From: an uncultured virus (IMG/VR IMGVR_UViG_3300031963_000055)
Taxonomy: Duplodnaviria; Heunggongvirae; Uroviricota; Caudoviricetes
IMG/VR virus record: IMGVR_UViG_3300031963_000055
Strand: one strand, 5' to 3'
Length of the DNA: 64,000 nt
The notes under the pieces are model-generated. The model did no database searches and was not told the origin of the DNA. It saw only the letters and a list, made by a program, of their open reading frames with translations. A program made the position numbers and the translations under genes. Positions 1-64,000 of this stretch are shown here, one piece after another; within the stretch, counting starts at the first letter, position 1; each line of letters begins with the position of its first letter.

Positions 1-8
1 CGAATATT

Positions 9-176
9 ATGAATAGTGAAAATGTGTCCAACGAAGCCGAAAACCCCGCATTGAATAAGGGTGATGTTAGTGGCAGTCAATTCTGTCCTAATTGCGGTAA
101 AGAACACGATAGCGATGAATGGAATGGATATTGTTCAAAAATATGTTGGTGGGGATTTCCTGTTGATTGCCACTAA
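9..176 (+). CDS. 55-aa zinc-finger-like microprotein (not in ORF track)
   Basis: Manual translation MNSENVSNEAENPALNKGDVSGSQFCPNCGKEHDSDEWNGYCSKICWWGFPVDCH*; CxxC...CxxxC. Confidence 0.6.
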   Translation: MNSENVSNEAENPALNKGDVSGSQFCPNCGKEHDSDEWNGYCSKICWWGFPVDCH

Positions 177-180
177 CGTT
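63..180. repeat. 18-bp imperfect inverted repeat flanking the zinc-finger module
   Basis: GATGTTAGTGGCAGTCAA (63-80) pairs with TTGATTGCCACTAACGTT (163-180); all deviations are G-T. Confidence 0.8.
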
Positions 181-210
181 TTGCAGCTAATAAATCTTAA
201 ATAAACAACT

Positions 211-528
211 ATGAAACAAATTATTATAATAATTATAACATTATTAACATTAAATTCTTGTGATACACCAGGAACTACAACAATGAGATTAACAGGCACT
301 GAAGCAAATTTACCTGAAGAATTAAAAGGATTAAAAATATATAATATTGCTACAGGTAGTGGTAATTATGTTAAAGTAGCAATACTAGATAATAAAGTTA
401 ATTCTACAACTTATAAAATTGGTAAACATGCGAAATCAACAATTATATTAAATACTAAAATAGAACAAGCGTATAAAGTTAGACGTTTAATATCTGAATC
501 AGATAGTATACTTGTATTTTTAAAATAA
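211..528 (+). CDS. Putative lipoprotein
   Basis: Hydrophobic N-terminus ending in lipobox-like LNSC. Confidence 0.6.
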   Translation: MKQIIIIIITLLTLNSCDTPGTTTMRLTGTEANLPEELKGLKIYNIATGSGNYVKVAILDNKVNSTTYKIGKHAKSTIILNTKIEQAYKVRRLISESDSILVFLK

Positions 529-548
529 TCAATAAACAAACAATAAAT

Positions 549-704
549 ATGAAAAGTAAATTTAAACAATTAGAATGCTTAATTGCATGGGCACAATTTT
601 ATTCAAATCATAAAAACTTAGCTATGCCTACTAATCGAGATGAGATAAAATTTAACAAATTACAAAAAGAAATTGAAAAACTTAAAACACAATTAATAGA
701 TTAA
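549..704 (+). CDS. Small hypothetical protein (51 aa, not in ORF track)
   Basis: ATG after A-rich leader; MKSKFKQLECLIAWAQ... Confidence 0.45.
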   Translation: MKSKFKQLECLIAWAQFYSNHKNLAMPTNRDEIKFNKLQKEIEKLKTQLID

Positions 705-819
705 TTATGGCAATTATTATTGAAAAGATAGACATTGATAGAACAGTGTTTAAGAAAACTTCTGAAGAAAAGAAGAAACTTAAAGAATTAAAAAGACTTT
801 ATAAACTAAGAATTAAGTA

Positions 820-1008
820 ATGACACTAGAACGACATATTGAACTAATAACTACAAAGAATATTACATTACTTAACCCAACAATGGAAGAAATGATTTAT
901 TGGAGTCAAAGCAATATATTTGTATTTATTAATCTCAAATGTATTGTTAAAAGTGATAAAATAGATCAAAAGTATAAATTAAGTAAATACAACATTAAAT
1001 TTAAGTAA
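820..1008 (+). CDS. Hypothetical protein
   Basis: ORF track. Confidence 0.45.
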   Translation: MTLERHIELITTKNITLLNPTMEEMIYWSQSNIFVFINLKCIVKSDKIDQKYKLSKYNIKFK

Positions 1009-1209
1009 CTCTAAAGGTTACAACATACACTAGGTGCATCATTACAAATATGAAAAGAGCTTGTATATAGATTTGATAGTTTATAATAGTGAATCTAATA
1101 GTAATAATTAAATAGATACTAGTAATAGTGAAGCTAATTAAAATTGCAAGATTTAATGTGTTGCTTAAAACTCGCAGCTATTATAAATAAAAACCATAAA
1201 TTTAATAAT

Positions 1210-1401
1210 ATGAAAGAAATATTACAAGAAATATTCTATAGGTATATGATGATTATGTGCGCTTTACATTTATTTTCATTTGGTATAATAATAATGCCTT
1301 TTGTAACATATAGCGAAGGACATCCTTATTACGCAATACTTTGTGCAATAATTATATACCCATCAAGTTTTATATTATTAGAAATATTTAAAAAAGAATA
1401 A
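1210..1401 (+). CDS. Small membrane protein (likely start ATG 1210)
   Basis: Two hydrophobic segments; in frame with ORF 1144..1401. Confidence 0.6.
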   Translation: MKEILQEIFYRYMMIMCALHLFSFGIIIMPFVTYSEGHPYYAILCAIIIYPSSFILLEIFKKE

Positions 1402-1402
1402 T

Positions 1403-1714
1403 ATGTCAGTAAAATGTTTATGTATAAACAATAAATTAAGACCTAAAGAAATACTTCCTCAAAATTGGATTAATGAAGGTACAGAATATACAATAAACTA
1501 TGTATATTACCATGTTAATCAAGGAATACAAGGAGTTACTTTAGATGAAGTACAAACTAAATCAGAAATATATTCAAGTTATAGATTAGATAGATTTGCC
1601 TTCACTAAAGAAGGTATTGAACAACTAATTGAATTAATGCAAGATTGTACTGAATTAGGTAAATTAGATATTCAAGAATTAATTGAAGAAAATAATTTAG
1701 AATTAATTGAATAA
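1403..1714 (+). CDS. Hypothetical protein
   Basis: ORF track, tightly packed after upstream gene. Confidence 0.7.
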   Translation: MSVKCLCINNKLRPKEILPQNWINEGTEYTINYVYYHVNQGIQGVTLDEVQTKSEIYSSYRLDRFAFTKEGIEQLIELMQDCTELGKLDIQELIEENNLELIE

Positions 1715-2035
1715 AACATTAAAAACAATATAATTAAACATGGGGTAATTAACCATGACTTTAATAGTGCTGACCCTAAGGAATTATACAATTGGCCAAA
1801 TTTGAGTGATTACTGGGAGGAAATTTATAAATATAGATGATTTGAAAGAAATAACTATATGAAGATAAAAGTACAGAACATAAATCTTATGAAAATTGAT
1901 TATGTAAAGCAGATTATATTGTTTTTATAAAATACTCAGTGTACCCAGAGTTTAAATGGGTGCTATTGGTCTCTGAAGAAAAGGGAACACGGTTAGCTGC
2001 AAGTTAAGCTATGACTGATGGAAAGACATCAAACA

Positions 2036-2153
2036 GTTCAAGTGGTGGAAATGGAAGACATACCGAGGTGTCGGCGAGTAGGACTGGTAATGCAGTTTAA
2101 ACCAATTAGGCCAAGAGGCTACTCATTTGAAGGTTCGATTCCTTCCTTGAACA
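2036..2153 (+). ncRNA. tRNA-like RNA (Leu-type D arm) without canonical anticodon arm, with enlarged central insertion
   Basis: Acceptor stem GTTCAAG/CTTGAAC; D arm TGGTGGAAATGGAAGACAT; T arm GAAGG-TTCGATT-CCTTC; CCGA-GGTG-TCGG hairpin then GAGTAG/CTACTC-closed arm in place of anticodon and variable arms. Confidence 0.75.
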
Positions 2154-2260
2154 CTAATTAAACAAATAAGTTCTGTGAATGGTACAGAATAATTTAGATC
2201 CTCATTACAGAGTTAATGTGTATAAGCTTAGAGTGTTTAATTATCTCTAGACGTCAGAGT

Positions 2261-2291
2261 AAACCACTTAGGAAAGTCCTGAGTGGTTTTT
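2261..2291 (+). terminator. Intrinsic terminator-like hairpin
   Basis: AAACCACTTAGG-AAAGT-CCTGAGTGGTTT followed by T tract. Confidence 0.6.
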
Positions 2292-2309
2292 AATTTAAAA
2301 ACTAATAAA

Positions 2310-2663
2310 ATGGAAGATGAATTTATTACATTTGAAATAGCTAAATTAGCTAAAGAAAAAGGGTTTGTTTTAAAAACAGGAATTAATTATTATAGTGATA
2401 AGGAAAATGATATGGCAATGTCCTATGATTTAAATAATATAAATCATTATCCTTGTGAAACTCAAAGTTTATTACAACGTTGGTTAAGAGAAATACATGG
2501 TTTACACATACATTTATATTTTATTGATCATATATTAGGATATAATTCAATTATTACAAATCTTAAAACTAATACTAAATTATTTAAAAGTAAACCTTTT
2601 ATAAAATACGAACAAGCTTTGGAAGAAGGACTTTATGAAGCACTTAAATTAATTAAAAACTAA
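2310..2663 (+). CDS. Hypothetical phage protein (likely start ATG 2310)
   Basis: ORF track; GTG 2283 lies inside the terminator hairpin; ITFEIAKLAKEKGF...YEQALEEGL pattern. Confidence 0.7.
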   Translation: MEDEFITFEIAKLAKEKGFVLKTGINYYSDKENDMAMSYDLNNINHYPCETQSLLQRWLREIHGLHIHLYFIDHILGYNSIITNLKTNTKLFKSKPFIKYEQALEEGLYEALKLIKN

Positions 2664-2682
2664 TCACTAAAACAAAGAAATT

Positions 2683-3021
2683 ATGAATAAACTACTCGAT
2701 ACATACTGTCGTATGTTATACTTTTGTAAAGGCAAGCCTACAAACTTAAGTACTTTAAGTAACTGGGAATTAAATGGTATATTATTACACATTAATAAAT
2801 ATCCTCAAGGACTTTTAAATGGATATGATAAATCAGAATATATTACAGCAGTTAAGTACATACTTAATGAAAGATTACATTGTAGAGATTATAAACGTAA
2901 TATTATTGAAACTAGATTAGCTAATAAAGCATTAGAAACTAGTAAACAATTAACTGATTTAATATTACAATCAATGATTAATACAGAAAAGAAATCTAGA
3001 AGAAAATTAATACTAACTTAA
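2683..3021 (+). CDS. Hypothetical protein
   Basis: ORF track. Confidence 0.65.
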   Translation: MNKLLDTYCRMLYFCKGKPTNLSTLSNWELNGILLHINKYPQGLLNGYDKSEYITAVKYILNERLHCRDYKRNIIETRLANKALETSKQLTDLILQSMINTEKKSRRKLILT

Positions 3022-3027
3022 ATAATT

Positions 3028-4185
3028 ATGAAAAATAAATTTGAAGTAGGCAAATGGTATAAAGTGAATAATGAATATACTAAGTTTCATTCTTTAGGTT
3101 CTGAAGGCGTGTTTTATGGTGTTGACCATATTTATAATGATAAATACCGAAAATCTATTTATGACAGCCCAACTTATATTTTTAGAAAAGTAGATAACCC
3201 AATTTTATTAACTGATTTATCTGAAATTCAACAATATTTACCAGATGGGCATCCAGATAAATTTGTTAATAAGTCTGAAACTTCTCCATTACCTGAAAAA
3301 TGGTATTTAGAAGTTACTAAAGATAATTTAAGTTATGTTAGTTCTAAAAGAGCTTGGAGTTTTGATATTATAGGATATATTCACTCTTCTTTAAGTCACA
3401 ATATACATAATTATTGGTTTCATAATAATGAACCTTTAAAAGGATATACTGAAATAACTTTAGAACAATTTAAAGAATATGTTGTAAAAGATGTTACAAG
3501 TAAAAAAGTTGAACCTGAAATACCTGAATATGTTGAGTGTATACAAAATGGTAATAATGCTACAATGCACCAAAAGTATTGTGGTGTTGATGTTGTAAAA
3601 GGTACTATTTATAAGGTTACTGAAAAAAGCATGCCTAATAAAGGAGCTCAATCTGAAGCTTATGTACTTGAAGGTGGTGGTGTAGGCTATTGTCTAGGAT
3701 TCAAACCTTCAACTAAAGAAGCTTTTGATGCTCAGAATAAGCCTAAAGAACAATCTATTGAAGAAATATTAGAAATCTGCAAGAAGAAATATCCTATTGA
3801 CACTGAAATTAAATCTGTTTATGGTAAACGTGGTGTTATAACTGGCAATTATCATATATTTGATAGAAATAACATTTTTGCCACTAGTGATAGTAAAGGA
3901 GATTTAATTTTATATCGAGGTTCAACTAAAGAATACGCTGAAATCATTTCATTACCTGAACCTATTAAATACCCTGATTTATCATTTAAAGATTTTGGAG
4001 TTCATATACATAAAGGTAATTATCAAGAATTAGAAAATATAATATGGGAGGGTAATATGACACCTGGTAATCATTTAAATTCTTTTTTTAATACTAAAAG
4101 TAAATCAAATGATTTAGAGTTTCAATATCCTGTAATTAATGTAAGAAATAAAAAGAAAAGTAAATTAATAATCATAAACCAATAA
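3028..4185 (+). CDS. Mosaic multi-module hypothetical protein
   Basis: Module LPEKW...GYTEITLEQFKEYV shared with 7944..8492; module EYVECI...KPSTKEAFDAQ shared with 7670..7951. Confidence 0.75.
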   Translation: MKNKFEVGKWYKVNNEYTKFHSLGSEGVFYGVDHIYNDKYRKSIYDSPTYIFRKVDNPILLTDLSEIQQYLPDGHPDKFVNKSETSPLPEKWYLEVTKDNLSYVSSKRAWSFDIIGYIHSSLSHNIHNYWFHNNEPLKGYTEITLEQFKEYVVKDVTSKKVEPEIPEYVECIQNGNNATMHQKYCGVDVVKGTIYKVTEKSMPNKGAQSEAYVLEGGGVGYCLGFKPSTKEAFDAQNKPKEQSIEEILEICKKKYPIDTEIKSVYGKRGVITGNYHIFDRNNIFATSDSKGDLILYRGSTKEYAEIISLPEPIKYPDLSFKDFGVHIHKGNYQELENIIWEGNMTPGNHLNSFFNTKSKSNDLEFQYPVINVRNKKKSKLIIINQ

Positions 4186-4196
4186 ACAAAAACAAC

Positions 4197-4547
4197 ATGG
4201 AAGTAACAAGTAAATCAGTAAGTAAATTTGTAGCTGCAACAATTGCATTTTTAACAGGAGATTCTGATACTGCAACAGCATTAAAGAATGAGAGATTAGC
4301 TCAAGCTAGTATCAAAGGTCAATTAAGTGCTTTAGAAGGTGCTTTAGTTAATGCTGAAGTAGATGTAGAGAATGCTAAAGAGAATTTAACTAAAGCAATT
4401 TATCCTACAGTATTAATTAGTAATCAACAAGGTTATTATAACAATATAGTTGGTGCTCAATCAAAGTTAGATGATGCTGAAGAAGCTTTAGCAAACATTA
4501 AGAAATCTATTGATTACGCTCAAGCATTGTTAAAAGATAAATTTTAA
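4197..4547 (+). CDS. Helical/coiled-coil hypothetical protein
   Basis: Ala/Leu-rich heptad-like pattern, A-rich leader. Confidence 0.7.
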   Translation: MEVTSKSVSKFVAATIAFLTGDSDTATALKNERLAQASIKGQLSALEGALVNAEVDVENAKENLTKAIYPTVLISNQQGYYNNIVGAQSKLDDAEEALANIKKSIDYAQALLKDKF

Positions 4548-4568
4548 TCTAGGCAATTAAAATAAGTA

Positions 4569-4634
4569 ACACTCATAGCTCAATTGGTTAGAGCACTAGA
4601 TATAGCGATGCAGGTTCGAGTCCTGTTGAGTGTT
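4569..4634 (+). ncRNA. 66-nt tRNA-like RNA with truncated anticodon arm
   Basis: Acceptor ACACTCA/TGAGTGT; D arm GCTC-AATTGGTTA-GAGC; T arm GCAGG-TTCGAGT-CCTGT; only 15 nt between D and T arms, containing CTA-GATA-TAG. Confidence 0.8.
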
Positions 4635-4637
4635 CAA

Positions 4638-4905
4638 AAAGATGTGAGGTAAAGACACCGCTGGATGGGTTGTTGTTAAAGGGCTGAGGAAGTATACACC
4701 TCGTAATCTTTTGATTGTTTGATATGGTATTAAGTGCTGTTGTGGGAAACTGCAATAGAATACCTAAATCACCCATTAAAAGTAAGAAACCTTTCAGGAC
4801 CGAGTCGTAAGTCACAACATCCTAGCTGGGTTCTACAATTGACTAGATGAAGAAGTCCGACCAAAATCGCATGGAACATAGTAAGCGTAGATAACTCACA
4901 TCTTT
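4638..4905 (+). ncRNA. Candidate ~268-nt structured RNA of unknown family
   Basis: 11-bp closing stem AAAGATGTGAG/CTCACATCTTT; nested helices ATGGGT/ACCCAT, GGTATT/AATACC, CTGTTGTGG-GAAA-CTGCAATAG, GAGG/CCTC; visibly raised GC. Confidence 0.65.
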
Positions 4906-4929
4906 AAAATTAACTATTTAACTTAAATT

Positions 4930-5289
4930 ATGAAATTAGAAGATGTTATTGCAGGACAATATTATGCTGCACATTATCCAGGAGGAGAAAATCCTACTAT
5001 TATTAAAGCTACTCACGATAAAAGTTTCAAACAAGCTTCAGGGATATACTATCGCGAATTACAGGATAATTATAATTATTTAAGCAGTAATGCATTTAGT
5101 TGTACTGATAAATTAAGATTAGCAACAGAAAAAGAAATTCATTGGTTAGATCTATCTATAAAAAATAACTATATTGTAGACTATGAAGTAGCTATGGAAT
5201 CATTTGCTAAAGAAAAACCTATTACTTATTCTAATGAACCAGATCCTGAATTAGCAGAAATATTAAAGAAATTATTAAACTTAAACTAA
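4930..5289 (+). CDS. Hypothetical protein with amphipathic C-terminal tail
   Basis: LRLATEKEI motif (compare WRYATPEEV in 7944..8492); tail ELAEILKKLLNLN. Confidence 0.7.
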   Translation: MKLEDVIAGQYYAAHYPGGENPTIIKATHDKSFKQASGIYYRELQDNYNYLSSNAFSCTDKLRLATEKEIHWLDLSIKNNYIVDYEVAMESFAKEKPITYSNEPDPELAEILKKLLNLN

Positions 5290-5297
5290 AAACTATT

Positions 5298-5516
5298 ATG
5301 AAAAAGAAATTAACTAAAAGACAACCTTTATCTGAAGCTATTAGACAACAAGCTAAATTACATGCTAAGTATAAAGAATACTCTTTAAAGACTGAAGAAG
5401 AATTAACTGAAATGTATCCTTTACTTGGTGGAGGTTATCGTGAAGTATGTTTCCAAGTAATTAGAGAGAAACATTTTGCTAAAATGGAACAAGATTTAGA
5501 AGGGGAGGTAAAGTAA
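5298..5516 (+). CDS. Hypothetical protein
   Basis: ORF track; TAATG overlap with next gene. Confidence 0.65.
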   Translation: MKKKLTKRQPLSEAIRQQAKLHAKYKEYSLKTEEELTEMYPLLGGGYREVCFQVIREKHFAKMEQDLEGEVK

Positions 5517-5728
5517 TGATAACTAAAGAAGAAGTAAATCAAATTATTAACAAACCTAAACCATCTTATGAGGATAAAATTAATGTAATTGCTAAATATA
5601 TCTTTGATTTAAAACAAGAAGATATTTCAGTAGTTAAGATTAATCCTCCTCAAAATGATGTAATGGAAGCAATCATGGAGCATATGTTTACCGTGTCATC
5701 AAATTATTATCACCGTGGAGAACATTAA
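5516..5728 (+). CDS. Hypothetical protein
   Basis: ORF track; overlaps both neighbours. Confidence 0.65.
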   Translation: MITKEEVNQIINKPKPSYEDKINVIAKYIFDLKQEDISVVKINPPQNDVMEAIMEHMFTVSSNYYHRGEH

Positions 5729-7646
5729 TGAATTATTAGAAGCCCTACAAACTATAGATAATAAAAAACTATATTTTATAGGTAATACTGAAGTATTTGA
5801 AAGCACTTTATATAAACAAACAACTATTGATGAATGTATTAATTGGTTAAATAGTTTATATGAAGTTAATTTAGATACAGAAACTGAAGGTATGTTCAAT
5901 CATAAAAACAAGATAGTAATGCTTCAATTAAATTGGGGTAATGTTAGTTTTGTTATAGATGTAAGAACAGTAGATATTTCTCCACTAAGAGAGAAACTAG
6001 AAAAAATATTAGTAGTTGGTCAGAATTTAAAATTTGATTATAAATTCCTTAAATTACATGGTATTGAACTAGACAATGTATATGATACTATGTTAGCAGA
6101 ATGTTGTTTAACTAATGGTAAAGAAGATAGAGAATTAAATTTAAAAGCTTTAGCATTAAAATATTGTAATATACATCTAAATAAAGATGTTAGAAATCAA
6201 TTTACAAGTTTAAATGGGCACCCTTTTACAGAAGCTCAAATAGTGTATGGTGTAGGCGATGTTACTTGTTTAACTGAGATTAAAACTAAACAAATAGAAT
6301 TAATTAAAAAGTTAGATTTAGTAGAATGGGTGCAAAATGAAATGAATGCTAGTTTACCATTAGCTGATATAGAGTATAATGGTATGGGATTCAATAAAGA
6401 AGCTTGGTTATACTTAGCTAATAAAGCTGAAGCTAATGTACATAATTATACAGCAGAACTAGATGCATTAACTGTAAGTGAGCCTAAACTAAGTAAGTTT
6501 GTTAAAGCTGAAGTACAAGGTAATTTATTTGCTGAAATAGATGAAAGTTTTTCACATGGGAGAAATGTAAATATCAAATGGTCTAGCCCTACTCAAATGG
6601 ATAAAGTATTCAAAGCTTTAGGATTAGATATCGAAAAGACAGGTGAGAGATTCTTAACTAAGTATCAAAATGATTATCCTTTAGTTAAGAAGTTTATAGA
6701 TTATAAGAAACAAGCTAAGTTAGTTACTACTTATGGTAAGAAGTTTTTAGGGTATGTAAACCCAACAACTCAAAGAATCCATACTAGTTTTTGGCAAATA
6801 TTAGACACCACAAGAGTTTCTTCTGGTGATAAATATTCTCCTAATATGCAAAATATTCCAGCTAAGGTTGAATACAGAAACTGTTTTATACCTAAACCAG
6901 GTTTTAAAATGGTGTCATGTGATTTTAGTGGTCAGGAATTGCGTTTAACAGCATTTGGTAGTAAAGAACCATTATGGGTAGACGCCTTTAATAAAGGTGA
7001 GGATTTACACTCTAATGTAGCCTCCATGGTGTTTAAAGTACCATTAGAAAATGTTAGAGATAAACCAGACTTTCTTAGAGGTAAGTCTTATAGAGATGCT
7101 GCTAAAACTGTTAATTTTGGACTAGTTTATGGTATGTCAAAGTATAAATTAGCTGATACATTATCTATTGAAGTAGATGCTGCTGATATGATTATTAAGA
7201 ATTATTTTAAAGCTACAATACAACTAAATAACTTTTTAGCTGGTTGTAGAGCTTACGGTATGAAATATGGTTATATAAGATGCTTTGCTCCATATAAAAT
7301 CATTAGGTATTTTCCTAAATGGAAACCTGTTAGAGAAGCTATGGAATTTAAAGAAATAGGTAGTATTGAAAGGGCTTCAATGAATACACCTATTCAAAGT
7401 GCAGGAGGTCAGATGACTAAACGTGCTTTAGTAGTGTTAAGAAAGTATATTAAGGATAATAATTTACAAGATAAAGTACAGATTGTAATGACTGTACATG
7501 ACCAAATTGATTGTGAAGTTGAAGAATCATTTGTAAATGAATGGTCTTTAATTCAAAAAGATATTATGGAATCAGCAGGTAGAGAAATTATTACTAATAT
7601 ACCAGTACTATCTGACATTACTATAAGTGACTCGTGGACCAAATAA
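5715..7646 (+). CDS. polA: Family A DNA polymerase with 3'-5' exonuclease domain
   Basis: Exo motifs DTETEG, GQNLKFD, YGVGD; pol motifs DFSGQELR (A), RDAAKTVNFGLVYG (B), VHDQID (C). Confidence 0.95.
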   Translation: MENINELLEALQTIDNKKLYFIGNTEVFESTLYKQTTIDECINWLNSLYEVNLDTETEGMFNHKNKIVMLQLNWGNVSFVIDVRTVDISPLREKLEKILVVGQNLKFDYKFLKLHGIELDNVYDTMLAECCLTNGKEDRELNLKALALKYCNIHLNKDVRNQFTSLNGHPFTEAQIVYGVGDVTCLTEIKTKQIELIKKLDLVEWVQNEMNASLPLADIEYNGMGFNKEAWLYLANKAEANVHNYTAELDALTVSEPKLSKFVKAEVQGNLFAEIDESFSHGRNVNIKWSSPTQMDKVFKALGLDIEKTGERFLTKYQNDYPLVKKFIDYKKQAKLVTTYGKKFLGYVNPTTQRIHTSFWQILDTTRVSSGDKYSPNMQNIPAKVEYRNCFIPKPGFKMVSCDFSGQELRLTAFGSKEPLWVDAFNKGEDLHSNVASMVFKVPLENVRDKPDFLRGKSYRDAAKTVNFGLVYGMSKYKLADTLSIEVDAADMIIKNYFKATIQLNNFLAGCRAYGMKYGYIRCFAPYKIIRYFPKWKPVREAMEFKEIGSIERASMNTPIQSAGGQMTKRALVVLRKYIKDNNLQDKVQIVMTVHDQIDCEVEESFVNEWSLIQKDIMESAGREIITNIPVLSDITISDSWTK

Positions 7647-7669
7647 AAATCAATTAAATTTATTTTAAT

Positions 7670-7951
7670 ATGGGAGAATATGTAAAATGTATTAGTTTAA
7701 AAACTAAACCTGATGGTATAACGTTACCTGGTGTACTTGGTAAAATATATAAAATTAGAGAAGAACATAGTGAATTAGATTGGTATGTAGAAGGTATAGC
7801 TCATTCTGTAGCTAAAACTAGACTTCAACCAGCTACTAAAAAAGAATATGATTTACAACAACAAGGTGTTTATGTAGAAGATGTTTTAGTTGAAGATACC
7901 AGTCATGAAGAAATATTAATTAAACTATTAAAAGATATTAAACATGTTTAG
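7670..7951 (+). CDS. Hypothetical protein of the mosaic family
   Basis: EYVKCI...GKIYKI...PATKKEYDLQ module; tail EEILIKLLKDI. Confidence 0.7.
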   Translation: MGEYVKCISLKTKPDGITLPGVLGKIYKIREEHSELDWYVEGIAHSVAKTRLQPATKKEYDLQQQGVYVEDVLVEDTSHEEILIKLLKDIKHV

Positions 7952-8492
7952 AAAAGATGAATATATTGTATGTTTAAATACACCTGAAAAAGATTGTGAT
8001 TTTCCACCTAATTATATTTACAAACAAAGAAATGATGAAGAGTGTTTAAGTGTTTATTTAGATAATACTGGTGTAGTAAATGGTTGGTCACTAATAATGT
8101 ATAACGGTACAGGTAAGTATTCTGAATGGCGTTATGCAACTCCTGAAGAAGTTGAACATTATGAACTTCTCGGTAAACCTTATGATGTAACTACATTACC
8201 TAAATTTGTATTACCTGAGAAATGGTGTGTTAAAGATACAGCTAGTGAAAAATCTAATGAGTTGTATAAGTATGCTGGTATTCATGGTGCTTTTCCTCCT
8301 TATACACCAGCTGATTACTGTGTGTATTATCATTTTCCAAAACATGATGAATGTACAACATCAGATGTAGTAGAAGAAGGTTACACTGAAATAACTTTAG
8401 CTCAATTTAAAACTTATGTATTAGGCAATGTAATAGTTAAAGAAGATTATAGTTATTTAATTGAATTTTTAACAACTAAAGGAATAAAATAA
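7944..8492 (+). CDS. Hypothetical protein of the mosaic family
   Basis: LPEKWC...GYTEITLAQFKTYV module; tail KEDYSYLIEFLTTKGIK. Confidence 0.75.
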   Translation: MFRKDEYIVCLNTPEKDCDFPPNYIYKQRNDEECLSVYLDNTGVVNGWSLIMYNGTGKYSEWRYATPEEVEHYELLGKPYDVTTLPKFVLPEKWCVKDTASEKSNELYKYAGIHGAFPPYTPADYCVYYHFPKHDECTTSDVVEEGYTEITLAQFKTYVLGNVIVKEDYSYLIEFLTTKGIK

Positions 8493-8944
8493 TGGAAATA
8501 AGAGAAGGAATCAGGTATGAGTATCAAATTGGTAAACTTGCTACAGTTAAAGAATGTCTAGCTGAAAAAAATAAGTTTTTTGCAGAATTTGATGATGGAG
8601 GAACCTGTGCTAGTTACACTAAAGCTTCTTGGGTTAAAGATTTTAAATCAGGTAGTATTAAATTAGTTGAGTATCCTTATAAAGTAGGTGATTGGGTTTA
8701 TGATATTAATAAACATTATACTGAACAAGGAACTCCTCAAATTTGTCAAATTACTGACATTCAAGAAAAAAGAATTTATGTTAATGGAGAATTAAGTAAA
8801 TGGGTATATTTAGACAGTTTTAATGAAAAATACAGACCTTGTTTTAAAGATGAAATACCTGGTAAAGTAGTTAAACCTAAGAAAGAGAAGAAAGAGGATT
8901 ATAGTTACTTAGTAGATTTATTTAGAGAAAGGGGGATTACTTAA
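8492..8944 (+). CDS. Hypothetical protein of the mosaic family
   Basis: YKVGDWV module; tail KEDYSYLVDLFRERGIT. Confidence 0.75.
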   Translation: MEIREGIRYEYQIGKLATVKECLAEKNKFFAEFDDGGTCASYTKASWVKDFKSGSIKLVEYPYKVGDWVYDINKHYTEQGTPQICQITDIQEKRIYVNGELSKWVYLDSFNEKYRPCFKDEIPGKVVKPKKEKKEDYSYLVDLFRERGIT

Positions 8945-10027
8945 ATGGCTAAAAAAGAAGAATGTGTACATTGTGAAACACAAGAACAATGGGATTTTGT
9001 ATCAAAATGTTTTGGTATAGAATTCCACACTAGTTCATTTAAAGAGTATCTTGAAAATGGTACAGTTTGTATATATTGGAAATCAGAAACTTTTTCTGAT
9101 GTAACTTATGCTAAACAATACCATATATTATTAACTTTTACTCAATGGGAAAAATTAACAAATAATTACTTAAATAATAAACAATTAAATAATAAAGGAA
9201 TGATAAAACAAATTAATGAAATTTTAGAGAAAACTTATAGTAATCCAATATTGAGAAGAACTATTGTGCCACTGTTTATGTCTAATCCAGGTGCAGGTAA
9301 ATCTAAGACAATAGCAGCATTTGCTAAGTCTAAAGGTGTTAAAATGGTTAAGATAACTCTTAGTACTAGAATGCCTAATGAAGTAACGGGTATGGTTATG
9401 CCTGACTTAATCAATGATAGAGTAGTACTATTAGATAGTTATCAATTAGCTAATTTAAATCCTGGAGATATTATATTTTTCGATGAAGTATTTAATGGGA
9501 CATTAAAACAAACTTTAGATTCATTTTTAAATTTCTTAGAAGATAGGATGTTACTTTCAGGTAAAAGCTTAGCTGACGTATTAATTGTTGCAGCTAGTAA
9601 CCCTCAAGGATTAATTAATCTTACACCTCAAATCAAAGAACGTTTCATTAGATATGATTTAAAATTTGAAGCATCTGAATATCAAGCTTATTTAAAAGGT
9701 AAATATGGTATGCCTGAGAAGATTTCAGCACACTTATGTACTTTAATTAATAAAGAGAAGTTTGATCAAGCAGGATGGGATTATGTAACTCCTAGAAGTA
9801 TAGAGAAAGCTATTAATCAGTTAGGTTGTGAGATGGAAAGTCCTTATGGTCATATCCTAACTCCTTTCTTAAGTGAAGAAATAATATCTCCAATAGATAT
9901 TACATCTATTAACATTAAACAAGGAGATAATGTACCTTACATTGAACTATTAAAACTAATAGTTAAGAATGAGAATGTAAAAGAGACTGAGAAACAGTTA
10001 CAAGTTAAAGCAGAATTAATTAATTAA
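8945..10027 (+). CDS. MoxR/dynein-related AAA+ ATPase with ~85-aa N-terminal extra module
   Basis: Walker A SNPGAGKS, Walker B IIFFDE, sensor AASNP, Arg finger KERF; alternative internal ATG near 9200. Confidence 0.85.
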   Translation: MAKKEECVHCETQEQWDFVSKCFGIEFHTSSFKEYLENGTVCIYWKSETFSDVTYAKQYHILLTFTQWEKLTNNYLNNKQLNNKGMIKQINEILEKTYSNPILRRTIVPLFMSNPGAGKSKTIAAFAKSKGVKMVKITLSTRMPNEVTGMVMPDLINDRVVLLDSYQLANLNPGDIIFFDEVFNGTLKQTLDSFLNFLEDRMLLSGKSLADVLIVAASNPQGLINLTPQIKERFIRYDLKFEASEYQAYLKGKYGMPEKISAHLCTLINKEKFDQAGWDYVTPRSIEKAINQLGCEMESPYGHILTPFLSEEIISPIDITSINIKQGDNVPYIELLKLIVKNENVKETEKQLQVKAELIN

Positions 10028-10046
10028 CAACCCAAACAAATAACCA

Positions 10047-10991
10047 ATGATTCAAAAAATCGTAAGTCGGAAAGTGGAGTTACCTCCAATCTTTCTAATT
10101 GAGAACGAGGAAGACTTTAAAGCCTTGCCTCGTGGATTACCTTATATTATAGGTAACAAATCAGAGTTATCGTTCATCACGGTATACTTAGAATTTCAAG
10201 TATTATTAAAATCTGCCCTTAAAACTAACTTACCATTAAAGTGGTTAGACTGTTTAAAGAGAATAGGTTATAATCATACTAGTATGAGACAATATCAGTT
10301 GAAATCCGGTGGAGAATATACTGATGGAGGTAGTGGTAATTACAATTTATCAATAGATGACTTTGTAGAAGATCAATACTTTGTAGATTTTGATAAGCTA
10401 TCTGATTTAAAGATTCTTCCAGTATGGTTAGATGATTTAAAACAAGCTATTCAAACTAATATTATTGATGAAGTAATATTTGATCCAGCAGCATTTAATA
10501 AACAATTAGGATTAAATGTTGGAGCTAGCACAGTTAAGCATAATATGAAGAATCTATTAATTTTAGATATTTCATCATCTATGCCTAAATCTGTAGTAAT
10601 TACCATCACACAATTAGCTAAATTAATGTCTAAGAAGTTTTACGCTGATGTAATGTTGACAGGTAGAGAAACCTACTTGATAGATTATGATGATGTACCT
10701 AATTATGACATTGTAGGCTCTGTAGCTAAGTTTGGTGGAGGTAATGAAGGTACTATGTATAAAGAGATTGTTAAAGAACACAAGGAATATAACACAGTAA
10801 TTTCATTTGGTGATGATGATTCTCCAGCTGGATTTAGTGGTTGTACTATCAAAGAGTGTAACTTTAAATGTGAAACTTTATATACATTACATACTGAAAA
10901 GAGTAGTGATAATGTAACTGGTTATGCTAAAGCATTAGAACCTAAGACTACAATCAAAGTTAAAAACTGGATTTCTTCAGTTAACAAGTAG
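10047..10991 (+). CDS. vWA (MIDAS) domain protein, probable MoxR partner
   Basis: LLILDISSSM (DxSxS), GGGNE, ISFGDD; directly follows the AAA+ gene. Confidence 0.8.
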   Translation: MIQKIVSRKVELPPIFLIENEEDFKALPRGLPYIIGNKSELSFITVYLEFQVLLKSALKTNLPLKWLDCLKRIGYNHTSMRQYQLKSGGEYTDGGSGNYNLSIDDFVEDQYFVDFDKLSDLKILPVWLDDLKQAIQTNIIDEVIFDPAAFNKQLGLNVGASTVKHNMKNLLILDISSSMPKSVVITITQLAKLMSKKFYADVMLTGRETYLIDYDDVPNYDIVGSVAKFGGGNEGTMYKEIVKEHKEYNTVISFGDDDSPAGFSGCTIKECNFKCETLYTLHTEKSSDNVTGYAKALEPKTTIKVKNWISSVNK

Positions 10992-11047
10992 TAAATTAAC
11001 AAAAACAAATAACAACTAATAATTAACAATTAAAACAAAAAACCAAC

Positions 11048-11545
11048 ATGGAATTTTTAAAAACATCTGACATCGCATTGAACCCAGCTGGGTATTTAAT
11101 CAACAAAACTACTAAGAAGCCAGTAGATCACAAAGATTTCGTAACTCAACAAAAAGCTGCTGAGTATGTAATTAAGTTAGCTGAGGCTATTAAAGACAAG
11201 AACTTTACAGTAGGTAAAGCAGATAACTTAGAAGAAATTAAAGCTGCTGTAATGGCTTCTATTAATGCTAAGAATGTAAAAGAGTATGCTAAGGCACCTA
11301 CTAAACCAACTAGTAAAATACAAGATGAGTTAACTCAACATGCATTAGATTTTGTAAATTATTATGATAAATCAGCAGAAGCTGAACAAATTAATAAATT
11401 AATGGATCAATTTAGTGCAATTGAAGCTATCGAATCAGTTGGAGATTACTTCTCTGAAGGATTAACTAAACTGAATGCTATCTATTCAATTAAAGAGATT
11501 TTAGCTGCTGTTAAAATCAATGCTGAGAAAATGAAATCAATCTAG
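11048..11545 (+). CDS. Hypothetical helical protein
   Basis: ORF track, strong A-rich leader. Confidence 0.7.
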   Translation: MEFLKTSDIALNPAGYLINKTTKKPVDHKDFVTQQKAAEYVIKLAEAIKDKNFTVGKADNLEEIKAAVMASINAKNVKEYAKAPTKPTSKIQDELTQHALDFVNYYDKSAEAEQINKLMDQFSAIEAIESVGDYFSEGLTKLNAIYSIKEILAAVKINAEKMKSI

Positions 11546-11613
11546 ATAAATTAGGTGCTATTCTGCCGACACAGGGAATAGTTAAATGTGAGTAATGACC
11601 ACAGCCTATTTAT
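11546..11613 (+). ncRNA. Three-way-junction RNA motif, copy 1
   Basis: P1 TAGGT/GCCTA, P2 GCTATTCT/GGAATAGT, linker TAAAT, P3 GTG/CAC, single A; same layout as 21471-21535. Confidence 0.5.
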
Positions 11614-11628
11614 TTTAAAACTAATTAA

Positions 11629-12375
11629 ATGAAAGAACAATTTGAAAATGCAATTACGCTTATTAAAAAGCAAGAAAACTTAAATGCTTGTATTGCAGGT
11701 AGCGCAATGTTAGGATACCAAGAAGACTGGAATCAAGATATTGACATCTTCTGTTATGATGAACAAAGTTTTACAGCATTATTATATTTTATGCATTATA
11801 ATCCAATGTTTAATATATTGGACAAACTAGAATTACACAAATTTAATGAGTATACTCAGAGAAACAAGTCATCATTGGCTAGTATAGGGTTGATAACACT
11901 TAAATTTACTTATAATTTATGTATTCCAATTAATATTGTATTTAAAAAATATCAAAAGAATATCTTTGATGTTTTAAGTGCATTTGATATTGATTTAATA
12001 GCTCAAGGATACTGTTTAAAAACAGGTAAGTACCTTTCATTAAGAGAATCTAAAGATTATGTTGGTACATACAATAGTTGGAATACAAGTTTCCATATAG
12101 TAGATCAATGGTCTTGTAGAAGACTAATTCGACAATTTCTTAGGGTAATTAAATATACAGAAAGAGGGTATGACTTAACTTCTGTAACTGAAAAATATAT
12201 TTCTATGATTCAAGAAATTCTTGATGAAGATAATATTTACAAAACACAAAAAGGTACTGAATTTTATGATAGGACTCAAAAAGAGTTTAGTATTGTTTTA
12301 CAAATACTACAAGTTTGGAAACTTGAACAAAAGATGACACCTGAAAATCAATTAATATTACAAACATTTATTTAA
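11629..12375 (+). CDS. Pol-beta superfamily nucleotidyltransferase
   Basis: IAGS-x10-DIDIF (GS...DxD) signature and downstream FDID motif reminiscent of poly(A)/CCA-type enzymes. Confidence 0.7.
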   Translation: MKEQFENAITLIKKQENLNACIAGSAMLGYQEDWNQDIDIFCYDEQSFTALLYFMHYNPMFNILDKLELHKFNEYTQRNKSSLASIGLITLKFTYNLCIPINIVFKKYQKNIFDVLSAFDIDLIAQGYCLKTGKYLSLRESKDYVGTYNSWNTSFHIVDQWSCRRLIRQFLRVIKYTERGYDLTSVTEKYISMIQEILDEDNIYKTQKGTEFYDRTQKEFSIVLQILQVWKLEQKMTPENQLILQTFI

Positions 12376-12387
12376 TAACAACATAAC

Positions 12388-12570
12388 ATGGGAAGTGAAA
12401 TAGATCGCTTATTGCAAGAATTACAAAATATGAAACATGAAGCTAGCAAACATAATGCTAAAGATGTTTGGGATGGTATATCTCGAAAAAAAGATTGGAG
12501 TGAATTAGGTTTCCAATCAGAAGAAGAATTAAAACAATTTTTAAGTGATAACCCTTATTCCAATATTTAA
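12388..12570 (+). CDS. Hypothetical protein
   Basis: ORF track. Confidence 0.6.
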   Translation: MGSEIDRLLQELQNMKHEASKHNAKDVWDGISRKKDWSELGFQSEEELKQFLSDNPYSNI

Positions 12571-12572
12571 TT

Positions 12573-12824
12573 ATGAGAGATTTTATAAACGAGAATAATA
12601 TTTCATTTGAACAAGGTTCAAGAAATAGCAGTATAGTAACCTTAATAGGTTATGCACAACATAAAGGTTTAACTAAGAATCAATTACTTGATGCATTAGA
12701 ACCTGAGATTAAAGCTGATTCATTCATAGCTCAAGAAGTAGATAGACTTTACAATTATTGTAAAGATAGAAACTATAAAGCTTTTTGGAGCACTGAAGAC
12801 GCTAAAATGCAATATACTTTCTAA
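12573..12824 (+). CDS. PriCT-like small helical protein
   Basis: GSRNSSIVTLIGY...G resembles the G-x-RN motif of primase C-terminal domains. Confidence 0.45.
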   Translation: MRDFINENNISFEQGSRNSSIVTLIGYAQHKGLTKNQLLDALEPEIKADSFIAQEVDRLYNYCKDRNYKAFWSTEDAKMQYTF

Positions 12825-13012
12825 TGAAACAGTTATTATTAAATTGGTTACTTAAAGATATAACTAGATTTGAAGTTATTAACCATAATAGTAATAAGTA
12901 TACTTTTGGTAGATGTTTAGTTCATAGCAAAGGTGTAGGTACAGATTACATAGAGTATGAAGTAAATGCTTCTTTACAAGATGATAATAAAACTTTAAAA
13001 ATATTTATATAA
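12824..13012 (+). CDS. Hypothetical protein
   Basis: ORF track; RFEVI...SLQDDNKTLKIFI. Confidence 0.65.
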   Translation: MKQLLLNWLLKDITRFEVINHNSNKYTFGRCLVHSKGVGTDYIEYEVNASLQDDNKTLKIFI

Positions 13013-13314
13013 TGAAATTAGAACCATTTGATTCAAGAACAGGTATAAATTTTAGAGATGTTGTAAAAGGTAATAATTTTATGACACCTCAAATACTAGG
13101 ATATGTAAATCTTAAAAACGGTATAGCAGAAATATCTACTGGTTCAAAGTTTTTAGATCTAGATATGTTTGGAGTAACTGTAGTAAACTATGGTGTTAAA
13201 TCTAATCAAGATTCTAAATGTTTTAATTCAATGGAAGAAGTTATAAAATATATTGGAGATTTAAATTATGAAAATCATGATGCACTAGTAAATTTATTAA
13301 ATAATTTAAGATGA
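13012..13314 (+). CDS. Hypothetical protein with amphipathic C-terminal tail
   Basis: Tail ENHDALVNLLNNLR. Confidence 0.65.
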   Translation: MKLEPFDSRTGINFRDVVKGNNFMTPQILGYVNLKNGIAEISTGSKFLDLDMFGVTVVNYGVKSNQDSKCFNSMEEVIKYIGDLNYENHDALVNLLNNLR

Positions 13315-13778
13315 AAAGTTTTTTGCTACATAAAAACGTACCTACGATTAAATTTTCAATGCTCCCCGATGGTGTATTTTACGAAGGAGAACTACCTGGA
13401 AAAGATTATAATTTAGCAGTTTGTCCAACAGATGAAAAAATGGTTATCGTGGATATTGATTGTAAGGAAGGTAAAGGTAATGGATATGAGAATATACCAG
13501 ATAATATATTTAAAGAATTAGTTAAAAGTTATAACTATAAAACTAAATCTGGAGGTATGCATGTGTTTTTACATTATACGGGAGATAAAGTTCTTTTAAA
13601 TACTACTTCAAAATTTTCAATTGATTTACGAATTGGTAAAAATAAATCTACAGGTAATAATGGTGGTTATGTACGATGGAATGGTGGAGTAGATCCTAGA
13701 ACAATTGAACATCTAATCAATAATACATCACCTTCATTAAATACTTGGTTAGAAGTCTTGTTTTCAAAAAATGTATAA
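13311..13778 (+). CDS. Stand-alone Prim-Pol (AEP) catalytic domain
   Basis: VIVDIDCK (DxD), TKSGGMH, IDLR, GYV motifs. Confidence 0.8.
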   Translation: MKSFLLHKNVPTIKFSMLPDGVFYEGELPGKDYNLAVCPTDEKMVIVDIDCKEGKGNGYENIPDNIFKELVKSYNYKTKSGGMHVFLHYTGDKVLLNTTSKFSIDLRIGKNKSTGNNGGYVRWNGGVDPRTIEHLINNTSPSLNTWLEVLFSKNV

Positions 13779-13832
13779 ATAACCTTTTAAATATTCCTCT
13801 TATTTTTGTATCTTTATAATAAAAATACAGAT

Positions 13833-14570
13833 ATGAAAATAAGTGGAATAGGGTTTATTTATATGATTACCAACCCAAAAAGAAAAATTTATATAGGGTC
13901 TACAATTGATTTTGATTATAGATTTTCTCAATATAAGAGATTACATTGTAAGGGACAAACAAAATTATATAGAAGTTTATCTAAATATGGTTATGAAAAC
14001 CATGCTTTTGATGTAATTTGGGCTGGTCCTATTGAAGAGATGTATAAATATGAAACTATGATTGGATGGGGATTTAATGCGCTAGAAAAAGAAGAGGGGT
14101 TAAATTGTAAATTACCTAAATTTGGAGATACTTATAGTGTTTTTAGTGATGAAATTAGACTTAAAATTAGTACATCTAATAAAGGATTTAAACATTCAAA
14201 AGAGACGAGAGAAAACATGAGTAGGGCAGGTAAAGGTCGGATTTTTACAGAAGAACATCGTAAAAATATAAGTAATGCTTTTAAAGGACGAAAATTACCT
14301 CAAAAACATATAGATATACTTATAGCTTGTCATAAAGGAAAAAAGCAAACTCTACAACATAAAAATAATGCTACCAAAGCAAGAATGAAACCAGTATTAC
14401 AATATGATTTAAATATGAATTTTATAAAAGAATGGGAAAGTATTAAAACAGCAGCATTAGAATTAAACATCAATAGTCAAAGTATTGGTTGTTGTTGTAG
14501 AAATAAATCAAAAAAAGCCGGAAATTTTAAATGGGAATTTAAATTATTTCAAGGAGTTAAAGTATTATAA
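13833..14570 (+). CDS. Free-standing GIY-YIG homing endonuclease with NUMOD3/NUMOD1-like modules (likely start ATG 13833)
   Basis: GFIY...IYIGST...R; HSKETRENMS repeats; KPVLQYDL...IKEWESIKTAA...CC C-terminus. Confidence 0.85.
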   Translation: MKISGIGFIYMITNPKRKIYIGSTIDFDYRFSQYKRLHCKGQTKLYRSLSKYGYENHAFDVIWAGPIEEMYKYETMIGWGFNALEKEEGLNCKLPKFGDTYSVFSDEIRLKISTSNKGFKHSKETRENMSRAGKGRIFTEEHRKNISNAFKGRKLPQKHIDILIACHKGKKQTLQHKNNATKARMKPVLQYDLNMNFIKEWESIKTAALELNINSQSIGCCCRNKSKKAGNFKWEFKLFQGVKVL

Positions 14571-14571
14571 C

Positions 14572-14865
14572 ATGACAGAAAAATCTACATTCCCATATAA
14601 TAATTGGTATTTAAACTTTACTGAAGAACAAAGACCAATTGTAGATAATTGGAGAATTAATATTATTAAATTTTCAGATAAACCTTGTCCTTCTAATTAT
14701 ATAAATTGGGAAGGGACTCGGTGCTGGCTGGGGGGGTGGGTGGTTTCTATAACTTTTGACCAATTCAAAGAACATGTATTAGGTATTAAACTAGCTCCTG
14801 TTATCGAAGAACCACAAGATTACACCTACTTAATAGAATTTTTAAATAATAAACAAATAATATGA
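14572..14865 (+). CDS. Hypothetical protein of the mosaic family (likely start ATG 14572)
   Basis: ITFDQFKEHVLG module; tail QDYTYLIEFLNNKQII; contains G-rich island. Confidence 0.7.
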   Translation: MTEKSTFPYNNWYLNFTEEQRPIVDNWRINIIKFSDKPCPSNYINWEGTRCWLGGWVVSITFDQFKEHVLGIKLAPVIEEPQDYTYLIEFLNNKQII

Positions 14866-15134
14866 CAGAAAATTTAAATTTTGGACAAGCTGTTGAAGCT
14901 GCCAAACAAGGTAAAAAAGTAGCTAGAACTGGATGGAATGGTTCAGGTATGTTTGCATACATTGTGCCAGCTAATGCTTATCCAGCAAGCACACAAGTGA
15001 TGAAAGATTATTTTAAAGGTGAGTTAGTTCCTTATCGTGCTTATTGGGCTTTAAAAACAACGCAAGAAGATATTGCAACTTGGACACCAAGCGGAAGTGA
15101 TACGTTAGCAGAAGATTGGATAATATTAAATTAA
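14862..15134 (+). CDS. DUF2829 / Tad2-like anti-defence sponge candidate
   Basis: NFGQAVEAAKQGKKVARTGWNGSGM...PY...KT...W.PS..D.LAEDW pattern. Confidence 0.75.
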   Translation: MTENLNFGQAVEAAKQGKKVARTGWNGSGMFAYIVPANAYPASTQVMKDYFKGELVPYRAYWALKTTQEDIATWTPSGSDTLAEDWIILN

Positions 15135-15156
15135 TAAACAAATAAAATAAATAAAC

Positions 15157-15360
15157 ATGGAAACAACAAATTTAAACACACCTAACACACCTAAAACTAT
15201 TTCTAAATCAGAATTAACTACTATGGTTAATAATGGTGCTAAGAAAGAAACTATTGCAACTTATTATGGTTTAAATGTAGCTCAAACTACTAAACTATTA
15301 AAAGATTGTAATTTGACTATTCGTAAGTTTCACAAACCATCTTACATGATTGTAGACTAA
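15157..15360 (+). CDS. Small HTH-like protein
   Basis: KKETIATYYGLNVAQTTKLL resembles a helix-turn-helix. Confidence 0.55.
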   Translation: METTNLNTPNTPKTISKSELTTMVNNGAKKETIATYYGLNVAQTTKLLKDCNLTIRKFHKPSYMIVD

Positions 15361-15361
15361 T

Positions 15362-16441
15362 ATGACTAAAGATCTTATTCAAGAAAAAGTATTGTCATTA
15401 TTAGAAGATAAAAGTAGAGCTAGTGTAGCATTAAGTGGAGGAACAGGTAAAACCCTTATAGGATTAAAACATATGGCTACAAAGCAATTTGGTCATTGTA
15501 GATTTTTAGTAGTTGCTCCAAAGAAATCTATTTTTCAGTCTTGGAAAGATGACGCTAAAAAGTTTAATCTTGAATATCTTCTTGAAAATATTACATTTTC
15601 TACATATATATCTTTAAATAAGCAAAATCATGATTATGATGGGATATATGTAGATGAGTGTCACTCTTTAAAACTTTCTCATAATGCTTGGTTAAGTAAG
15701 TATCGAGGATATATTATAGGACTAACAGGAACTCCTCCTACAGATTCTAAATCTGAAAGAGGGTTTATGATAGATAAGTATTGTCCTATTATATACTCAT
15801 ATAATACTGATGAGGCAATTGATCATTCTATTTTAAATGACTACAGAATTGTAGTACATTATATTAATTTAGATGGAGAGAAAAATATTAAGGTTGTGAA
15901 ACCTCAAGCTACTTGGATGACAAGTGAATTAGCTGTCTATAATTATTGGACAGGAAGAGTAGATAATTCTATTGGTAAAATGAAGCAGATTGCAGCTATT
16001 CAACGCATGAAGGCAATGCAGGGATTTTTATCAAAGGAATTAAAAGCTCGATATCTTCTTAATAGTATAGGAGAATTTAATAAATGTCTTTGTTTTGCTA
16101 GTACTCAAGAGCAATCAGCTAGAATCTGTACAACAACTTATCATTCAAATAATAAGTTCTCAGATTCAAATTTAGAGTTATTTAAACAAAGTAAATTATT
16201 AAAATTATGTGCTGTAGAGCAACTATCAGAAGGAATTAATATACCTAATCTTAAATATGGAATAATACTACACTCTTACGGCAATGAGAGAAAAGCTAGT
16301 CAAAAGATATTTAGGTTTCTTAGGTTAAATCCTAATGATTGTAGTACTATACACATACTATGTTATAAAGATACAATTGATGAACAGTGGGTTAAATCTG
16401 CGTTAAGTGGATTTAGACAAGACAAAATTATGTACGTATGA
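15362..16441 (+). CDS. Superfamily 2 helicase
   Basis: GGTGKT, DECH, GLTGT, EGINIP, QKIFRFLR motifs. Confidence 0.9.
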   Translation: MTKDLIQEKVLSLLEDKSRASVALSGGTGKTLIGLKHMATKQFGHCRFLVVAPKKSIFQSWKDDAKKFNLEYLLENITFSTYISLNKQNHDYDGIYVDECHSLKLSHNAWLSKYRGYIIGLTGTPPTDSKSERGFMIDKYCPIIYSYNTDEAIDHSILNDYRIVVHYINLDGEKNIKVVKPQATWMTSELAVYNYWTGRVDNSIGKMKQIAAIQRMKAMQGFLSKELKARYLLNSIGEFNKCLCFASTQEQSARICTTTYHSNNKFSDSNLELFKQSKLLKLCAVEQLSEGINIPNLKYGIILHSYGNERKASQKIFRFLRLNPNDCSTIHILCYKDTIDEQWVKSALSGFRQDKIMYV

Positions 16442-17040
16442 TTGAACAAATTAGTGTAGACTTAACAAAATTATATACTAATAAGCTTAAAATTGAGGAT
16501 TGGTTCGTATTATTTTGTTTAGTTCACAATGAAGAAGAAATGTTAATGAAGTATATTTCTACCACAGGTAGAATAGAAACATTAATATTTCAAAGATTAA
16601 GAGATTCTGGATTTATTATCTTGAAAGATGAATCAAATATTCTATTTAATGAGATTAAAGTAACAGACCAGGCTAAAAATTTATTTAATGTTTCAGATAA
16701 TAAAGAATTTGAAATACTATTTAAAGAACTACTGTCTACTTATCCAAAATCTGTTAAAAGAATTACTGGTGGTACTAGACCACTACATAATGATCTACAA
16801 CGATGTAAAAAATTATATAAATCGACGATAGTGAGTATTGGTTTGGTTAATAAAGAATTACATAAGAAGATATTATTATGTGTGCAAAAATATCACAGAG
16901 ACCATCTTAAAGATAATAAACAAGAATTTATGCAATTATTAGCTACTTACCTTTCTCAAAGAACTTGGGAACAATATCTTGATGAAGTTACTAATCTTGA
17001 AGTATTACCTAAACCAAACACAGACTATGACGCAATTTAA
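16438..17040 (+). CDS. Putative replication initiator/helicase-loader-like protein
   Basis: Lies just before DnaB; FKELLSTYP...ATYLSQRTWE C-terminal pattern. Confidence 0.5.
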   Translation: MIEQISVDLTKLYTNKLKIEDWFVLFCLVHNEEEMLMKYISTTGRIETLIFQRLRDSGFIILKDESNILFNEIKVTDQAKNLFNVSDNKEFEILFKELLSTYPKSVKRITGGTRPLHNDLQRCKKLYKSTIVSIGLVNKELHKKILLCVQKYHRDHLKDNKQEFMQLLATYLSQRTWEQYLDEVTNLEVLPKPNTDYDAI

Positions 17041-19047
17041 ACAGAGGATAGAACAGGGTTTATCAGGTGAATATACAGGATTAGCTAATGGATTTGACAG
17101 AATTAATAAGTATATTTATAATATACAAAGAGGTTGCTACACTTTAATCGGTGGTTTAAGTGGATCTAGTAAGACGACACTTTGTGATTTTATATTACTA
17201 AATGGTTTACAAGATGCTCAGGCAAAAGGTATCCCATTTAATGTAACTTATTACTCTTGGGAGATTGATGAAGTAAGTAAAAAAGCCAATTGGTTATCTG
17301 TACTAATCTATAATAAGTATGACAGAGTTATCTCTCCTCAGACTATTAAGGGATTAGGTGATTCTAGGTTAACTGAAGAAGAACAAGAAATAGTTTATGA
17401 TACATTACCTGAATTAGAAGAACTATTTTCAAAGATTACTTGGCATTGGACACCGGTTAATCCTACTGGATTGTACTCTGAGTGGTGGAAAACAATGTCA
17501 GATAAAGGTAAGTTTACAACTATACCTTATATTGATGATGATGGTAATCCTAAAGACAGAATAACAGGTTGGACAGCTTATAATAAAGAAGAATATAATA
17601 TTGTAGTATTAGATCACTTAGCTTTAGGTAAGATAGAAAGAGGGTTTACACTTAAACAGAATATTGATAAAATATCTGAATACATTGTAGGATGTAGAAA
17701 TATGTTTAATATGACATTCTATATTGTGGCCCAATTTAATCAAGGGTTTCATAAAAAAATCACAAATTAATTTGTGTATGTTAAAGTTATTTCGTATATT
17801 TAAATATGACAGGAATATACAAAATAACAAATTTAGTAACAAACAAAGTTTATATTGGTAGTGCAATAAATATAGATAGTAGAATTAAAGCACATATTAG
17901 TAAATTAAAAGGTAACTTACACATTAACAAACACTTACAATCTTCATATAATAAGTATGGAGAGAATAATTTCAAGTTTGAATTAATAAGAGAAGTTTCT
18001 AATAATATACTGAGAAGAGCTGAACAATTTTATATTAATAAATACCAATCAATAAATCCAAAATACGGATATAATAAGGCCACTGTTGTCTCAAATACTT
18101 GGGACGATATAGAAAAACCTATTATATTAAAAGATAAAATCTATTTTGGATGTTATAATAAACAAGGTAAGTTAGTAAAAGTTTTTAAAACAATAGACGA
18201 GGTAAAAACTTTTTTAAATGTTAAAAAGTGTACAAGGGTTTATGAGTCTTGTAATAGTAATTTAACAAAAACAGCATATAATTATTATTGGATAAGATTA
18301 GATATGGCAATATTTAAATTTCAAAATAAATTAAATGTTTTTAAAAGAAAAGGTAGGCATCGTGAATTATTGCAATATGATTTAGAAGGTAACTTTATTA
18401 AAAAATGGGATTGTGCAACTGATGTTGCGGTTTTTTTTAATGTACACCCAAGTAATATTACAAAATGTTTAAAAACAAATAACATATACAGAAATAATAA
18501 GTGGTTTTACTCGGCCCCCTAGTATGGTAACATACTTTGAATAACCCAGAATATCGGTGGACATCCTGAAGAGGACAATACCGAGAGATAGATTAATTGT
18601 GAAATTAATAAGCTCGTAACGACTACCAATGGGTATCCTATAGTCTATAGGATAATGGTATAGTCTGCTCTGCAAGTATAACAAAATAAGTTGCAGTTAA
18701 CATAACATGTGAGTAGTGTTGAACGATTAAAGTTTAAAGGTGCAGATATTTCTCCACAACAAACTGATTTCAAAGACTCAACTTCTCCTTACCAAGATGC
18801 TGATATAGTAATGGGTTTAATGAATGCCTATAAAATGGATTTAGAAACCAACTTAAATTACAATATTAAAGTAGATGGATTTCCTTATAATTTAAAAGGT
18901 AAATACAGACTTCTTAAGGTAATTAAAAATAGATTAGGTCAAGACAATATATCTATTGGTTTATATACCAAACCTGAAGCTGGTTACTTTGAAGAATTAC
19001 CTAAAGAAATGACATCAGAAGATTACACAAGATACTTAAACAAATAA
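17027..19047 (+). CDS. dnaB: DnaB-like replicative helicase, spliced: exons 17027-17747 and 18710-19047 (352 aa)
   Basis: Walker A-like GGLSGSSKT, VVLDHL, spliced AQFNQG-L-SSVER, QDADIV, KNRLG; the join T|TG restores the frame. Confidence 0.9.
17771..17802 (+). promoter_or_regulatory. Bacteroidota-type promoter for the intron endonuclease
   Basis: TTTG-N20-TATATTTA, close to the -33/-7 consensus TTTG/TAnnTTTG. Confidence 0.5.
17806..18522 (+). CDS. Intron-encoded GIY-YIG homing endonuclease
   Basis: TGIYKITN...VYIGSA...R...H...N.HLQ...E...GYN; two NUMOD1-like C-terminal modules. Confidence 0.9.
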   Translation: MTGIYKITNLVTNKVYIGSAINIDSRIKAHISKLKGNLHINKHLQSSYNKYGENNFKFELIREVSNNILRRAEQFYINKYQSINPKYGYNKATVVSNTWDDIEKPIILKDKIYFGCYNKQGKLVKVFKTIDEVKTFLNVKKCTRVYESCNSNLTKTAYNYYWIRLDMAIFKFQNKLNVFKRKGRHRELLQYDLEGNFIKKWDCATDVAVFFNVHPSNITKCLKTNNIYRNNKWFYSAP

Positions 19048-19048
19048 C

Positions 19049-20602
19049 ATGGGAAGAATAGTATTAGTTATTGGAGAACCTGGTTCCGGGAAGTCAAGAG
19101 GTATATTAAATTTAGATGAGAATACAACTCTATTAATTAAACCTAATAGAAAAGAACTACCTTTTAGAGGTGGTGCTGTGAAATACAGTGTAGATAAAGG
19201 CAATGTAGTTAATTGTAGTACTTTTCCTGAGCTTAAAGTTATTTTAACTAAAGCTAATGCAGGTACTAAGTTTAAAACTATTGTCATAGAAGATTTTACT
19301 CACTTTTTAACTAGTAGAGTTATGGCAGACTCTAAGATTAATGGGTTCTACTAAAATTGAAGCTCAGGATAAACCTATTTAACTGACTGGAAACTCCTTA
19401 GAGTCTTACACACTCCCTACAACAGTAATGATTGTAGTATAGTAAAAGAGGTAAGAATTGGACAATCAGCAGCCAAGCATCTTTATGAGATGAAGGTTCA
19501 ACGACTATCGAAACACATATTTGTGAAAATATGAATGGAGTAGAGTAGATAAATTTTAGTCGAAAATTTGTCGAAAAGGTAGGTTATTATCGTATCTTTG
19601 TAATAAAATAAATAATATGAGAAGAATTAATGGTAAATTAACAAAAGAATATAGAGCTTGGAAAAATATGAAAGCTAGATGTTATTCTACATGTAATAAA
19701 AATCACGGTAAATATTATGAAAATAATATTCAAGTTTGTGATAGGTGGAAGAATTCTTTTGAAGACTTTTTACAAGATATGGGAAAAGCTCCTGAAAATC
19801 ATTCTTTAGACAGAATTGATAATTTAGGAAACTATGAACCAGGTAATTGTAAGTGGTCTACAAATAAACAACAATGTATGAATAGGGGAGAGTTTAATTT
19901 ACTTTATACATATAATGGAGAAACAAAAATACTTTCTGAATGGGCTGAATTATATAATTTAGATTATAATAATTTACATAAAAGAATATTTAGAAGTAAT
20001 ATGAGTTTTGAAGAAGCTATTGTTTATAACAATTTAAAATTAATTTTTTATAAAGGAGAATTTAAAACTGCTCAAGAATGGAGTAAATTATTAAATATAC
20101 CTTTAAGTATTATTTACGATAGAAAATCAAGAGGTTGGACATCTGAAAGAATGTTTGAACAACCTATTGGTGCAAAGAAAAAGATAATAAAAGATATAGT
20201 CTGACGTATAGTGAAAGTTATACGATATTTGTTCAAAAGTGGTCAGATTTAGCTCTTGATGTATTTCAAGGGTTGATTAAAATAGAAGAACAATTGCGTG
20301 ATGATTTAAATGTTATAGTGATTGGACATACAGAAAGAAATACTGATGTGAATGGTAATAGTGTTATTACTTTACAAACAGTAGGGAAGTTATTAGATAA
20401 TCAAATCAAAATACCTTCATACTTTACTTATGTCCTTCACACTGATGTGAAAGAAGTGAATGGAAAAATGGAATATTCATTATTAACTAATAGTGATGGT
20501 CTTAGATTAGCTAAATCACCTGAGGGTTGTTTAGATAAATTTGAACCAAATGATTATAAGTTAATCTTGGATAAAATAGCAAAATATCAGTTAGGAGAGT
20601 AA
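19049..20602 (+). CDS. AAA_24/Sak4-like P-loop ATPase, spliced: exons 19049-19346 and 20232-20602 (222 aa)
   Basis: GEPGSGKS, IVIED, spliced KING-F-QKWSDLA, IGH, AKSP motifs; followed by SSB-like gene. Confidence 0.85.
19567..19600 (+). promoter_or_regulatory. Bacteroidota-type promoter for the HNH ORF, inside the intron core
   Basis: TTTG-N22-TATCTTTG. Confidence 0.55.
19617..20204 (+). CDS. Intron-encoded HNH-type homing endonuclease
   Basis: YRAWKNMKARC...VCDRW...SLDRIDNLGNYEPGNCKW; duplicated Y.GE.K...EW C-terminal modules. Confidence 0.88.
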   Translation: MRRINGKLTKEYRAWKNMKARCYSTCNKNHGKYYENNIQVCDRWKNSFEDFLQDMGKAPENHSLDRIDNLGNYEPGNCKWSTNKQQCMNRGEFNLLYTYNGETKILSEWAELYNLDYNNLHKRIFRSNMSFEEAIVYNNLKLIFYKGEFKTAQEWSKLLNIPLSIIYDRKSRGWTSERMFEQPIGAKKKIIKDIV

Positions 20603-20647
20603 TTCCCTCCTATAAATTAAATCATTAACAATTAAAATAAATAAATT

Positions 20648-21232
20648 ATGTTCAATTTTGAAAACGCAGAAGTATCTAAAGGTAATTACAAAGAAACTAT
20701 TAAACCAGGAATTAGTATTGTTAAAGTAACAGCTATTACTAATGGTGTAAGTACTCAAAAACAAACTCCTTATTTAGAGTTTACAGTTGAAGATTCTCAT
20801 GGAGCAGAATTAAAACAACAGTATTACTTGAGTACAGTAGTTAATCCAGGTAAACAAAAATCTGCTTGGGATATTTCTAAGAATGCAATATTAGCTTTAG
20901 TTGCTGCATCTAACTCTTTAGATGAAACTACAGCTAAGACTAAGATGCCTAATGCTAAAACTGCTGAAGAATTAGCTCAAAAACTTGCTATTTTATTAAC
21001 AGGTAAAGAATTCAGATTAAAAGTAATTGGTGAAGAGAAAGTTTCTCAAAAAGGAACTAAATATGTAGCTTCATCTTTTAGTAATGGTGTATTCTGTGAA
21101 TCAAAACAAGTTGCTGAATCAGATTCTAAGTTATTCTTTAGTGCTGAGAAAAACATTAAGAAGTTAGCTATTGAACCAGCTACAACAGATACTACTTTTA
21201 GTAGCCCTGCTGCTGACTCAGTTACATTTTAA
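20648..21232 (+). CDS. Putative single-stranded DNA-binding protein (DUF669-like)
   Basis: Follows Sak4-like ATPase; beta-rich PYLEFTV pattern; C-terminus ends in aromatic DSVTF. Confidence 0.6.
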   Translation: MFNFENAEVSKGNYKETIKPGISIVKVTAITNGVSTQKQTPYLEFTVEDSHGAELKQQYYLSTVVNPGKQKSAWDISKNAILALVAASNSLDETTAKTKMPNAKTAEELAQKLAILLTGKEFRLKVIGEEKVSQKGTKYVASSFSNGVFCESKQVAESDSKLFFSAEKNIKKLAIEPATTDTTFSSPAADSVTF

Positions 21233-21288
21233 TAAATATTAAGTAAGAGGTGCTTAAAGTGATGGTAACTTGACCTTAACACAAGTTA

Positions 21289-21426
21289 TAGCTGCTGGTT
21301 CTTAGGTTTTACAAAAGAACTCATTGGGAATACGTTTGGAAAACCATCCTCTCCCCAAGTAAATGGTTGAAGGGTTTACGTCTGGTAAGACAGTAATTGG
21401 TTACTCAAATAGCAGGAAACCAGCTA
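21289..21426 (+). ncRNA. Candidate multi-arm structured RNA
   Basis: Closing TAGCTG/CAGCTA; arms GTTCTT/AAGAAC, TTGGG/CCCAA, GTAAAT/GTTTAC, GTCT/AGAC, AGTAAT/GTTACT. Confidence 0.5.
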
Positions 21427-21470
21427 AAATCTAGTCTTTACAGTAATCTCATGTAGAGCAATTAATAATT

Positions 21471-21535
21471 AAGTAATAATGGGTGCTAAAGAGGATTAGC
21501 TTAAATCGAGCAGAGGGTTCAGCCTATTATTACTT
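21471..21535 (+). ncRNA. Three-way-junction RNA motif, copy 2
   Basis: 14-bp P1 AAGTAATAATGGGT/GCCTATTATTACTT, P2 GCTAA/TTAGC, linker TTAAATC, P3 GAGC/GTTC, single A. Confidence 0.55.
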
Positions 21536-21551
21536 TATAAAAAATTAAATT

Positions 21552-21803
21552 ATGGAGCACTATATAGATTACAAAGCAACAGTTTGGTTTAGAATTCCTG
21601 TTAAAAAAGAAGATTTAGAATTAGTAACTAATAAACTTGTTAATGGTACAACACCTGCAGAGTTATATGACGATATAGATTTGGAACTAGGTCAGTGTGA
21701 ACCTTTATATGATACTGAAGAATTTATATCACCTAATGAAAATGATAGTCAAAATACTATTGAAATCTTTAGTGATACTCAATTAATTTGGTATAATACA
21801 TAA
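21552..21803 (+). CDS. Acidic hypothetical protein
   Basis: ORF track. Confidence 0.65.
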   Translation: MEHYIDYKATVWFRIPVKKEDLELVTNKLVNGTTPAELYDDIDLELGQCEPLYDTEEFISPNENDSQNTIEIFSDTQLIWYNT

Positions 21804-21807
21804 TAAT

Positions 21808-22800
21808 ATGTTCAATTTTGATAGTGCAAGTTTACAGATAAATAAAGATGAAATACTTAAATACATTACAGAGTTACAAATATTAGAAAGATATTGTAGT
21901 AATTATAAATCAATAGACACTAGTTTTAAATCAGAGTTTTACTCAGATAAAAATGGTAGTTGTAGAATTATAATTAGTGCTTCAGGAATACCTTATTACA
22001 AAGATTATGGAAATGGAGATTACTTTCTAGCATTTGATTATGTAAGTAGAAAGTATGGATCTAGTTATCATGAAACGTGTAATATCATAGCTAATGATTT
22101 TGGATTAAAGAGAACTAATTTGAGTGTAACACCTCAATTACTATTAACCAATGATTCTCCTAAGTTAGTTAAAGTTAAATCTAATATTCAAGTAATTGTT
22201 AAACCATTTAGTTTAATAGATTATGAGTATTGGATGCAATATGGTATATCTTTACAAACATTGCAATTTTTTAATGTTAAAGCTTGTAGTCATGTTTATC
22301 TAAATAAAGGAGATAAACATTATGTATTTGAGTATAAAAATAGTAATCCTTTATATTCTTATAAATTCTTTAAAAATAATATGGAATATTTTAAAATCTA
22401 TAATCCTTATTCTATTACTAAAGAAGGTAAGTGGTTAAGTAATGTAGGTAGTGATTGTTTGCAGGGATACGATCAATTACCAGAAACAGGAGATTTACTT
22501 ATTATTACAAAAAGTTTAAAAGACGTTTTATGTTTTTATGAAATGGGTATATCGGCAGTAGGTTTACAAGCTGAAACTAATAAGATGAGTAAGAAATCAT
22601 TTGATGAATTATCTAAAAGATTTAAAAGACTAGTTTTATTGCTAGATAATGATGACCAAGGATATACTTCAACTTGTGAATTCTTATTAACTTATGATAT
22701 AGAGTTCTTCTTTATACCTAATGAAAAAGATATTAGTGATTACATTAAAAAGTATAACTTAGAAAAAGCTAAAAAATTAATTAAAAAGAAGTTATTATGA
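21808..22800 (+). CDS. dnaG: DnaG-type TOPRIM DNA primase
   Basis: YKDYG..D.F N-terminal domain; LIITKSLKDV and LLLDNDDQG TOPRIM motifs; KDISDY. Confidence 0.85.
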   Translation: MFNFDSASLQINKDEILKYITELQILERYCSNYKSIDTSFKSEFYSDKNGSCRIIISASGIPYYKDYGNGDYFLAFDYVSRKYGSSYHETCNIIANDFGLKRTNLSVTPQLLLTNDSPKLVKVKSNIQVIVKPFSLIDYEYWMQYGISLQTLQFFNVKACSHVYLNKGDKHYVFEYKNSNPLYSYKFFKNNMEYFKIYNPYSITKEGKWLSNVGSDCLQGYDQLPETGDLLIITKSLKDVLCFYEMGISAVGLQAETNKMSKKSFDELSKRFKRLVLLLDNDDQGYTSTCEFLLTYDIEFFFIPNEKDISDYIKKYNLEKAKKLIKKKLL

Positions 22801-22907
22801 TACCTGATGATGAAGATATTTTCCTACAAACTTTAAAATATGTGGGATATTCTATTTTAATTACAGCAATAATTGTAATAGGTATTTTAACATGTATAAT
22901 AAAATGA
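22797..22907 (+). CDS. 36-aa membrane microprotein (not in ORF track)
   Basis: MIPDDEDIFLQTLKYVGYSILITAIIVIGILTCIIK*, ATGA overlaps at both ends. Confidence 0.5.
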   Translation: MIPDDEDIFLQTLKYVGYSILITAIIVIGILTCIIK

Positions 22908-23209
22908 TTAACTTAAACTTTACACAATTTTGTGATAAGTATTCTCCAATAAAGAATACTATTGAGAAAGATACTCCTGTAGATGGATTTCTATTCTTAG
23001 ATAAAGACCAACTTAGAGATGTTCCTTTAGAAAGAATATGGTCATTAATTGATGATTCACTAAATGATGATATGTACATTACTAATGGTGCTAGAGTAAT
23101 TAATGCTTTAGGCTGGTTAGTAACTAGAGAATCATGGGAATTAGATGAATTAACTGAAGTTAGATTAGCAGAATCTGATATTAAAAAAGATGAAGATGGA
23201 GAAAATTAA
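22892..23209 (+). CDS. Hypothetical protein (may start at 22904)
   Basis: ORF track. Confidence 0.65.
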   Translation: MYNKMINLNFTQFCDKYSPIKNTIEKDTPVDGFLFLDKDQLRDVPLERIWSLIDDSLNDDMYITNGARVINALGWLVTRESWELDELTEVRLAESDIKKDEDGEN

Positions 23210-23636
23210 GGTAAGTTTTGAACCAAGTTCGATATGGAATAACGAAGATTTTAGACAATTAATTAAAGGTATAAAAGAGAATGATTATTCTTCTAAAGGA
23301 TTTGAATTTGAATTATGGATTATCACTACAAATGATAGTTTAATTTATATCAATGCAATTGCTAGTCAATTTGATATTCCAACAGATAGAGTTCAAATGG
23401 CATTAAATGACTCTACTAAAGTAGGATTAATAGTAGCTAATAGTGATATTCATTTTGATGGTGAACAATCTATTATTAGTACTTTAAAACCTAATACTAC
23501 AATTGATGCTGTAGGTATATTAGTAGATAGAAAGATAGATTATCCAGGTATGGGATTAAAGTATATTAAAAACTTTGATACTTGGACTACTGCTATTATG
23601 AGAGAAAGAAATGGTGATGAGAAGAAAGTTTGTTAA
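23190..23636 (+). CDS. Hypothetical protein, possibly degenerate HAD-like fold
   Basis: VSFE...WIITT...K...IHFD spacing loosely resembles HAD motifs but lacks the catalytic DxD. Confidence 0.5.
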   Translation: MKMEKIKVSFEPSSIWNNEDFRQLIKGIKENDYSSKGFEFELWIITTNDSLIYINAIASQFDIPTDRVQMALNDSTKVGLIVANSDIHFDGEQSIISTLKPNTTIDAVGILVDRKIDYPGMGLKYIKNFDTWTTAIMRERNGDEKKVC

Positions 23637-24183
23637 GAAAGCTAAAGCTACCCCAAAACCAAAGAAGAAAGCTGTTCCTCATGGTGTACCAACAGTACAT
23701 GATGGTGTTCAACTAAGATCTGGATTAGAAAAAGCATGTTATCAGGCCTTACAGAAAGCCAATATAACACACTTTAACTATGAAGATGATGTATTTGAAC
23801 TACAAAGTAAATTTACAGCTTCAGGAGTCAGTTATCAGCTTTATAAAAGAATGATGACTTATGATGAAGCTCAAGCTTTAGGAATTAATGCTAGATTTAA
23901 AGATAAGAAGAAAGCTAAGTATGTGTATCAATTTGGTGAAGTAACTAATAATCTTAGAGCAATAACTATTAAACCTGATTTTAGTTGTTTAGATAAAGAT
24001 ACTAAGACTGGTTGGATCATTGAAACTAAGGGATCCTACACAGAAGAATATCTTCTTAAACTTAGATTGTTTAAATATTGGTGGACTATAAATGGTTGGA
24101 ATATAGATTACTTTGCTCCTAATAACTTAACTAATGTAAACAAGTGTGTTAAACTAATTAAAACTAAATATTATGGATTATAG
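23611..24183 (+). CDS. T7 endonuclease I-like PD-(D/E)xK nuclease / junction resolvase
   Basis: RSGLE, YE, PDF, IIETKG motifs. Confidence 0.8.
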   Translation: MVMRRKFVKKAKATPKPKKKAVPHGVPTVHDGVQLRSGLEKACYQALQKANITHFNYEDDVFELQSKFTASGVSYQLYKRMMTYDEAQALGINARFKDKKKAKYVYQFGEVTNNLRAITIKPDFSCLDKDTKTGWIIETKGSYTEEYLLKLRLFKYWWTINGWNIDYFAPNNLTNVNKCVKLIKTKYYGL

Positions 24184-24637
24184 AGAAAAGTATAAAATGG
24201 TTAAGAAATTATTAATTATCAACATGATAGCATTATGTATTGCATTAATTTACATAACTACTAAAAATGATGATAAATTAACCTTACCAAAACCTACAAA
24301 TACAATAGACACTATTAAAATTGAAGGTTTTAGTGAAGCTAAACTAATAGAATTTATGGATATTTTAGAAATAGAATATCCATCTATTGTATTAGCTCAA
24401 GCTAAACATGAAACAGGTAATTACACATCTAATAGATTTATAAAATATAATGCTTTGTTTGGATTTCAAACATCTGATACAAGTATTATTAAGTATAAAT
24501 CTTGGAAAGAATCAGTAATTGCTTATAAATGTTGGCAGATGAAAAGACTTAAACCTGATGAAAATTACTATGACTTTCTAGTTAGAGTTAAGTATTCTCA
24601 AGATTCAAGTTATATTAACAAGTTAAAACAATATTAG
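24173..24637 (+). CDS. Membrane-anchored glucosaminidase (GH73-like)
   Basis: N-terminal TM helix; VLAQAKHETG, NALFG, YSQDSSYINKL. Confidence 0.75.
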   Translation: MDYREKYKMVKKLLIINMIALCIALIYITTKNDDKLTLPKPTNTIDTIKIEGFSEAKLIEFMDILEIEYPSIVLAQAKHETGNYTSNRFIKYNALFGFQTSDTSIIKYKSWKESVIAYKCWQMKRLKPDENYYDFLVRVKYSQDSSYINKLKQY

Positions 24638-24638
24638 T

Positions 24639-24803
24639 ATGCCTAAAGTAGATTATAAAGACCTAGAAGAGGTTACAAAGTTTTTAGATAAATTAGTTAA
24701 AGAAAATGTATCTGAAGGTATTAAAACAATATCTAATAACTTATCTAAAATGATCAAAGATAAATACACTGAAATAAAACCTGATTATGATAGGACTAAT
24801 TGA
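24639..24803 (+). CDS. Small hypothetical protein (54 aa, not in ORF track)
   Basis: MPKVDYKDLEEV...; fills the gap between genes. Confidence 0.5.
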   Translation: MPKVDYKDLEEVTKFLDKLVKENVSEGIKTISNNLSKMIKDKYTEIKPDYDRTN

Positions 24804-25536
24804 TGCAGATCATATACCATACATAGTATGTTATAACAAAGCAGGGGAACCTGAGAAAACTCTGGAAGAAGCTATTCATTCTGCAAATAGTTATCTTTCA
24901 GGGTTAATCAATGGTACTAAGATAGATGAATTTCATTTGTACTTCACAATTGGAACTAATTTTCGTTATCAGATTTATCCTGAATACAAAGCTAATAGAA
25001 AGAATAATGAGAAACCACCTTTCTTTAATGAAGTAAGAGATTATCTAATTAATGAGTATTGTGGAATTTATAAAGCTAATTTAGAAGCTGATGACGTACT
25101 TAATATTTATAAAAATAAGTACATTAAAGAACAAGTAAGTTATATTGTAATATCTACTGATAAAGATATTAATAACTTAGTTGGACTAAACTACGATATT
25201 AAAAACAATGTTGCAAGACTAGTGGATCAAGAATTTGCTGATCAATATTTTTGGGGATCTATAATAACCGGAGATACAGCAGATCATATTAAAGGTGTTC
25301 CTGGTAAAGGTCCTGCTTTTATTAAAAAGTTATGGGAAAGTACTAAGGATATAAATTTATTTAAAAGTAAAGTAATTTGTGAATACATAAACTATTTTGG
25401 TGAAGAATTAGGAATTGAAGAATTTTATAAAAACTATAAATGTCTAAAAATTAAAGACTCATACGAAGGTATGGAGTTTATTACACCAATTAAAAGTACT
25501 GAAGTTTATGCAAAAACGCTTGGAATGGCTGAATAA
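24787..25536 (+). CDS. 5'-3' exonuclease (FEN/T7 gp6-like)
   Basis: LIDAD, YKANR, EADD, DKD, GDTADHIKGVPGKG motifs. Confidence 0.92.
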   Translation: MIGLIDADHIPYIVCYNKAGEPEKTLEEAIHSANSYLSGLINGTKIDEFHLYFTIGTNFRYQIYPEYKANRKNNEKPPFFNEVRDYLINEYCGIYKANLEADDVLNIYKNKYIKEQVSYIVISTDKDINNLVGLNYDIKNNVARLVDQEFADQYFWGSIITGDTADHIKGVPGKGPAFIKKLWESTKDINLFKSKVICEYINYFGEELGIEEFYKNYKCLKIKDSYEGMEFITPIKSTEVYAKTLGMAE

Positions 25537-26104
25537 TTTTGGCTATATAGAAAATAGTTCTGTAAGAAGAACTAGGACGACTTTGTTTTTAATGCCTTTA
25601 ATAGGTATATCAGAAACAAAAATTATGGAGCATCATCCTAAGATGTTCATTAACGCACATATTAAAAATATTATTGATAAAGAAGTTGTTGTAGTATTAA
25701 ATAAATTAGATTTTACAGAAGAATCTATTACATTTATTTTATTACAAAACTTAAATGAAAACTTTATTGAATGTATAGAAGATGATGAAGAGTATTTATT
25801 ATATTATAAAATACCTCAACATTTCTATGAAGATTTTGACAAGATTATTGAAGGTAAGTATTCTAAAACATCAGATGGATATAAGAGTGTAATACTTAAT
25901 ATCTATGGTGTTGAAAGAAATACTAAAGACCATAAACCATATATGCATGACTGTTTATATCCTGATGATATTAAACGTAAGCTTTATGCAAATTACTTAA
26001 ATGTAGATGTAAATCTAATAGATGAAGTATCTAGTAGACCACGTTTAAAAGAATATGAATTATTTAAAACAATTAATCAATTAAATGAAAATTATGAACT
26101 CTAG
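25508..26104 (+). CDS. Hypothetical phage protein
   Basis: ORF track; FLMP...IIEGKYSK pattern. Confidence 0.7.
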   Translation: MQKRLEWLNNFGYIENSSVRRTRTTLFLMPLIGISETKIMEHHPKMFINAHIKNIIDKEVVVVLNKLDFTEESITFILLQNLNENFIECIEDDEEYLLYYKIPQHFYEDFDKIIEGKYSKTSDGYKSVILNIYGVERNTKDHKPYMHDCLYPDDIKRKLYANYLNVDVNLIDEVSSRPRLKEYELFKTINQLNENYEL

Positions 26105-26306
26105 TGAAAGAATTGAACAATTAATTAAAGAGAAATCTAAAGATCGAATATTTCCCATATTGAACAAAGTTGACCGCTACTGGACTACTAATTCAGAGTT
26201 AACCTTTTGTGAAGTTATAAAAGCTTTAGGGATTGATGGTAATTTAGATGATTTAGACTTAACAAAAAGATTAGATGAACATATAGATGACAACAACATT
26301 AAATAA
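26085..26306 (+). CDS. Hypothetical protein
   Basis: ORF track. Confidence 0.6.
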   Translation: MKIMNSSERIEQLIKEKSKDRIFPILNKVDRYWTTNSELTFCEVIKALGIDGNLDDLDLTKRLDEHIDDNNIK

Positions 26307-27105
26307 ATATACAATAGATGATTTTATTAAATTAAAACCAATTATATATGAATATTGTGTAAATTTAACTCAAAAGAAAACTTCAACCTCTTGGTTTAGA
26401 GATTTTGCTGATGCAAATGATTTATATCAAGAGGTTTTTCTTTATGTACATGATAACTATTTCAATAAACCTAAAGAAGAGATGGTAGAAGGTAAATTTA
26501 TTCAGTTAATGAAGAATTGTACTTACTGGACATATCATAGAAGATTTACAACTAAAGGGCACAAACTATATCAAAGTTTAAATCGTATAGATGATTCACC
26601 TAAAGATTTATTTTTATTTGAACAATCTAGGTATGAATATGGTACAGGTTATATTAACTTTATAGAAACTATAGACTTTAAGTATTATACTAAAACATTA
26701 AATTCTATTGAGATTAAAGCCTTACTAATGTATTTAGAAGGGTATCCTATTAAAGAAATAGATCTTAAGTGTAATAAACGTAGAGGTTTTTTTGAGTATC
26801 TTGTTAGAAGAAAACTTTATAAGATTATTCAAAAAGATAAAATTAAACCTTCTAAGCCTATTAGTGGTAAAGTAGAGAAAAAAGTAACTTTAGAAGAGGA
26901 TAATATAGCATTTTTAAGGTCTAAAATACCTTCATACGATAATGTTTTTAATTTTAAAAGGTCTAATGATAAATTTATTAAAATGTATTCACTATATTTA
27001 CAAAGTGTTAGTTTAAAAGATATATCTGAAGAATTTAAAATACCAACTCAACAAATTAGTGTTGAGTTATATAGAATTAAACAAAAGATTAAAAAGTATG
27101 AGTAA
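26287..27105 (+). CDS. ECF sigma-factor-like protein with two region-4-like HTH segments
   Basis: DANDLYQEVFL (region 2); LNSIEIKALLMYLEGYPIKEI and SLKDISEEFKIPTQQISVELYRIKQK. Confidence 0.65.
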   Translation: MTTTLNKYTIDDFIKLKPIIYEYCVNLTQKKTSTSWFRDFADANDLYQEVFLYVHDNYFNKPKEEMVEGKFIQLMKNCTYWTYHRRFTTKGHKLYQSLNRIDDSPKDLFLFEQSRYEYGTGYINFIETIDFKYYTKTLNSIEIKALLMYLEGYPIKEIDLKCNKRRGFFEYLVRRKLYKIIQKDKIKPSKPISGKVEKKVTLEEDNIAFLRSKIPSYDNVFNFKRSNDKFIKMYSLYLQSVSLKDISEEFKIPTQQISVELYRIKQKIKKYE

Positions 27106-27448
27106 AGAACTAATTCCTTTAGAGGAGAAAGTAGAGTATGTTAAACAAACTAATAAACCAACTAAACAATCTGAAGGTAAATTATTTTATGAAATAGATT
27201 GGGAGTTTATTGAAGGTATGGCCACTAGAATGGCTTTAAATAAACAAAACGGTAAGTATGATAGATTTGGATGGAGAGATAATGGTGTAGATATTAGTGA
27301 AATGAATCAAGCTCTAGTAAGGCATTTAATTGCTATACTAAAAGGTGAATTGCAAGATGATGAGCAACAATATTCACATTATTATGCTTTAGCATGTAAC
27401 AGCATGTTAATAGTAAACTCTTTAAAATCTAAGAATGAAGTTAAATAA
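27059..27448 (+). CDS. dATP/dGTP diphosphohydrolase-like protein (DUF5664-like)
   Basis: K...GK...KY....W...A..RH.......DDE...H...ACN pattern. Confidence 0.7.
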   Translation: MLSYIELNKRLKSMSKELIPLEEKVEYVKQTNKPTKQSEGKLFYEIDWEFIEGMATRMALNKQNGKYDRFGWRDNGVDISEMNQALVRHLIAILKGELQDDEQQYSHYYALACNSMLIVNSLKSKNEVK

Positions 27449-28472
27449 ATTACAAAAACCAATTTACGATTGGATTTTATCAAATCCCGGATATTTAAAA
27501 TGTAGTCCTAAAGTAGTATCTAAATATTATCCTAAGAAAGCTAATTCTAAAAATATTCAAATAGCATTAGAACAAGCTAGGGTAACTTGTAAACAAGCTA
27601 ATATTAAACCTGTAATATCTTTACAGCAGATTAGAAATGGTGTAAATGTTGAGAAAAAAATTAAATTTACAAATGATTTACAGTTATCTAAACCTACAAT
27701 TAGAGGTCAAAGATATTTAACTCCTGGTATGTATATTGTACTAGGTTGTGTACATGCACCATTTCACTTAGCCCCTGCATTTAAAGCTGTTGAACAATTG
27801 TTGCATGATAACAAATCTGAAATAGTTGGGTTAGTGTTAGATGGTGATTTTACAGATATAAATTCACTCAGTAATCATGATAAAGGTAGAAAACCTATTC
27901 CAGGTGTAACATTAGATTGGGAATACAAAGAATCTGAAATTTTATTAGATAGTTTACTAAATCCTTTAGCTTCAAATATTGCTAAAATATTTATTTACGG
28001 TAACCACGAGGATAGATATAATAGATATATGTCTGATATCGATAACTCTAAGTTAGGGGCAAGTTTACAATCTCCTATTGAGGGATTAAAGCTTGTACAA
28101 AAAGGGTTTGATATTTATGAAAACTGGAAAGAAGATTTTGTTACATTAGGTCATCATTTAGATGTATCTCACGGCGAATTCTATAACGTGCATAGCGCTA
28201 AGAAACACATAGATACTTATAGAAGATCTATTTTATATTACCATACTCATAGAGTGCAACAATATATTGAAGGTGCTGTAGGTGGTTATAATGGTGGTTC
28301 TATGGCAGACTTTAATGCCCCTGTATTTGGATATGCATCAAGAGCTATGAAAAACAGTTGGCTTAATGGATTTAATACTGTTCATATAGATGAACAAGGA
28401 TTTTATCATATTCAACAAATAGTTTGTTATAACAACAGCTTTGTATTTGGTAATAAAATTTATAAATATTAA
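27435..28472 (+). CDS. Calcineurin-like metallophosphoesterase
   Basis: GCVH, GDFTD, GNHEDR, SHG, HTHR motifs. Confidence 0.8.
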   Translation: MKLNKLQKPIYDWILSNPGYLKCSPKVVSKYYPKKANSKNIQIALEQARVTCKQANIKPVISLQQIRNGVNVEKKIKFTNDLQLSKPTIRGQRYLTPGMYIVLGCVHAPFHLAPAFKAVEQLLHDNKSEIVGLVLDGDFTDINSLSNHDKGRKPIPGVTLDWEYKESEILLDSLLNPLASNIAKIFIYGNHEDRYNRYMSDIDNSKLGASLQSPIEGLKLVQKGFDIYENWKEDFVTLGHHLDVSHGEFYNVHSAKKHIDTYRRSILYYHTHRVQQYIEGAVGGYNGGSMADFNAPVFGYASRAMKNSWLNGFNTVHIDEQGFYHIQQIVCYNNSFVFGNKIYKY

Positions 28473-28615
28473 ATAAGTTATCCCGATAGTGAAGGTGCTA
28501 GGTTTACACTATAAGTTGGCTGCTTTAAAGCTAGGTTTTCTTTTCTAGGTTTCTAGATTCTGTACCTGTATCATTAATAGAGGGGACGTTGGACTCGTCA
28601 GAGGATAACTTATTT
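28471..28615 (+). ncRNA. Candidate multi-arm structured RNA
   Basis: 13-bp closing stem AAATAAGTTATCC/GGATAACTTATTT; arms ATAGTG/CACTAT, TTGGCT/AGCTAG, TCTAG/CTAGA, GACG/CGTC. Confidence 0.6.
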
Positions 28616-28861
28616 ACACATTAAATAACTACACATATTAGTTTAACCTTAACCTTTTAAAGAAGTTAGTTTATTTTTTACACCTAATGTATTGTAGTTA
28701 TTTGAAAAGATTGTACCAAACAACCTCTGTATATGTTCAAATGTTTGAGTTCCTTGAGTAGAAGCTAGCTCTAATCTCAAGTTGCTGTATAAGATTAGTT
28801 TTTATCTAGTGCTTATACAAAACTCCTAAGCAAAAGTCGGGGATTTTTAAATTATTAAATA

Positions 28862-29158
28862 ATGGAAAAGGTAGAATTAAATAGTGAAAAATTCCTTAGA
28901 TTTGTAATTAATTACATGTTAAGAGAATTTGATGCAGATTATGAATCTGTGAAGAAGAAACAGATGTATGGTAATACACCTTGGTTTCAATATTATTGGG
29001 ATACACCAGAAACTAAAAAACAGTTTTTAGATTGGTTAAGAGAATTTATTAAAGCAACTGTTAATTACAAACCAAACTCAATTGATGATATAGTTGAATC
29101 TATAGATTTAATGTGGGGGTTAAAAGTATATGAAGATGAAAGTAATATTAAGAAATAG
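28862..29158 (+). CDS. Hypothetical protein
   Basis: ORF track. Confidence 0.65.
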   Translation: MEKVELNSEKFLRFVINYMLREFDADYESVKKKQMYGNTPWFQYYWDTPETKKQFLDWLREFIKATVNYKPNSIDDIVESIDLMWGLKVYEDESNIKK

Positions 29159-29531
29159 TATCAAATGTAATCATTGTAATGATGAAATAGAATCTAAACA
29201 TAGACATAATTTTGTTACATGTAAATGTGGTAAAGTTAGTGTTGACGGTGGTAAAGATTATGGTAGAATATTATACACTGAAGAATCTGATTATACAGAT
29301 ACTTCAATCTACGACGATGGAACTCATGAATTAAGAAGACAATATCTTACATGGGGTAATAACTATGATAAAGATATGAATAGATTACCTGAAACAGTTT
29401 ATACTTCAATTATGAACATGACAAGTGAACATATTCAAGCAATACTAGATGGTGGATATGCAAATAGAAATCCATTTTATAAAGAATTATTTAAAGAAGA
29501 ACTTAAATTTAGAATTAATGAATCAGTCTAG
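29130..29531 (+). CDS. Zinc-binding phage protein
   Basis: CNHC...HRHNF..CKCG...VDGG motif. Confidence 0.7.
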   Translation: MKMKVILRNSIKCNHCNDEIESKHRHNFVTCKCGKVSVDGGKDYGRILYTEESDYTDTSIYDDGTHELRRQYLTWGNNYDKDMNRLPETVYTSIMNMTSEHIQAILDGGYANRNPFYKELFKEELKFRINESV

Positions 29532-29715
29532 ACAAGAAGGATATTATTGGGTTAAGTATAAAGATGGTCCATTTTCAGTTGCTTTTTGGAATTTAAACTG
29601 GATGAGTAACAAACCTTGTTGGGCTGTAATAGGTAATGAAGATATGTGGCAAGATTCAGATTTTGAACATATTAATGAAGTAAGAATTAAAGAACCTGGT
29701 GAATTACCAGATTAA
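29449..29715 (+). CDS. Hypothetical protein (likely internal start MNQSRQEGYYWVK)
   Basis: GYYWVK motif. Confidence 0.6.
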   Translation: MVDMQIEIHFIKNYLKKNLNLELMNQSRQEGYYWVKYKDGPFSVAFWNLNWMSNKPCWAVIGNEDMWQDSDFEHINEVRIKEPGELPD

Positions 29716-29721
29716 AATTAA

Positions 29722-30114
29722 ATGATGATAAAAGGAACTAGAAATCAATTATACAACATTACTAATGCCTCTCAAGGAGAAACTAAGAAAGTATTAACTG
29801 TTTGTTCAGCAGGATTATTAAGATCTGCTACATTACAAAATATGTTAATTAGAGAATATGGTTACAATGTAAGAAATTGTGGTACTGTAGAATCTTATGC
29901 ATTAATACCTATTAGTGAAGCTCTGGTTAAATGGGCTGATGAAATAGTATTTGTTAATCAAGAGAATTATAATGATGTTAAGCATGAAATAGATACTTTA
30001 GGTATTTCTTACAAATGTTACATATTAGACATACCAGACATGTACAACTTTAATGATCCTGAATTGGTAAGGATTTGTAAAGAGCAGTATGAGAATAAAC
30101 AAGTAAAATATTAA
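29722..30114 (+). CDS. Low-molecular-weight phosphatase (CX5R) family protein
   Basis: VLTVCSAGLLRS P-loop, WADEIV, LDIPD. Confidence 0.85.
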   Translation: MMIKGTRNQLYNITNASQGETKKVLTVCSAGLLRSATLQNMLIREYGYNVRNCGTVESYALIPISEALVKWADEIVFVNQENYNDVKHEIDTLGISYKCYILDIPDMYNFNDPELVRICKEQYENKQVKY

Positions 30115-30118
30115 ACTA

Positions 30119-31336
30119 ATGGAAAATATAAACTCAGTTTGTTATATAAACAAAATTAATAAAATTGAATCTATTGAAGGTGCAGACAAAATAGAATTGT
30201 GTACTGTTAATGGATGGACATCTGTTACCCAAAAAGGCATCCATAAAGAAGGTGATTTGATATTATGTATTACAACTGATGCAGTAATACCTGAAGATTT
30301 AGCTACGCAATGGGGTTGTATTAGCTATCTTAGAAATAAATCTAGGGTTAGAACAGTTAAACTAAAAGGTGTTTATAGTGAATGTATTTTAATCCCTTTA
30401 AAAGATATATTAACTAAAAATACTTTTAAAGAAGGTCAAGATTTATCTGAAGATTTACAAATATTTAAATATGAACCTCCTGTGAGAGAAATGTTAAATG
30501 TAAGTGTTCCTAAAGTATATTTTAAATGGAATAAAATACATAAATTTTCAATGTGGAGATCATTTGTAAATTATAAAATTAATAAACTTAGAAATAAGTT
30601 TAAAAAATATTATAAAGATAATGTGAATTTTGATAAATATTATAAATTTCCTAATCAAAAGAATACTCCACACATGTTTAGTGAATTAGATGTAGTTGTA
30701 ATTACTCGTAAAATGCATGGAACTAATGCTAGATATGGTATTGTTAAAAAGAATCTTATAAGTCCTTTAGATAAACTTAAGAAATTATTTGGAGATGAAT
30801 GGATAGAATATGAATATGTCTATGGTTCTCATAATGTAGAAAAAGGTTCTGATTCTCAAGGTTTTTACTCTACAGATGTTTGGCAAGAAATTGCTGATAA
30901 GTATCAAATAAAACAGTTACTTTGGGGATATGTTAAAACTAATTATACTCCTAAATTATTAGGTAAAGGTATCATTATTTATGGTGAGATATTTGGACCA
31001 GGTATTCAAAAGAATTATGATTATGGGTATGAAAATATAGAATTTGAAGCTTTTGATATTCAATTTAATGGAGAATATTTATCTGATTTTGAATTTCAAT
31101 CTAGGATTAAAGATATACTAACTGCTCAAAATGTAGTTGATTATTTATATGAGGGTAACTGGTCTAAAGAAATTCAAGATAAATTTGTATTTAATAACTT
31201 TATTGAGAATTCTAAAGTACCACATGAAGGTGTCGTAGTTAAATGTATATCTGGAGATAGGAAGAAGATTTCTAAAGTAATTAATCCTGACTATTTAACT
31301 TATGGAGAAAAACATGGAACAACAGACTCACATTAA
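30119..31336 (+). CDS. ATP-dependent RNA ligase (Rnl2/DRB0094-like)
   Basis: N-terminal IEGADKIE domain; KMHGTN, YGEIFG, FDI, EGVVVK, KVIN motifs. Confidence 0.88.
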   Translation: MENINSVCYINKINKIESIEGADKIELCTVNGWTSVTQKGIHKEGDLILCITTDAVIPEDLATQWGCISYLRNKSRVRTVKLKGVYSECILIPLKDILTKNTFKEGQDLSEDLQIFKYEPPVREMLNVSVPKVYFKWNKIHKFSMWRSFVNYKINKLRNKFKKYYKDNVNFDKYYKFPNQKNTPHMFSELDVVVITRKMHGTNARYGIVKKNLISPLDKLKKLFGDEWIEYEYVYGSHNVEKGSDSQGFYSTDVWQEIADKYQIKQLLWGYVKTNYTPKLLGKGIIIYGEIFGPGIQKNYDYGYENIEFEAFDIQFNGEYLSDFEFQSRIKDILTAQNVVDYLYEGNWSKEIQDKFVFNNFIENSKVPHEGVVVKCISGDRKKISKVINPDYLTYGEKHGTTDSH

Positions 31337-31385
31337 AATTTTAACAGATCATCATAATCGAAATACTAATTAATATTAGTAAATT

Positions 31386-31422
31386 AAAAACCCTCCTAGA
31401 GAAATCTAAGAGGGTTTTTTTT
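31386..31422. terminator. Bidirectional intrinsic terminator between convergent arms
   Basis: AAAAA-CCCTCCTAGA-GAAA-TCTAAGAGGG-TTTTTTTT. Confidence 0.85.
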
Positions 31423-31444
31423 ATTCACCGCAAGTATTAAGATA

Positions 31445-34285
31445 TTATTTAGTCCTATCTACATATTTTGAATTATCAAATAAGTCTGGTAAGTTTTGAC
31501 CTAATTGATTATAACCAGGTAAAATAGAACCTAGACTTCTATAAAACTTATTCTCACCTTTATGTGAACCTGCTTTAACTTTATAATCTCTTATATAAGC
31601 ACCATAAGGTAAATAAGTTACTGTAGTAATTACTGAATTAGCTAATTTAGTTACTGCAAATGGTGATTTAGACATTGCTGTAACATTCTTAGGATTAGCA
31701 AAGAATAGTATATCACCAGATACTTTATCTAATTGATTCATAGTTTCTTTATACCAAGCAGATCTTTTACGTTTTTCATCATCATCCCAACCTAAAGCCA
31801 TTGCACCAACTATTGTAGCTAATAATATTACAGCTTCAGTTAATGTTTTTTTAGCATTATAGACTTCTAATTCAGTTAATTCACCTTTCTGGATTCTATC
31901 TAAAGTATCTTTAGCATTTCTAGCTAAATTAAATACTGTTCTCCACCTACCTTCAGTATCTACCATTAATCTATCACTAAACTTCTTTTCACCAACTCTA
32001 GATTCAATAGCTGCAGGAATCCACTTCTTAAACTGAAAAGCTAATCTGGCCCATACATTTTGATTTAATATAGCCGCATCTCTAGTAGAATACCTACCAT
32101 GTATCTGTTCATTAACTCCCATAATTCTAGTAGAAGTTCTTAACATATAATCTTGAAAATCAGCTTTTGTACCAAAATGTTTTAAATATTCAAGTTTAAC
32201 ATCACCTTTATCATCAATCATTTCCCATAAACTAGTTTTACCATCAGGTTTAGTATGTAACATCATGGCAACCATTGTTCTAGTTTGTAAGAATACCTCA
32301 CCTGCTTTTTGTGCAGAGTACATATAGTTCTTTAACTTCTCACCTGTTAAACCTTGTCTAATACTAACATTGTTAGCATATTCATAATCAGTAAGTTCTT
32401 GTAGTATAGGATAACGTTCTACTAAAGCATTCATTTTAGAATCCTTAGAAAAAGTTTGTCCAAAGAACATTCCTGAAGCTTTATTTAAATCTGAAGCATT
32501 AAAGAATCTCCCTCCAGTAGCTTCAATAATATTACCAATTTCACCTACTACAACGTTAGTAAAGGCTGTAAATGGGTTTAAACCTATTCTTAATAAACTA
32601 TTCCAATTTAATGCAAAGTCTGCTAATTCACCAGCTTTAATCACTTTCTTACCTGTAACATTACCATCAGTATCATATAATGTTTCCACAGTAATCTCAT
32701 CTCTACCTTTAGTCTTCTTACCTAATATCTGCATATCAATTACTGCATCTACCATTTCATAGATATTAGACTCTTTACCATCAATTAATTCATTAGCTTT
32801 ATGAGGATTAATAAATTTATTATCAGCTAAACTTCTTTGTAATAATCTAGTTTGAGGTAATATTTCAGAAAGTTCTTCATGTTCAATAGCCATTGCTGCA
32901 AACTTAAATAAACTTTCACCTAAGTCTTTAGATTTATTATCTCCAGTTAATTTAGTAATATATTGAACAGGAATAACATCTCTTTCTAAATTAGCGTCTT
33001 TTACAAAATCATCTTTACTAATTTCATATCTTTTCATCCCAGTAATATACTTAACTAATCCTTTAGTTTTACCCCAAGTTCCTTCAATTTTTAACACATC
33101 TGCTAATGATTCTGTATATAAATTAGGTATAAAATCTTCGGGATGTTCTTTTAACCACTGAGTCTGTCTATTAATAGGTAACTTTTCTACAGCTTCTTTA
33201 ATAGTTTTTTGATAAAATTCATAAAAAGCTTTTAATTCTTTAGTTTTTTGGATTTTAACATAATTAGGATTAGTATATTTTAACTTATCAATTGGTACAA
33301 ATTTACCTAAAGTTTCATCATAAGTTGCTATTTTATAAATAGAACCATCTTTAGCTTTACGAGATTCAGATAACTTATTATAAAACTCCGTAGTATAAGG
33401 TCTAGTTAATACTGTAGTTTTATCTGTATCTTGAATAAATAAAGAATAAACTTCCTTCATAGTCATATTATTAGACTTAGCATATTCTTTTAACTTTTCA
33501 ACTTCAGATTTTACATCTTCATAAACTTTACCTTGATTACTAGAAATACTTAGTTGAGTACTTTTAATTAATGATCCCACAGTTCTAGCAATAGTGTTTT
33601 CAACATTAGTTAATGCACCAGTATACTTTTCAAAACCACCAATATCTTTTTGTTCAGATTTTAATTGTTCAAAAGTTTTACCTTGTTTAATATTAGCTTG
33701 TTTTTCAACAGTAGTCTCAACAATATGTTTAGCAATATTTAAAAATCTCTTTTGTAGTTCATCAACTCTAGCTGCAATTTCAGGTAAAAAGTATAAACTA
33801 TCTAATCTTTCAGATAATTCAGCTACTCGAGAAATCTCAGTTTCTCTACTACCCATTTCATAAGCTTTAATTAAACCTTCAATATTATCTAAATCTAATT
33901 CTGCTAATTCATATAAATAAGCTTTATTATTACTAACTTCATATTTAGCTAATAAATCTTTCATATTAGCCTCCATAGCTTTAAACTTATCATAACGAGG
34001 AGTGCCTTGAGGGGTCTTAGCTAATATGTTAGTAACATTAGCAATACTACGTTTTAAATTAACTACTTGTTCTTTAAACTGTTCTTGAGGTTTAACTTCC
34101 TCAACTTTAGGTTTTTCAACTTTAACTTCTTTAATTCCTGGTAAATCTTCTAGTGTAGGAAATGAATCTACACCATGTTCTTTTTGCCACAAACTAACTT
34201 TAAGTTCTAATATTATTTGAGGTAATTTACTTTGCATTAATAAATGCTTGAACTCTTGAGAGTTAATATTTATACAACTAGCCAT
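31445..34285 (-). CDS. Large virion cargo/ejection protein (946 aa)
   Basis: Helical; last gene of the RNAP cluster; QFKKW motif and hydrophobic C-terminal segment. Confidence 0.7.
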   Translation of the reverse strand: MASCININSQEFKHLLMQSKLPQIILELKVSLWQKEHGVDSFPTLEDLPGIKEVKVEKPKVEEVKPQEQFKEQVVNLKRSIANVTNILAKTPQGTPRYDKFKAMEANMKDLLAKYEVSNNKAYLYELAELDLDNIEGLIKAYEMGSRETEISRVAELSERLDSLYFLPEIAARVDELQKRFLNIAKHIVETTVEKQANIKQGKTFEQLKSEQKDIGGFEKYTGALTNVENTIARTVGSLIKSTQLSISSNQGKVYEDVKSEVEKLKEYAKSNNMTMKEVYSLFIQDTDKTTVLTRPYTTEFYNKLSESRKAKDGSIYKIATYDETLGKFVPIDKLKYTNPNYVKIQKTKELKAFYEFYQKTIKEAVEKLPINRQTQWLKEHPEDFIPNLYTESLADVLKIEGTWGKTKGLVKYITGMKRYEISKDDFVKDANLERDVIPVQYITKLTGDNKSKDLGESLFKFAAMAIEHEELSEILPQTRLLQRSLADNKFINPHKANELIDGKESNIYEMVDAVIDMQILGKKTKGRDEITVETLYDTDGNVTGKKVIKAGELADFALNWNSLLRIGLNPFTAFTNVVVGEIGNIIEATGGRFFNASDLNKASGMFFGQTFSKDSKMNALVERYPILQELTDYEYANNVSIRQGLTGEKLKNYMYSAQKAGEVFLQTRTMVAMMLHTKPDGKTSLWEMIDDKGDVKLEYLKHFGTKADFQDYMLRTSTRIMGVNEQIHGRYSTRDAAILNQNVWARLAFQFKKWIPAAIESRVGEKKFSDRLMVDTEGRWRTVFNLARNAKDTLDRIQKGELTELEVYNAKKTLTEAVILLATIVGAMALGWDDDEKRKRSAWYKETMNQLDKVSGDILFFANPKNVTAMSKSPFAVTKLANSVITTVTYLPYGAYIRDYKVKAGSHKGENKFYRSLGSILPGYNQLGQNLPDLFDNSKYVDRTK

Positions 34286-35157
34286 TATTTACATTGTTTT
34301 TTATATTCATCAATACTTTCTTGTGATATTCCATATTGATTAGAATCATCCTTAGAATTAACCCAGTCTTTAAAACCTTCTATATCTTGTTTAGAACCTA
34401 ATATATGTATTTGTTTTTGAGTTTTAACAAAGTGTTGTATACCTCTTTCATTAGTAATAAGATTAAAAGTTGTTTCATTTGTAATATCAGGATTATTTAA
34501 AATTACAGCAACTATTTCTCCATAATTTTTAGCAGCTTTTTGAGAGGGTGTAAAATAATATCCGTACCCTAATTCCCCACTTTCATAAGCCCTATCATCA
34601 TCAGATGGATATAACTCAGAATTATTTTTAAAACCTTCTGTAAATATTTGCTTTTTATTAGTAGTTCCATGATAAACAATATCTTTTACTTTACTATTAG
34701 GGAATATACTATCTAAATACGCAGAGTATTCTTGTGAAGTTCCTATACTAGCTAATTCAGGAGATTGTTTAAAAATATCACTTACACCTTCTTTAGTTTC
34801 TTGTGATATACCATAATCTACATCATCAATCTCTCCTTGTTCAATTGGATCATTAAATTCTTGTTCCATTAAAGCAACATCGCCATTAAAAAAGTCTAAA
34901 TCTCTTTCAAATGTTTTTTCAGCTAATTTTTGTCTTATTAATTCTCTGTCTACAAGTTTTTGAAAATTATTAACAATTACTTTATAACCACCTATCCCAG
35001 AATGTTCTCTAACATCAGTTAAATTAAATCCCCAAAGGTTATTTAAATCATCACTTATTTTTTTAGCTGCATTTTTTGAAAAAATATCCTGTTTGTTAGG
35101 TAATTTTTCATCAATACTTTTATTTATTGTTTTTTCTATTTCTATACTACAAGCCAT
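34285..35157 (-). CDS. Cargo-cluster protein with ADP-ribosyltransferase-like module
   Basis: VYHGT...GYGYYFT ART-like signature; YLDSIFPNSKVKDIV. Confidence 0.6.
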   Translation of the reverse strand: MACSIEIEKTINKSIDEKLPNKQDIFSKNAAKKISDDLNNLWGFNLTDVREHSGIGGYKVIVNNFQKLVDRELIRQKLAEKTFERDLDFFNGDVALMEQEFNDPIEQGEIDDVDYGISQETKEGVSDIFKQSPELASIGTSQEYSAYLDSIFPNSKVKDIVYHGTTNKKQIFTEGFKNNSELYPSDDDRAYESGELGYGYYFTPSQKAAKNYGEIVAVILNNPDITNETTFNLITNERGIQHFVKTQKQIHILGSKQDIEGFKDWVNSKDDSNQYGISQESIDEYKKQCK

Positions 35158-38100
35158 TAGTTACAATTTTTTTTATAAATTACTGCTTTTGCTAATATTA
35201 ATTCTTTAATTTTAGGATTGCTAACACTTTCTTTACCCAAGTTAGTTATACCACTACCTAATATTTTATTATCCGATGTTACAAAATAATTATTACCCTT
35301 ATGATTAGATGTTCTTAAAGTACCATCTTGTAATTCTTTTCTAATATTAACTTTATTTATAATTGTTTCATCTGTTAATATTTTACCATCAGAATAAGTT
35401 ATTTCACCATTAGGTTTTAATATAAAAGTATACTGATTAACCTTAATTTCTCTATTTTTTAAAGGTACACTTTTTTCTTGAGATTGCCAATCATTATTAC
35501 TAAAATTAATACTTTCTTCAATCACATCTTGATCACTAGGTAATATCTCATTAAATCCTTCATATAAAGATTCAGAGTTATCTACAACTTCTTCAGATTC
35601 AACTTGAGGTACAGGAACTAAATTCTTAGGCTTACTTAAAGCTTTAACTTTAATTTCTAATTTCTCATAACGATTATTAGGAAACTCAGTAATTACTTCA
35701 CCAAAAGGATTAATTTCTAATCTCTTACCAGGTTGACCTAAATAAGTGATTTGTCTGTAAGTAGGTTGTTTACTAATTTTAGAAGCTTCTTCATCTAATT
35801 TATATAAAGGAGTGTAATCCTTATTCATTTTAAATCTAATATAAGGAACTAATATTTCACCACCAGTAATTTCTTTTAATCTAGGATCAGTAGAATCTTT
35901 ATCAATAACTAATGTTTTACCATCTTCTAATACATTAAATAACTTATTCTCATTATCATAAGTTTTAGTAAACTTCTTAGCAAAGTTTCTAAACAACTGA
36001 TCAACAATATTATTTACTTTATTAGTTTCTGGAGCATTATTTAAAATAGTTTTTCTAATATTAGCTCTATTTTCAGATAAACCTAAATCTTGTAATATAC
36101 TTGGATCAATATATCCAGCATAACTACTAAACCCACTGAAAAATCCTGTATTAATAAATGAATGTTCAACTAAATGTTTAACTAATGGCTTATAAACTTT
36201 TGAAGGTTCATTCCATAAAGTCAATAAATCATTAATTATTAATTCTTTTTGATTTAACTCAATCTTACCATTACCTCTAATTGATAAAGTCCTAACATCT
36301 GAATTCTTCAAATTAGATACTTGTAACAATTGAAATAAGGCCATATTTTTTAATCTTTCTTGAATAACTACAGGAATTGCTTTACCAAATATTTTAAATA
36401 TTACATCTTTATGTGTATTCTCACTAGTTAGCATAGCCATATCATCCATAAACTCTTTCTCAGATAGTCTATTTTCATCTAAATAAATGTCTTTAAATGT
36501 TGTTTCAGCATCTAAATACATTTGAATAAATCCATTAATAGCGTCTCTGTCATCAGACTTTAATCTAGTAAAATCAATATTAGTAGTTCCATAAACCTTT
36601 TGAGCTACTTCATTCTTAATAGTATTAAAGAATCCTGATGCAAAGTTATAATGTTGTTGTAACACATTATATTGAGCTTGTACAGTATCAATATAAGGTT
36701 TAATAGCATTAGAATTTAATAATGTAGCAATACCTTCAATTAAAGTATTTTCAGAACTTAATGTTTTATATAATTCTAATTTACCATTAACATCTTCAAA
36801 GTTAGGTCCAGTCTCTTTATTAATACTAAATAAGTTATTTAATTGACCTAACTCAGTAATTACTTTCTCATTATTTGCATACATATTAAGTAATGCAATT
36901 TGTAACTGTAAAAACTTCAATTTCTTATATTCAGGTAATACTTCATAAGCTAATGGATTATTAGATAAAGATACTTCATCAAAAGCTTTAGGATTATTTA
37001 AATCTTCTAAAGTTAATCCTGTAAATTGTTTTAACTCATTAGAATCAATAATATCATTCTCTTCAATAGAACTTAATGTATTATTACCTAAAACTTTATC
37101 TTTTAAAGCAGTATATGCTTCACTAGTATTTGTACTAGAAGCTATTTTTTCAAACTCTTTATTATACAAAGCTTTGTAATCACCAATTACTGTATCAATA
37201 GATTTTCTTTTAAAATTTTTAGATTTTAATTGTTTATCATTTGATTCTAAAGCACTAGATAAATCTTTGATTGCAGGTTGAGCAGTAATTCTACTAGCTA
37301 TATCTGCACCTAATCCTAATCTAACTATATAAGACCATAAAGGTAATGTCTTTTCAGTAATACCAATAGAAGGTAACATCTCAGGTGTTTTTACAGCATC
37401 TAAAATTACAGCCATCATTGCTGATAACTCTTCTACAATTTTAGTATTATCATCAGATATTACTTGATTTAAATTATTTCTAGTATTAGTAGTATTCCCT
37501 GATTTAATTTTAACTCCTTGAGGAATAAATGTACCATCAGTTTTTGTTTTAGGTTTAATATTCAAATTACCTTCAGTAGCCCAAGCATGTCCAGATACCT
37601 GTAATGCAGCAATACCTTTTAATCTAGATATTTTATGGAATAAATCTTTTAATGCAACTTGATTTAAAGCTGTAAAATAGTTATTAGATTTCTTCTTAGT
37701 AGATTTTTCTTCTAACTCCTTAGCAACTTTAGCAATATTACCTGGTCCAGATGGGGTAATTAATGATTCTAACATACTTGTAGATTTAAGTATATCAAAA
37801 TAATTATCTAATAATTTATTATCTCTAGCCGGCTTAATGTTTTGTTCAATAATAGATAATTTAGAAAACTCTTCTAAAGTTAATTTATTATCCTTACTAT
37901 ACTCTTTATAGATAGAGTATCTTTCTTCAGTTTTATCTACTTCAGGTATGAATACATAAGGTTTAATTTCTCCTTTAACAGATTTACTTGCTCTAGAAAT
38001 AAACATAATTTTATCAAAGTCAAAGTCAGCACCAAATTGTGTAGTTACCTCATAAGGTAATAACATAACACCTTTATACTCTGCAGGTAAGAAATGTACA

Positions 38101-41100
38101 ACTTTAACAGCCATCATTGAGTGAGCTCCTTCAGTAGGGATACGATAAACTAACATTTGTTTCATCTCTTCAGGAATATTATCTTTAATACTACCATCTT
38201 GATTAACAAATTCTTTCATCCAAACAGGAGCTGCAGCTTCACAGAAATCAATAGAATCTTTACCTGTACTCTTAATATACTTTAAAGAAGTTCTTAATTT
38301 ATTAATTTTAGCATCAGAATTTAAATCTTCTGAAGTTAATGTGCTTGCACCAACTTGTAAACCAATTGAAGATACTTGTACAGCAGCCCCACCAGTAAAT
38401 GCTTGTCTAGTTACATTACCACTAAATATAGATGATATTAATTGAATAGTAGATTTAGAACTAATTAAATCTAAAGGATATTGGAATGTTCCATCAGGGT
38501 TTTGCTGAAATACTTTTTCAATAATAGAAGTAGCATTTCTAGAAGTAATTGCTTCTTGAATCATCTTAGTTAATTCTGGATTATTAGTTGCAAATCCTTC
38601 AATAACTTTCTGTAAAGCTTCTTCAATATTAGCTTTATCTAATAATGCAATTTCATTTTTAATATCTCTACCAGATCTACCATTATAATCTTGTTTATTT
38701 TCAACCATTCCATAGAATAGCATTTTTAATTGTCTTAAAGAACTATTTTCTGAATCTAACATGTGATCAGGATTAGCTACTTGTTCACCAAAATTGTTTA
38801 AGTCTAATTCTACGATACTTGTAGATTCAGGAGTGCTAATATCCGCTTTAAATGGAGATAAAGCCTTCATAGTAGATTCAAATGCAATTACTTGTGGATA
38901 ATTCTCATCAACATCCATTAGTTTCTTATGTTCAGCTAATAAAGGATTATTTTCTACATAAGCATTAGTTAATGGAAAAATACTACATTTTACTTGTACA
39001 GGTTCATATCTTTTAGTCTCAGCATTCCATTGATTACCATAAGAAAATGGTTTTAATACTGCTAATTTATCAGACTCTTGACCAAATACTTTTTGTAGTT
39101 CTTTAAACATGGCTTCTGATACAAACATTTGAGCATCAGTATTATTAATCATACCTACACCTTTATCATTAGTAGCATAATTATCTTCAGCTAATTCTTT
39201 AATTCTAGGATTATTAGTCTCTTCAGCAATAGCAACTAAGTCATTTAATGATTCTGATGCAGAGTATACATCTTCAATAATATTCATTTTAAACTTAGCT
39301 CCTTTTAAATATTTGTAAGATTCATCTATTGTAGAAGTATCTGCAAATTTAAGCATAGAGTATCCTTGGTAATAACGTTTACCATTATCAGCAGGACCTT
39401 TATAGAATGCAGGATCACCATTAATTAATAATGAACTTGAAATATTAAATAAATAAGAGTTTAAAGACCACTCTCTAACTATTTTATCAATAGTATTCTC
39501 TGGAATAGTACTTGATATTTTATCAGATACTAATTTACCATCAACTAATTGAACAATATTTTTATCTAATAAAGCTTGTTTTTCAGTTTTAGCAACATGT
39601 TCTAATTCTTTAATTAAAGCAGCATCTACTTTAGCTAATAAATTAGTTTTACTTAATGCAGTTAATAAATCTTCATTAGAATCTAATTGAGTTTCTAAGA
39701 ACTTATTTAATTCAGTTTTTAATTCAGAATTTATAGCATTAGTTAAATTAAACTCTAATCCTAACTTTTTACCTAAGTGATAATTATTAACTAATTTTTC
39801 TTTAGGTAGAGATTTAATATCTTTAGTTACTTGTTTAATTCTAGCTAACTCATTTAAAAATAATTGTCTAAATTCACCTAAGAATGTAGAACCTTCTAAA
39901 TTCTCTGGAACTGTTAATTTATCATAACTAAATCCAAAAGATAATCCTTTTTCTGCAGGAATAATTGGGGCATATAGTGCCGGAGCATTAGTCATATTAC
40001 CCTCAGCTTGCTTATTAACAAACATGTTAATAATCATTGCTATATAATCATCAGAATCTATTTGATTAAATTTCTTACCCTCGTTAGTATCACCTTCCAT
40101 TTTTAAACCATCTAAAGGAAACATAACTAAATTATGTCTATTTTTAAATAAGAAGTTATTTTTAAATAAAGGATCTCTTTCTAAATCTTTTTTTAATTCA
40201 GAACCTAATTGATCATTAGATAATTTATCTACTAGTTTAGAAGCAAAAGATTGGTATTGAATAGCGTATACCGATGAATTCTCAACATTATTAAATGATG
40301 AAGTAAATAATGCTGTTTGAGCATTAAGTTCCATTTTAACTAATTGATTAAATGTAGTTCTAGCATCACTAAATTTTTTATTAACCCACTTATTACTTGC
40401 ATAACTTAATAAATCTCTAGTTAAGTTTTGTAATGGGGTAAATTTATTTACTGAAGGAATATTATTAAAAGTCTCAATAGTATCATAAGATAAACCAACA
40501 CCTAGTTTATTAGCTAATTCAAATACTTCTTGAACATTTAAATCTTTACCTTTATATGACTCTACTAAAGCTTTAACTTTATCAGAGTTAACTTCATAAC
40601 TACCTTCTTCAGTATTAAATGTTCTAATATCATTAGTAACTAAATTATTAGGATCTAAAATATTAGTAGACTCCCATTTAGTTTTTAATGCTACTTCAAC
40701 ACCTTCTCTATTTGGATCAAATATTTTAAAGTCAAAAGAATCTCCTACTTTCTTATAAGTAATTAATTTATAGTTTAAAACTTGTTTATTAAAATTAGCT
40801 GCAAATTGTTGTTTAAATTTAGCTTTAGTTTCAGGGTTTTTAATAGATTCAATAGCTTCTAATACTTGTTTTAATACAGGTTTGTAAGCAGATAAATCTT
40901 GTAATTTTTTAGCCTGGCCAGCAAATGTAGTAGTACCTATTAAAGTATGTTCTAAGGTATGATATATCTCTTCAAATGAATGAAACTTTGTAAATCCATA
41001 AATATCTATATCTACTTCACCATTCTTTTTAACTACAGGAATATTAGATAAGAATAATTTAATTTCATGTGTTGCTGTTTTAATACCTGAAATAGTAGTC

Positions 41101-44100
41101 ATTTCTTTCCATCCTTTAGTTTCATTACCTTCCATAGAAGATACAATCTCATCTTCTTTAGTATCTTGTATTCCTTCTAAATCTAATACTTTAGGGTCAC
41201 TTAAATTAGATAAATCAATATTTAAATTTCTTGTAGATTTAATTTGTTTAGAAATATTTTCTAATAGCCCATTAAAATTATCATAAACTTCTTTAATAAT
41301 TTTTAACTTATTTAAATCTGGATTAGCTTTAGAATCTTCTTCTGCAAAAGTCTTAGCATACTGTTTCTTAATATCAGCTATAATCTGAGCTAATGTAGTA
41401 TTAGTAATTTTATTTAAAGGTGTTCCTTTAGCTACTTCTTGAGATATTCTATCTAATACTTGATCAGCAATAGATTTAGTTCTATCTAATTCAGCAGCCA
41501 TAGATATTTTATTCAATACTCTAACATAGGCTTGTCCAAAGTCTTTATAACTAATAGGTAAGTTTGCTAATTTAGCACCTTTACTACGATCAGCTAATTT
41601 ACCTTTAACTATTTCAGAAAATAATTTATCAGTTTGAGTAGGATTACTATTTTTAAATATGTTAAATAAATCAAATATCTTTTTAAAGAAGTTTAATATC
41701 TTCTTACCTAAAGATTGGTTTAATTCTCCATCAGCATATTTACCAAAGTCATCAGCTAATCTTTCTTCATAATGTAATTGAGTTAATACTTCATCAGATA
41801 AATTTTCATTACCTTTACCCTCTCTTAAGAATTGTAATCTCTCAACAGTAGGTTTATCATATTTTACAACAGCATCATTTAATATTCCAATACGTTCAGT
41901 ATTAGATAATATGTTTCTAAATACACCATGAAATGCTTCATGATACATTGTTTGGTTTGTAGCTCCATTAAATAAGTAAATAAGCATATTGTGAAACATA
42001 CCATAAGTATCTTTCATATTTTTACCAACTTCTTCAACTTGTTTAGCATCAGCTAAAGTTAATCCTGGTAAAATCTTATTTAGTTTTTCAATTGACTTAG
42101 AAGTTATTTCAGTACCTTCTAATTTAGTTCTACTAAAAGCTAAGTCACTACCTTCTTCAAAGTTCTCTAAATCATGTTTAGATGTAAGTACATCAGACTC
42201 TTTAGTTTCAGTAGTATTACTATTTTTAAAATTAGTTTCAAAATCAGTTAATATTTTATCATATTTATTATTAATTTCAAGTATTTCTTCATTTAGTTTA
42301 TTAGATAATTTAGAATTATCATAATCATCCCCAAATTTCCAACCTTCTGGTTTAATTGCTTCTAAATGTTGTTTAGATAATTTTTCAGCTTCTTTAAAAG
42401 ATATTTTTAAAACTTTTGTAAATAAAGTTGTGTCTGAACCATACTCATTTGAAATTCCACTTTTTGATAATAAATAATGAGCAGCAAGTAATAAATCTTT
42501 ATTTTTTAATTTAGTTAATATTTCATCTCTTTTATCACTTAAAATTTTATTTCTTTTATCGTAATAAGAATTTTCTGAATTTACATTAGTTGGTGTAACT
42601 AATTCAAAAGGTTTTTTAACAACTACTTCTGTAGCTATATAACCTTCTGGGTTATTAATTTGAATATAAGGTTGTACATAATAATTATCATTAGAATCAG
42701 TATAAGCATTAGTTACTAATACATTATTACCTAATAACTCTTCTTGATAATCAGATTTATTTAAATTGTTTACATCTAAATTAAATCTACTAGATTGTAA
42801 AGCTTGTTTTAATTCTGCAATAATTACAGGATTATTAGATTTAATATCTGTAAATTTAAAAGTATTTCCTGCAACATTAATTTTACCTATCTCAGTACCT
42901 TCTTTACTTTCAAATACTTTAATACCACTATGGTTTTTAAACTTATTACCACTACTAATAAAAATATATTTATTTAATTCTTGAATTAACTTATTGTAAT
43001 TAATAGACATACCATTATTTGATATATTATTAATTAAAGATTCAACAATAGTATTAGTTACTTTCTCAGAATTACTTGATTTACCAATAAACTCTGTAAA
43101 TACTGGAATAACAGACCAACTATCATTAGCTGTTTTAACTACTTGAAATACTCTACCTACACCTAATTTAGTTCCTTGTGGATCACTAGGATTTTCTACA
43201 GCATAAGAAGTACCTGTAAATTGATTAGCAACAACTTGTTGATTATCTGATAACTCTTTACCTACTAAAGATTCTCCATTATCATATAAAAATAATGGTT
43301 TATTATCTACTAAATCTTGAGGTCTAGTAGATACTTTTTGATCTAATACAGGAAGATTATTCTTAATTTTAATTAATAATTTACCTTTACCTTTCTCAGC
43401 GATAGTAGTCTTAAGACTACCTGAAGGTTTAGATAAAATATAAGCTCTAAGTTTTTTTAATTCTTCTAAAGCAGCAAGTACTTTAGGATCTGTAGAAGTA
43501 GTTTCATGAGGTAAAGCTAATTTACCAACTACTAATTCTTGCTCAGTTTCAGCATTTTGTAATAATGTAATCTCATCACCTGCATGTACATAAGTAACTT
43601 CAGAACCAACTTCTGCTACATTAGGGTTACTTACAGCTATTGAAACACTAGGATTAGATTCTTCAATAACCAAACCTTCTGAATCTCTAGCCCATACTTT
43701 TTTACCAGGTTGAAATTCATAATGCTTCATCATTAAAGCATTAGGTACTTTACTAGTAAATTCTTTATCTGATATTTGAGTAGGTTTATCTAAAGTTTCA
43801 TCTAAGTTAGTTGAAATATCAAAAGCATTTGAAGCACCGTTAGATATAGTTTCATCTGATTCAGATACTTCTGGAGTAGTTACTTCAGGTTGATTTAAAT
43901 TATCTAATTCAATCTCTACTTGTCTTCCTTCTTTAGTTGTAAAACCTGTTGGATTTTTTAATATTTTATCAAGAATTTCAAGTGCTTTAAGGTTATTATA
44001 ATTTTTATTTATAACATTTCTAATCTCTTGCATTGTTTTATTATAAATATCAGAATTAATATCATCTTTAATATTTCCTAATTTATCAGCATATTTATTT

Positions 44101-46349
44101 CTAATATTATTTATTTCAATAGCTGCTTTTGGAAATCCACCAACTAAAGCTTGTAATAAATAATCAGTACTTAGTATTGTGTCTTTACCTCCTGTAAATA
44201 AATAATCTAAAGCAATATCTGCATATCCGGCAGGTTGTGAATTTACATTAGCCTTAGAAGCAATATATTTTTTAACTCTATCTTTGAAGTTGTCATAGAT
44301 TTGTTGTTCTTCAGGAGTAAATATTTCACCTCCTTTCCTATTAATAATTTTATCTCCCAAATAAGATATAATTTGTTCTTCAGAAGCAGGTTGACCTTCT
44401 TCACTAACTACATCTTCTTCAACAGGAGTTACTGGAGTTTCACCTGGTGTAGTAACTACTGGTTCTCTAAAGTTATCTTCAATTGCTACTTCTTTAGCTG
44501 CAACATCTTCTAATTTTTTATTAGTAAATACTTGAGTATATTCTGGAGATATAATCTTATTATATTCTTCAGTTAAAGCAATTACATTACTTTTAATTAA
44601 TTCTTCTTTAGCTTTTAATTCTTGTAAATCTTTAGTACTAGATAATGTAGCTATTTGTTCTGGTGTACTAAAACCAGTAACTTCCATTTCTCTCTGTTGA
44701 TTAATTTGAGCATTAAGTACTTCTTGTTTAACTGCTTCAGCTTGTTTAATATTATGATTAACTTTAGCTTTATTAGCAATAACTTCTCCAACTTGAGGTA
44801 ATACAGAATGTTTTTGGTAAACTTTTTCTAAGTTCTCAATTTCTTTAATTGCTTCTTGAGCTTTAATTCTATAATCTTCACCAAACTTTTCTTTAGATGA
44901 AGGATCATTAGTAATAGATTTATATAAATTGATTAGTTGTTCAGTAGTACCATTCTTAAAAGCATCTGTAGCTTGATTAATTAATAAATCATTTTGTAAT
45001 TCACTAACTTTAAACTCATCATTATTCATTGCTGCTTCTTGAATATCGTTCAATATTGTAGCAGTAGTTTTAACATTATCTAAAGTTTCTTTAATAGTAG
45101 GAACACTTTCAGATTTAGAAAGTATTTCAATATTATTTATAGATTTTTGTTGAGCTCTAAATCTTTCTTTCTGAGATTGGTAAGTATTAACTAATACAGG
45201 AGAACCATCTTCATTTAATTTAACATTTCCATCTTCATCATAAGAAGGAGAATCTTTTTGTAAATATTTTATAGCATTAGTAGCTCCTGTTTGCATAATA
45301 CCACCTAAAAATCCTACAATACCTGTTTCAAATCCTTCTTTAGAAAGAACTTCGTTCACAGTATTATTAAAGTCATAAGTATATTTATTACCTTCCTTAG
45401 CACTTCTAATCGCTTCATTTTCAGCAATCATATTTACATTCTCTTCAACATATTCTTGAGAACCTTCTAATAATAATTTACCTAAGATTTGTTTTTTAGA
45501 AGCATCTTTAGCAACTTGTCTAGTTAATGCAATAGGCCTTAAGAAAGCTCCAGCACTAGTTAAGTTTAATGGTATATTAATTCTATTTATATTAATAGAA
45601 TATGCAGCAGCATCAGCAGCCGCTTGTCTAGCCTTAGCGTCCATTTCCTCATCACTCATTGATGGGTTTAAGGGATCCTGAGATTGTTGTAATTTATTTA
45701 ATTCAATATCATAAGATTTTTGATATACTCCCATAGCAATAGGAATACTCTCAGCTTGATTAAGCATTGCAGCATTAGTTACTGTACCAATACCTTGTAC
45801 TACTTTAGAATATTTAGTTAATTGAGATAATAATTGAACACCTTTACCTAATCCTGCACCAGTGATGGCAAATGCTCCTGCTGAATCAATCAACCCTTTA
45901 GCATTATTTAACCACCATTCTCTAGAACCTAAGGTGTTATCGTTAGATTTATAGATTTTAGTAGCTCCTTCAATATCACCTTTAACCTCTTCAGCCCAGG
46001 CAGTAACAGCATTACCAACTTCATTATTTGTATTATAATAATCTTCAAAATCTAACATTGAAGCTACATTACCAATTACAGTAAATGGAATTTTAGCAAT
46101 ACCTCCACCAATAGCATTAGCTGCTTCAGCACCCCAACCTTGTCTTTCACCACGAAGTTGTTGTAGTTTTTCAGGAGTAATATCATTCCATGAAGTTTCT
46201 TGTGGTCTATCATATTGAGATTTACCAAAATCAGTATCTCCAAAATAACCTTTACTTCCAGTATTTAAATTATACTTTGAAGTTTTTTCATTTAAAATAG
46301 ATTGAGGATCTAAATTAATATTTAAATCTAATTTATTATTATCTGGCAT
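35157..46349 (-). CDS. Giant virion RNA polymerase (crAss-like) with zincin-like module, 3730 aa
   Basis: Catalytic FGADFDFDK (about 38010-38037) preceded by YRIPTEG; HEAFH (HExxH) upstream; size and position typical of crAss-like phages. Confidence 0.9.
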   Translation of the reverse strand: MPDNNKLDLNINLDPQSILNEKTSKYNLNTGSKGYFGDTDFGKSQYDRPQETSWNDITPEKLQQLRGERQGWGAEAANAIGGGIAKIPFTVIGNVASMLDFEDYYNTNNEVGNAVTAWAEEVKGDIEGATKIYKSNDNTLGSREWWLNNAKGLIDSAGAFAITGAGLGKGVQLLSQLTKYSKVVQGIGTVTNAAMLNQAESIPIAMGVYQKSYDIELNKLQQSQDPLNPSMSDEEMDAKARQAAADAAAYSININRINIPLNLTSAGAFLRPIALTRQVAKDASKKQILGKLLLEGSQEYVEENVNMIAENEAIRSAKEGNKYTYDFNNTVNEVLSKEGFETGIVGFLGGIMQTGATNAIKYLQKDSPSYDEDGNVKLNEDGSPVLVNTYQSQKERFRAQQKSINNIEILSKSESVPTIKETLDNVKTTATILNDIQEAAMNNDEFKVSELQNDLLINQATDAFKNGTTEQLINLYKSITNDPSSKEKFGEDYRIKAQEAIKEIENLEKVYQKHSVLPQVGEVIANKAKVNHNIKQAEAVKQEVLNAQINQQREMEVTGFSTPEQIATLSSTKDLQELKAKEELIKSNVIALTEEYNKIISPEYTQVFTNKKLEDVAAKEVAIEDNFREPVVTTPGETPVTPVEEDVVSEEGQPASEEQIISYLGDKIINRKGGEIFTPEEQQIYDNFKDRVKKYIASKANVNSQPAGYADIALDYLFTGGKDTILSTDYLLQALVGGFPKAAIEINNIRNKYADKLGNIKDDINSDIYNKTMQEIRNVINKNYNNLKALEILDKILKNPTGFTTKEGRQVEIELDNLNQPEVTTPEVSESDETISNGASNAFDISTNLDETLDKPTQISDKEFTSKVPNALMMKHYEFQPGKKVWARDSEGLVIEESNPSVSIAVSNPNVAEVGSEVTYVHAGDEITLLQNAETEQELVVGKLALPHETTSTDPKVLAALEELKKLRAYILSKPSGSLKTTIAEKGKGKLLIKIKNNLPVLDQKVSTRPQDLVDNKPLFLYDNGESLVGKELSDNQQVVANQFTGTSYAVENPSDPQGTKLGVGRVFQVVKTANDSWSVIPVFTEFIGKSSNSEKVTNTIVESLINNISNNGMSINYNKLIQELNKYIFISSGNKFKNHSGIKVFESKEGTEIGKINVAGNTFKFTDIKSNNPVIIAELKQALQSSRFNLDVNNLNKSDYQEELLGNNVLVTNAYTDSNDNYYVQPYIQINNPEGYIATEVVVKKPFELVTPTNVNSENSYYDKRNKILSDKRDEILTKLKNKDLLLAAHYLLSKSGISNEYGSDTTLFTKVLKISFKEAEKLSKQHLEAIKPEGWKFGDDYDNSKLSNKLNEEILEINNKYDKILTDFETNFKNSNTTETKESDVLTSKHDLENFEEGSDLAFSRTKLEGTEITSKSIEKLNKILPGLTLADAKQVEEVGKNMKDTYGMFHNMLIYLFNGATNQTMYHEAFHGVFRNILSNTERIGILNDAVVKYDKPTVERLQFLREGKGNENLSDEVLTQLHYEERLADDFGKYADGELNQSLGKKILNFFKKIFDLFNIFKNSNPTQTDKLFSEIVKGKLADRSKGAKLANLPISYKDFGQAYVRVLNKISMAAELDRTKSIADQVLDRISQEVAKGTPLNKITNTTLAQIIADIKKQYAKTFAEEDSKANPDLNKLKIIKEVYDNFNGLLENISKQIKSTRNLNIDLSNLSDPKVLDLEGIQDTKEDEIVSSMEGNETKGWKEMTTISGIKTATHEIKLFLSNIPVVKKNGEVDIDIYGFTKFHSFEEIYHTLEHTLIGTTTFAGQAKKLQDLSAYKPVLKQVLEAIESIKNPETKAKFKQQFAANFNKQVLNYKLITYKKVGDSFDFKIFDPNREGVEVALKTKWESTNILDPNNLVTNDIRTFNTEEGSYEVNSDKVKALVESYKGKDLNVQEVFELANKLGVGLSYDTIETFNNIPSVNKFTPLQNLTRDLLSYASNKWVNKKFSDARTTFNQLVKMELNAQTALFTSSFNNVENSSVYAIQYQSFASKLVDKLSNDQLGSELKKDLERDPLFKNNFLFKNRHNLVMFPLDGLKMEGDTNEGKKFNQIDSDDYIAMIINMFVNKQAEGNMTNAPALYAPIIPAEKGLSFGFSYDKLTVPENLEGSTFLGEFRQLFLNELARIKQVTKDIKSLPKEKLVNNYHLGKKLGLEFNLTNAINSELKTELNKFLETQLDSNEDLLTALSKTNLLAKVDAALIKELEHVAKTEKQALLDKNIVQLVDGKLVSDKISSTIPENTIDKIVREWSLNSYLFNISSSLLINGDPAFYKGPADNGKRYYQGYSMLKFADTSTIDESYKYLKGAKFKMNIIEDVYSASESLNDLVAIAEETNNPRIKELAEDNYATNDKGVGMINNTDAQMFVSEAMFKELQKVFGQESDKLAVLKPFSYGNQWNAETKRYEPVQVKCSIFPLTNAYVENNPLLAEHKKLMDVDENYPQVIAFESTMKALSPFKADISTPESTSIVELDLNNFGEQVANPDHMLDSENSSLRQLKMLFYGMVENKQDYNGRSGRDIKNEIALLDKANIEEALQKVIEGFATNNPELTKMIQEAITSRNATSIIEKVFQQNPDGTFQYPLDLISSKSTIQLISSIFSGNVTRQAFTGGAAVQVSSIGLQVGASTLTSEDLNSDAKINKLRTSLKYIKSTGKDSIDFCEAAAPVWMKEFVNQDGSIKDNIPEEMKQMLVYRIPTEGAHSMMAVKVVHFLPAEYKGVMLLPYEVTTQFGADFDFDKIMFISRASKSVKGEIKPYVFIPEVDKTEERYSIYKEYSKDNKLTLEEFSKLSIIEQNIKPARDNKLLDNYFDILKSTSMLESLITPSGPGNIAKVAKELEEKSTKKKSNNYFTALNQVALKDLFHKISRLKGIAALQVSGHAWATEGNLNIKPKTKTDGTFIPQGVKIKSGNTTNTRNNLNQVISDDNTKIVEELSAMMAVILDAVKTPEMLPSIGITEKTLPLWSYIVRLGLGADIASRITAQPAIKDLSSALESNDKQLKSKNFKRKSIDTVIGDYKALYNKEFEKIASSTNTSEAYTALKDKVLGNNTLSSIEENDIIDSNELKQFTGLTLEDLNNPKAFDEVSLSNNPLAYEVLPEYKKLKFLQLQIALLNMYANNEKVITELGQLNNLFSINKETGPNFEDVNGKLELYKTLSSENTLIEGIATLLNSNAIKPYIDTVQAQYNVLQQHYNFASGFFNTIKNEVAQKVYGTTNIDFTRLKSDDRDAINGFIQMYLDAETTFKDIYLDENRLSEKEFMDDMAMLTSENTHKDVIFKIFGKAIPVVIQERLKNMALFQLLQVSNLKNSDVRTLSIRGNGKIELNQKELIINDLLTLWNEPSKVYKPLVKHLVEHSFINTGFFSGFSSYAGYIDPSILQDLGLSENRANIRKTILNNAPETNKVNNIVDQLFRNFAKKFTKTYDNENKLFNVLEDGKTLVIDKDSTDPRLKEITGGEILVPYIRFKMNKDYTPLYKLDEEASKISKQPTYRQITYLGQPGKRLEINPFGEVITEFPNNRYEKLEIKVKALSKPKNLVPVPQVESEEVVDNSESLYEGFNEILPSDQDVIEESINFSNNDWQSQEKSVPLKNREIKVNQYTFILKPNGEITYSDGKILTDETIINKVNIRKELQDGTLRTSNHKGNNYFVTSDNKILGSGITNLGKESVSNPKIKELILAKAVIYKKNCN

Positions 46350-46350
46350 A

Positions 46351-48351
46351 CTATCTTTCGTCTTTAGCTAATTTAGGTTTATATCCTGTACTAATTTGTT
46401 TTTGAATAAAGCTACTTTCCATAGCTTGTACTTCATTTAAATCCATTAATTCAACACTACCATTAGATTTATTAATTGCAATAACTTTTTCAATAGGTTT
46501 ATTATTTTCAGAATCAAATCCTTGTTTTCCTATAAATACGTATTTAGGAGACCCGTCACTTAATCTTTCAGCACTATTAACTACTTGTGTAGTTTTCATG
46601 TCTTGAGTTCCATCTAAAGTGTTTTTTAAATTATCTAATAAATATTGTTGTAATTTAGGATTTTGTATATTTTGATATTGTTTAATTAAACTATTACCAA
46701 TAGATGATTCTACGTTCTGTAATTGTTTAACTTCTTCTGGTTTAATTTGTCCTTTAGCATTTCTTTCAAAAGATTTAGTTAAATTCCAAGTAGGTTCAAT
46801 TAATGCTTTAGAAACTTTTTCACCTAAATAAATATCATAATTTTTAGATTTTTCACCATCATTTGTAGTAATTACAAAAGTTCCTGGGTTTTCAGCATAA
46901 AAATTAATATCTTTAATTACACCATTTTCAGCAATTTTTGACTTATTTTCATCATCAATAATTTGATTAGAAGGATTACCTGTTTCAGTAATTTTAGCTG
47001 TTTCTAAAAATGGAGATTTTTTAAATCCTTCACCTTTAGAGTCTACAGTACCTAAATAATAACTTGAAATATTGTTACTTAATTCTGCTTGTAATCCTTG
47101 ACCAACTTGACCATTGATTAACATATTTTTACCAACTTCAGTTATTGTTTGTTGTAATTTATCATAGTCTGTTTTACCATCTTTTAATTTAGGAATTTGA
47201 ATACCTAAATTTTTAGCGGTATTATTTAATCCTGTGTAAAACTCTGTTAATTTTTGAGTATTTTCTTTAGAATTACTTTTATCAAATATAAAGACTGGAG
47301 CATTAAACAATCCTGGTCCCTTTACAGAAGTACTTTGTACTTTTGTATTATAGTCAAATTTACCATCTTTATTTAAGTTAGAACCTAATCCAAAAACATT
47401 TAAAGCATCCTTATTAGAAACTTCTCCTGGTGTTTGTACAGGTAATTCATGCATTGGTAATCTGTTAAATGAAGCCTCTTCATCTTGGTTATCTTGATTT
47501 CTAGACCACATATCAGTTAAACTAATAGAATTACCTGAAGTTTTTTCTGATCCAATTTGTTCAGAGGCTGATGAAAATAAAGCTTTAACTCCTTCATTAA
47601 GAATTTGATCATCAGATATACCAGGATTTAACTTACGAAGTTTTTTGGCAAATTGTTTACCTTCATCTGTTAATTTTAACATATCAGATACTTTATCTTT
47701 AGCAACACCCATTACTTTATTAGGAGTAATACCAGCTTGTTTACCTTTACTACCAATTTTAATACCATCAGCACCAAGTCTTTCAACGTCCCAACCTTTA
47801 ATATCTTCTTTAATACCATCCATAGCTTTAGAAAATCTAGCTTCAATATCTAAAGAATCCTCCATTCCAGAATATCTAAATGGTTTTAAAGAACCATCTT
47901 CTCCAACTAATTGTTGCCCATAATAATCATCTAATAAAGGATCATATTTTCCACCTTTCTTAGTTTTATCTTCTTTATATGCTTTATAGTTTAAATAAGA
48001 ATTTTCTAATTCTTGTCTATCAGGATCATTAAAAAACTGTCTTTTAACTTGCTCTAATTCCCTAGAAGCATTAGGATCACCTGCTACAATTTTATCAGTT
48101 AATCCTTGAATTACAGGATGATATTTAGCATCTAATTCTTGCTTCTTTTTAATGTTAGATAAACCTAATTGAGGGTCATGTATTGCTGGAACCTGTGACA
48201 TTAAATCATTTAACTTATAAGTATCTGCGATATCAGAATCATATTTTTGTTGCATTTTAGCTCCTAAAGTTCCTATTTGTTCAAAAGGTAATGGAACATA
48301 AGAACTTACATATTGTTGTTGTTGACTAGTGTCAAAGCGATTACTTGGCAT
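46351..48351 (-). CDS. Virion cargo protein (666 aa)
   Basis: NRF...YVSSYVPLPF N-terminus; adjacent to RNAP gene. Confidence 0.65.
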   Translation of the reverse strand: MPSNRFDTSQQQQYVSSYVPLPFEQIGTLGAKMQQKYDSDIADTYKLNDLMSQVPAIHDPQLGLSNIKKKQELDAKYHPVIQGLTDKIVAGDPNASRELEQVKRQFFNDPDRQELENSYLNYKAYKEDKTKKGGKYDPLLDDYYGQQLVGEDGSLKPFRYSGMEDSLDIEARFSKAMDGIKEDIKGWDVERLGADGIKIGSKGKQAGITPNKVMGVAKDKVSDMLKLTDEGKQFAKKLRKLNPGISDDQILNEGVKALFSSASEQIGSEKTSGNSISLTDMWSRNQDNQDEEASFNRLPMHELPVQTPGEVSNKDALNVFGLGSNLNKDGKFDYNTKVQSTSVKGPGLFNAPVFIFDKSNSKENTQKLTEFYTGLNNTAKNLGIQIPKLKDGKTDYDKLQQTITEVGKNMLINGQVGQGLQAELSNNISSYYLGTVDSKGEGFKKSPFLETAKITETGNPSNQIIDDENKSKIAENGVIKDINFYAENPGTFVITTNDGEKSKNYDIYLGEKVSKALIEPTWNLTKSFERNAKGQIKPEEVKQLQNVESSIGNSLIKQYQNIQNPKLQQYLLDNLKNTLDGTQDMKTTQVVNSAERLSDGSPKYVFIGKQGFDSENNKPIEKVIAINKSNGSVELMDLNEVQAMESSFIQKQISTGYKPKLAKDER

Positions 48352-48387
48352 CTTATAAAGATATTAATTAATTACTGAATAACAAAA

Positions 48388-50658
48388 CTATTTACCAGTT
48401 TTCTTTTTATTAAATCCAGATTCTTCTAGATATTTTTTAAACTGAGGATCATTATAATATTTCATCATCAACTGTAAAGTTTCTTGATCCATATTAGTCT
48501 TTTTATTATCCATCATTTGATTAGCTACATTAGAACCTAATGAACCAATAGCTTCGCCTTTACCAGATCTATTTCTAGCTCTATTCATAGCATTCGCAAT
48601 AACTTCTTGTCTAGCTAATTCATTGTTATATTGACCTACAGAATTAGAAATACCAGCATTAGCATTTTGATAATCTGTATGAATTCTAGCTTTGTTAATT
48701 GTATTTTGAGCATTTAATGCAACTCTATTACTTAAATAAGTTCCAGCATTTCCACCACTTGCTCCTCTAACATTATATTCAGCTCTACGAGTTTGAGCCT
48801 CAGCATCTCTTAAAGCTGCACTAGGATCTAAATAAGTAGCTTTCATACGTTCATAAGATTCAACTTCTGGTTTATTATATCGAGATAGATTATAAATATT
48901 ACCTGCATTCTGTGCTGCAAAATTACCTACTTGTCCTAAAGTATTTTTCCAATCAAACTTATTAGTATTTCTTCCACCAGAAGCATTCATTCTAGCTAAT
49001 TCTGCATCATAAAGTTCTTGATCACGTTTGGACCCAACACTACTAACTTCAGAACTAGCTTGTAATTCTTCTGGAGACCATGCTGAACTAGTTACTTTAT
49101 TATTTGAATTCCATCTATGTTGAGCATCTATTTTAGCTGATGAACTTTTCCATACAGATTCTAAGTCATCACCTTCTTCTTCCGGAGTCAATACTCCAAA
49201 TTCATATTGAGATAGTTTTCTACCACCCATTGCAAATCCTGGTAAATAAACTTTTTTATAATCATTAAATTGTTCATCATATGTACCTTTAGTAGGATCA
49301 TTTAAGTATTCAAATTTAGGTAATTGTTTATCCATTTGAACATTAGAATCTCTTACTTGAGTTCTAGTATTAAGTAAATTATTATAATTATTTAATCCTA
49401 TGTCTGTAGATACACCTTTATCTTTACTTAAAGCTTTTAAATTAGGAGCTATAACTTTATTTCCTTGGTAGTTATAAAATCTAGGATCATCTCCATAAGA
49501 TAACATATTACCTTCTCCACCATAAGGATACATAGGTAATTTAACACCACCCATAGGAAATTCTTGTGAAGCTTCTGAAGATTGATTTAAATTAACTCCC
49601 ATCTTCTTAGCATAGGCTTCAACCTTAGCTTGTTTAAGAGCTTCCTGAGCATTAAATAATTCTTGAGAGTTTTTATTTTTAGCAAACTTCATTAATTCAG
49701 CTGTACGCTTAGAAGTATTACCATATTTATTAGATTCTAAAATCTTATCTTCTTTAGAAATATTATTAACTTTATTTAATTCTGCAAATGTTTTTTTACC
49801 TAATTTTAATCTATCTGAAAAGATCATTGAGTTCCCTGGTAAAGCTACAGGAACTCCTCCCTGAGAGTGTGGAGGCCCGTCTGCTTGTAAGAAACCTCCA
49901 TTAGGAGCAACAACATTTTCTTGTTTTTCAATCTCAGCATTAGGTTGCATATTCATACCCCCCATTGCATATTGTATAGATACTCCTTTAGGTTGTTGAT
50001 AGTTAGCCATACCTGCTTGAATAGCATTATTGATATAATCATTTTGTTGTTGTTGATAAGCAGCTTGTTGTTTAGCTTGTTCTTCTTGTGCTAATTTATT
50101 TGCAGCAATAGTTTCTTTAGCACTAGACTCAACTTGATTTTTATGTCTATTAGTAAACATATCTGAGATACCTCCCGTTAAAGCTCCAGCTACTTTTTGA
50201 CCATCTGTTGCATTAGGATCACTCATTATACCTATTAGTGAATTAGAAGGGCTTAAAAATCCTCCTACAACTTCACCAGCTTTAGAATCACCAGAATTAA
50301 TTATATTACCATTAGCATCAGTTCTATCTACTTGCGTCTGAACACCAGAACCAATTTGAGTTACAGCACCCACCGCAGTCCCTAACAAAGGGTTAATTGC
50401 AGTAGCCACTCCTACTTTTGCTGTATCAGCTCCTGCTTGTAAAGATCTAGTTTTTTCTAAACTAGTAGCTCCTGGAGTATTGTATCCAGAGTATGCTTGC
50501 ATTCCTCCTGCAGCTATAGCCCCAGCAGCCTGTGCATATTGATCATTAGATACTCCTCTTTTTTTGTTGTATAAATTAGATGTAGCGTCACCACCTTCTC
50601 CACCATTAACAAATTTAGGTAAATGAGTTTTAGGGACTTTTTTATTTGATTTTTTCAT
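48388..50658 (-). CDS. Virion cargo protein (756 aa) with repeated (F/Y)xxGG motifs
   Basis: AEIEKQE...GPPHSQGGV...IFSDRL domain; Gly/Ala-rich segments. Confidence 0.7.
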   Translation of the reverse strand: MKKSNKKVPKTHLPKFVNGGEGGDATSNLYNKKRGVSNDQYAQAAGAIAAGGMQAYSGYNTPGATSLEKTRSLQAGADTAKVGVATAINPLLGTAVGAVTQIGSGVQTQVDRTDANGNIINSGDSKAGEVVGGFLSPSNSLIGIMSDPNATDGQKVAGALTGGISDMFTNRHKNQVESSAKETIAANKLAQEEQAKQQAAYQQQQNDYINNAIQAGMANYQQPKGVSIQYAMGGMNMQPNAEIEKQENVVAPNGGFLQADGPPHSQGGVPVALPGNSMIFSDRLKLGKKTFAELNKVNNISKEDKILESNKYGNTSKRTAELMKFAKNKNSQELFNAQEALKQAKVEAYAKKMGVNLNQSSEASQEFPMGGVKLPMYPYGGEGNMLSYGDDPRFYNYQGNKVIAPNLKALSKDKGVSTDIGLNNYNNLLNTRTQVRDSNVQMDKQLPKFEYLNDPTKGTYDEQFNDYKKVYLPGFAMGGRKLSQYEFGVLTPEEEGDDLESVWKSSSAKIDAQHRWNSNNKVTSSAWSPEELQASSEVSSVGSKRDQELYDAELARMNASGGRNTNKFDWKNTLGQVGNFAAQNAGNIYNLSRYNKPEVESYERMKATYLDPSAALRDAEAQTRRAEYNVRGASGGNAGTYLSNRVALNAQNTINKARIHTDYQNANAGISNSVGQYNNELARQEVIANAMNRARNRSGKGEAIGSLGSNVANQMMDNKKTNMDQETLQLMMKYYNDPQFKKYLEESGFNKKKTGK

Positions 50659-50663
50659 AATAA

Positions 50664-50718
50664 CAAATTTAGTTATATTGTATTATATAATATAGTGTAT
50701 TTTTTTGTAATATCCAAA
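50664..50718 (-). promoter_or_regulatory. Promoter-like motifs upstream of the cargo operon
   Basis: Minus strand TTTG-N20-TATATTAT, plus TAAATTTG 5 nt before the ATG. Confidence 0.4.
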
Positions 50719-50758
50719 TAAAAACCCCAGTATTTACAGTTAAGTAATAACCAGGGTC
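50719..50758 (-). terminator. Intrinsic terminator after tail operon
   Basis: Minus strand GACCCTGGT...ACTGGGG-TTTTT. Confidence 0.6.
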
Positions 50759-50787
50759 ATTATATGTTTTTTGTATAATTATTTTAG

Positions 50788-53700
50788 TTATCTGTCAGAT
50801 ACTCTAAATATAGACTTGAGATTGTGTATTATAAATCTCACATTTGGACTGTTGTTGTAATATAGATCAATCATCATCCATTTATCTCTTATCCTCTCTC
50901 CAAATGTAGTTTTAGTTAATTTACCTGGATCAAATAAAGAAGCTGTAGAAGGAGTCGTTGTGTTATAGTTAAACTTATTTCTAGGTACTTGTAAATTAAA
51001 TCCTTGTTCAACCTTTCTCAAATTACTATCTGGAGCAATAGTTAAATTAACCCAATCTGTATTTTGATATTGATTATAAACTCTAACCTTACTAAATGTT
51101 TCAAATGGTTTATTTACATCATCTGGATAACTAATAAAGTCTAAAGAAGGTTCTGATGGAGAACCAGGATAAACATTCAAGTCATCATTAAACTCTAAAT
51201 TATCATCAATAGCTTCAGACATCCAAGTTAAGTTATCTAATACTTTAGTAAGTAAAGGTTGCTCATTAAGTAATATTTTTAATGTACTAGGATATTGTAC
51301 ATTATAGAAATTACCATAAGGACCATAATTGTGAAACCATACTTTATTATCTCTATTAGTACTTAATAGATATTTATTACTATTGATATATAAATTAGGT
51401 GTAAAATTATACATACCTGTAAATGCAGCCAATACTTCAGAATAAGCTAGAGTAAGTAATTCTTGTTTTGTTACTTTCTCAAAAATGGTATCTGGCATAT
51501 TTAAAAAAGTATATAAAAATTCATTATGATAATAATCATAAGTTGTTAGTATACCTTTATTAATAATAGGATTATCATGTTTTAATATATCATCATGTAA
51601 TCTTTTAATTACAAAGTTTCTCTGTCCTTTAATATCAGATATAGGAGATACACCTTCACCGTTAAATGTGTATATTTTTTTATGTCTAGCATCAACAAAT
51701 GAAATAGCTGACTGAGATCTATATACAGACCATTGATGTGAAGTACCAGTATCTATTGCTTTATAAAAATGTTTTTGAATAACTTGACTATCAGTACCAT
51801 TACCTAATTTAATAGATGTACCTGCACTATCATTAATCATAGATACAGGGTTAATTAATAGTTCACCAATACCTCTTTCTTGTAAGTAATACATCTTTTC
51901 TTTAAGAGATACTAAAGCCATAATTTGACCATAATTACCTTCTACATCATAGAAGTTATTAGTTAAATATTTACTCCATGAATCTTCTATTTCATTATCA
52001 AACTTAATTTCTGAAAAGAATACTCTATTTCTCCATACATCATTTACTTGAAAGTTTAATGGTTTAGGAAAAAATGTAACAACATTCTTTTCATTAGAAT
52101 GGTATGTAGGATAACCATATTGATCTTCAGAACTATAAAGATTATTTGTAAGTTGTGTATCAATATGCTCTCCAAATCTCATGGCTTGATTATTTTGATT
52201 AGTACAAGGAAATAAATAACTTACACTAATATTGAATTTGCATGTAGCTACTTTGCTAGGAAATCCTAATGCAACATTTCCCGGATCATCAGTAAAGGTA
52301 CTCTCATACGGATAATATGCAAATTTAGGAGCATTACCTAAATTTTTAGATATTTTCTGTAAATCCCAATAGTTCATATGAATATCTCCACCAAAACAAT
52401 TAATATCTAATACTAAATTATTCTTTAATGTTTCATTAATTCTTTTTAATGGCACAAAGCTACCACATGGAATATATATACTATTTGTTCTTGCAGCATA
52501 TGTATTACCACCATATTGATTAAGATTAGGTCTATAATATAATGCTATTAGTTTATTACCTTCAGTATCGGCAGTAGTTTTTCCTATACCTGATATACTA
52601 GTGTCTAAATTATTAGCGAGACAAACAGCTACAGTTTTACATCCCCATCCAGGTACATCAGATGTACTAGTACCTGAAGGGTAGATAGCAAGACCAGGAT
52701 TTCCAAAACTTTTCATGTGATTATATAAAGTATAACCACCTACTGTTACTGAATTATTTCCACCAGCAACCATACTACCTTCTGTAATATCGTAATTAGT
52801 TAATGCTGTAGAAGCATGTACCGCCTCTTCAACATAAAATAATAAATAATAAGGCATTTCATCAGAATCATAGGCTGTTTGAAATTTACCACAAGCTGTA
52901 TTAAAACAAGGAAGAGGTCCAAATGATCCATTCCCACCAACAAACCCGTGCGGATTACCAGGAATACCATTATTTGATGGAGGTATAGTACCTCTAGTTT
53001 TTATACCACTACCAGCGGGACCATTAGTCCCTTCATTATTTAACCAGTCTTCTAAATTATCAAACCCTAATCTATATCTAGGATTAGCAACACCACTTCT
53101 AGCTCTAGACCTATTAATCGCTTTTACTCTAGACCTAATTAATAACTTATCACCATTTCTATAATTATAACCATTTAATAGTAAGTCAAATGAATCAAAA
53201 GTCATTACTTTTTGACCTATACCCGTTTCACCATCACCTGAAGCAACTGTATAATCTGGACATAATGTTTCAATAGCTCTTTGACTAGGATTAGGCATAT
53301 AAATAGTAGCTGTAGTAGTTGCACCTAAAAGTACCATAAATCCAGGTACTGCTTTATAATGAAATCCCCCACCTAAAACAATAGGTCCATCTGAAGGTTG
53401 TCTAGGTTGAGTAATAATACCACATCCTAATATTGTTTTATCAGATTCAGTTCTTTCAACTCTAACTATTTGATAACCCCCAATAAAATCTTTAATTGTA
53501 GAAATATCTATAGTAAATTTAATATAAAGTATTTGACCATAAATATTATCATTATATTCAAACGAATTTCTAAAATCTGTAATACCTGTAGTTTGAGCAA
53601 TTGTAGAAGGATTACTATTAGTATCTCCAGTTGAAGGCATTTTAATATCACCTATCCATTCAGTAAAGAAAGGATTACCTTGTAAATCAAAGAATTGTAT

Positions 53701-55710
53701 TCCTAATCTATATATTTCTTCTTGTTGAAACCCTTTCATTACAGAAGTTACGTATGGATTTTTAAATCCTGGAACTCCTTGAATAGGGTATGTTTGATTT
53801 TCAGAATCTGTAGTAATACTAGGAGCTACAAAGTCAAGTAAATCTTGAGGAATTGTCATACCTGAAATACCACCTGTACTTTCTGGTTGATTGCTAAATG
53901 GTGGAATAACTTCTGGATTAATTAAATAATCTCCTGAATCTCCTTTAGTCACATTTAAGTCAGAGATTTTTATAGTTTCAGTACCAAATTCATAAGATAT
54001 AAATCTACCTTTACCGCCTAATACTGATGTACCAGGTTTATAGAAACAAGCATTAGATGATTCATCACCATTAGTATCATAATACTCATTAATACAATCT
54101 TCTGTTTGAGGTAAAGCTTGAGCTTGAGTAGATGTATGTTGTGTAGGTGCAATACCATTGTTAGATAAATAAATATCATCAGCACCTGATGTCTTAGCTC
54201 TAAAAGCTCTAGCATCAAATATTGCACTAATATCTGATTGTGTAGTATATTTAACATTACCCCAGAATAATCTATTATCTTTAGTATCTACTGTTTTAGC
54301 ATGTGTAAATCCTGTAGCTAAATTTAAAAACTCATCTAGTTCAATAGTAGCATAGGTTGATAAATCTGTTATTGTAATATAGTTATCTACTAATAATCCA
54401 ATACTAATTTCAGGTTTAACGTAAATTAATGGTATCTCAGTTTTAGAAGTTCTACGCAAAATAACATATTCTATAGTATCGTAAGATGTATCCAGGTTAG
54501 ATACTTTCCAAGTAATACTTCTTAATGAAGCTCCCCCATTTCCTTCATATACTTTATAATTAGCATTAGATGTGTCATTAGGGTTTTCATTAATTATATG
54601 TACCATATTAGATGTTTGAGAATAATTAGTAACAGCTCCTGCTGCTTTCTTTAATCTATAACATAATTCATAAGTACCTGCAGATAAATTACCAGCACCA
54701 ATATTATCAAGTAAAGGTACTTCAAAAGATACTGATGGAAATACATATAATTGTGCGGGATTCATAGCCATCAATTGAGGCTGTGCAACATTTATATTTC
54801 TAATCTTATTGTAAAAATCTGTCCAATAAATACGTTGAATATTTGATGATTCATATCTACCTAAAATAGCACTAGGTGCAATAGGATGATATTTAGTAAA
54901 ATCTATATTATTAGAATATATTAAAGTTAATGTACCAGCTTTAGTAATATCATCAATATTTAATTTCCATATAGCACCTCCGTGTCCAAATGTATCATTA
55001 CCAGGTAATTCACCAGCTACACCAGCAGGACCATATGTCCCATCATCTGGAGCAGTTAATATATAAATATCATCTAATATAAATGTAGAACCAATTGGAA
55101 TTATATCATCACTTAATACTTTTGACACATAAGGTTTTGTAGTATTTTGAGTTAATGAAGGTGATACTTTATCACTATTAATAAATTTAAATACTGCTTT
55201 TGTACCTCCTGTAGATGCGGAATAAGATATACTTATTATAGTAGGTACTGAAGCTACAGGAGAACATCCTGAATAAACTGGTTGACTATAAAATACTACA
55301 TAATCATCTTCATAAGCAACACTAAATGTTTTAGTAGCTACAGTAGTCCCTGTATACTGATAACAATTAGGATAATTTTTTATTATATAATTATATAAAT
55401 CAATACCTTGAGTACTATTAGAAATCTCTAAAGTACCAACAGTTGTACTATTTATAGTAATTGTAGCTACATTTTTTGTATCATTTGGTGCTACATCTGT
55501 ACCTTTAATTAATTGTAATTTATATACTGCTTGTAAATCAGGAAATGTTATAGCACATTGGTTACCTTTAATATTAACTAGTGCCCCATTAGATCCACCA
55601 GCTTCAGTTAAAGCTCTAAAATTTAAAGCTTGTAAATATGTATCTTTAGATTGTACCTGTTTAGATAAATCTGAAGACATACCGTTTGAAAATGTGTTAA
55701 TACTTTCCAT
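50788..55710 (-). CDS. Tail stabilisation/muzzle-like protein (1640 aa)
   Basis: NTFSNGMSSD N-terminus, IYWTD, YRLGIQF, DSWS...YGQI, GERIRDKW C-terminus; position between ring and cargo genes. Confidence 0.75.
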   Translation of the reverse strand: MESINTFSNGMSSDLSKQVQSKDTYLQALNFRALTEAGGSNGALVNIKGNQCAITFPDLQAVYKLQLIKGTDVAPNDTKNVATITINSTTVGTLEISNSTQGIDLYNYIIKNYPNCYQYTGTTVATKTFSVAYEDDYVVFYSQPVYSGCSPVASVPTIISISYSASTGGTKAVFKFINSDKVSPSLTQNTTKPYVSKVLSDDIIPIGSTFILDDIYILTAPDDGTYGPAGVAGELPGNDTFGHGGAIWKLNIDDITKAGTLTLIYSNNIDFTKYHPIAPSAILGRYESSNIQRIYWTDFYNKIRNINVAQPQLMAMNPAQLYVFPSVSFEVPLLDNIGAGNLSAGTYELCYRLKKAAGAVTNYSQTSNMVHIINENPNDTSNANYKVYEGNGGASLRSITWKVSNLDTSYDTIEYVILRRTSKTEIPLIYVKPEISIGLLVDNYITITDLSTYATIELDEFLNLATGFTHAKTVDTKDNRLFWGNVKYTTQSDISAIFDARAFRAKTSGADDIYLSNNGIAPTQHTSTQAQALPQTEDCINEYYDTNGDESSNACFYKPGTSVLGGKGRFISYEFGTETIKISDLNVTKGDSGDYLINPEVIPPFSNQPESTGGISGMTIPQDLLDFVAPSITTDSENQTYPIQGVPGFKNPYVTSVMKGFQQEEIYRLGIQFFDLQGNPFFTEWIGDIKMPSTGDTNSNPSTIAQTTGITDFRNSFEYNDNIYGQILYIKFTIDISTIKDFIGGYQIVRVERTESDKTILGCGIITQPRQPSDGPIVLGGGFHYKAVPGFMVLLGATTTATIYMPNPSQRAIETLCPDYTVASGDGETGIGQKVMTFDSFDLLLNGYNYRNGDKLLIRSRVKAINRSRARSGVANPRYRLGFDNLEDWLNNEGTNGPAGSGIKTRGTIPPSNNGIPGNPHGFVGGNGSFGPLPCFNTACGKFQTAYDSDEMPYYLLFYVEEAVHASTALTNYDITEGSMVAGGNNSVTVGGYTLYNHMKSFGNPGLAIYPSGTSTSDVPGWGCKTVAVCLANNLDTSISGIGKTTADTEGNKLIALYYRPNLNQYGGNTYAARTNSIYIPCGSFVPLKRINETLKNNLVLDINCFGGDIHMNYWDLQKISKNLGNAPKFAYYPYESTFTDDPGNVALGFPSKVATCKFNISVSYLFPCTNQNNQAMRFGEHIDTQLTNNLYSSEDQYGYPTYHSNEKNVVTFFPKPLNFQVNDVWRNRVFFSEIKFDNEIEDSWSKYLTNNFYDVEGNYGQIMALVSLKEKMYYLQERGIGELLINPVSMINDSAGTSIKLGNGTDSQVIQKHFYKAIDTGTSHQWSVYRSQSAISFVDARHKKIYTFNGEGVSPISDIKGQRNFVIKRLHDDILKHDNPIINKGILTTYDYYHNEFLYTFLNMPDTIFEKVTKQELLTLAYSEVLAAFTGMYNFTPNLYINSNKYLLSTNRDNKVWFHNYGPYGNFYNVQYPSTLKILLNEQPLLTKVLDNLTWMSEAIDDNLEFNDDLNVYPGSPSEPSLDFISYPDDVNKPFETFSKVRVYNQYQNTDWVNLTIAPDSNLRKVEQGFNLQVPRNKFNYNTTTPSTASLFDPGKLTKTTFGERIRDKWMMIDLYYNNSPNVRFIIHNLKSIFRVSDR

Positions 55711-55711
55711 A

Positions 55712-56413
55712 TTATCTTAAGTTTCTACGTTCATGATTTTCCATATGTCTAAATCCTGAAGCATAACCGTGAGGTTTAGGGATTAGACGTACCCAAGTTT
55801 TCTGTATTCTATCGTACATTGCAGCATCAGGCATATTTGCTGAACCTCTAGCACTGTTTACATAGAAATACCAATCCTTCTCTGACATTCTAAATACAAC
55901 TTCAGGAATTAATCCTTTTCTAAACTGTATCTTGTCTAACATATAAGTTACATAGGCCTTTAAAGCTTTATCAAAATATACATCATCTGGAACTAATGGA
56001 TACCCATCTTCATCTACTGGAACACCTAAATACACTATACATAATTCTCCAGTTTCTAATGAAGTATTTAAATATCCATCTGATATGTAGAAATTATAAT
56101 CTGTACAACAAGTTGGCAATTGATTACATTCTGGACATTGATAGTTATTAGCTGCAGACTTAGTAGACCAAGATAATGGTTTACCATTGTGAGTAATATC
56201 TTTCATATAAACAAAACTACAAGGTAGTTCTACTCTATGATTAACTACAGATAATGTAGTAGCTATTTCTTCCATCTGAGCATATGAACCTATCATGTTT
56301 AATGCTTCAGAAATCCATTCTACGATTGATGGCTCACTAAGTTCTACATTGATGTCTAAATCCCTATATAGACCAGCTATAATGGATTTCATTGATTTAA
56401 ATCTTGTTATCAT
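55712..56413 (-). CDS. Tail tubular/ring protein
   Basis: EWISEAL, Y.GVPVDEDGYPLVPD motifs; synteny. Confidence 0.7.
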   Translation of the reverse strand: MITRFKSMKSIIAGLYRDLDINVELSEPSIVEWISEALNMIGSYAQMEEIATTLSVVNHRVELPCSFVYMKDITHNGKPLSWSTKSAANNYQCPECNQLPTCCTDYNFYISDGYLNTSLETGELCIVYLGVPVDEDGYPLVPDDVYFDKALKAYVTYMLDKIQFRKGLIPEVVFRMSEKDWYFYVNSARGSANMPDAAMYDRIQKTWVRLIPKPHGYASGFRHMENHERRNLR

Positions 56414-56904
56414 AGTTGTAATCTTGCTAATTCTGAATAATAATCAAACCCTGGACTTTGTTTTAAATGTATAGGAATAGCTCTTGAAGCTTCTCTACAA
56501 GGTTGAAATTTATAATACTTTTTACCAGTAAGTTTTAGTTTAGACTTATCCCACTTCCATTTATATCTAAATGGTTGGTCATAATAAACTAACATACCTT
56601 GTTTCTTAGACTCACCATAATTTACTCTCCATCCTTTAATATTCTCAATATCAAAGTCTACATCATATTTTATGATACCTAAGTAACCTAAGTTATAAGG
56701 CATTTTAAAAGAAGCTGCGTCTTCTACTATTTTACGTTGAAGTGCTTTATTAAAAGCTCTAACAACTTTATAGTATACTGCATAATCTACAGGTATTCTT
56801 TTATTGTTAAAAGATGCTCTACAATAATCTTTGTAAAAATCTTTAGTTGATAAGTCTTTAGTAAATTTTCCTTTAGTTCTTTTAGTAGCCTTAAATTCTA
56901 TCAT
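56410..56904 (-). CDS. IHF/HU-like basic protein of the crAss-like tail module
   Basis: FKMPYNLGYLGI and KFQPCR motifs; synteny. Confidence 0.55.
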   Translation of the reverse strand: MIEFKATKRTKGKFTKDLSTKDFYKDYCRASFNNKRIPVDYAVYYKVVRAFNKALQRKIVEDAASFKMPYNLGYLGIIKYDVDFDIENIKGWRVNYGESKKQGMLVYYDQPFRYKWKWDKSKLKLTGKKYYKFQPCREASRAIPIHLKQSPGFDYYSELARLQL

Positions 56905-57581
56905 TTCTTACCTATCTGGTTTTGAGATAATGCATCATTACTTGTATCATGTGGCATTTGTAAGAATGGCATTACTTTAGTTTGCATAATAATATTAGTA
57001 ATATCATTGGCCATCTTTAATGAACAAGGATATTTACTATCCCAAGAGAAACATGCTAATCCACCACATGTAGATAAACCTGCTAAATCTTCAGGATTCT
57101 CAAAGATAGCAAATATATTTACATGTTCCAAAAGTAATTCTGAAGTTATGTATAAATAACCATCTCTTAAATACCATTGACTCTTCTTACTCGTATACTT
57201 ATTATATCTATTATACTTAGCTTCAAATATATTAGACTTAGGTATAATATCACCCATAGGATTAGTTACTCTAAGAATAAAATTATCTCCAGCTGTTTCA
57301 ATAGTATTAGGAATTCTAACTTTAGTCTTTAAGATATAACAATCAGTAGTTATAAAACAGCATTCTGAGGCATCTACAAGTTCCAATTCCATACAGGATA
57401 AATCCTGTACCCAAGTATCTGTAATGTCCTGACGTTTAGCAATAGCTTGTGATATGAGCATAGCTCTAATCTCTGCAAACCAAAAAGCTATTTGTTTATC
57501 TGTAATTCTAAATGAATAGTTATTTTTACCAGAATCTGCGATATTACGCACATCCGCCACTCCATGTCTCAGTGTAAACAT
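56901..57581 (-). CDS. Tail ring/structural protein
   Basis: Cys-rich; YLRDGYLY, AIFENP motifs; synteny. Confidence 0.65.
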   Translation of the reverse strand: MFTLRHGVADVRNIADSGKNNYSFRITDKQIAFWFAEIRAMLISQAIAKRQDITDTWVQDLSCMELELVDASECCFITTDCYILKTKVRIPNTIETAGDNFILRVTNPMGDIIPKSNIFEAKYNRYNKYTSKKSQWYLRDGYLYITSELLLEHVNIFAIFENPEDLAGLSTCGGLACFSWDSKYPCSLKMANDITNIIMQTKVMPFLQMPHDTSNDALSQNQIGKK

Positions 57582-57583
57582 AA

Positions 57584-58171
57584 TTATTTCTTTCTTTTCT
57601 TAGGTGTCCAACCAAATATTCTATATTTAAATCCAATAATAGGTTGTTTATTAAATGGATCATACCCTAACATATAGGTACTTTTATCAATTGATACTTC
57701 AGCTACTGGGGCAAACATTCTAGGACTTACTACAATACCTCCATGTATTTCATATTTATAAGGTCTATAAACTAAACTATCTATTTTAACTACTGTACAA
57801 TCTTTAATCATTAAAGGTACTTTTAACTTAACGTTTAAAAGCATACCTTTTAATTCACCTTGAACCGTTACATTGGAATAAATATCATACTCTTTTTTTT
57901 TAAAAGTATCTGTGTAACTTAATAATCTATTACAGTCTACATTTGGAGATAAAGGTTCTTTCCAAAAAGTGTCTACCCTTGATTTACTTGGATACCATCT
58001 ATCAGAATAGATTGTATCTTTTGGAAAAATAGTATCTCTATAGTGCCATTCATGCTGAATAATAGTTTCTGGTTTAGGAGTAACGGAACAAGATTTACCT
58101 ACAAAGAATATTATAATCATTGCAAATACTGCTAATATAAATTCTAAAACACTTTTCATATTATTCTCCAC
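57584..58171 (-). CDS. Membrane-anchored protein, possible spanin/lysis accessory
   Basis: N-terminal TM ending VGKSC, DT repeats, beta-rich C-terminus; adjacent to holin and lysin candidates. Confidence 0.5.
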   Translation of the reverse strand: MENNMKSVLEFILAVFAMIIIFFVGKSCSVTPKPETIIQHEWHYRDTIFPKDTIYSDRWYPSKSRVDTFWKEPLSPNVDCNRLLSYTDTFKKKEYDIYSNVTVQGELKGMLLNVKLKVPLMIKDCTVVKIDSLVYRPYKYEIHGGIVVSPRMFAPVAEVSIDKSTYMLGYDPFNKQPIIGFKYRIFGWTPKKRKK

Positions 58172-58358
58172 CTTTTAATTTTAAAGTAGATTTATAACCA
58201 CCAGCTGCAATGAATGCAGATAATACTAATTTAGGCCATTCTTTCTTAATATCAAATGTACTAAAATCAATGGTCATCCATGCTGATGCAATAGCCATTG
58301 CTACTCCCATAAATGTTGCTCCGTGGTCTGAAAACCAATCTAATCTTTTCTTTGTCAT
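58161..58358 (-). CDS. Putative holin
   Basis: 65 aa, two hydrophobic segments, charged termini. Confidence 0.55.
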   Translation of the reverse strand: MTKKRLDWFSDHGATFMGVAMAIASAWMTIDFSTFDIKKEWPKLVLSAFIAAGGYKSTLKLKGGE

Positions 58359-58361
58359 AAT

Positions 58362-58910
58362 TTATAAAGGTTCTTTAAGTAACGTATAACTAAAATCTTT
58401 TAATCCAGATGCTTTACATCTTTCTATTAAATAATTAAAATCTTTAGGATTGTTTAATACTTGACAACCTGCTGACCATTTATCTATAATACTAGATATA
58501 ACTGAGGGATTGGCTCTATGAATATTAATACCAAATAATCCAGTATCTACAGCAGCAGTTTCCTCAGCAAAGTTATCTTTATCTGAATCTCTGTAAACAG
58601 TAACTGGTTTACGTTGACATAATGCTAAGTATTTACCTTGATGAAGATCTAACTTCCAAGTATCTAAATATTGATTAGGTTTAAGTAATGCTGCACCTTT
58701 AGGATTTAACAAGTTTTTTAACCAATGTAATCCTGGATTAGTAGTTCCTGTAAACCAAGTAATTCTATCTGCTTCAAATAATCCTATTAAGTCATCAAAC
58801 TTATTAGGGGCATCAGCTTTAGATCTAATTCCTATAATGTGAAAAGGTAACCATTTGTAACCTAATCTATTGAACTCTGTTTTAAGTTCTTGTGTTGTAA
58901 GTTGTTTCAT
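58362..58910 (-). CDS. Putative endolysin with L,D-transpeptidase (YkuD)-like catalytic motif
   Basis: GINIH-x13-SAGCQV His/Cys motif; next to holin candidate. Confidence 0.65.
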   Translation of the reverse strand: MKQLTTQELKTEFNRLGYKWLPFHIIGIRSKADAPNKFDDLIGLFEADRITWFTGTTNPGLHWLKNLLNPKGAALLKPNQYLDTWKLDLHQGKYLALCQRKPVTVYRDSDKDNFAEETAAVDTGLFGINIHRANPSVISSIIDKWSAGCQVLNNPKDFNYLIERCKASGLKDFSYTLLKEPL

Positions 58911-59251
58911 TAATCAAATTTTTTAGCTAAATACGCTTTCATTATAATATACGCTGAAAATCCATCAAATGAATAAATACCTTTATCTCTTAAAGCATTA
59001 AAATCATTTAATGAACCTTTCCAATAATCATATTCACCAATACCATCTAAGTTAACATCATTACTTAATGTAATTAATATTACATCTTTAGTTAAAATAT
59101 TAGTACCAATAAATTCATTGGTATCTTTATTATAATAATTTAAATTACAATCTAACAAAATAGTTTTATTAAGCTTATTATCAACAAATTTAATAAATTC
59201 TATCTCTCTTTTAAGTCCAGTTTTAGGACAAATATCTTCTTTAATTATCAT
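58910..59251 (-). CDS. Hypothetical protein
   Basis: ORF track; coupled by TAATG. Confidence 0.65.
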   Translation of the reverse strand: MIIKEDICPKTGLKREIEFIKFVDNKLNKTILLDCNLNYYNKDTNEFIGTNILTKDVILITLSNDVNLDGIGEYDYWKGSLNDFNALRDKGIYSFDGFSAYIIMKAYLAKKFD

Positions 59252-60723
59252 TACTCGTGATATAAGTTAGGTGAAATTACAAACTGTAATACTTGTGAAG
59301 CTGTTGCCGCACCTGATAATATCTTACCCATCACACCAACAAATTCACCTGGATTAACAATAATAGGCGCTTCAAAATCAAATTGTACAGATGTACCTTG
59401 TTGACCTACAACAGCGGATACAGGAATACTAACAACACCAATAGGTTGTGGTCTTCTAATTTTAGTTGTATTATTAACAAAAGAACCTGCCTCAGTAGTT
59501 GCTAAAGAAGCTGCTGTTGAACCCCATGCTAACGCCAACGCAATAGTTGTAGGTACAGTTGCAGAGTTAGCTGCACCGGCATTTACTATATCAACTCTAA
59601 TACCTCTAATGTGCATTACTCTACCAGTTTGATTGACACCTCCTAATGGATTTTGATAACTAGATATAATAACATCAGTTGCAGATGTAGCAGCAGCATT
59701 CATTTGAAATATACCACCTAAGAAAGCTCCTAGTGCAGCAGTAGTATTAGTTGCAGCAGCAGCAGTTGGTAAAGTTGTATTAGCCCATTGTATTTGTTGC
59801 GCTCCATTTGTAAATGTACCACCATCTAATGTTTGTAATCCTAATCCTGAACTAGCTAATTGACCAGCCCATGTTTTATTAGTTGCAATATCCATTAAAG
59901 TTACAGTAACATCTCCAACTTTAAATATCATATTTGGAGATGAACCAACTGTACCAGAATTATATTTTTGTATAAATACTGGTAAAGATGTAGATAAAAA
60001 AGCTTGTCCTTGACCAACAGGTATCATTTGCTCCCCATATAATACATCATCAATCCAATATTCTATTTCTCGTTCTCCTACAACTATACTATATTTTGTA
60101 TTTGTATTTAAAGGAAAATTAGTTATAGTTGTTTCTAATGCTTGTTTAGTGGTAGTTCCAGAGTTATATCTAATACATCCATATAAGCCAGCACTTGTAA
60201 ATTCAAACCATACACCATCCACAGGTTCAGCAGCTCCAGTAGCTACACCTAATCCTGCTTGGAAAACTTCATTAGCAGTTGGATAAGCTGTAAACGCCCC
60301 TGTAATTTCAGCGCAAACTGGCGCAGTTCCTATTAATGGAAAATACCTCCATGTTTGTAAATACGCAAAGTTACCTGAAACTGTTGATGTACCAGCAGCA
60401 TTTACATTTAAGAAACCTGCTGATTGTGTCATTGTCATAGTAGTAAATGAATGCTTCCATACACCTGTATTTTGAGTAGTAGCGTTAAATGTAGCACTAA
60501 ACAAAACTGTATCCATACCTACACGACTTCTAAAATCTTGTGATACTTCTTGAGATTTTAGATAAGCTTCACCTGTTTTAGAACCAGGGTCATTCTCACT
60601 AAAAGCTCTTACGGCACCTACATTACCTGGATTTGTAGCTACATCTGTTTCTGTTACTACTTTAGCAGCATTAAAACTATTTACTTCTTGTTCATAAGTT
60701 GAACCTTTAACTCTTATACTCAT
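59251..60723 (-). CDS. Putative tail fibre/spike or other beta-rich virion protein
   Basis: Thr/Ala/Gly-rich, beta-strand pattern. Confidence 0.55.
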   Translation of the reverse strand: MSIRVKGSTYEQEVNSFNAAKVVTETDVATNPGNVGAVRAFSENDPGSKTGEAYLKSQEVSQDFRSRVGMDTVLFSATFNATTQNTGVWKHSFTTMTMTQSAGFLNVNAAGTSTVSGNFAYLQTWRYFPLIGTAPVCAEITGAFTAYPTANEVFQAGLGVATGAAEPVDGVWFEFTSAGLYGCIRYNSGTTTKQALETTITNFPLNTNTKYSIVVGEREIEYWIDDVLYGEQMIPVGQGQAFLSTSLPVFIQKYNSGTVGSSPNMIFKVGDVTVTLMDIATNKTWAGQLASSGLGLQTLDGGTFTNGAQQIQWANTTLPTAAAATNTTAALGAFLGGIFQMNAAATSATDVIISSYQNPLGGVNQTGRVMHIRGIRVDIVNAGAANSATVPTTIALALAWGSTAASLATTEAGSFVNNTTKIRRPQPIGVVSIPVSAVVGQQGTSVQFDFEAPIIVNPGEFVGVMGKILSGAATASQVLQFVISPNLYHE

Positions 60724-61319
60724 TATATTATTTCTTTATAAGTTATTTTATATCTTCCCCAAGTTAAATTATGTGCTACTGCAATAATATCAAAACTTGT
60801 ATTTGGTGTTATGTTATAAACAGAGGCTATTATGTTTTCTAAATAAACATCTTCATCTGTATGATCAACTCCATCATTTTCTACAAAGCATTGAATCTTA
60901 GTAGTCGCTGTAATCCATGGAGCTAATACTGTTGTAATTACTAAATCATTTTCAGATAGTACTCCATCATTACCAAAATCTATATTTACACTTCCTGAAT
61001 GTAAAGCTGCTACTTCTTGTATTACTACTAATTCTGCATCAGTTACATAGTTTCTATCAGTACTAGGAGCTATATCAGCTGTTGTAGCATCAGCTCCTGC
61101 GGTAACTAAACCTTTACTATCATAAGTAATTTTAGTTTTAGTTGCTCCTGTAATAGGGGTATTTTCATCTACTTTAGCATCTAAGGCATTTTGTAAATCT
61201 GTTTGATTAGCTAAAAAACCTGTAATAGTACCCCATATAGAAGAACCACCACCACCTCCTCCACCTTCTTTTGTGGTAGAAGTAAAGATTTTAAATTTTT
61301 TAAATAAATTGTTACTCAT
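60723..61319 (-). CDS. Tail-fibre-like protein
   Basis: Gly linker, WGTITG..NQTDLQNAL and KITYDSKGLVTAG fibre-type repeats. Confidence 0.6.
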   Translation of the reverse strand: MSNNLFKKFKIFTSTTKEGGGGGGGSSIWGTITGFLANQTDLQNALDAKVDENTPITGATKTKITYDSKGLVTAGADATTADIAPSTDRNYVTDAELVVIQEVAALHSGSVNIDFGNDGVLSENDLVITTVLAPWITATTKIQCFVENDGVDHTDEDVYLENIIASVYNITPNTSFDIIAVAHNLTWGRYKITYKEII

Positions 61320-61516
61320 TATTTCTTAATTTTAGTTTCTAACCATTCTTTTCTCCATTTCCAAATAGTGTATGCCACAGTAATAGCGATACCTAATATT
61401 CCAAATATATCTTTATATTGTGATAAAGTATAACTTCCAATAGTCATAAGTGGTACATCTATTAAATCCAATAGCCTATTTAATTTGTGATGAATAATAT
61501 CTAGATAATGTTTCAT
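61319..61516 (-). CDS. Small membrane protein, holin-like
   Basis: TM segment followed by basic tail. Confidence 0.5.
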   Translation of the reverse strand: MKHYLDIIHHKLNRLLDLIDVPLMTIGSYTLSQYKDIFGILGIAITVAYTIWKWRKEWLETKIKK

Positions 61517-61637
61517 TGTTCAGTTTTAACAATTTGTACCATAAAGTTTAATATTTTCTTAATTTTTTAATTTCAATCACTTGCTTAGTTTTTTTTAATT
61601 CAGTTAGTTCTATTTTTTTAATTACTTTTTCCATAAA

Positions 61638-62000
61638 TTATACATTCATATCTATTGCTCTAATACAATGATTTGGTTTTTTATCTATTTTTTCTAAAAA
61701 ATTATACCAAAACATACCATTACTAAATCCTTTTTTAGTCAGGGTTGAAGTTAAGAAATTTTTTCCAATTACGCTACTCATAGTTTCTTTTGGATTACCA
61801 AATTTATAACCATCTTTAGTAATCAGTAATTTATTAGCAATTGGAGCTAGTAAAACATTTAGATACCTATCTTTAGCTAAAGCTAAATCTCTATTGTATT
61901 TATTATCATCTTTAATTGTAATAAGGCTATAAAACCAAGCCCATCGCCTTAGTACCCATATAGCTAGTGTAGCAATTATGTTAAGTAAAAAGCCTATCAT
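61638..62000 (-). CDS. Hypothetical phage protein
   Basis: D...N...FGNPKETMSSVIGK...HC motif. Confidence 0.65.
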   Translation of the reverse strand: MIGFLLNIIATLAIWVLRRWAWFYSLITIKDDNKYNRDLALAKDRYLNVLLAPIANKLLITKDGYKFGNPKETMSSVIGKNFLTSTLTKKGFSNGMFWYNFLEKIDKKPNHCIRAIDMNV

Positions 62001-62010
62001 TATAATCTAA

Positions 62011-62409
62011 TTATAAAATTATTTTTTCTCTAGTATCTCTTCTTAAAGGATAATTATTTGCTGCATTTAAAGAAAGTATTAATATATTTTCTAAAGTTTC
62101 TCTAGCTGGATTAATAATACCTGTGTAACCTAATGAATTAATAAATCCTGTTAATACAGCAAGTGGCTCTTGTTTCCATCCTTCAACATCATTAATAGTT
62201 TCAGGTAAATCTTGTAAAGTGTACCATTTTAATTCACTTTTAATTACATTACCGTTTGGATATAATTCACGCTCATGATATTTTACTTTACAAAATAAAA
62301 CTTCATCAGTTTCTGAAATTTCAGTATCTAAACCTGCAAATTTTCTTTGAACTGTCACACCATTTCTCAATTCAGTAAGTGTTATCCATTCATTATTTAT
62401 TGTTGTCAT
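62011..62409 (-). CDS. Hypothetical protein
   Basis: ORF track. Confidence 0.65.
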   Translation of the reverse strand: MTTINNEWITLTELRNGVTVQRKFAGLDTEISETDEVLFCKVKYHERELYPNGNVIKSELKWYTLQDLPETINDVEGWKQEPLAVLTGFINSLGYTGIINPARETLENILILSLNAANNYPLRRDTREKIIL

Positions 62410-62422
62410 TTTATATATATAT

Positions 62423-63514
62423 TTATTGTATTAACCACCAAGAACCTTGACCTATTTCCCAATTAATTGTATTATTTAAAACACCAAATGAAGACTTAAT
62501 TGTTTGACCGCCACTACTATCAATCCAAGTCCCATTTGTATTTTGTACGTTTTGAGTTGCCGCAGGGTTTAAATTAAAATAAGCGTGTGCAGTTGTTGAA
62601 CTTACTACTGTAATTAAACTTCCAGATGCTCCTGTTAACGTTAATGAATTATTAATAGTATATGTTATTCCGTTCTTTAAAGTAATAGTTCTTCCTGCCG
62701 TTACACTTGATAAATTTGAAGTAGTAAATCCTGCTGTTCCTGAAAAAATAACATTTCCCACACTCGCTAAATTTAATGTGGTACAAGTCAATAAACTATT
62801 AACTATAACTGTACCTGTTGTAATTGTTACTATATTCCAATTAATACCATTTGTATCGAGAGTAGTTGATGCCCCGATTGAAAGTGTAGAGCTAGTTGTT
62901 ATAACGGTACCAGCTATATATGTTAATGTTCCTGTGTTAAATTGTAAAGTACCACTTATTGTTATTGTACCAACTGTGTTAATAGTTAATGAATTTTTAA
63001 ACCCACTTGAAGTCCAAGTGCCAGTTCCAATAAGTTCAAAAACAGTAGTCCCTCCATTTGTGTTATTCGCTAAAGAACCCCCGATTAACATTTTATTTCC
63101 GTTAAAAGTTGCAATGTTTGTAAGAAAAGAAACAGATCCTGATATAGTTAAATTATCAGCAAGTGTTACAATTTGACTACCTGCTGTCATATTAAAATCT
63201 ACAGAATTAGGAAATGTTTTACCATTTGATGTTATTGTAGAGGTTGCTCCTATTGTTAATTTACTAGTTCCTGAAATAGTCATAGCTGCAACAAATGTTA
63301 TACTACCATTTACAACAAGAACACCATTCATAGTCAATGTGTTTACGTAATTTGTAAAATCAATACCTGCAATTGTAAACGTTGTATTAACTGTTAATTG
63401 GCCACTTGTTGCAGTAAATGCAATAGTATCCGTAGACAAAGGGACTATTCCCCCTACATACGTTGCGCCTGCATTTATATTACCTCCTCCATTAGCTACT
63501 GTAAAAACTGCCAT
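62423..63514 (-). CDS. Beta-helix-like Thr/Gly-rich protein (fibre/adhesin-like)
   Basis: Repeats LTIGATSTITSNG / LSIGASTTLDTNG. Confidence 0.6.
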   Translation of the reverse strand: MAVFTVANGGGNINAGATYVGGIVPLSTDTIAFTATSGQLTVNTTFTIAGIDFTNYVNTLTMNGVLVVNGSITFVAAMTISGTSKLTIGATSTITSNGKTFPNSVDFNMTAGSQIVTLADNLTISGSVSFLTNIATFNGNKMLIGGSLANNTNGGTTVFELIGTGTWTSSGFKNSLTINTVGTITISGTLQFNTGTLTYIAGTVITTSSTLSIGASTTLDTNGINWNIVTITTGTVIVNSLLTCTTLNLASVGNVIFSGTAGFTTSNLSSVTAGRTITLKNGITYTINNSLTLTGASGSLITVVSSTTAHAYFNLNPAATQNVQNTNGTWIDSSGGQTIKSSFGVLNNTINWEIGQGSWWLIQ

Positions 63515-63520
63515 AACTTA

Positions 63521-64000
63521 CTATATTGAATATGAATAAACCCAACAATTATAAATTCCTGTAGAAGCATTGTATCTAAAACCTACTGCTAAATTTTTAC
63601 CTATAATTGTAGTAGTCGGTAACGATGCAAAAAAACTTGAAAATTTTGAACCCCATGTTATTGTTCGTGCCACACCATTATCTTTAATGTTTATAATTAA
63701 AGATTTAAAGTTTCCGTTAACTCCACTTAATCCAGAAGTCATTGAAGTTATATTAGTAGCTAATGCCGTAATATTTACAATATCATAAAGACTTACATCT
63801 ATTGTTGGGGTTGCAGAAGAAGTAATTGTTAAAACTCTTGGGTCTATTTTAGCATAAGTAGATAAATCAGGAGCTACTCCTGCTGCTGAATCTGTTACTA
63901 AGATATAACCAATTAACGCTGTATTAGCAGGTTGTGTTGGTAATGCAGCATATTCACTCTCAGTACCTTCTACTTTTACAATAGTATTTGAAGTATTACC
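63521..64000 (-). CDS. Tail-fibre-like protein, 5'-truncated by window edge
   Basis: Frame stays open from 64000 to the stop at 63521; TITSSATPTID...IKDNGVARTITW...LPTTT motif. Confidence 0.7.
   Translation of the reverse strand, partial: GNTSNTIVKVEGTESEYAALPTQPANTALIGYILVTDSAAGVAPDLSTYAKIDPRVLTITSSATPTIDVSLYDIVNITALATNITSMTSGLSGVNGNFKSLIINIKDNGVARTITWGSKFSSFFASLPTTTIIGKNLAVGFRYNASTGIYNCWVYSYSI

Follow-up and report, generated by a model that had tools for sequence, protein, structure and literature searches.

The 118-nt element at positions 2036–2153 of the window (the whole 64,000-nt stretch of DNA that was analysed), which we call e1 and whose source is a crAss-like phage, is best explained as a tRNA-derived processing handle through which RNase P and a tRNA 3′ nuclease would define the ends of two adjoining RNAs, X and Y, and which carries a conserved, lineage-specific payload; from comparison of sequences, we put the probability of this reading at roughly 0.55. 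Host RNase P would recognise the acceptor stem, T arm and elbow and cut at the proposed site 2035/2036, removing X. A tRNA 3′ endonuclease (of the RNase Z type, or RNase E plus trimming) would cut after A2153, leaving the 5′ end of Y 1–2 nt before the Y closing helix, and the freed e1 would probably gain CCA and persist as a stable tRNA-shaped RNA. As part of this reading, we somewhat favour a non-coding transcription unit in which e1 lies 4 nt after X and 1–2 nt before the closing helix of Y, in the following order:

1900–1933, plus strand: TTATGTAAAGCAGATT...TTTATAAAAT, a conserved upstream stretch that may be the unit's promoter; L045, which lacks X, has a similar stretch immediately ahead of its tRNA-like
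1934–2031, plus strand: leader block X, 98 nt, four consecutive hairpins (P1, 1936–1969; P2, 1970–1986; P3, 1991–2016; P4, 2017–2030, loop GAAAGA); 15 distinct loci, with compensatory changes
2032–2035, plus strand: spacer AACA, 4 nt, from X to the acceptor stem
2036–2153, plus strand: e1, a non-decoding tRNA-like of 118 nt including discriminator A2153, supported by stem and loop reading, module shuffles and orthologue pair counts; identical copy in genome G001, 118-nt orthologue in genome G002
2155–2259, plus strand: block Y, a folded RNA with a consensus fold; eight viral contigs representing seven distinct genomes, the window included
2155–2164 with 2234–2243, plus strand: closing helix of Y, core AAUUAAAC/GUUUAAUU
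2172–2188, plus strand: inner hairpin A of Y
2245–2259, plus strand: hairpin C of Y
2261–2294, plus strand: intrinsic-terminator-like hairpin (13 bp, loop within UUAGGAAAGUCCU) and U run, given as 2261–2289 when taken as the terminator of the unit; one found by a terminator scan, 0.6 expected

Architecture of e1

Direct reading and pair counts bore out all the structural features listed in the original prediction, namely a 7-bp acceptor stem, a T arm, a Leu-type D arm, a stub with a GGTG loop, a GAGTAG/CTACTC arm enclosing a further hairpin, and the lack of an encoded CCA. The parts of e1 are as follows:

2036–2042, plus strand: acceptor stem, 5′ strand GTTCAAG; 7/7 Watson–Crick pairs with 2146–2152, two of them changed on both sides in the G002 orthologue
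2045–2061, plus strand: D arm GTG-GAAATGGAAGA-CAT, type-II or Leu-like; 3 bp including one G-U, 11-nt loop with GG
2063–2074, plus strand: stub at the anticodon-arm position, CCGA-GGTG-TCGG; closed 4-bp stem and 4-nt loop, the stem invariant in the orthologue
2076–2124, plus strand: enlarged, branched variable-arm domain, 49 nt; outer helix and nested hairpin(s), two differences from the orthologue
2076–2081 with 2119–2124, plus strand: outer helix of this domain, GAGTAG/CTACTC
2082–2097, plus strand: nested hairpin of this domain, GACTG-GTAATG-CAGTT
within 2076–2124, plus strand: possible second hairpin, GGCC-AAGA-GGCT
2129–2145, plus strand: T arm GAAGG-TTCGATT-CCTTC; 5/5 pairs, canonical T loop, two pairs changed on both sides in the orthologue, local T-arm match in Rfam
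2146–2152, plus strand: acceptor stem, 3′ strand CTTGAAC, pairing with 2036–2042 by pair counts against the orthologue

The discriminator A2153 is followed by CTA, and the elbow elements are complete (U8, the GG of the D loop, and TTCGATT). Among the features of a canonical tRNA, e1 has the closing 7-bp acceptor and the T-Psi-C type loop together with the D-loop GG, while a canonical anticodon arm (5-bp stem, 7-nt loop, U33, purine 37) is absent and its position is taken by the 4-bp/4-nt stub. Modules consisting of a 7/7 acceptor, a 5/5 T stem with at least three G-C pairs and a TTCRA loop occur twice in the window, at e1 and at 4569–4634, whereas 100 dinucleotide shuffles averaged 0.02; two of these contained any module, and none more than one.

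The frame is that of a type-II tRNA. The true tRNA-Leu(UAA) of L015 has a D arm, TG-ATG-AAAAGGTAGA-CAT, of the same layout, and tRNA-Leu shares with e1 the 7-bp acceptor, U8, the 3-bp D stem, the 11-nt loop with GG, the T arm, discriminator A and an arm at the variable position. It differs in that e1 has no anticodon loop and in the size of the variable domain, which is 49 nt in e1 but 12–14 nt in true tRNA-Leu. Within the favoured reading, we lean towards e1 being a selected RNA derived from a long-variable-arm (Leu-like) tRNA, in which the anticodon arm was sealed and the variable arm grew.

The slot between X and Y

The evidence that carries the processing reading comes mainly from the neighbours of e1. 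Conservation of X starts sharply at 1934, with an alignment identity of 84–91% and compensatory changes in P2, P3 and P4; the P4 stem variants are UGAUG/CAUCA, CUUG/CAAG, UGCUG/CAGCA and GCUCG/CGGGC. X matched no Rfam family at E up to 10, and its core gave 0 matches in a search of one genome per bacterial species. A tRNA or tRNA-like follows X within 3–6 nt in 12 of the 14 informative loci that carry X. True tRNAs stand behind X in L015, L018 and L026 (tRNA-Leu(UAA)) and in L025 (tRNA-Arg(UCU)), and a further tRNA-like ends 2 nt (L020) or 25 nt (L025) before X.

Two ribozyme classes were considered for X and rejected. As for a hammerhead, with the consensus CUGANGA, 5 of the 10 aligned copies of X have G in place of the A. 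Theta (HDV-like) ribozymes lie a few nucleotides from phage tRNAs, commonly tRNA-Leu, and are thought to aid tRNA maturation; according to PMC10879173, they have an HDV fold and sit downstream of the tRNA, with the cleavage site at the tRNA 3′ end. X is similar as a conserved structured RNA a few nucleotides from phage tRNA genes, but it lies upstream, consists of four plain hairpins, gives no sign of self-cleavage and has no HDV-family match at E up to 10. Separately, GGAAAGWC was considered as a recurrent motif of the window and is not enriched there (3 sites, 2.07 expected).

Y is more stable than chance (MFE z-score −3.82, 0/200 shuffles as stable), and searching it against Rfam at E up to 10 returned no family, only a 22-bit sub-threshold trpB match over the terminator region. 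The terminator hairpin is conserved in seven sequences, in which one-sided changes preserve pairs. We used Y, and not tRNA shape, to ascertain which elements occupy the slot before it, and in 6 of the 7 distinct genomes that carry Y, its closing helix is preceded at 1–6 nt by the end of a tRNA-like that has a 7/7 acceptor and discriminator A. Besides e1 and its orthologue, the six occupants comprise a 47-nt acceptor/T minihelix and elements of 126 nt, 74 nt (with a 13-nt loop) and 70 nt (whose TTGG tetraloop is sealed); their centres were called unrelated and their sequences differ, yet the acceptor is 7/7 in all six, and ARAGORN recognised none of them as a standard tRNA. In L045, by contrast, about 150 nt separate Y from the tRNA-like upstream, which weighs against the processing reading. 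Since unrelated look-alikes fill the slot and one of them is a bare acceptor/T minihelix, the top half of the tRNA is the part that the occupants share. This half is also the part recognised by tRNA-processing enzymes, and the slot itself would, on the favoured reading, require nothing further. Some slot members have non-canonical T loops (TAAAGT in L014, GGCAGTA in L019, CTCAGAC in L016 and L020), which fits minihelix recognition better than aminoacylation. A 3′ signature, N-C-W-A, is common to real tRNAs and look-alikes (for example ACTA, ACAA and TCAA).

In L004, one of three relatives with tmRNA genes (L002, L003 and L004), no spacer separates the minihelix at 3059–3105 from the tmRNA (Rfam tmRNA 2671–3058), whose gene encodes a terminal ...ACCA; an RNase P cut at the start of the minihelix would leave the tmRNA with a CCA end. 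The tRNA-like domain of tmRNA resembles e1 in its acceptor and T arm, its lack of an anticodon and, in relatives, its genomic neighbourhood. We rejected e1 as a tmRNA itself, as its 3–70 pair is U3-A70 and not G3-U70, it has no tag reading frame or pseudoknots, ARAGORN in tmRNA mode found none, and the window has no RF00023 match. The window contains a second architecture like that of e1 and Y, in which the anticodon-less tRNA-like at 4569–4634 is followed, after a 3-nt gap, by a stretch of about 270 nt closed by an 11-bp helix (4638–4648 with 4896–4906).

In plant mitochondrial t-elements, in mitochondrial tRNA punctuation and in MALAT1-mascRNA, a non-decoding tRNA shape adjoins an RNA, and RNase P and RNase Z set its ends. 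Like these, e1 is a tRNA-shaped non-decoder right beside another RNA: it has the acceptor and T helices, as do 6 of the 7 Y-linked elements, and it directly adjoins its neighbours. Unlike them, it belongs to a bacteriophage and its neighbours are structured non-coding RNAs (X and Y, or the tmRNA in L004); e1 further differs from t-elements and mascRNA in its type-II origin and large conserved centre, and its cleavage is proposed. No account of phages using anticodon-less tRNA-likes to punctuate RNA came up in full-text literature searches on this class of element and on freshwater-1. The usual view of phage tRNA genes is as codon supply or as anti-defence spares, whereas here a tRNA frame is kept without decoding between structured RNAs. 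If the processing model is true, phages would cut multi-part non-coding transcripts with host tRNA-maturation enzymes, on the same principle as in mitochondria and at MALAT1, and the model would open a way into three RNA modules: X (15 loci) and Y (7 genomes), both without an Rfam family, and payload-bearing tRNA frames.

The conserved centre and a possible role in trans

An exact 24-mer of the e1 T arm and acceptor had no match in viral contigs, and a 21-mer of its centre matched the G002 contig only, so that a single orthologue, syntenic and 118 nt long, could be used. G002 keeps e1 and Y but has no X, and removal of X therefore cannot be the essential role of e1. Four pairs show compensatory changes between e1 and the orthologue (acceptor 2041–2147 and 2042–2146; T stem 2129–2145 and 2130–2144), and no acceptor or T pair is broken. 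With one orthologue this signal beats a column-shuffle control weakly (24/500 shuffles as high). Recombination with another member of the family may be the source of the 3′ part of the orthologue.

The centre behaves differently. Its 63 nt differ at three positions (95.2% identity; P = 0.006 if the neighbouring ORF's 16% divergence is applied), while the flanks are about 64.5–84% identical, including 64.5% for the T arm and 3′ acceptor region and 69.9% for Y. The D-arm region 2043–2061 is the same at 19/19 bases. The stub loop is GGTG in e1 and GTTG in the orthologue; of the two differences in the variable arm, one is a loop base and the other breaks the pair 2078–2122. The covariation check proposed originally gave a positive but statistically weak result for the acceptor and T stems and none for the central helices, in a comparison with a single orthologue. 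Folding energy of the 67-nt centre was at chance level (MFE −17.3 vs −13.8 ± 2.9 kcal/mol; 66/500 shuffles as stable) and that of the whole of e1 was modest (z-score −1.28), so that the support for the central helices is sequence conservation in the orthologue and not energy or covariation. The D-arm 19-mer is also present in another phage tRNA-like (L029, L031 and L032). In bacterial genomes the 19-nt word has 53 matches, 0/53 of them tRNAs by ARAGORN. An acceptor partner is possible for 1/53, and many of the matches have flanks that look like coding sequence; the bacterial search says nothing about the origin of e1.

A pure cutting signal would not need a centre and an entire D arm so strongly conserved, which argues against such a signal, and judging from the sequences the centre probably is, in its own lineage, a payload with a function of its own. 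This lends some support to the original proposal of a non-decoding scaffold displaying an RNA domain, although the context mainly favours a different role: e1 occupies a slot flanked upstream by a conserved leader and downstream by a helix-closed RNA that is likewise conserved.

A rather unlikely alternative is that the freed e1 is itself the product, a tRNA mimic acting in trans. Its frame would stabilise and mature a conserved centre that binds a host factor, or e1 would divert, as a decoy or sponge, enzymes or defence nucleases recognising type-II tRNAs or acceptor ends. The near-identical centre and D arm beside diverged flanks, and the intact elbow, agree with this, as do the discriminator A and the Leu-like D arm, two features that weigh more than the anticodon in the identity of E. 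coli LeuRS substrates. Different large centres are also borne on one frame, with acceptor, D and T arms in common, by the look-alikes L021 (74 nt) and L027 (143 nt). Published defence nucleases excise tRNA anticodon arms, as described in PMC12445682 and PMC13434031. Against a mimic, the slot accepts a bare 47-nt minihelix and payload-free sealed tetraloops, the centre folds no better than chance, and the sole substitution within a central helix breaks a pair. The longest complement of the centre within the window is 10–11 nt, as against 9–14 nt in shuffles, giving no antisense target beyond chance. Nor is a partner protein evident, as Pfam and PHROG annotation tied none of the ORFs near e1 to tRNA or RNA processing. 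No relatives of the 385-aa neighbour protein were found, and blastn of window positions 1–8000 against the phage collection gave no match.

Tentatively, the payload and processing readings might be joined: freshwater and wastewater crAss-like phages would keep natural tRNA scaffolds, type-II frames with exchangeable payloads of 0 to about 100 nt that are matured by host tRNA enzymes and released with X and Y. The 63-nt centre of e1 would then be an effector directed at the host in trans; it might, for instance, bind or mislead a factor or a defence nuclease that recognises long-variable-arm tRNAs. Ponchon and Dardel reportedly engineered tRNA scaffolds in which foreign RNA in the anticodon region is processed and stabilised by cellular enzymes; these are man-made, unlike e1, whose cargo function is suggested by conservation in one orthologue.

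Uncut, spliced and decayed alternatives

Improbably, X-e1-Y or e1-Y could stay uncut, with the tRNA shape as an internal or terminal domain of a larger RNA. The RNA-library data, which are contigs covering small shares of the stretch and whose gaps carry no meaning, include a 157-nt contig of run X1 (depth 2.2) that is identical to 1963–2119 and crosses the proposed RNase P site without a difference. Because it bridges this site, either an uncut X-e1 form exists, which could be a precursor, or the contig is library DNA. Libraries X5 and X6 contain Y-like contigs. Two contigs from these libraries carry a diverged X with no tRNA-like following in the 30 nt shown, which weighs against the processing reading. 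Co-inheritance of e1 and Y in the window and G002 agrees with a larger RNA, but X is optional, the tRNA-like is exchangeable, and Y closes by its own helix right after the tRNA-like and looks independently folded.

An RNA that looks similar is the T4 species 1 RNA (rnaC; AF158101, 70908–71046), which lies in the T4 tRNA cluster and is annotated only as a "small, stable RNA" of 139 nt. Its nucleotides 47–137 form a tRNA-like with a 7/7 acceptor and the T arm CCGGG-TTCGAAT-CCCGG, behind a 46-nt 5′ extension. As in the X-e1 sequence, a non-tRNA 5′ part in rnaC precedes a tRNA-like that has a 7/7 acceptor, a canonical T arm and no normal anticodon loop. It differs in being annotated as one 139-nt species, so that its two parts stay joined, and in its location, within a tRNA array and not in an X/Y unit; comparing the sequences by eye, we noticed no resemblance. 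If the processing model for e1 is true, it might inform on the role of the T4 RNA.

Very little speaks for a decoder that arises by removal of an unconventional intron. As predicted, e1 received no tRNA call: ARAGORN in default mode found 0 tRNAs across the whole window, and the Rfam tRNA model (RF00005) matched the T arm of e1 only (13.2 bits, E 8.9, below the gathering score of 29). Elements of this kind escape tRNA finders or, if called, carry odd labels such as "tRNA-???". In intron mode ARAGORN did propose tRNA-Asp(GTC) with a 31-nt intron at position 36/37, and the phage has an RNA ligase gene (30119–31336; Pfam RNA_ligase E 4e-15, PHROG 968 E 2.7e-51), but the same mode also returned a tRNA for 99 of the 200 shuffled versions of the 67-nt centre. 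In the model it proposed for e1, the anticodon stem contains a mismatch and a G-U, the intron position is non-canonical, and the two perfect helices are lost. Under a strict rule (one excised segment, a 5-bp stem with at least four Watson–Crick pairs and a Y-U-NNN-R loop), e1 gave 0 solutions and the control tRNA-Leu of L015 passed. The only 5-bp/7-nt hairpin in the centre (2095–2111) has A at the U33 position and sits inside the variable domain. The splicing route to a 7-nt anticodon loop, named in the original prediction as what would overturn it, hence yields nothing credible, and the description of e1 as non-decoding, which stem reading, ARAGORN and Rfam also support through the missing anticodon loop, stands.

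It is similarly hard to sustain that e1 is a dying, now functionless tRNA-Leu gene, as the true tRNA-Leu(UAA) genes at the equivalent place behind X in three relatives and the chance-level fold of the centre might suggest: in agreement with the original rejection of a decayed pseudogene, the orthologue has four compensatory changes and no broken pair in its acceptor and T stems, the centre has diverged less than the neighbouring ORF and Y, and all six look-alikes before Y keep 7/7 acceptors despite their differing sequences.

Anatomy of the element and its lack of decoding

The window comes from a crAss-like phage and has a G+C content of 26-31%. Its genes include those for a Crassvirus muzzle protein (Pfam E 1e-126), a family A DNA polymerase, proteins of helicase and primase type, two GIY-YIG endonucleases and one RNA ligase, and one ORF is 3730 aa long. 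The original prediction had expected an undetermined or pseudo call from tRNA finders; ARAGORN reported neither a tRNA nor a tmRNA anywhere in the 64 kb, and the single tRNA-type match at Rfam gathering thresholds was at 4569-4634, not at the element under study (e1).

Features of the window
1934-2031, + strand: leader X, 98 nt with four hairpins (P1-P4), directly upstream of e1
2036-2153, + strand: e1, a 118-nt tRNA-like element
2155-2259, + strand: RNA Y, directly downstream of e1, with a terminator at 2261-2289
4569-4634, + strand: second anticodon-less tRNA-like (Rfam tRNA 51.3 bits), a 3-bp stem with a GAUA loop replacing the anticodon arm
13806-14570 and 17806-18522, + strand: two GIY-YIG/NUMOD homing-endonuclease-like ORFs inside the replication module
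30119-31336, + strand: RNA ligase (Pfam RNA_ligase and PHA02142 OB fold) at the end of the + strand block

On re-reading, all the features originally listed for e1 were present in the sequence. The acceptor stem (GTTCAAG/CTTGAAC) is paired 7/7, the T arm reads GAAGG-TTCGATT-CCTTC, and the 3-bp D stem carries an 11-nt loop with GG, the same layout as in the true tRNA-Leu(UAA) of another phage locus (L015). A closed stub (CCGA-GGTG-TCGG) occupies the anticodon position, GACTG-GTAATG-CAGTT is nested inside the helix GAGTAG/CTACTC, and the discriminator A is followed by CTA, so that no CCA is encoded. By position, what had been described as an extra domain is placed at the long variable arm of a type-II tRNA. 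The acceptor and T-arm module lies far beyond chance: the window has 2 of them, where 100 dinucleotide shuffles average 0.02. Taken alone, the centre is less well supported than this module; its fold energy was equalled in 66 of 500 shuffles, and the fold of the whole of e1 gave z = -1.28.

e1 does not decode. The Rfam tRNA model covered its T arm only (13.2 bits). In intron mode, ARAGORN proposed a tRNA-Asp(GTC) interrupted at 36/37 by an intron of 31 nt, but shuffling the centre still left a tRNA call in 99 of 200 cases, so the call is not evidence of decoding and this candidate was rejected. A strict single-excision rule, passed by a control tRNA-Leu, gave 0 solutions in e1. No credible splice to a 7-nt anticodon loop, the outcome that would have contradicted the original claim, therefore emerges.

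Three nucleotides past the second tRNA-like begins a stretch of ~270 nt (4638-4906, +), in which 4638-4648 and 4896-4906 pair as a closing helix of 11 bp (AAAGAUGUGAG/CUCACAUCUUU). By eye it appears G+C-richer than its surroundings; it has no Rfam match and folds with z = -1.60.

Comparison with an orthologous element

We conclude that e1 is real and under selection. A 19-nt word from its D arm led to an orthologue of 118 nt in another virus record (G002, locus L033). G002 shares synteny with the window to either side of e1 (upstream ORF 84% and polymerase 81% identical).

Differences between the window and G002
Acceptor stem: 2 pairs altered on both sides
T stem: 2 pairs altered on both sides
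Central helices: none altered on both sides; one substitution disrupts pair 2078-2122
First 89 nt of e1: 94.4% identity
D-arm word: identical, 19/19
Centre: 3/63 positions differ
Linker, T arm and 3′ acceptor: 64.5% identity
RNA Y: 69.9% identity

The four pairs changed on both sides support the earlier argument that e1 is not a decayed pseudogene; the covariation proposed as a check shows up in the acceptor and T stems of this one orthologue and not in the central helices. The evidence for selection comes from a single orthologue, and the covariation was equalled or exceeded in 24 of 500 shuffles, a weak control. At the 16% divergence of the neighbouring ORF, three or fewer differences in 63 positions have P = 0.006. 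Towards its 3′ end, the copy in G002 resembles family member L043 in T arm and acceptor and may there have been acquired via recombination, which would still leave the two changes in the 5′ strand of the acceptor to be made.

The slot between leader X and RNA Y

An exact-word scan for leader X gave 11 metagenome loci (one the window itself, two being L003); viral contigs and two loci found via Y brought the total to 15 distinct loci (window, L003, L014-L016, L018-L022, L025-L027, L047 and L050). In alignments taking in 10-11 of the 15, X is 84-91% identical; its flanks appear unrelated on reading, compensatory changes are seen in each of the hairpins P2, P3 and P4, and no Rfam family matched. 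The L022 sequence stops right after X, which leaves 14 informative loci, and in 12 of them a tRNA or tRNA-like begins 3-6 nt past X; in L016 and L020 a helix-closed insert of ~105 nt precedes it. What follows X is a true tRNA-Leu(UAA) in L015, L018 and L026, a true tRNA-Arg(UCU) in L025, an element with an odd ARAGORN call in L021, L016/L020 and L047, and an ARAGORN-invisible element in the window, L003, L014, L019, L027 and L050; many retain the Leu-type D arm (TGGCGGAATTGGTAGACGC) and A73. Because G002 is without X, the leader is optional, whereas the tRNA-like and Y travel together. Repeats of the last X hairpin (UGAC-N-stem-GAAAGA-stem) are also present without the rest of X in L015, L018, L019, L026 and L027. 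Theta ribozymes, tRNA-adjacent phage RNAs that an excerpt of PMC10879173 places downstream of tRNAs and gives an HDV fold, are unlike X, which was rejected as one of them.

RNA Y folds with z = -3.82 and matched no Rfam family; its closing helix (AAUUAAAC/GUUUAAUU) begins 2 nt past the discriminator of e1. A gapped pattern derived from Y found 8 viral loci (L043-L050), or 7 distinct genomes counting the window. Six of the 7 have a tRNA-like, with discriminator A and a 7/7 acceptor, whose 3′ end lies 1-6 nt from the Y helix, the exception being L045 (~150 nt upstream of Y). Since the search went through Y, it does not account for the perfect acceptor stems. Besides e1 and its orthologue, the six comprise a 47-nt acceptor/T minihelix, elements of 126 nt and of 74 nt (the latter with a 13-nt loop), and one of 70 nt in which a TTGG tetraloop seals the anticodon arm; ARAGORN found no standard tRNA among them. 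The minihelix (L004) follows without a gap on a tmRNA gene ending in ACCA, and the L043 tRNA-like starts 4 nt past the stop codon of the upstream ORF. Together with its terminator (2155-2294), Y has a covarying hairpin and a conserved sequence in the terminator loop, and the ORFs downstream of it differ among the 7 phage genomes.

The RNA evidence consists of assembled contigs of RNA libraries, hence without transcript ends. A freshwater metatranscriptome contig of 157 nt (depth 2.2) equals 1963-2119 and spans the X/e1 junction, and two wastewater RNA libraries contain Y-like contigs and a diverged X, after which no tRNA-like was seen within the 30 nt shown. These contigs hint that the region around e1 is present in RNA, DNA carry-over being another possible source.

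A putative processing function and related elements

Judged from anatomy and comparison, e1 would be a tRNA-like processing element within a phage non-coding RNA unit. All occupants of the slot have the acceptor/T-arm helix in common, in most cases with an elbow, and this is the part of a tRNA that RNase P, RNase Z and the CCA-adding enzyme recognise, which is why we read e1 as a probable handle for tRNA-maturation enzymes. RNase P would cut at 2035/2036; cleavage past 2153 by a tRNA 3′ nuclease would place the 5′ end of Y beside its closing helix. Because conservation of the centre and D arm exceeds the needs of a cutting signal, the centre could be a lineage-specific payload added to the handle, and e1 may have a scaffold role in addition. 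Processing by a tRNA-like element is a known principle, for which a phage non-coding RNA unit would be a new setting.

In its proposed function, e1 comes nearest to t-elements, mitochondrial punctuation and mascRNA. Among phage RNAs the nearest analogue is T4 rnaC (species 1 RNA), annotated as a small stable RNA in the T4 record (L028, 70908-71046); a script identified nt 47-137 as a tRNA-like behind a 46-nt 5′ extension, with a 7/7 acceptor (CGGAACG/CGTTTCG) and the T arm CCGGG-TTCGAAT-CCCGG, and found no such module in T4 rnaD. Searches of full-text literature outside subscription journals gave no description of this arrangement; the available part of a survey of structured RNAs in viruses (PMC10690425) treats tRNA-like candidates in general terms only.

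That the main function of e1 is instead that of a trans-acting mimic, decoy or scaffold appears unlikely, though it deserves consideration. An uncut composite RNA resembling T4 rnaC, which the contig bridging the X/e1 junction would favour, is more doubtful still. The excision and shuffle results make a spliced decoder highly improbable, and the two-sided pair changes and conserved centre leave as little room for a dying gene.

Related crAss-like phages carry tmRNA genes at L002 2788-3185, L003 2201-2589 and L004 2671-3058 (Rfam 43.6, 65.9 and 31.6 bits, respectively; ARAGORN tag ...ELELQAA in L003). In L015, freshwater-1 RNA is matched at 1750-1812 (72.3 bits, gathering score 72), within ~300 nt that lie downstream of tRNA-Leu and are enclosed by a long inverted repeat (GAATAAGAAAGATCTCTT / AAGAGATCTTCTTATTC). 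The tRNA-like between X and Y in L047 (380-454) was labelled tRNA-??? by ARAGORN with a four-base anticodon, CTAG; with CUA in its loop, it is a possible amber-reading or quadruplet-reading tRNA. L003 has a tRNA-Leu(UAG)-like (4080-4165) with good D, anticodon and T arms whose ends fail to pair as an acceptor, and just after it a tRNA-like (4173-4262) with 27 nt replacing the anticodon loop. The exact 19-nt D-arm word of e1 recurs in a tRNA-like of a G+C-rich phage (L029, L031 and L032, ~394-540) that encodes its CCA and has a non-canonical centre of ~78 nt; ARAGORN, applied to L029 alone of the three, found no tRNA there. Finally, L021 857-930 and L027 2554-2696 have the acceptor, D arm and T arm in common and centres of 24 and 93 nt, which suggests that whole centres may be exchanged on a constant tRNA frame.
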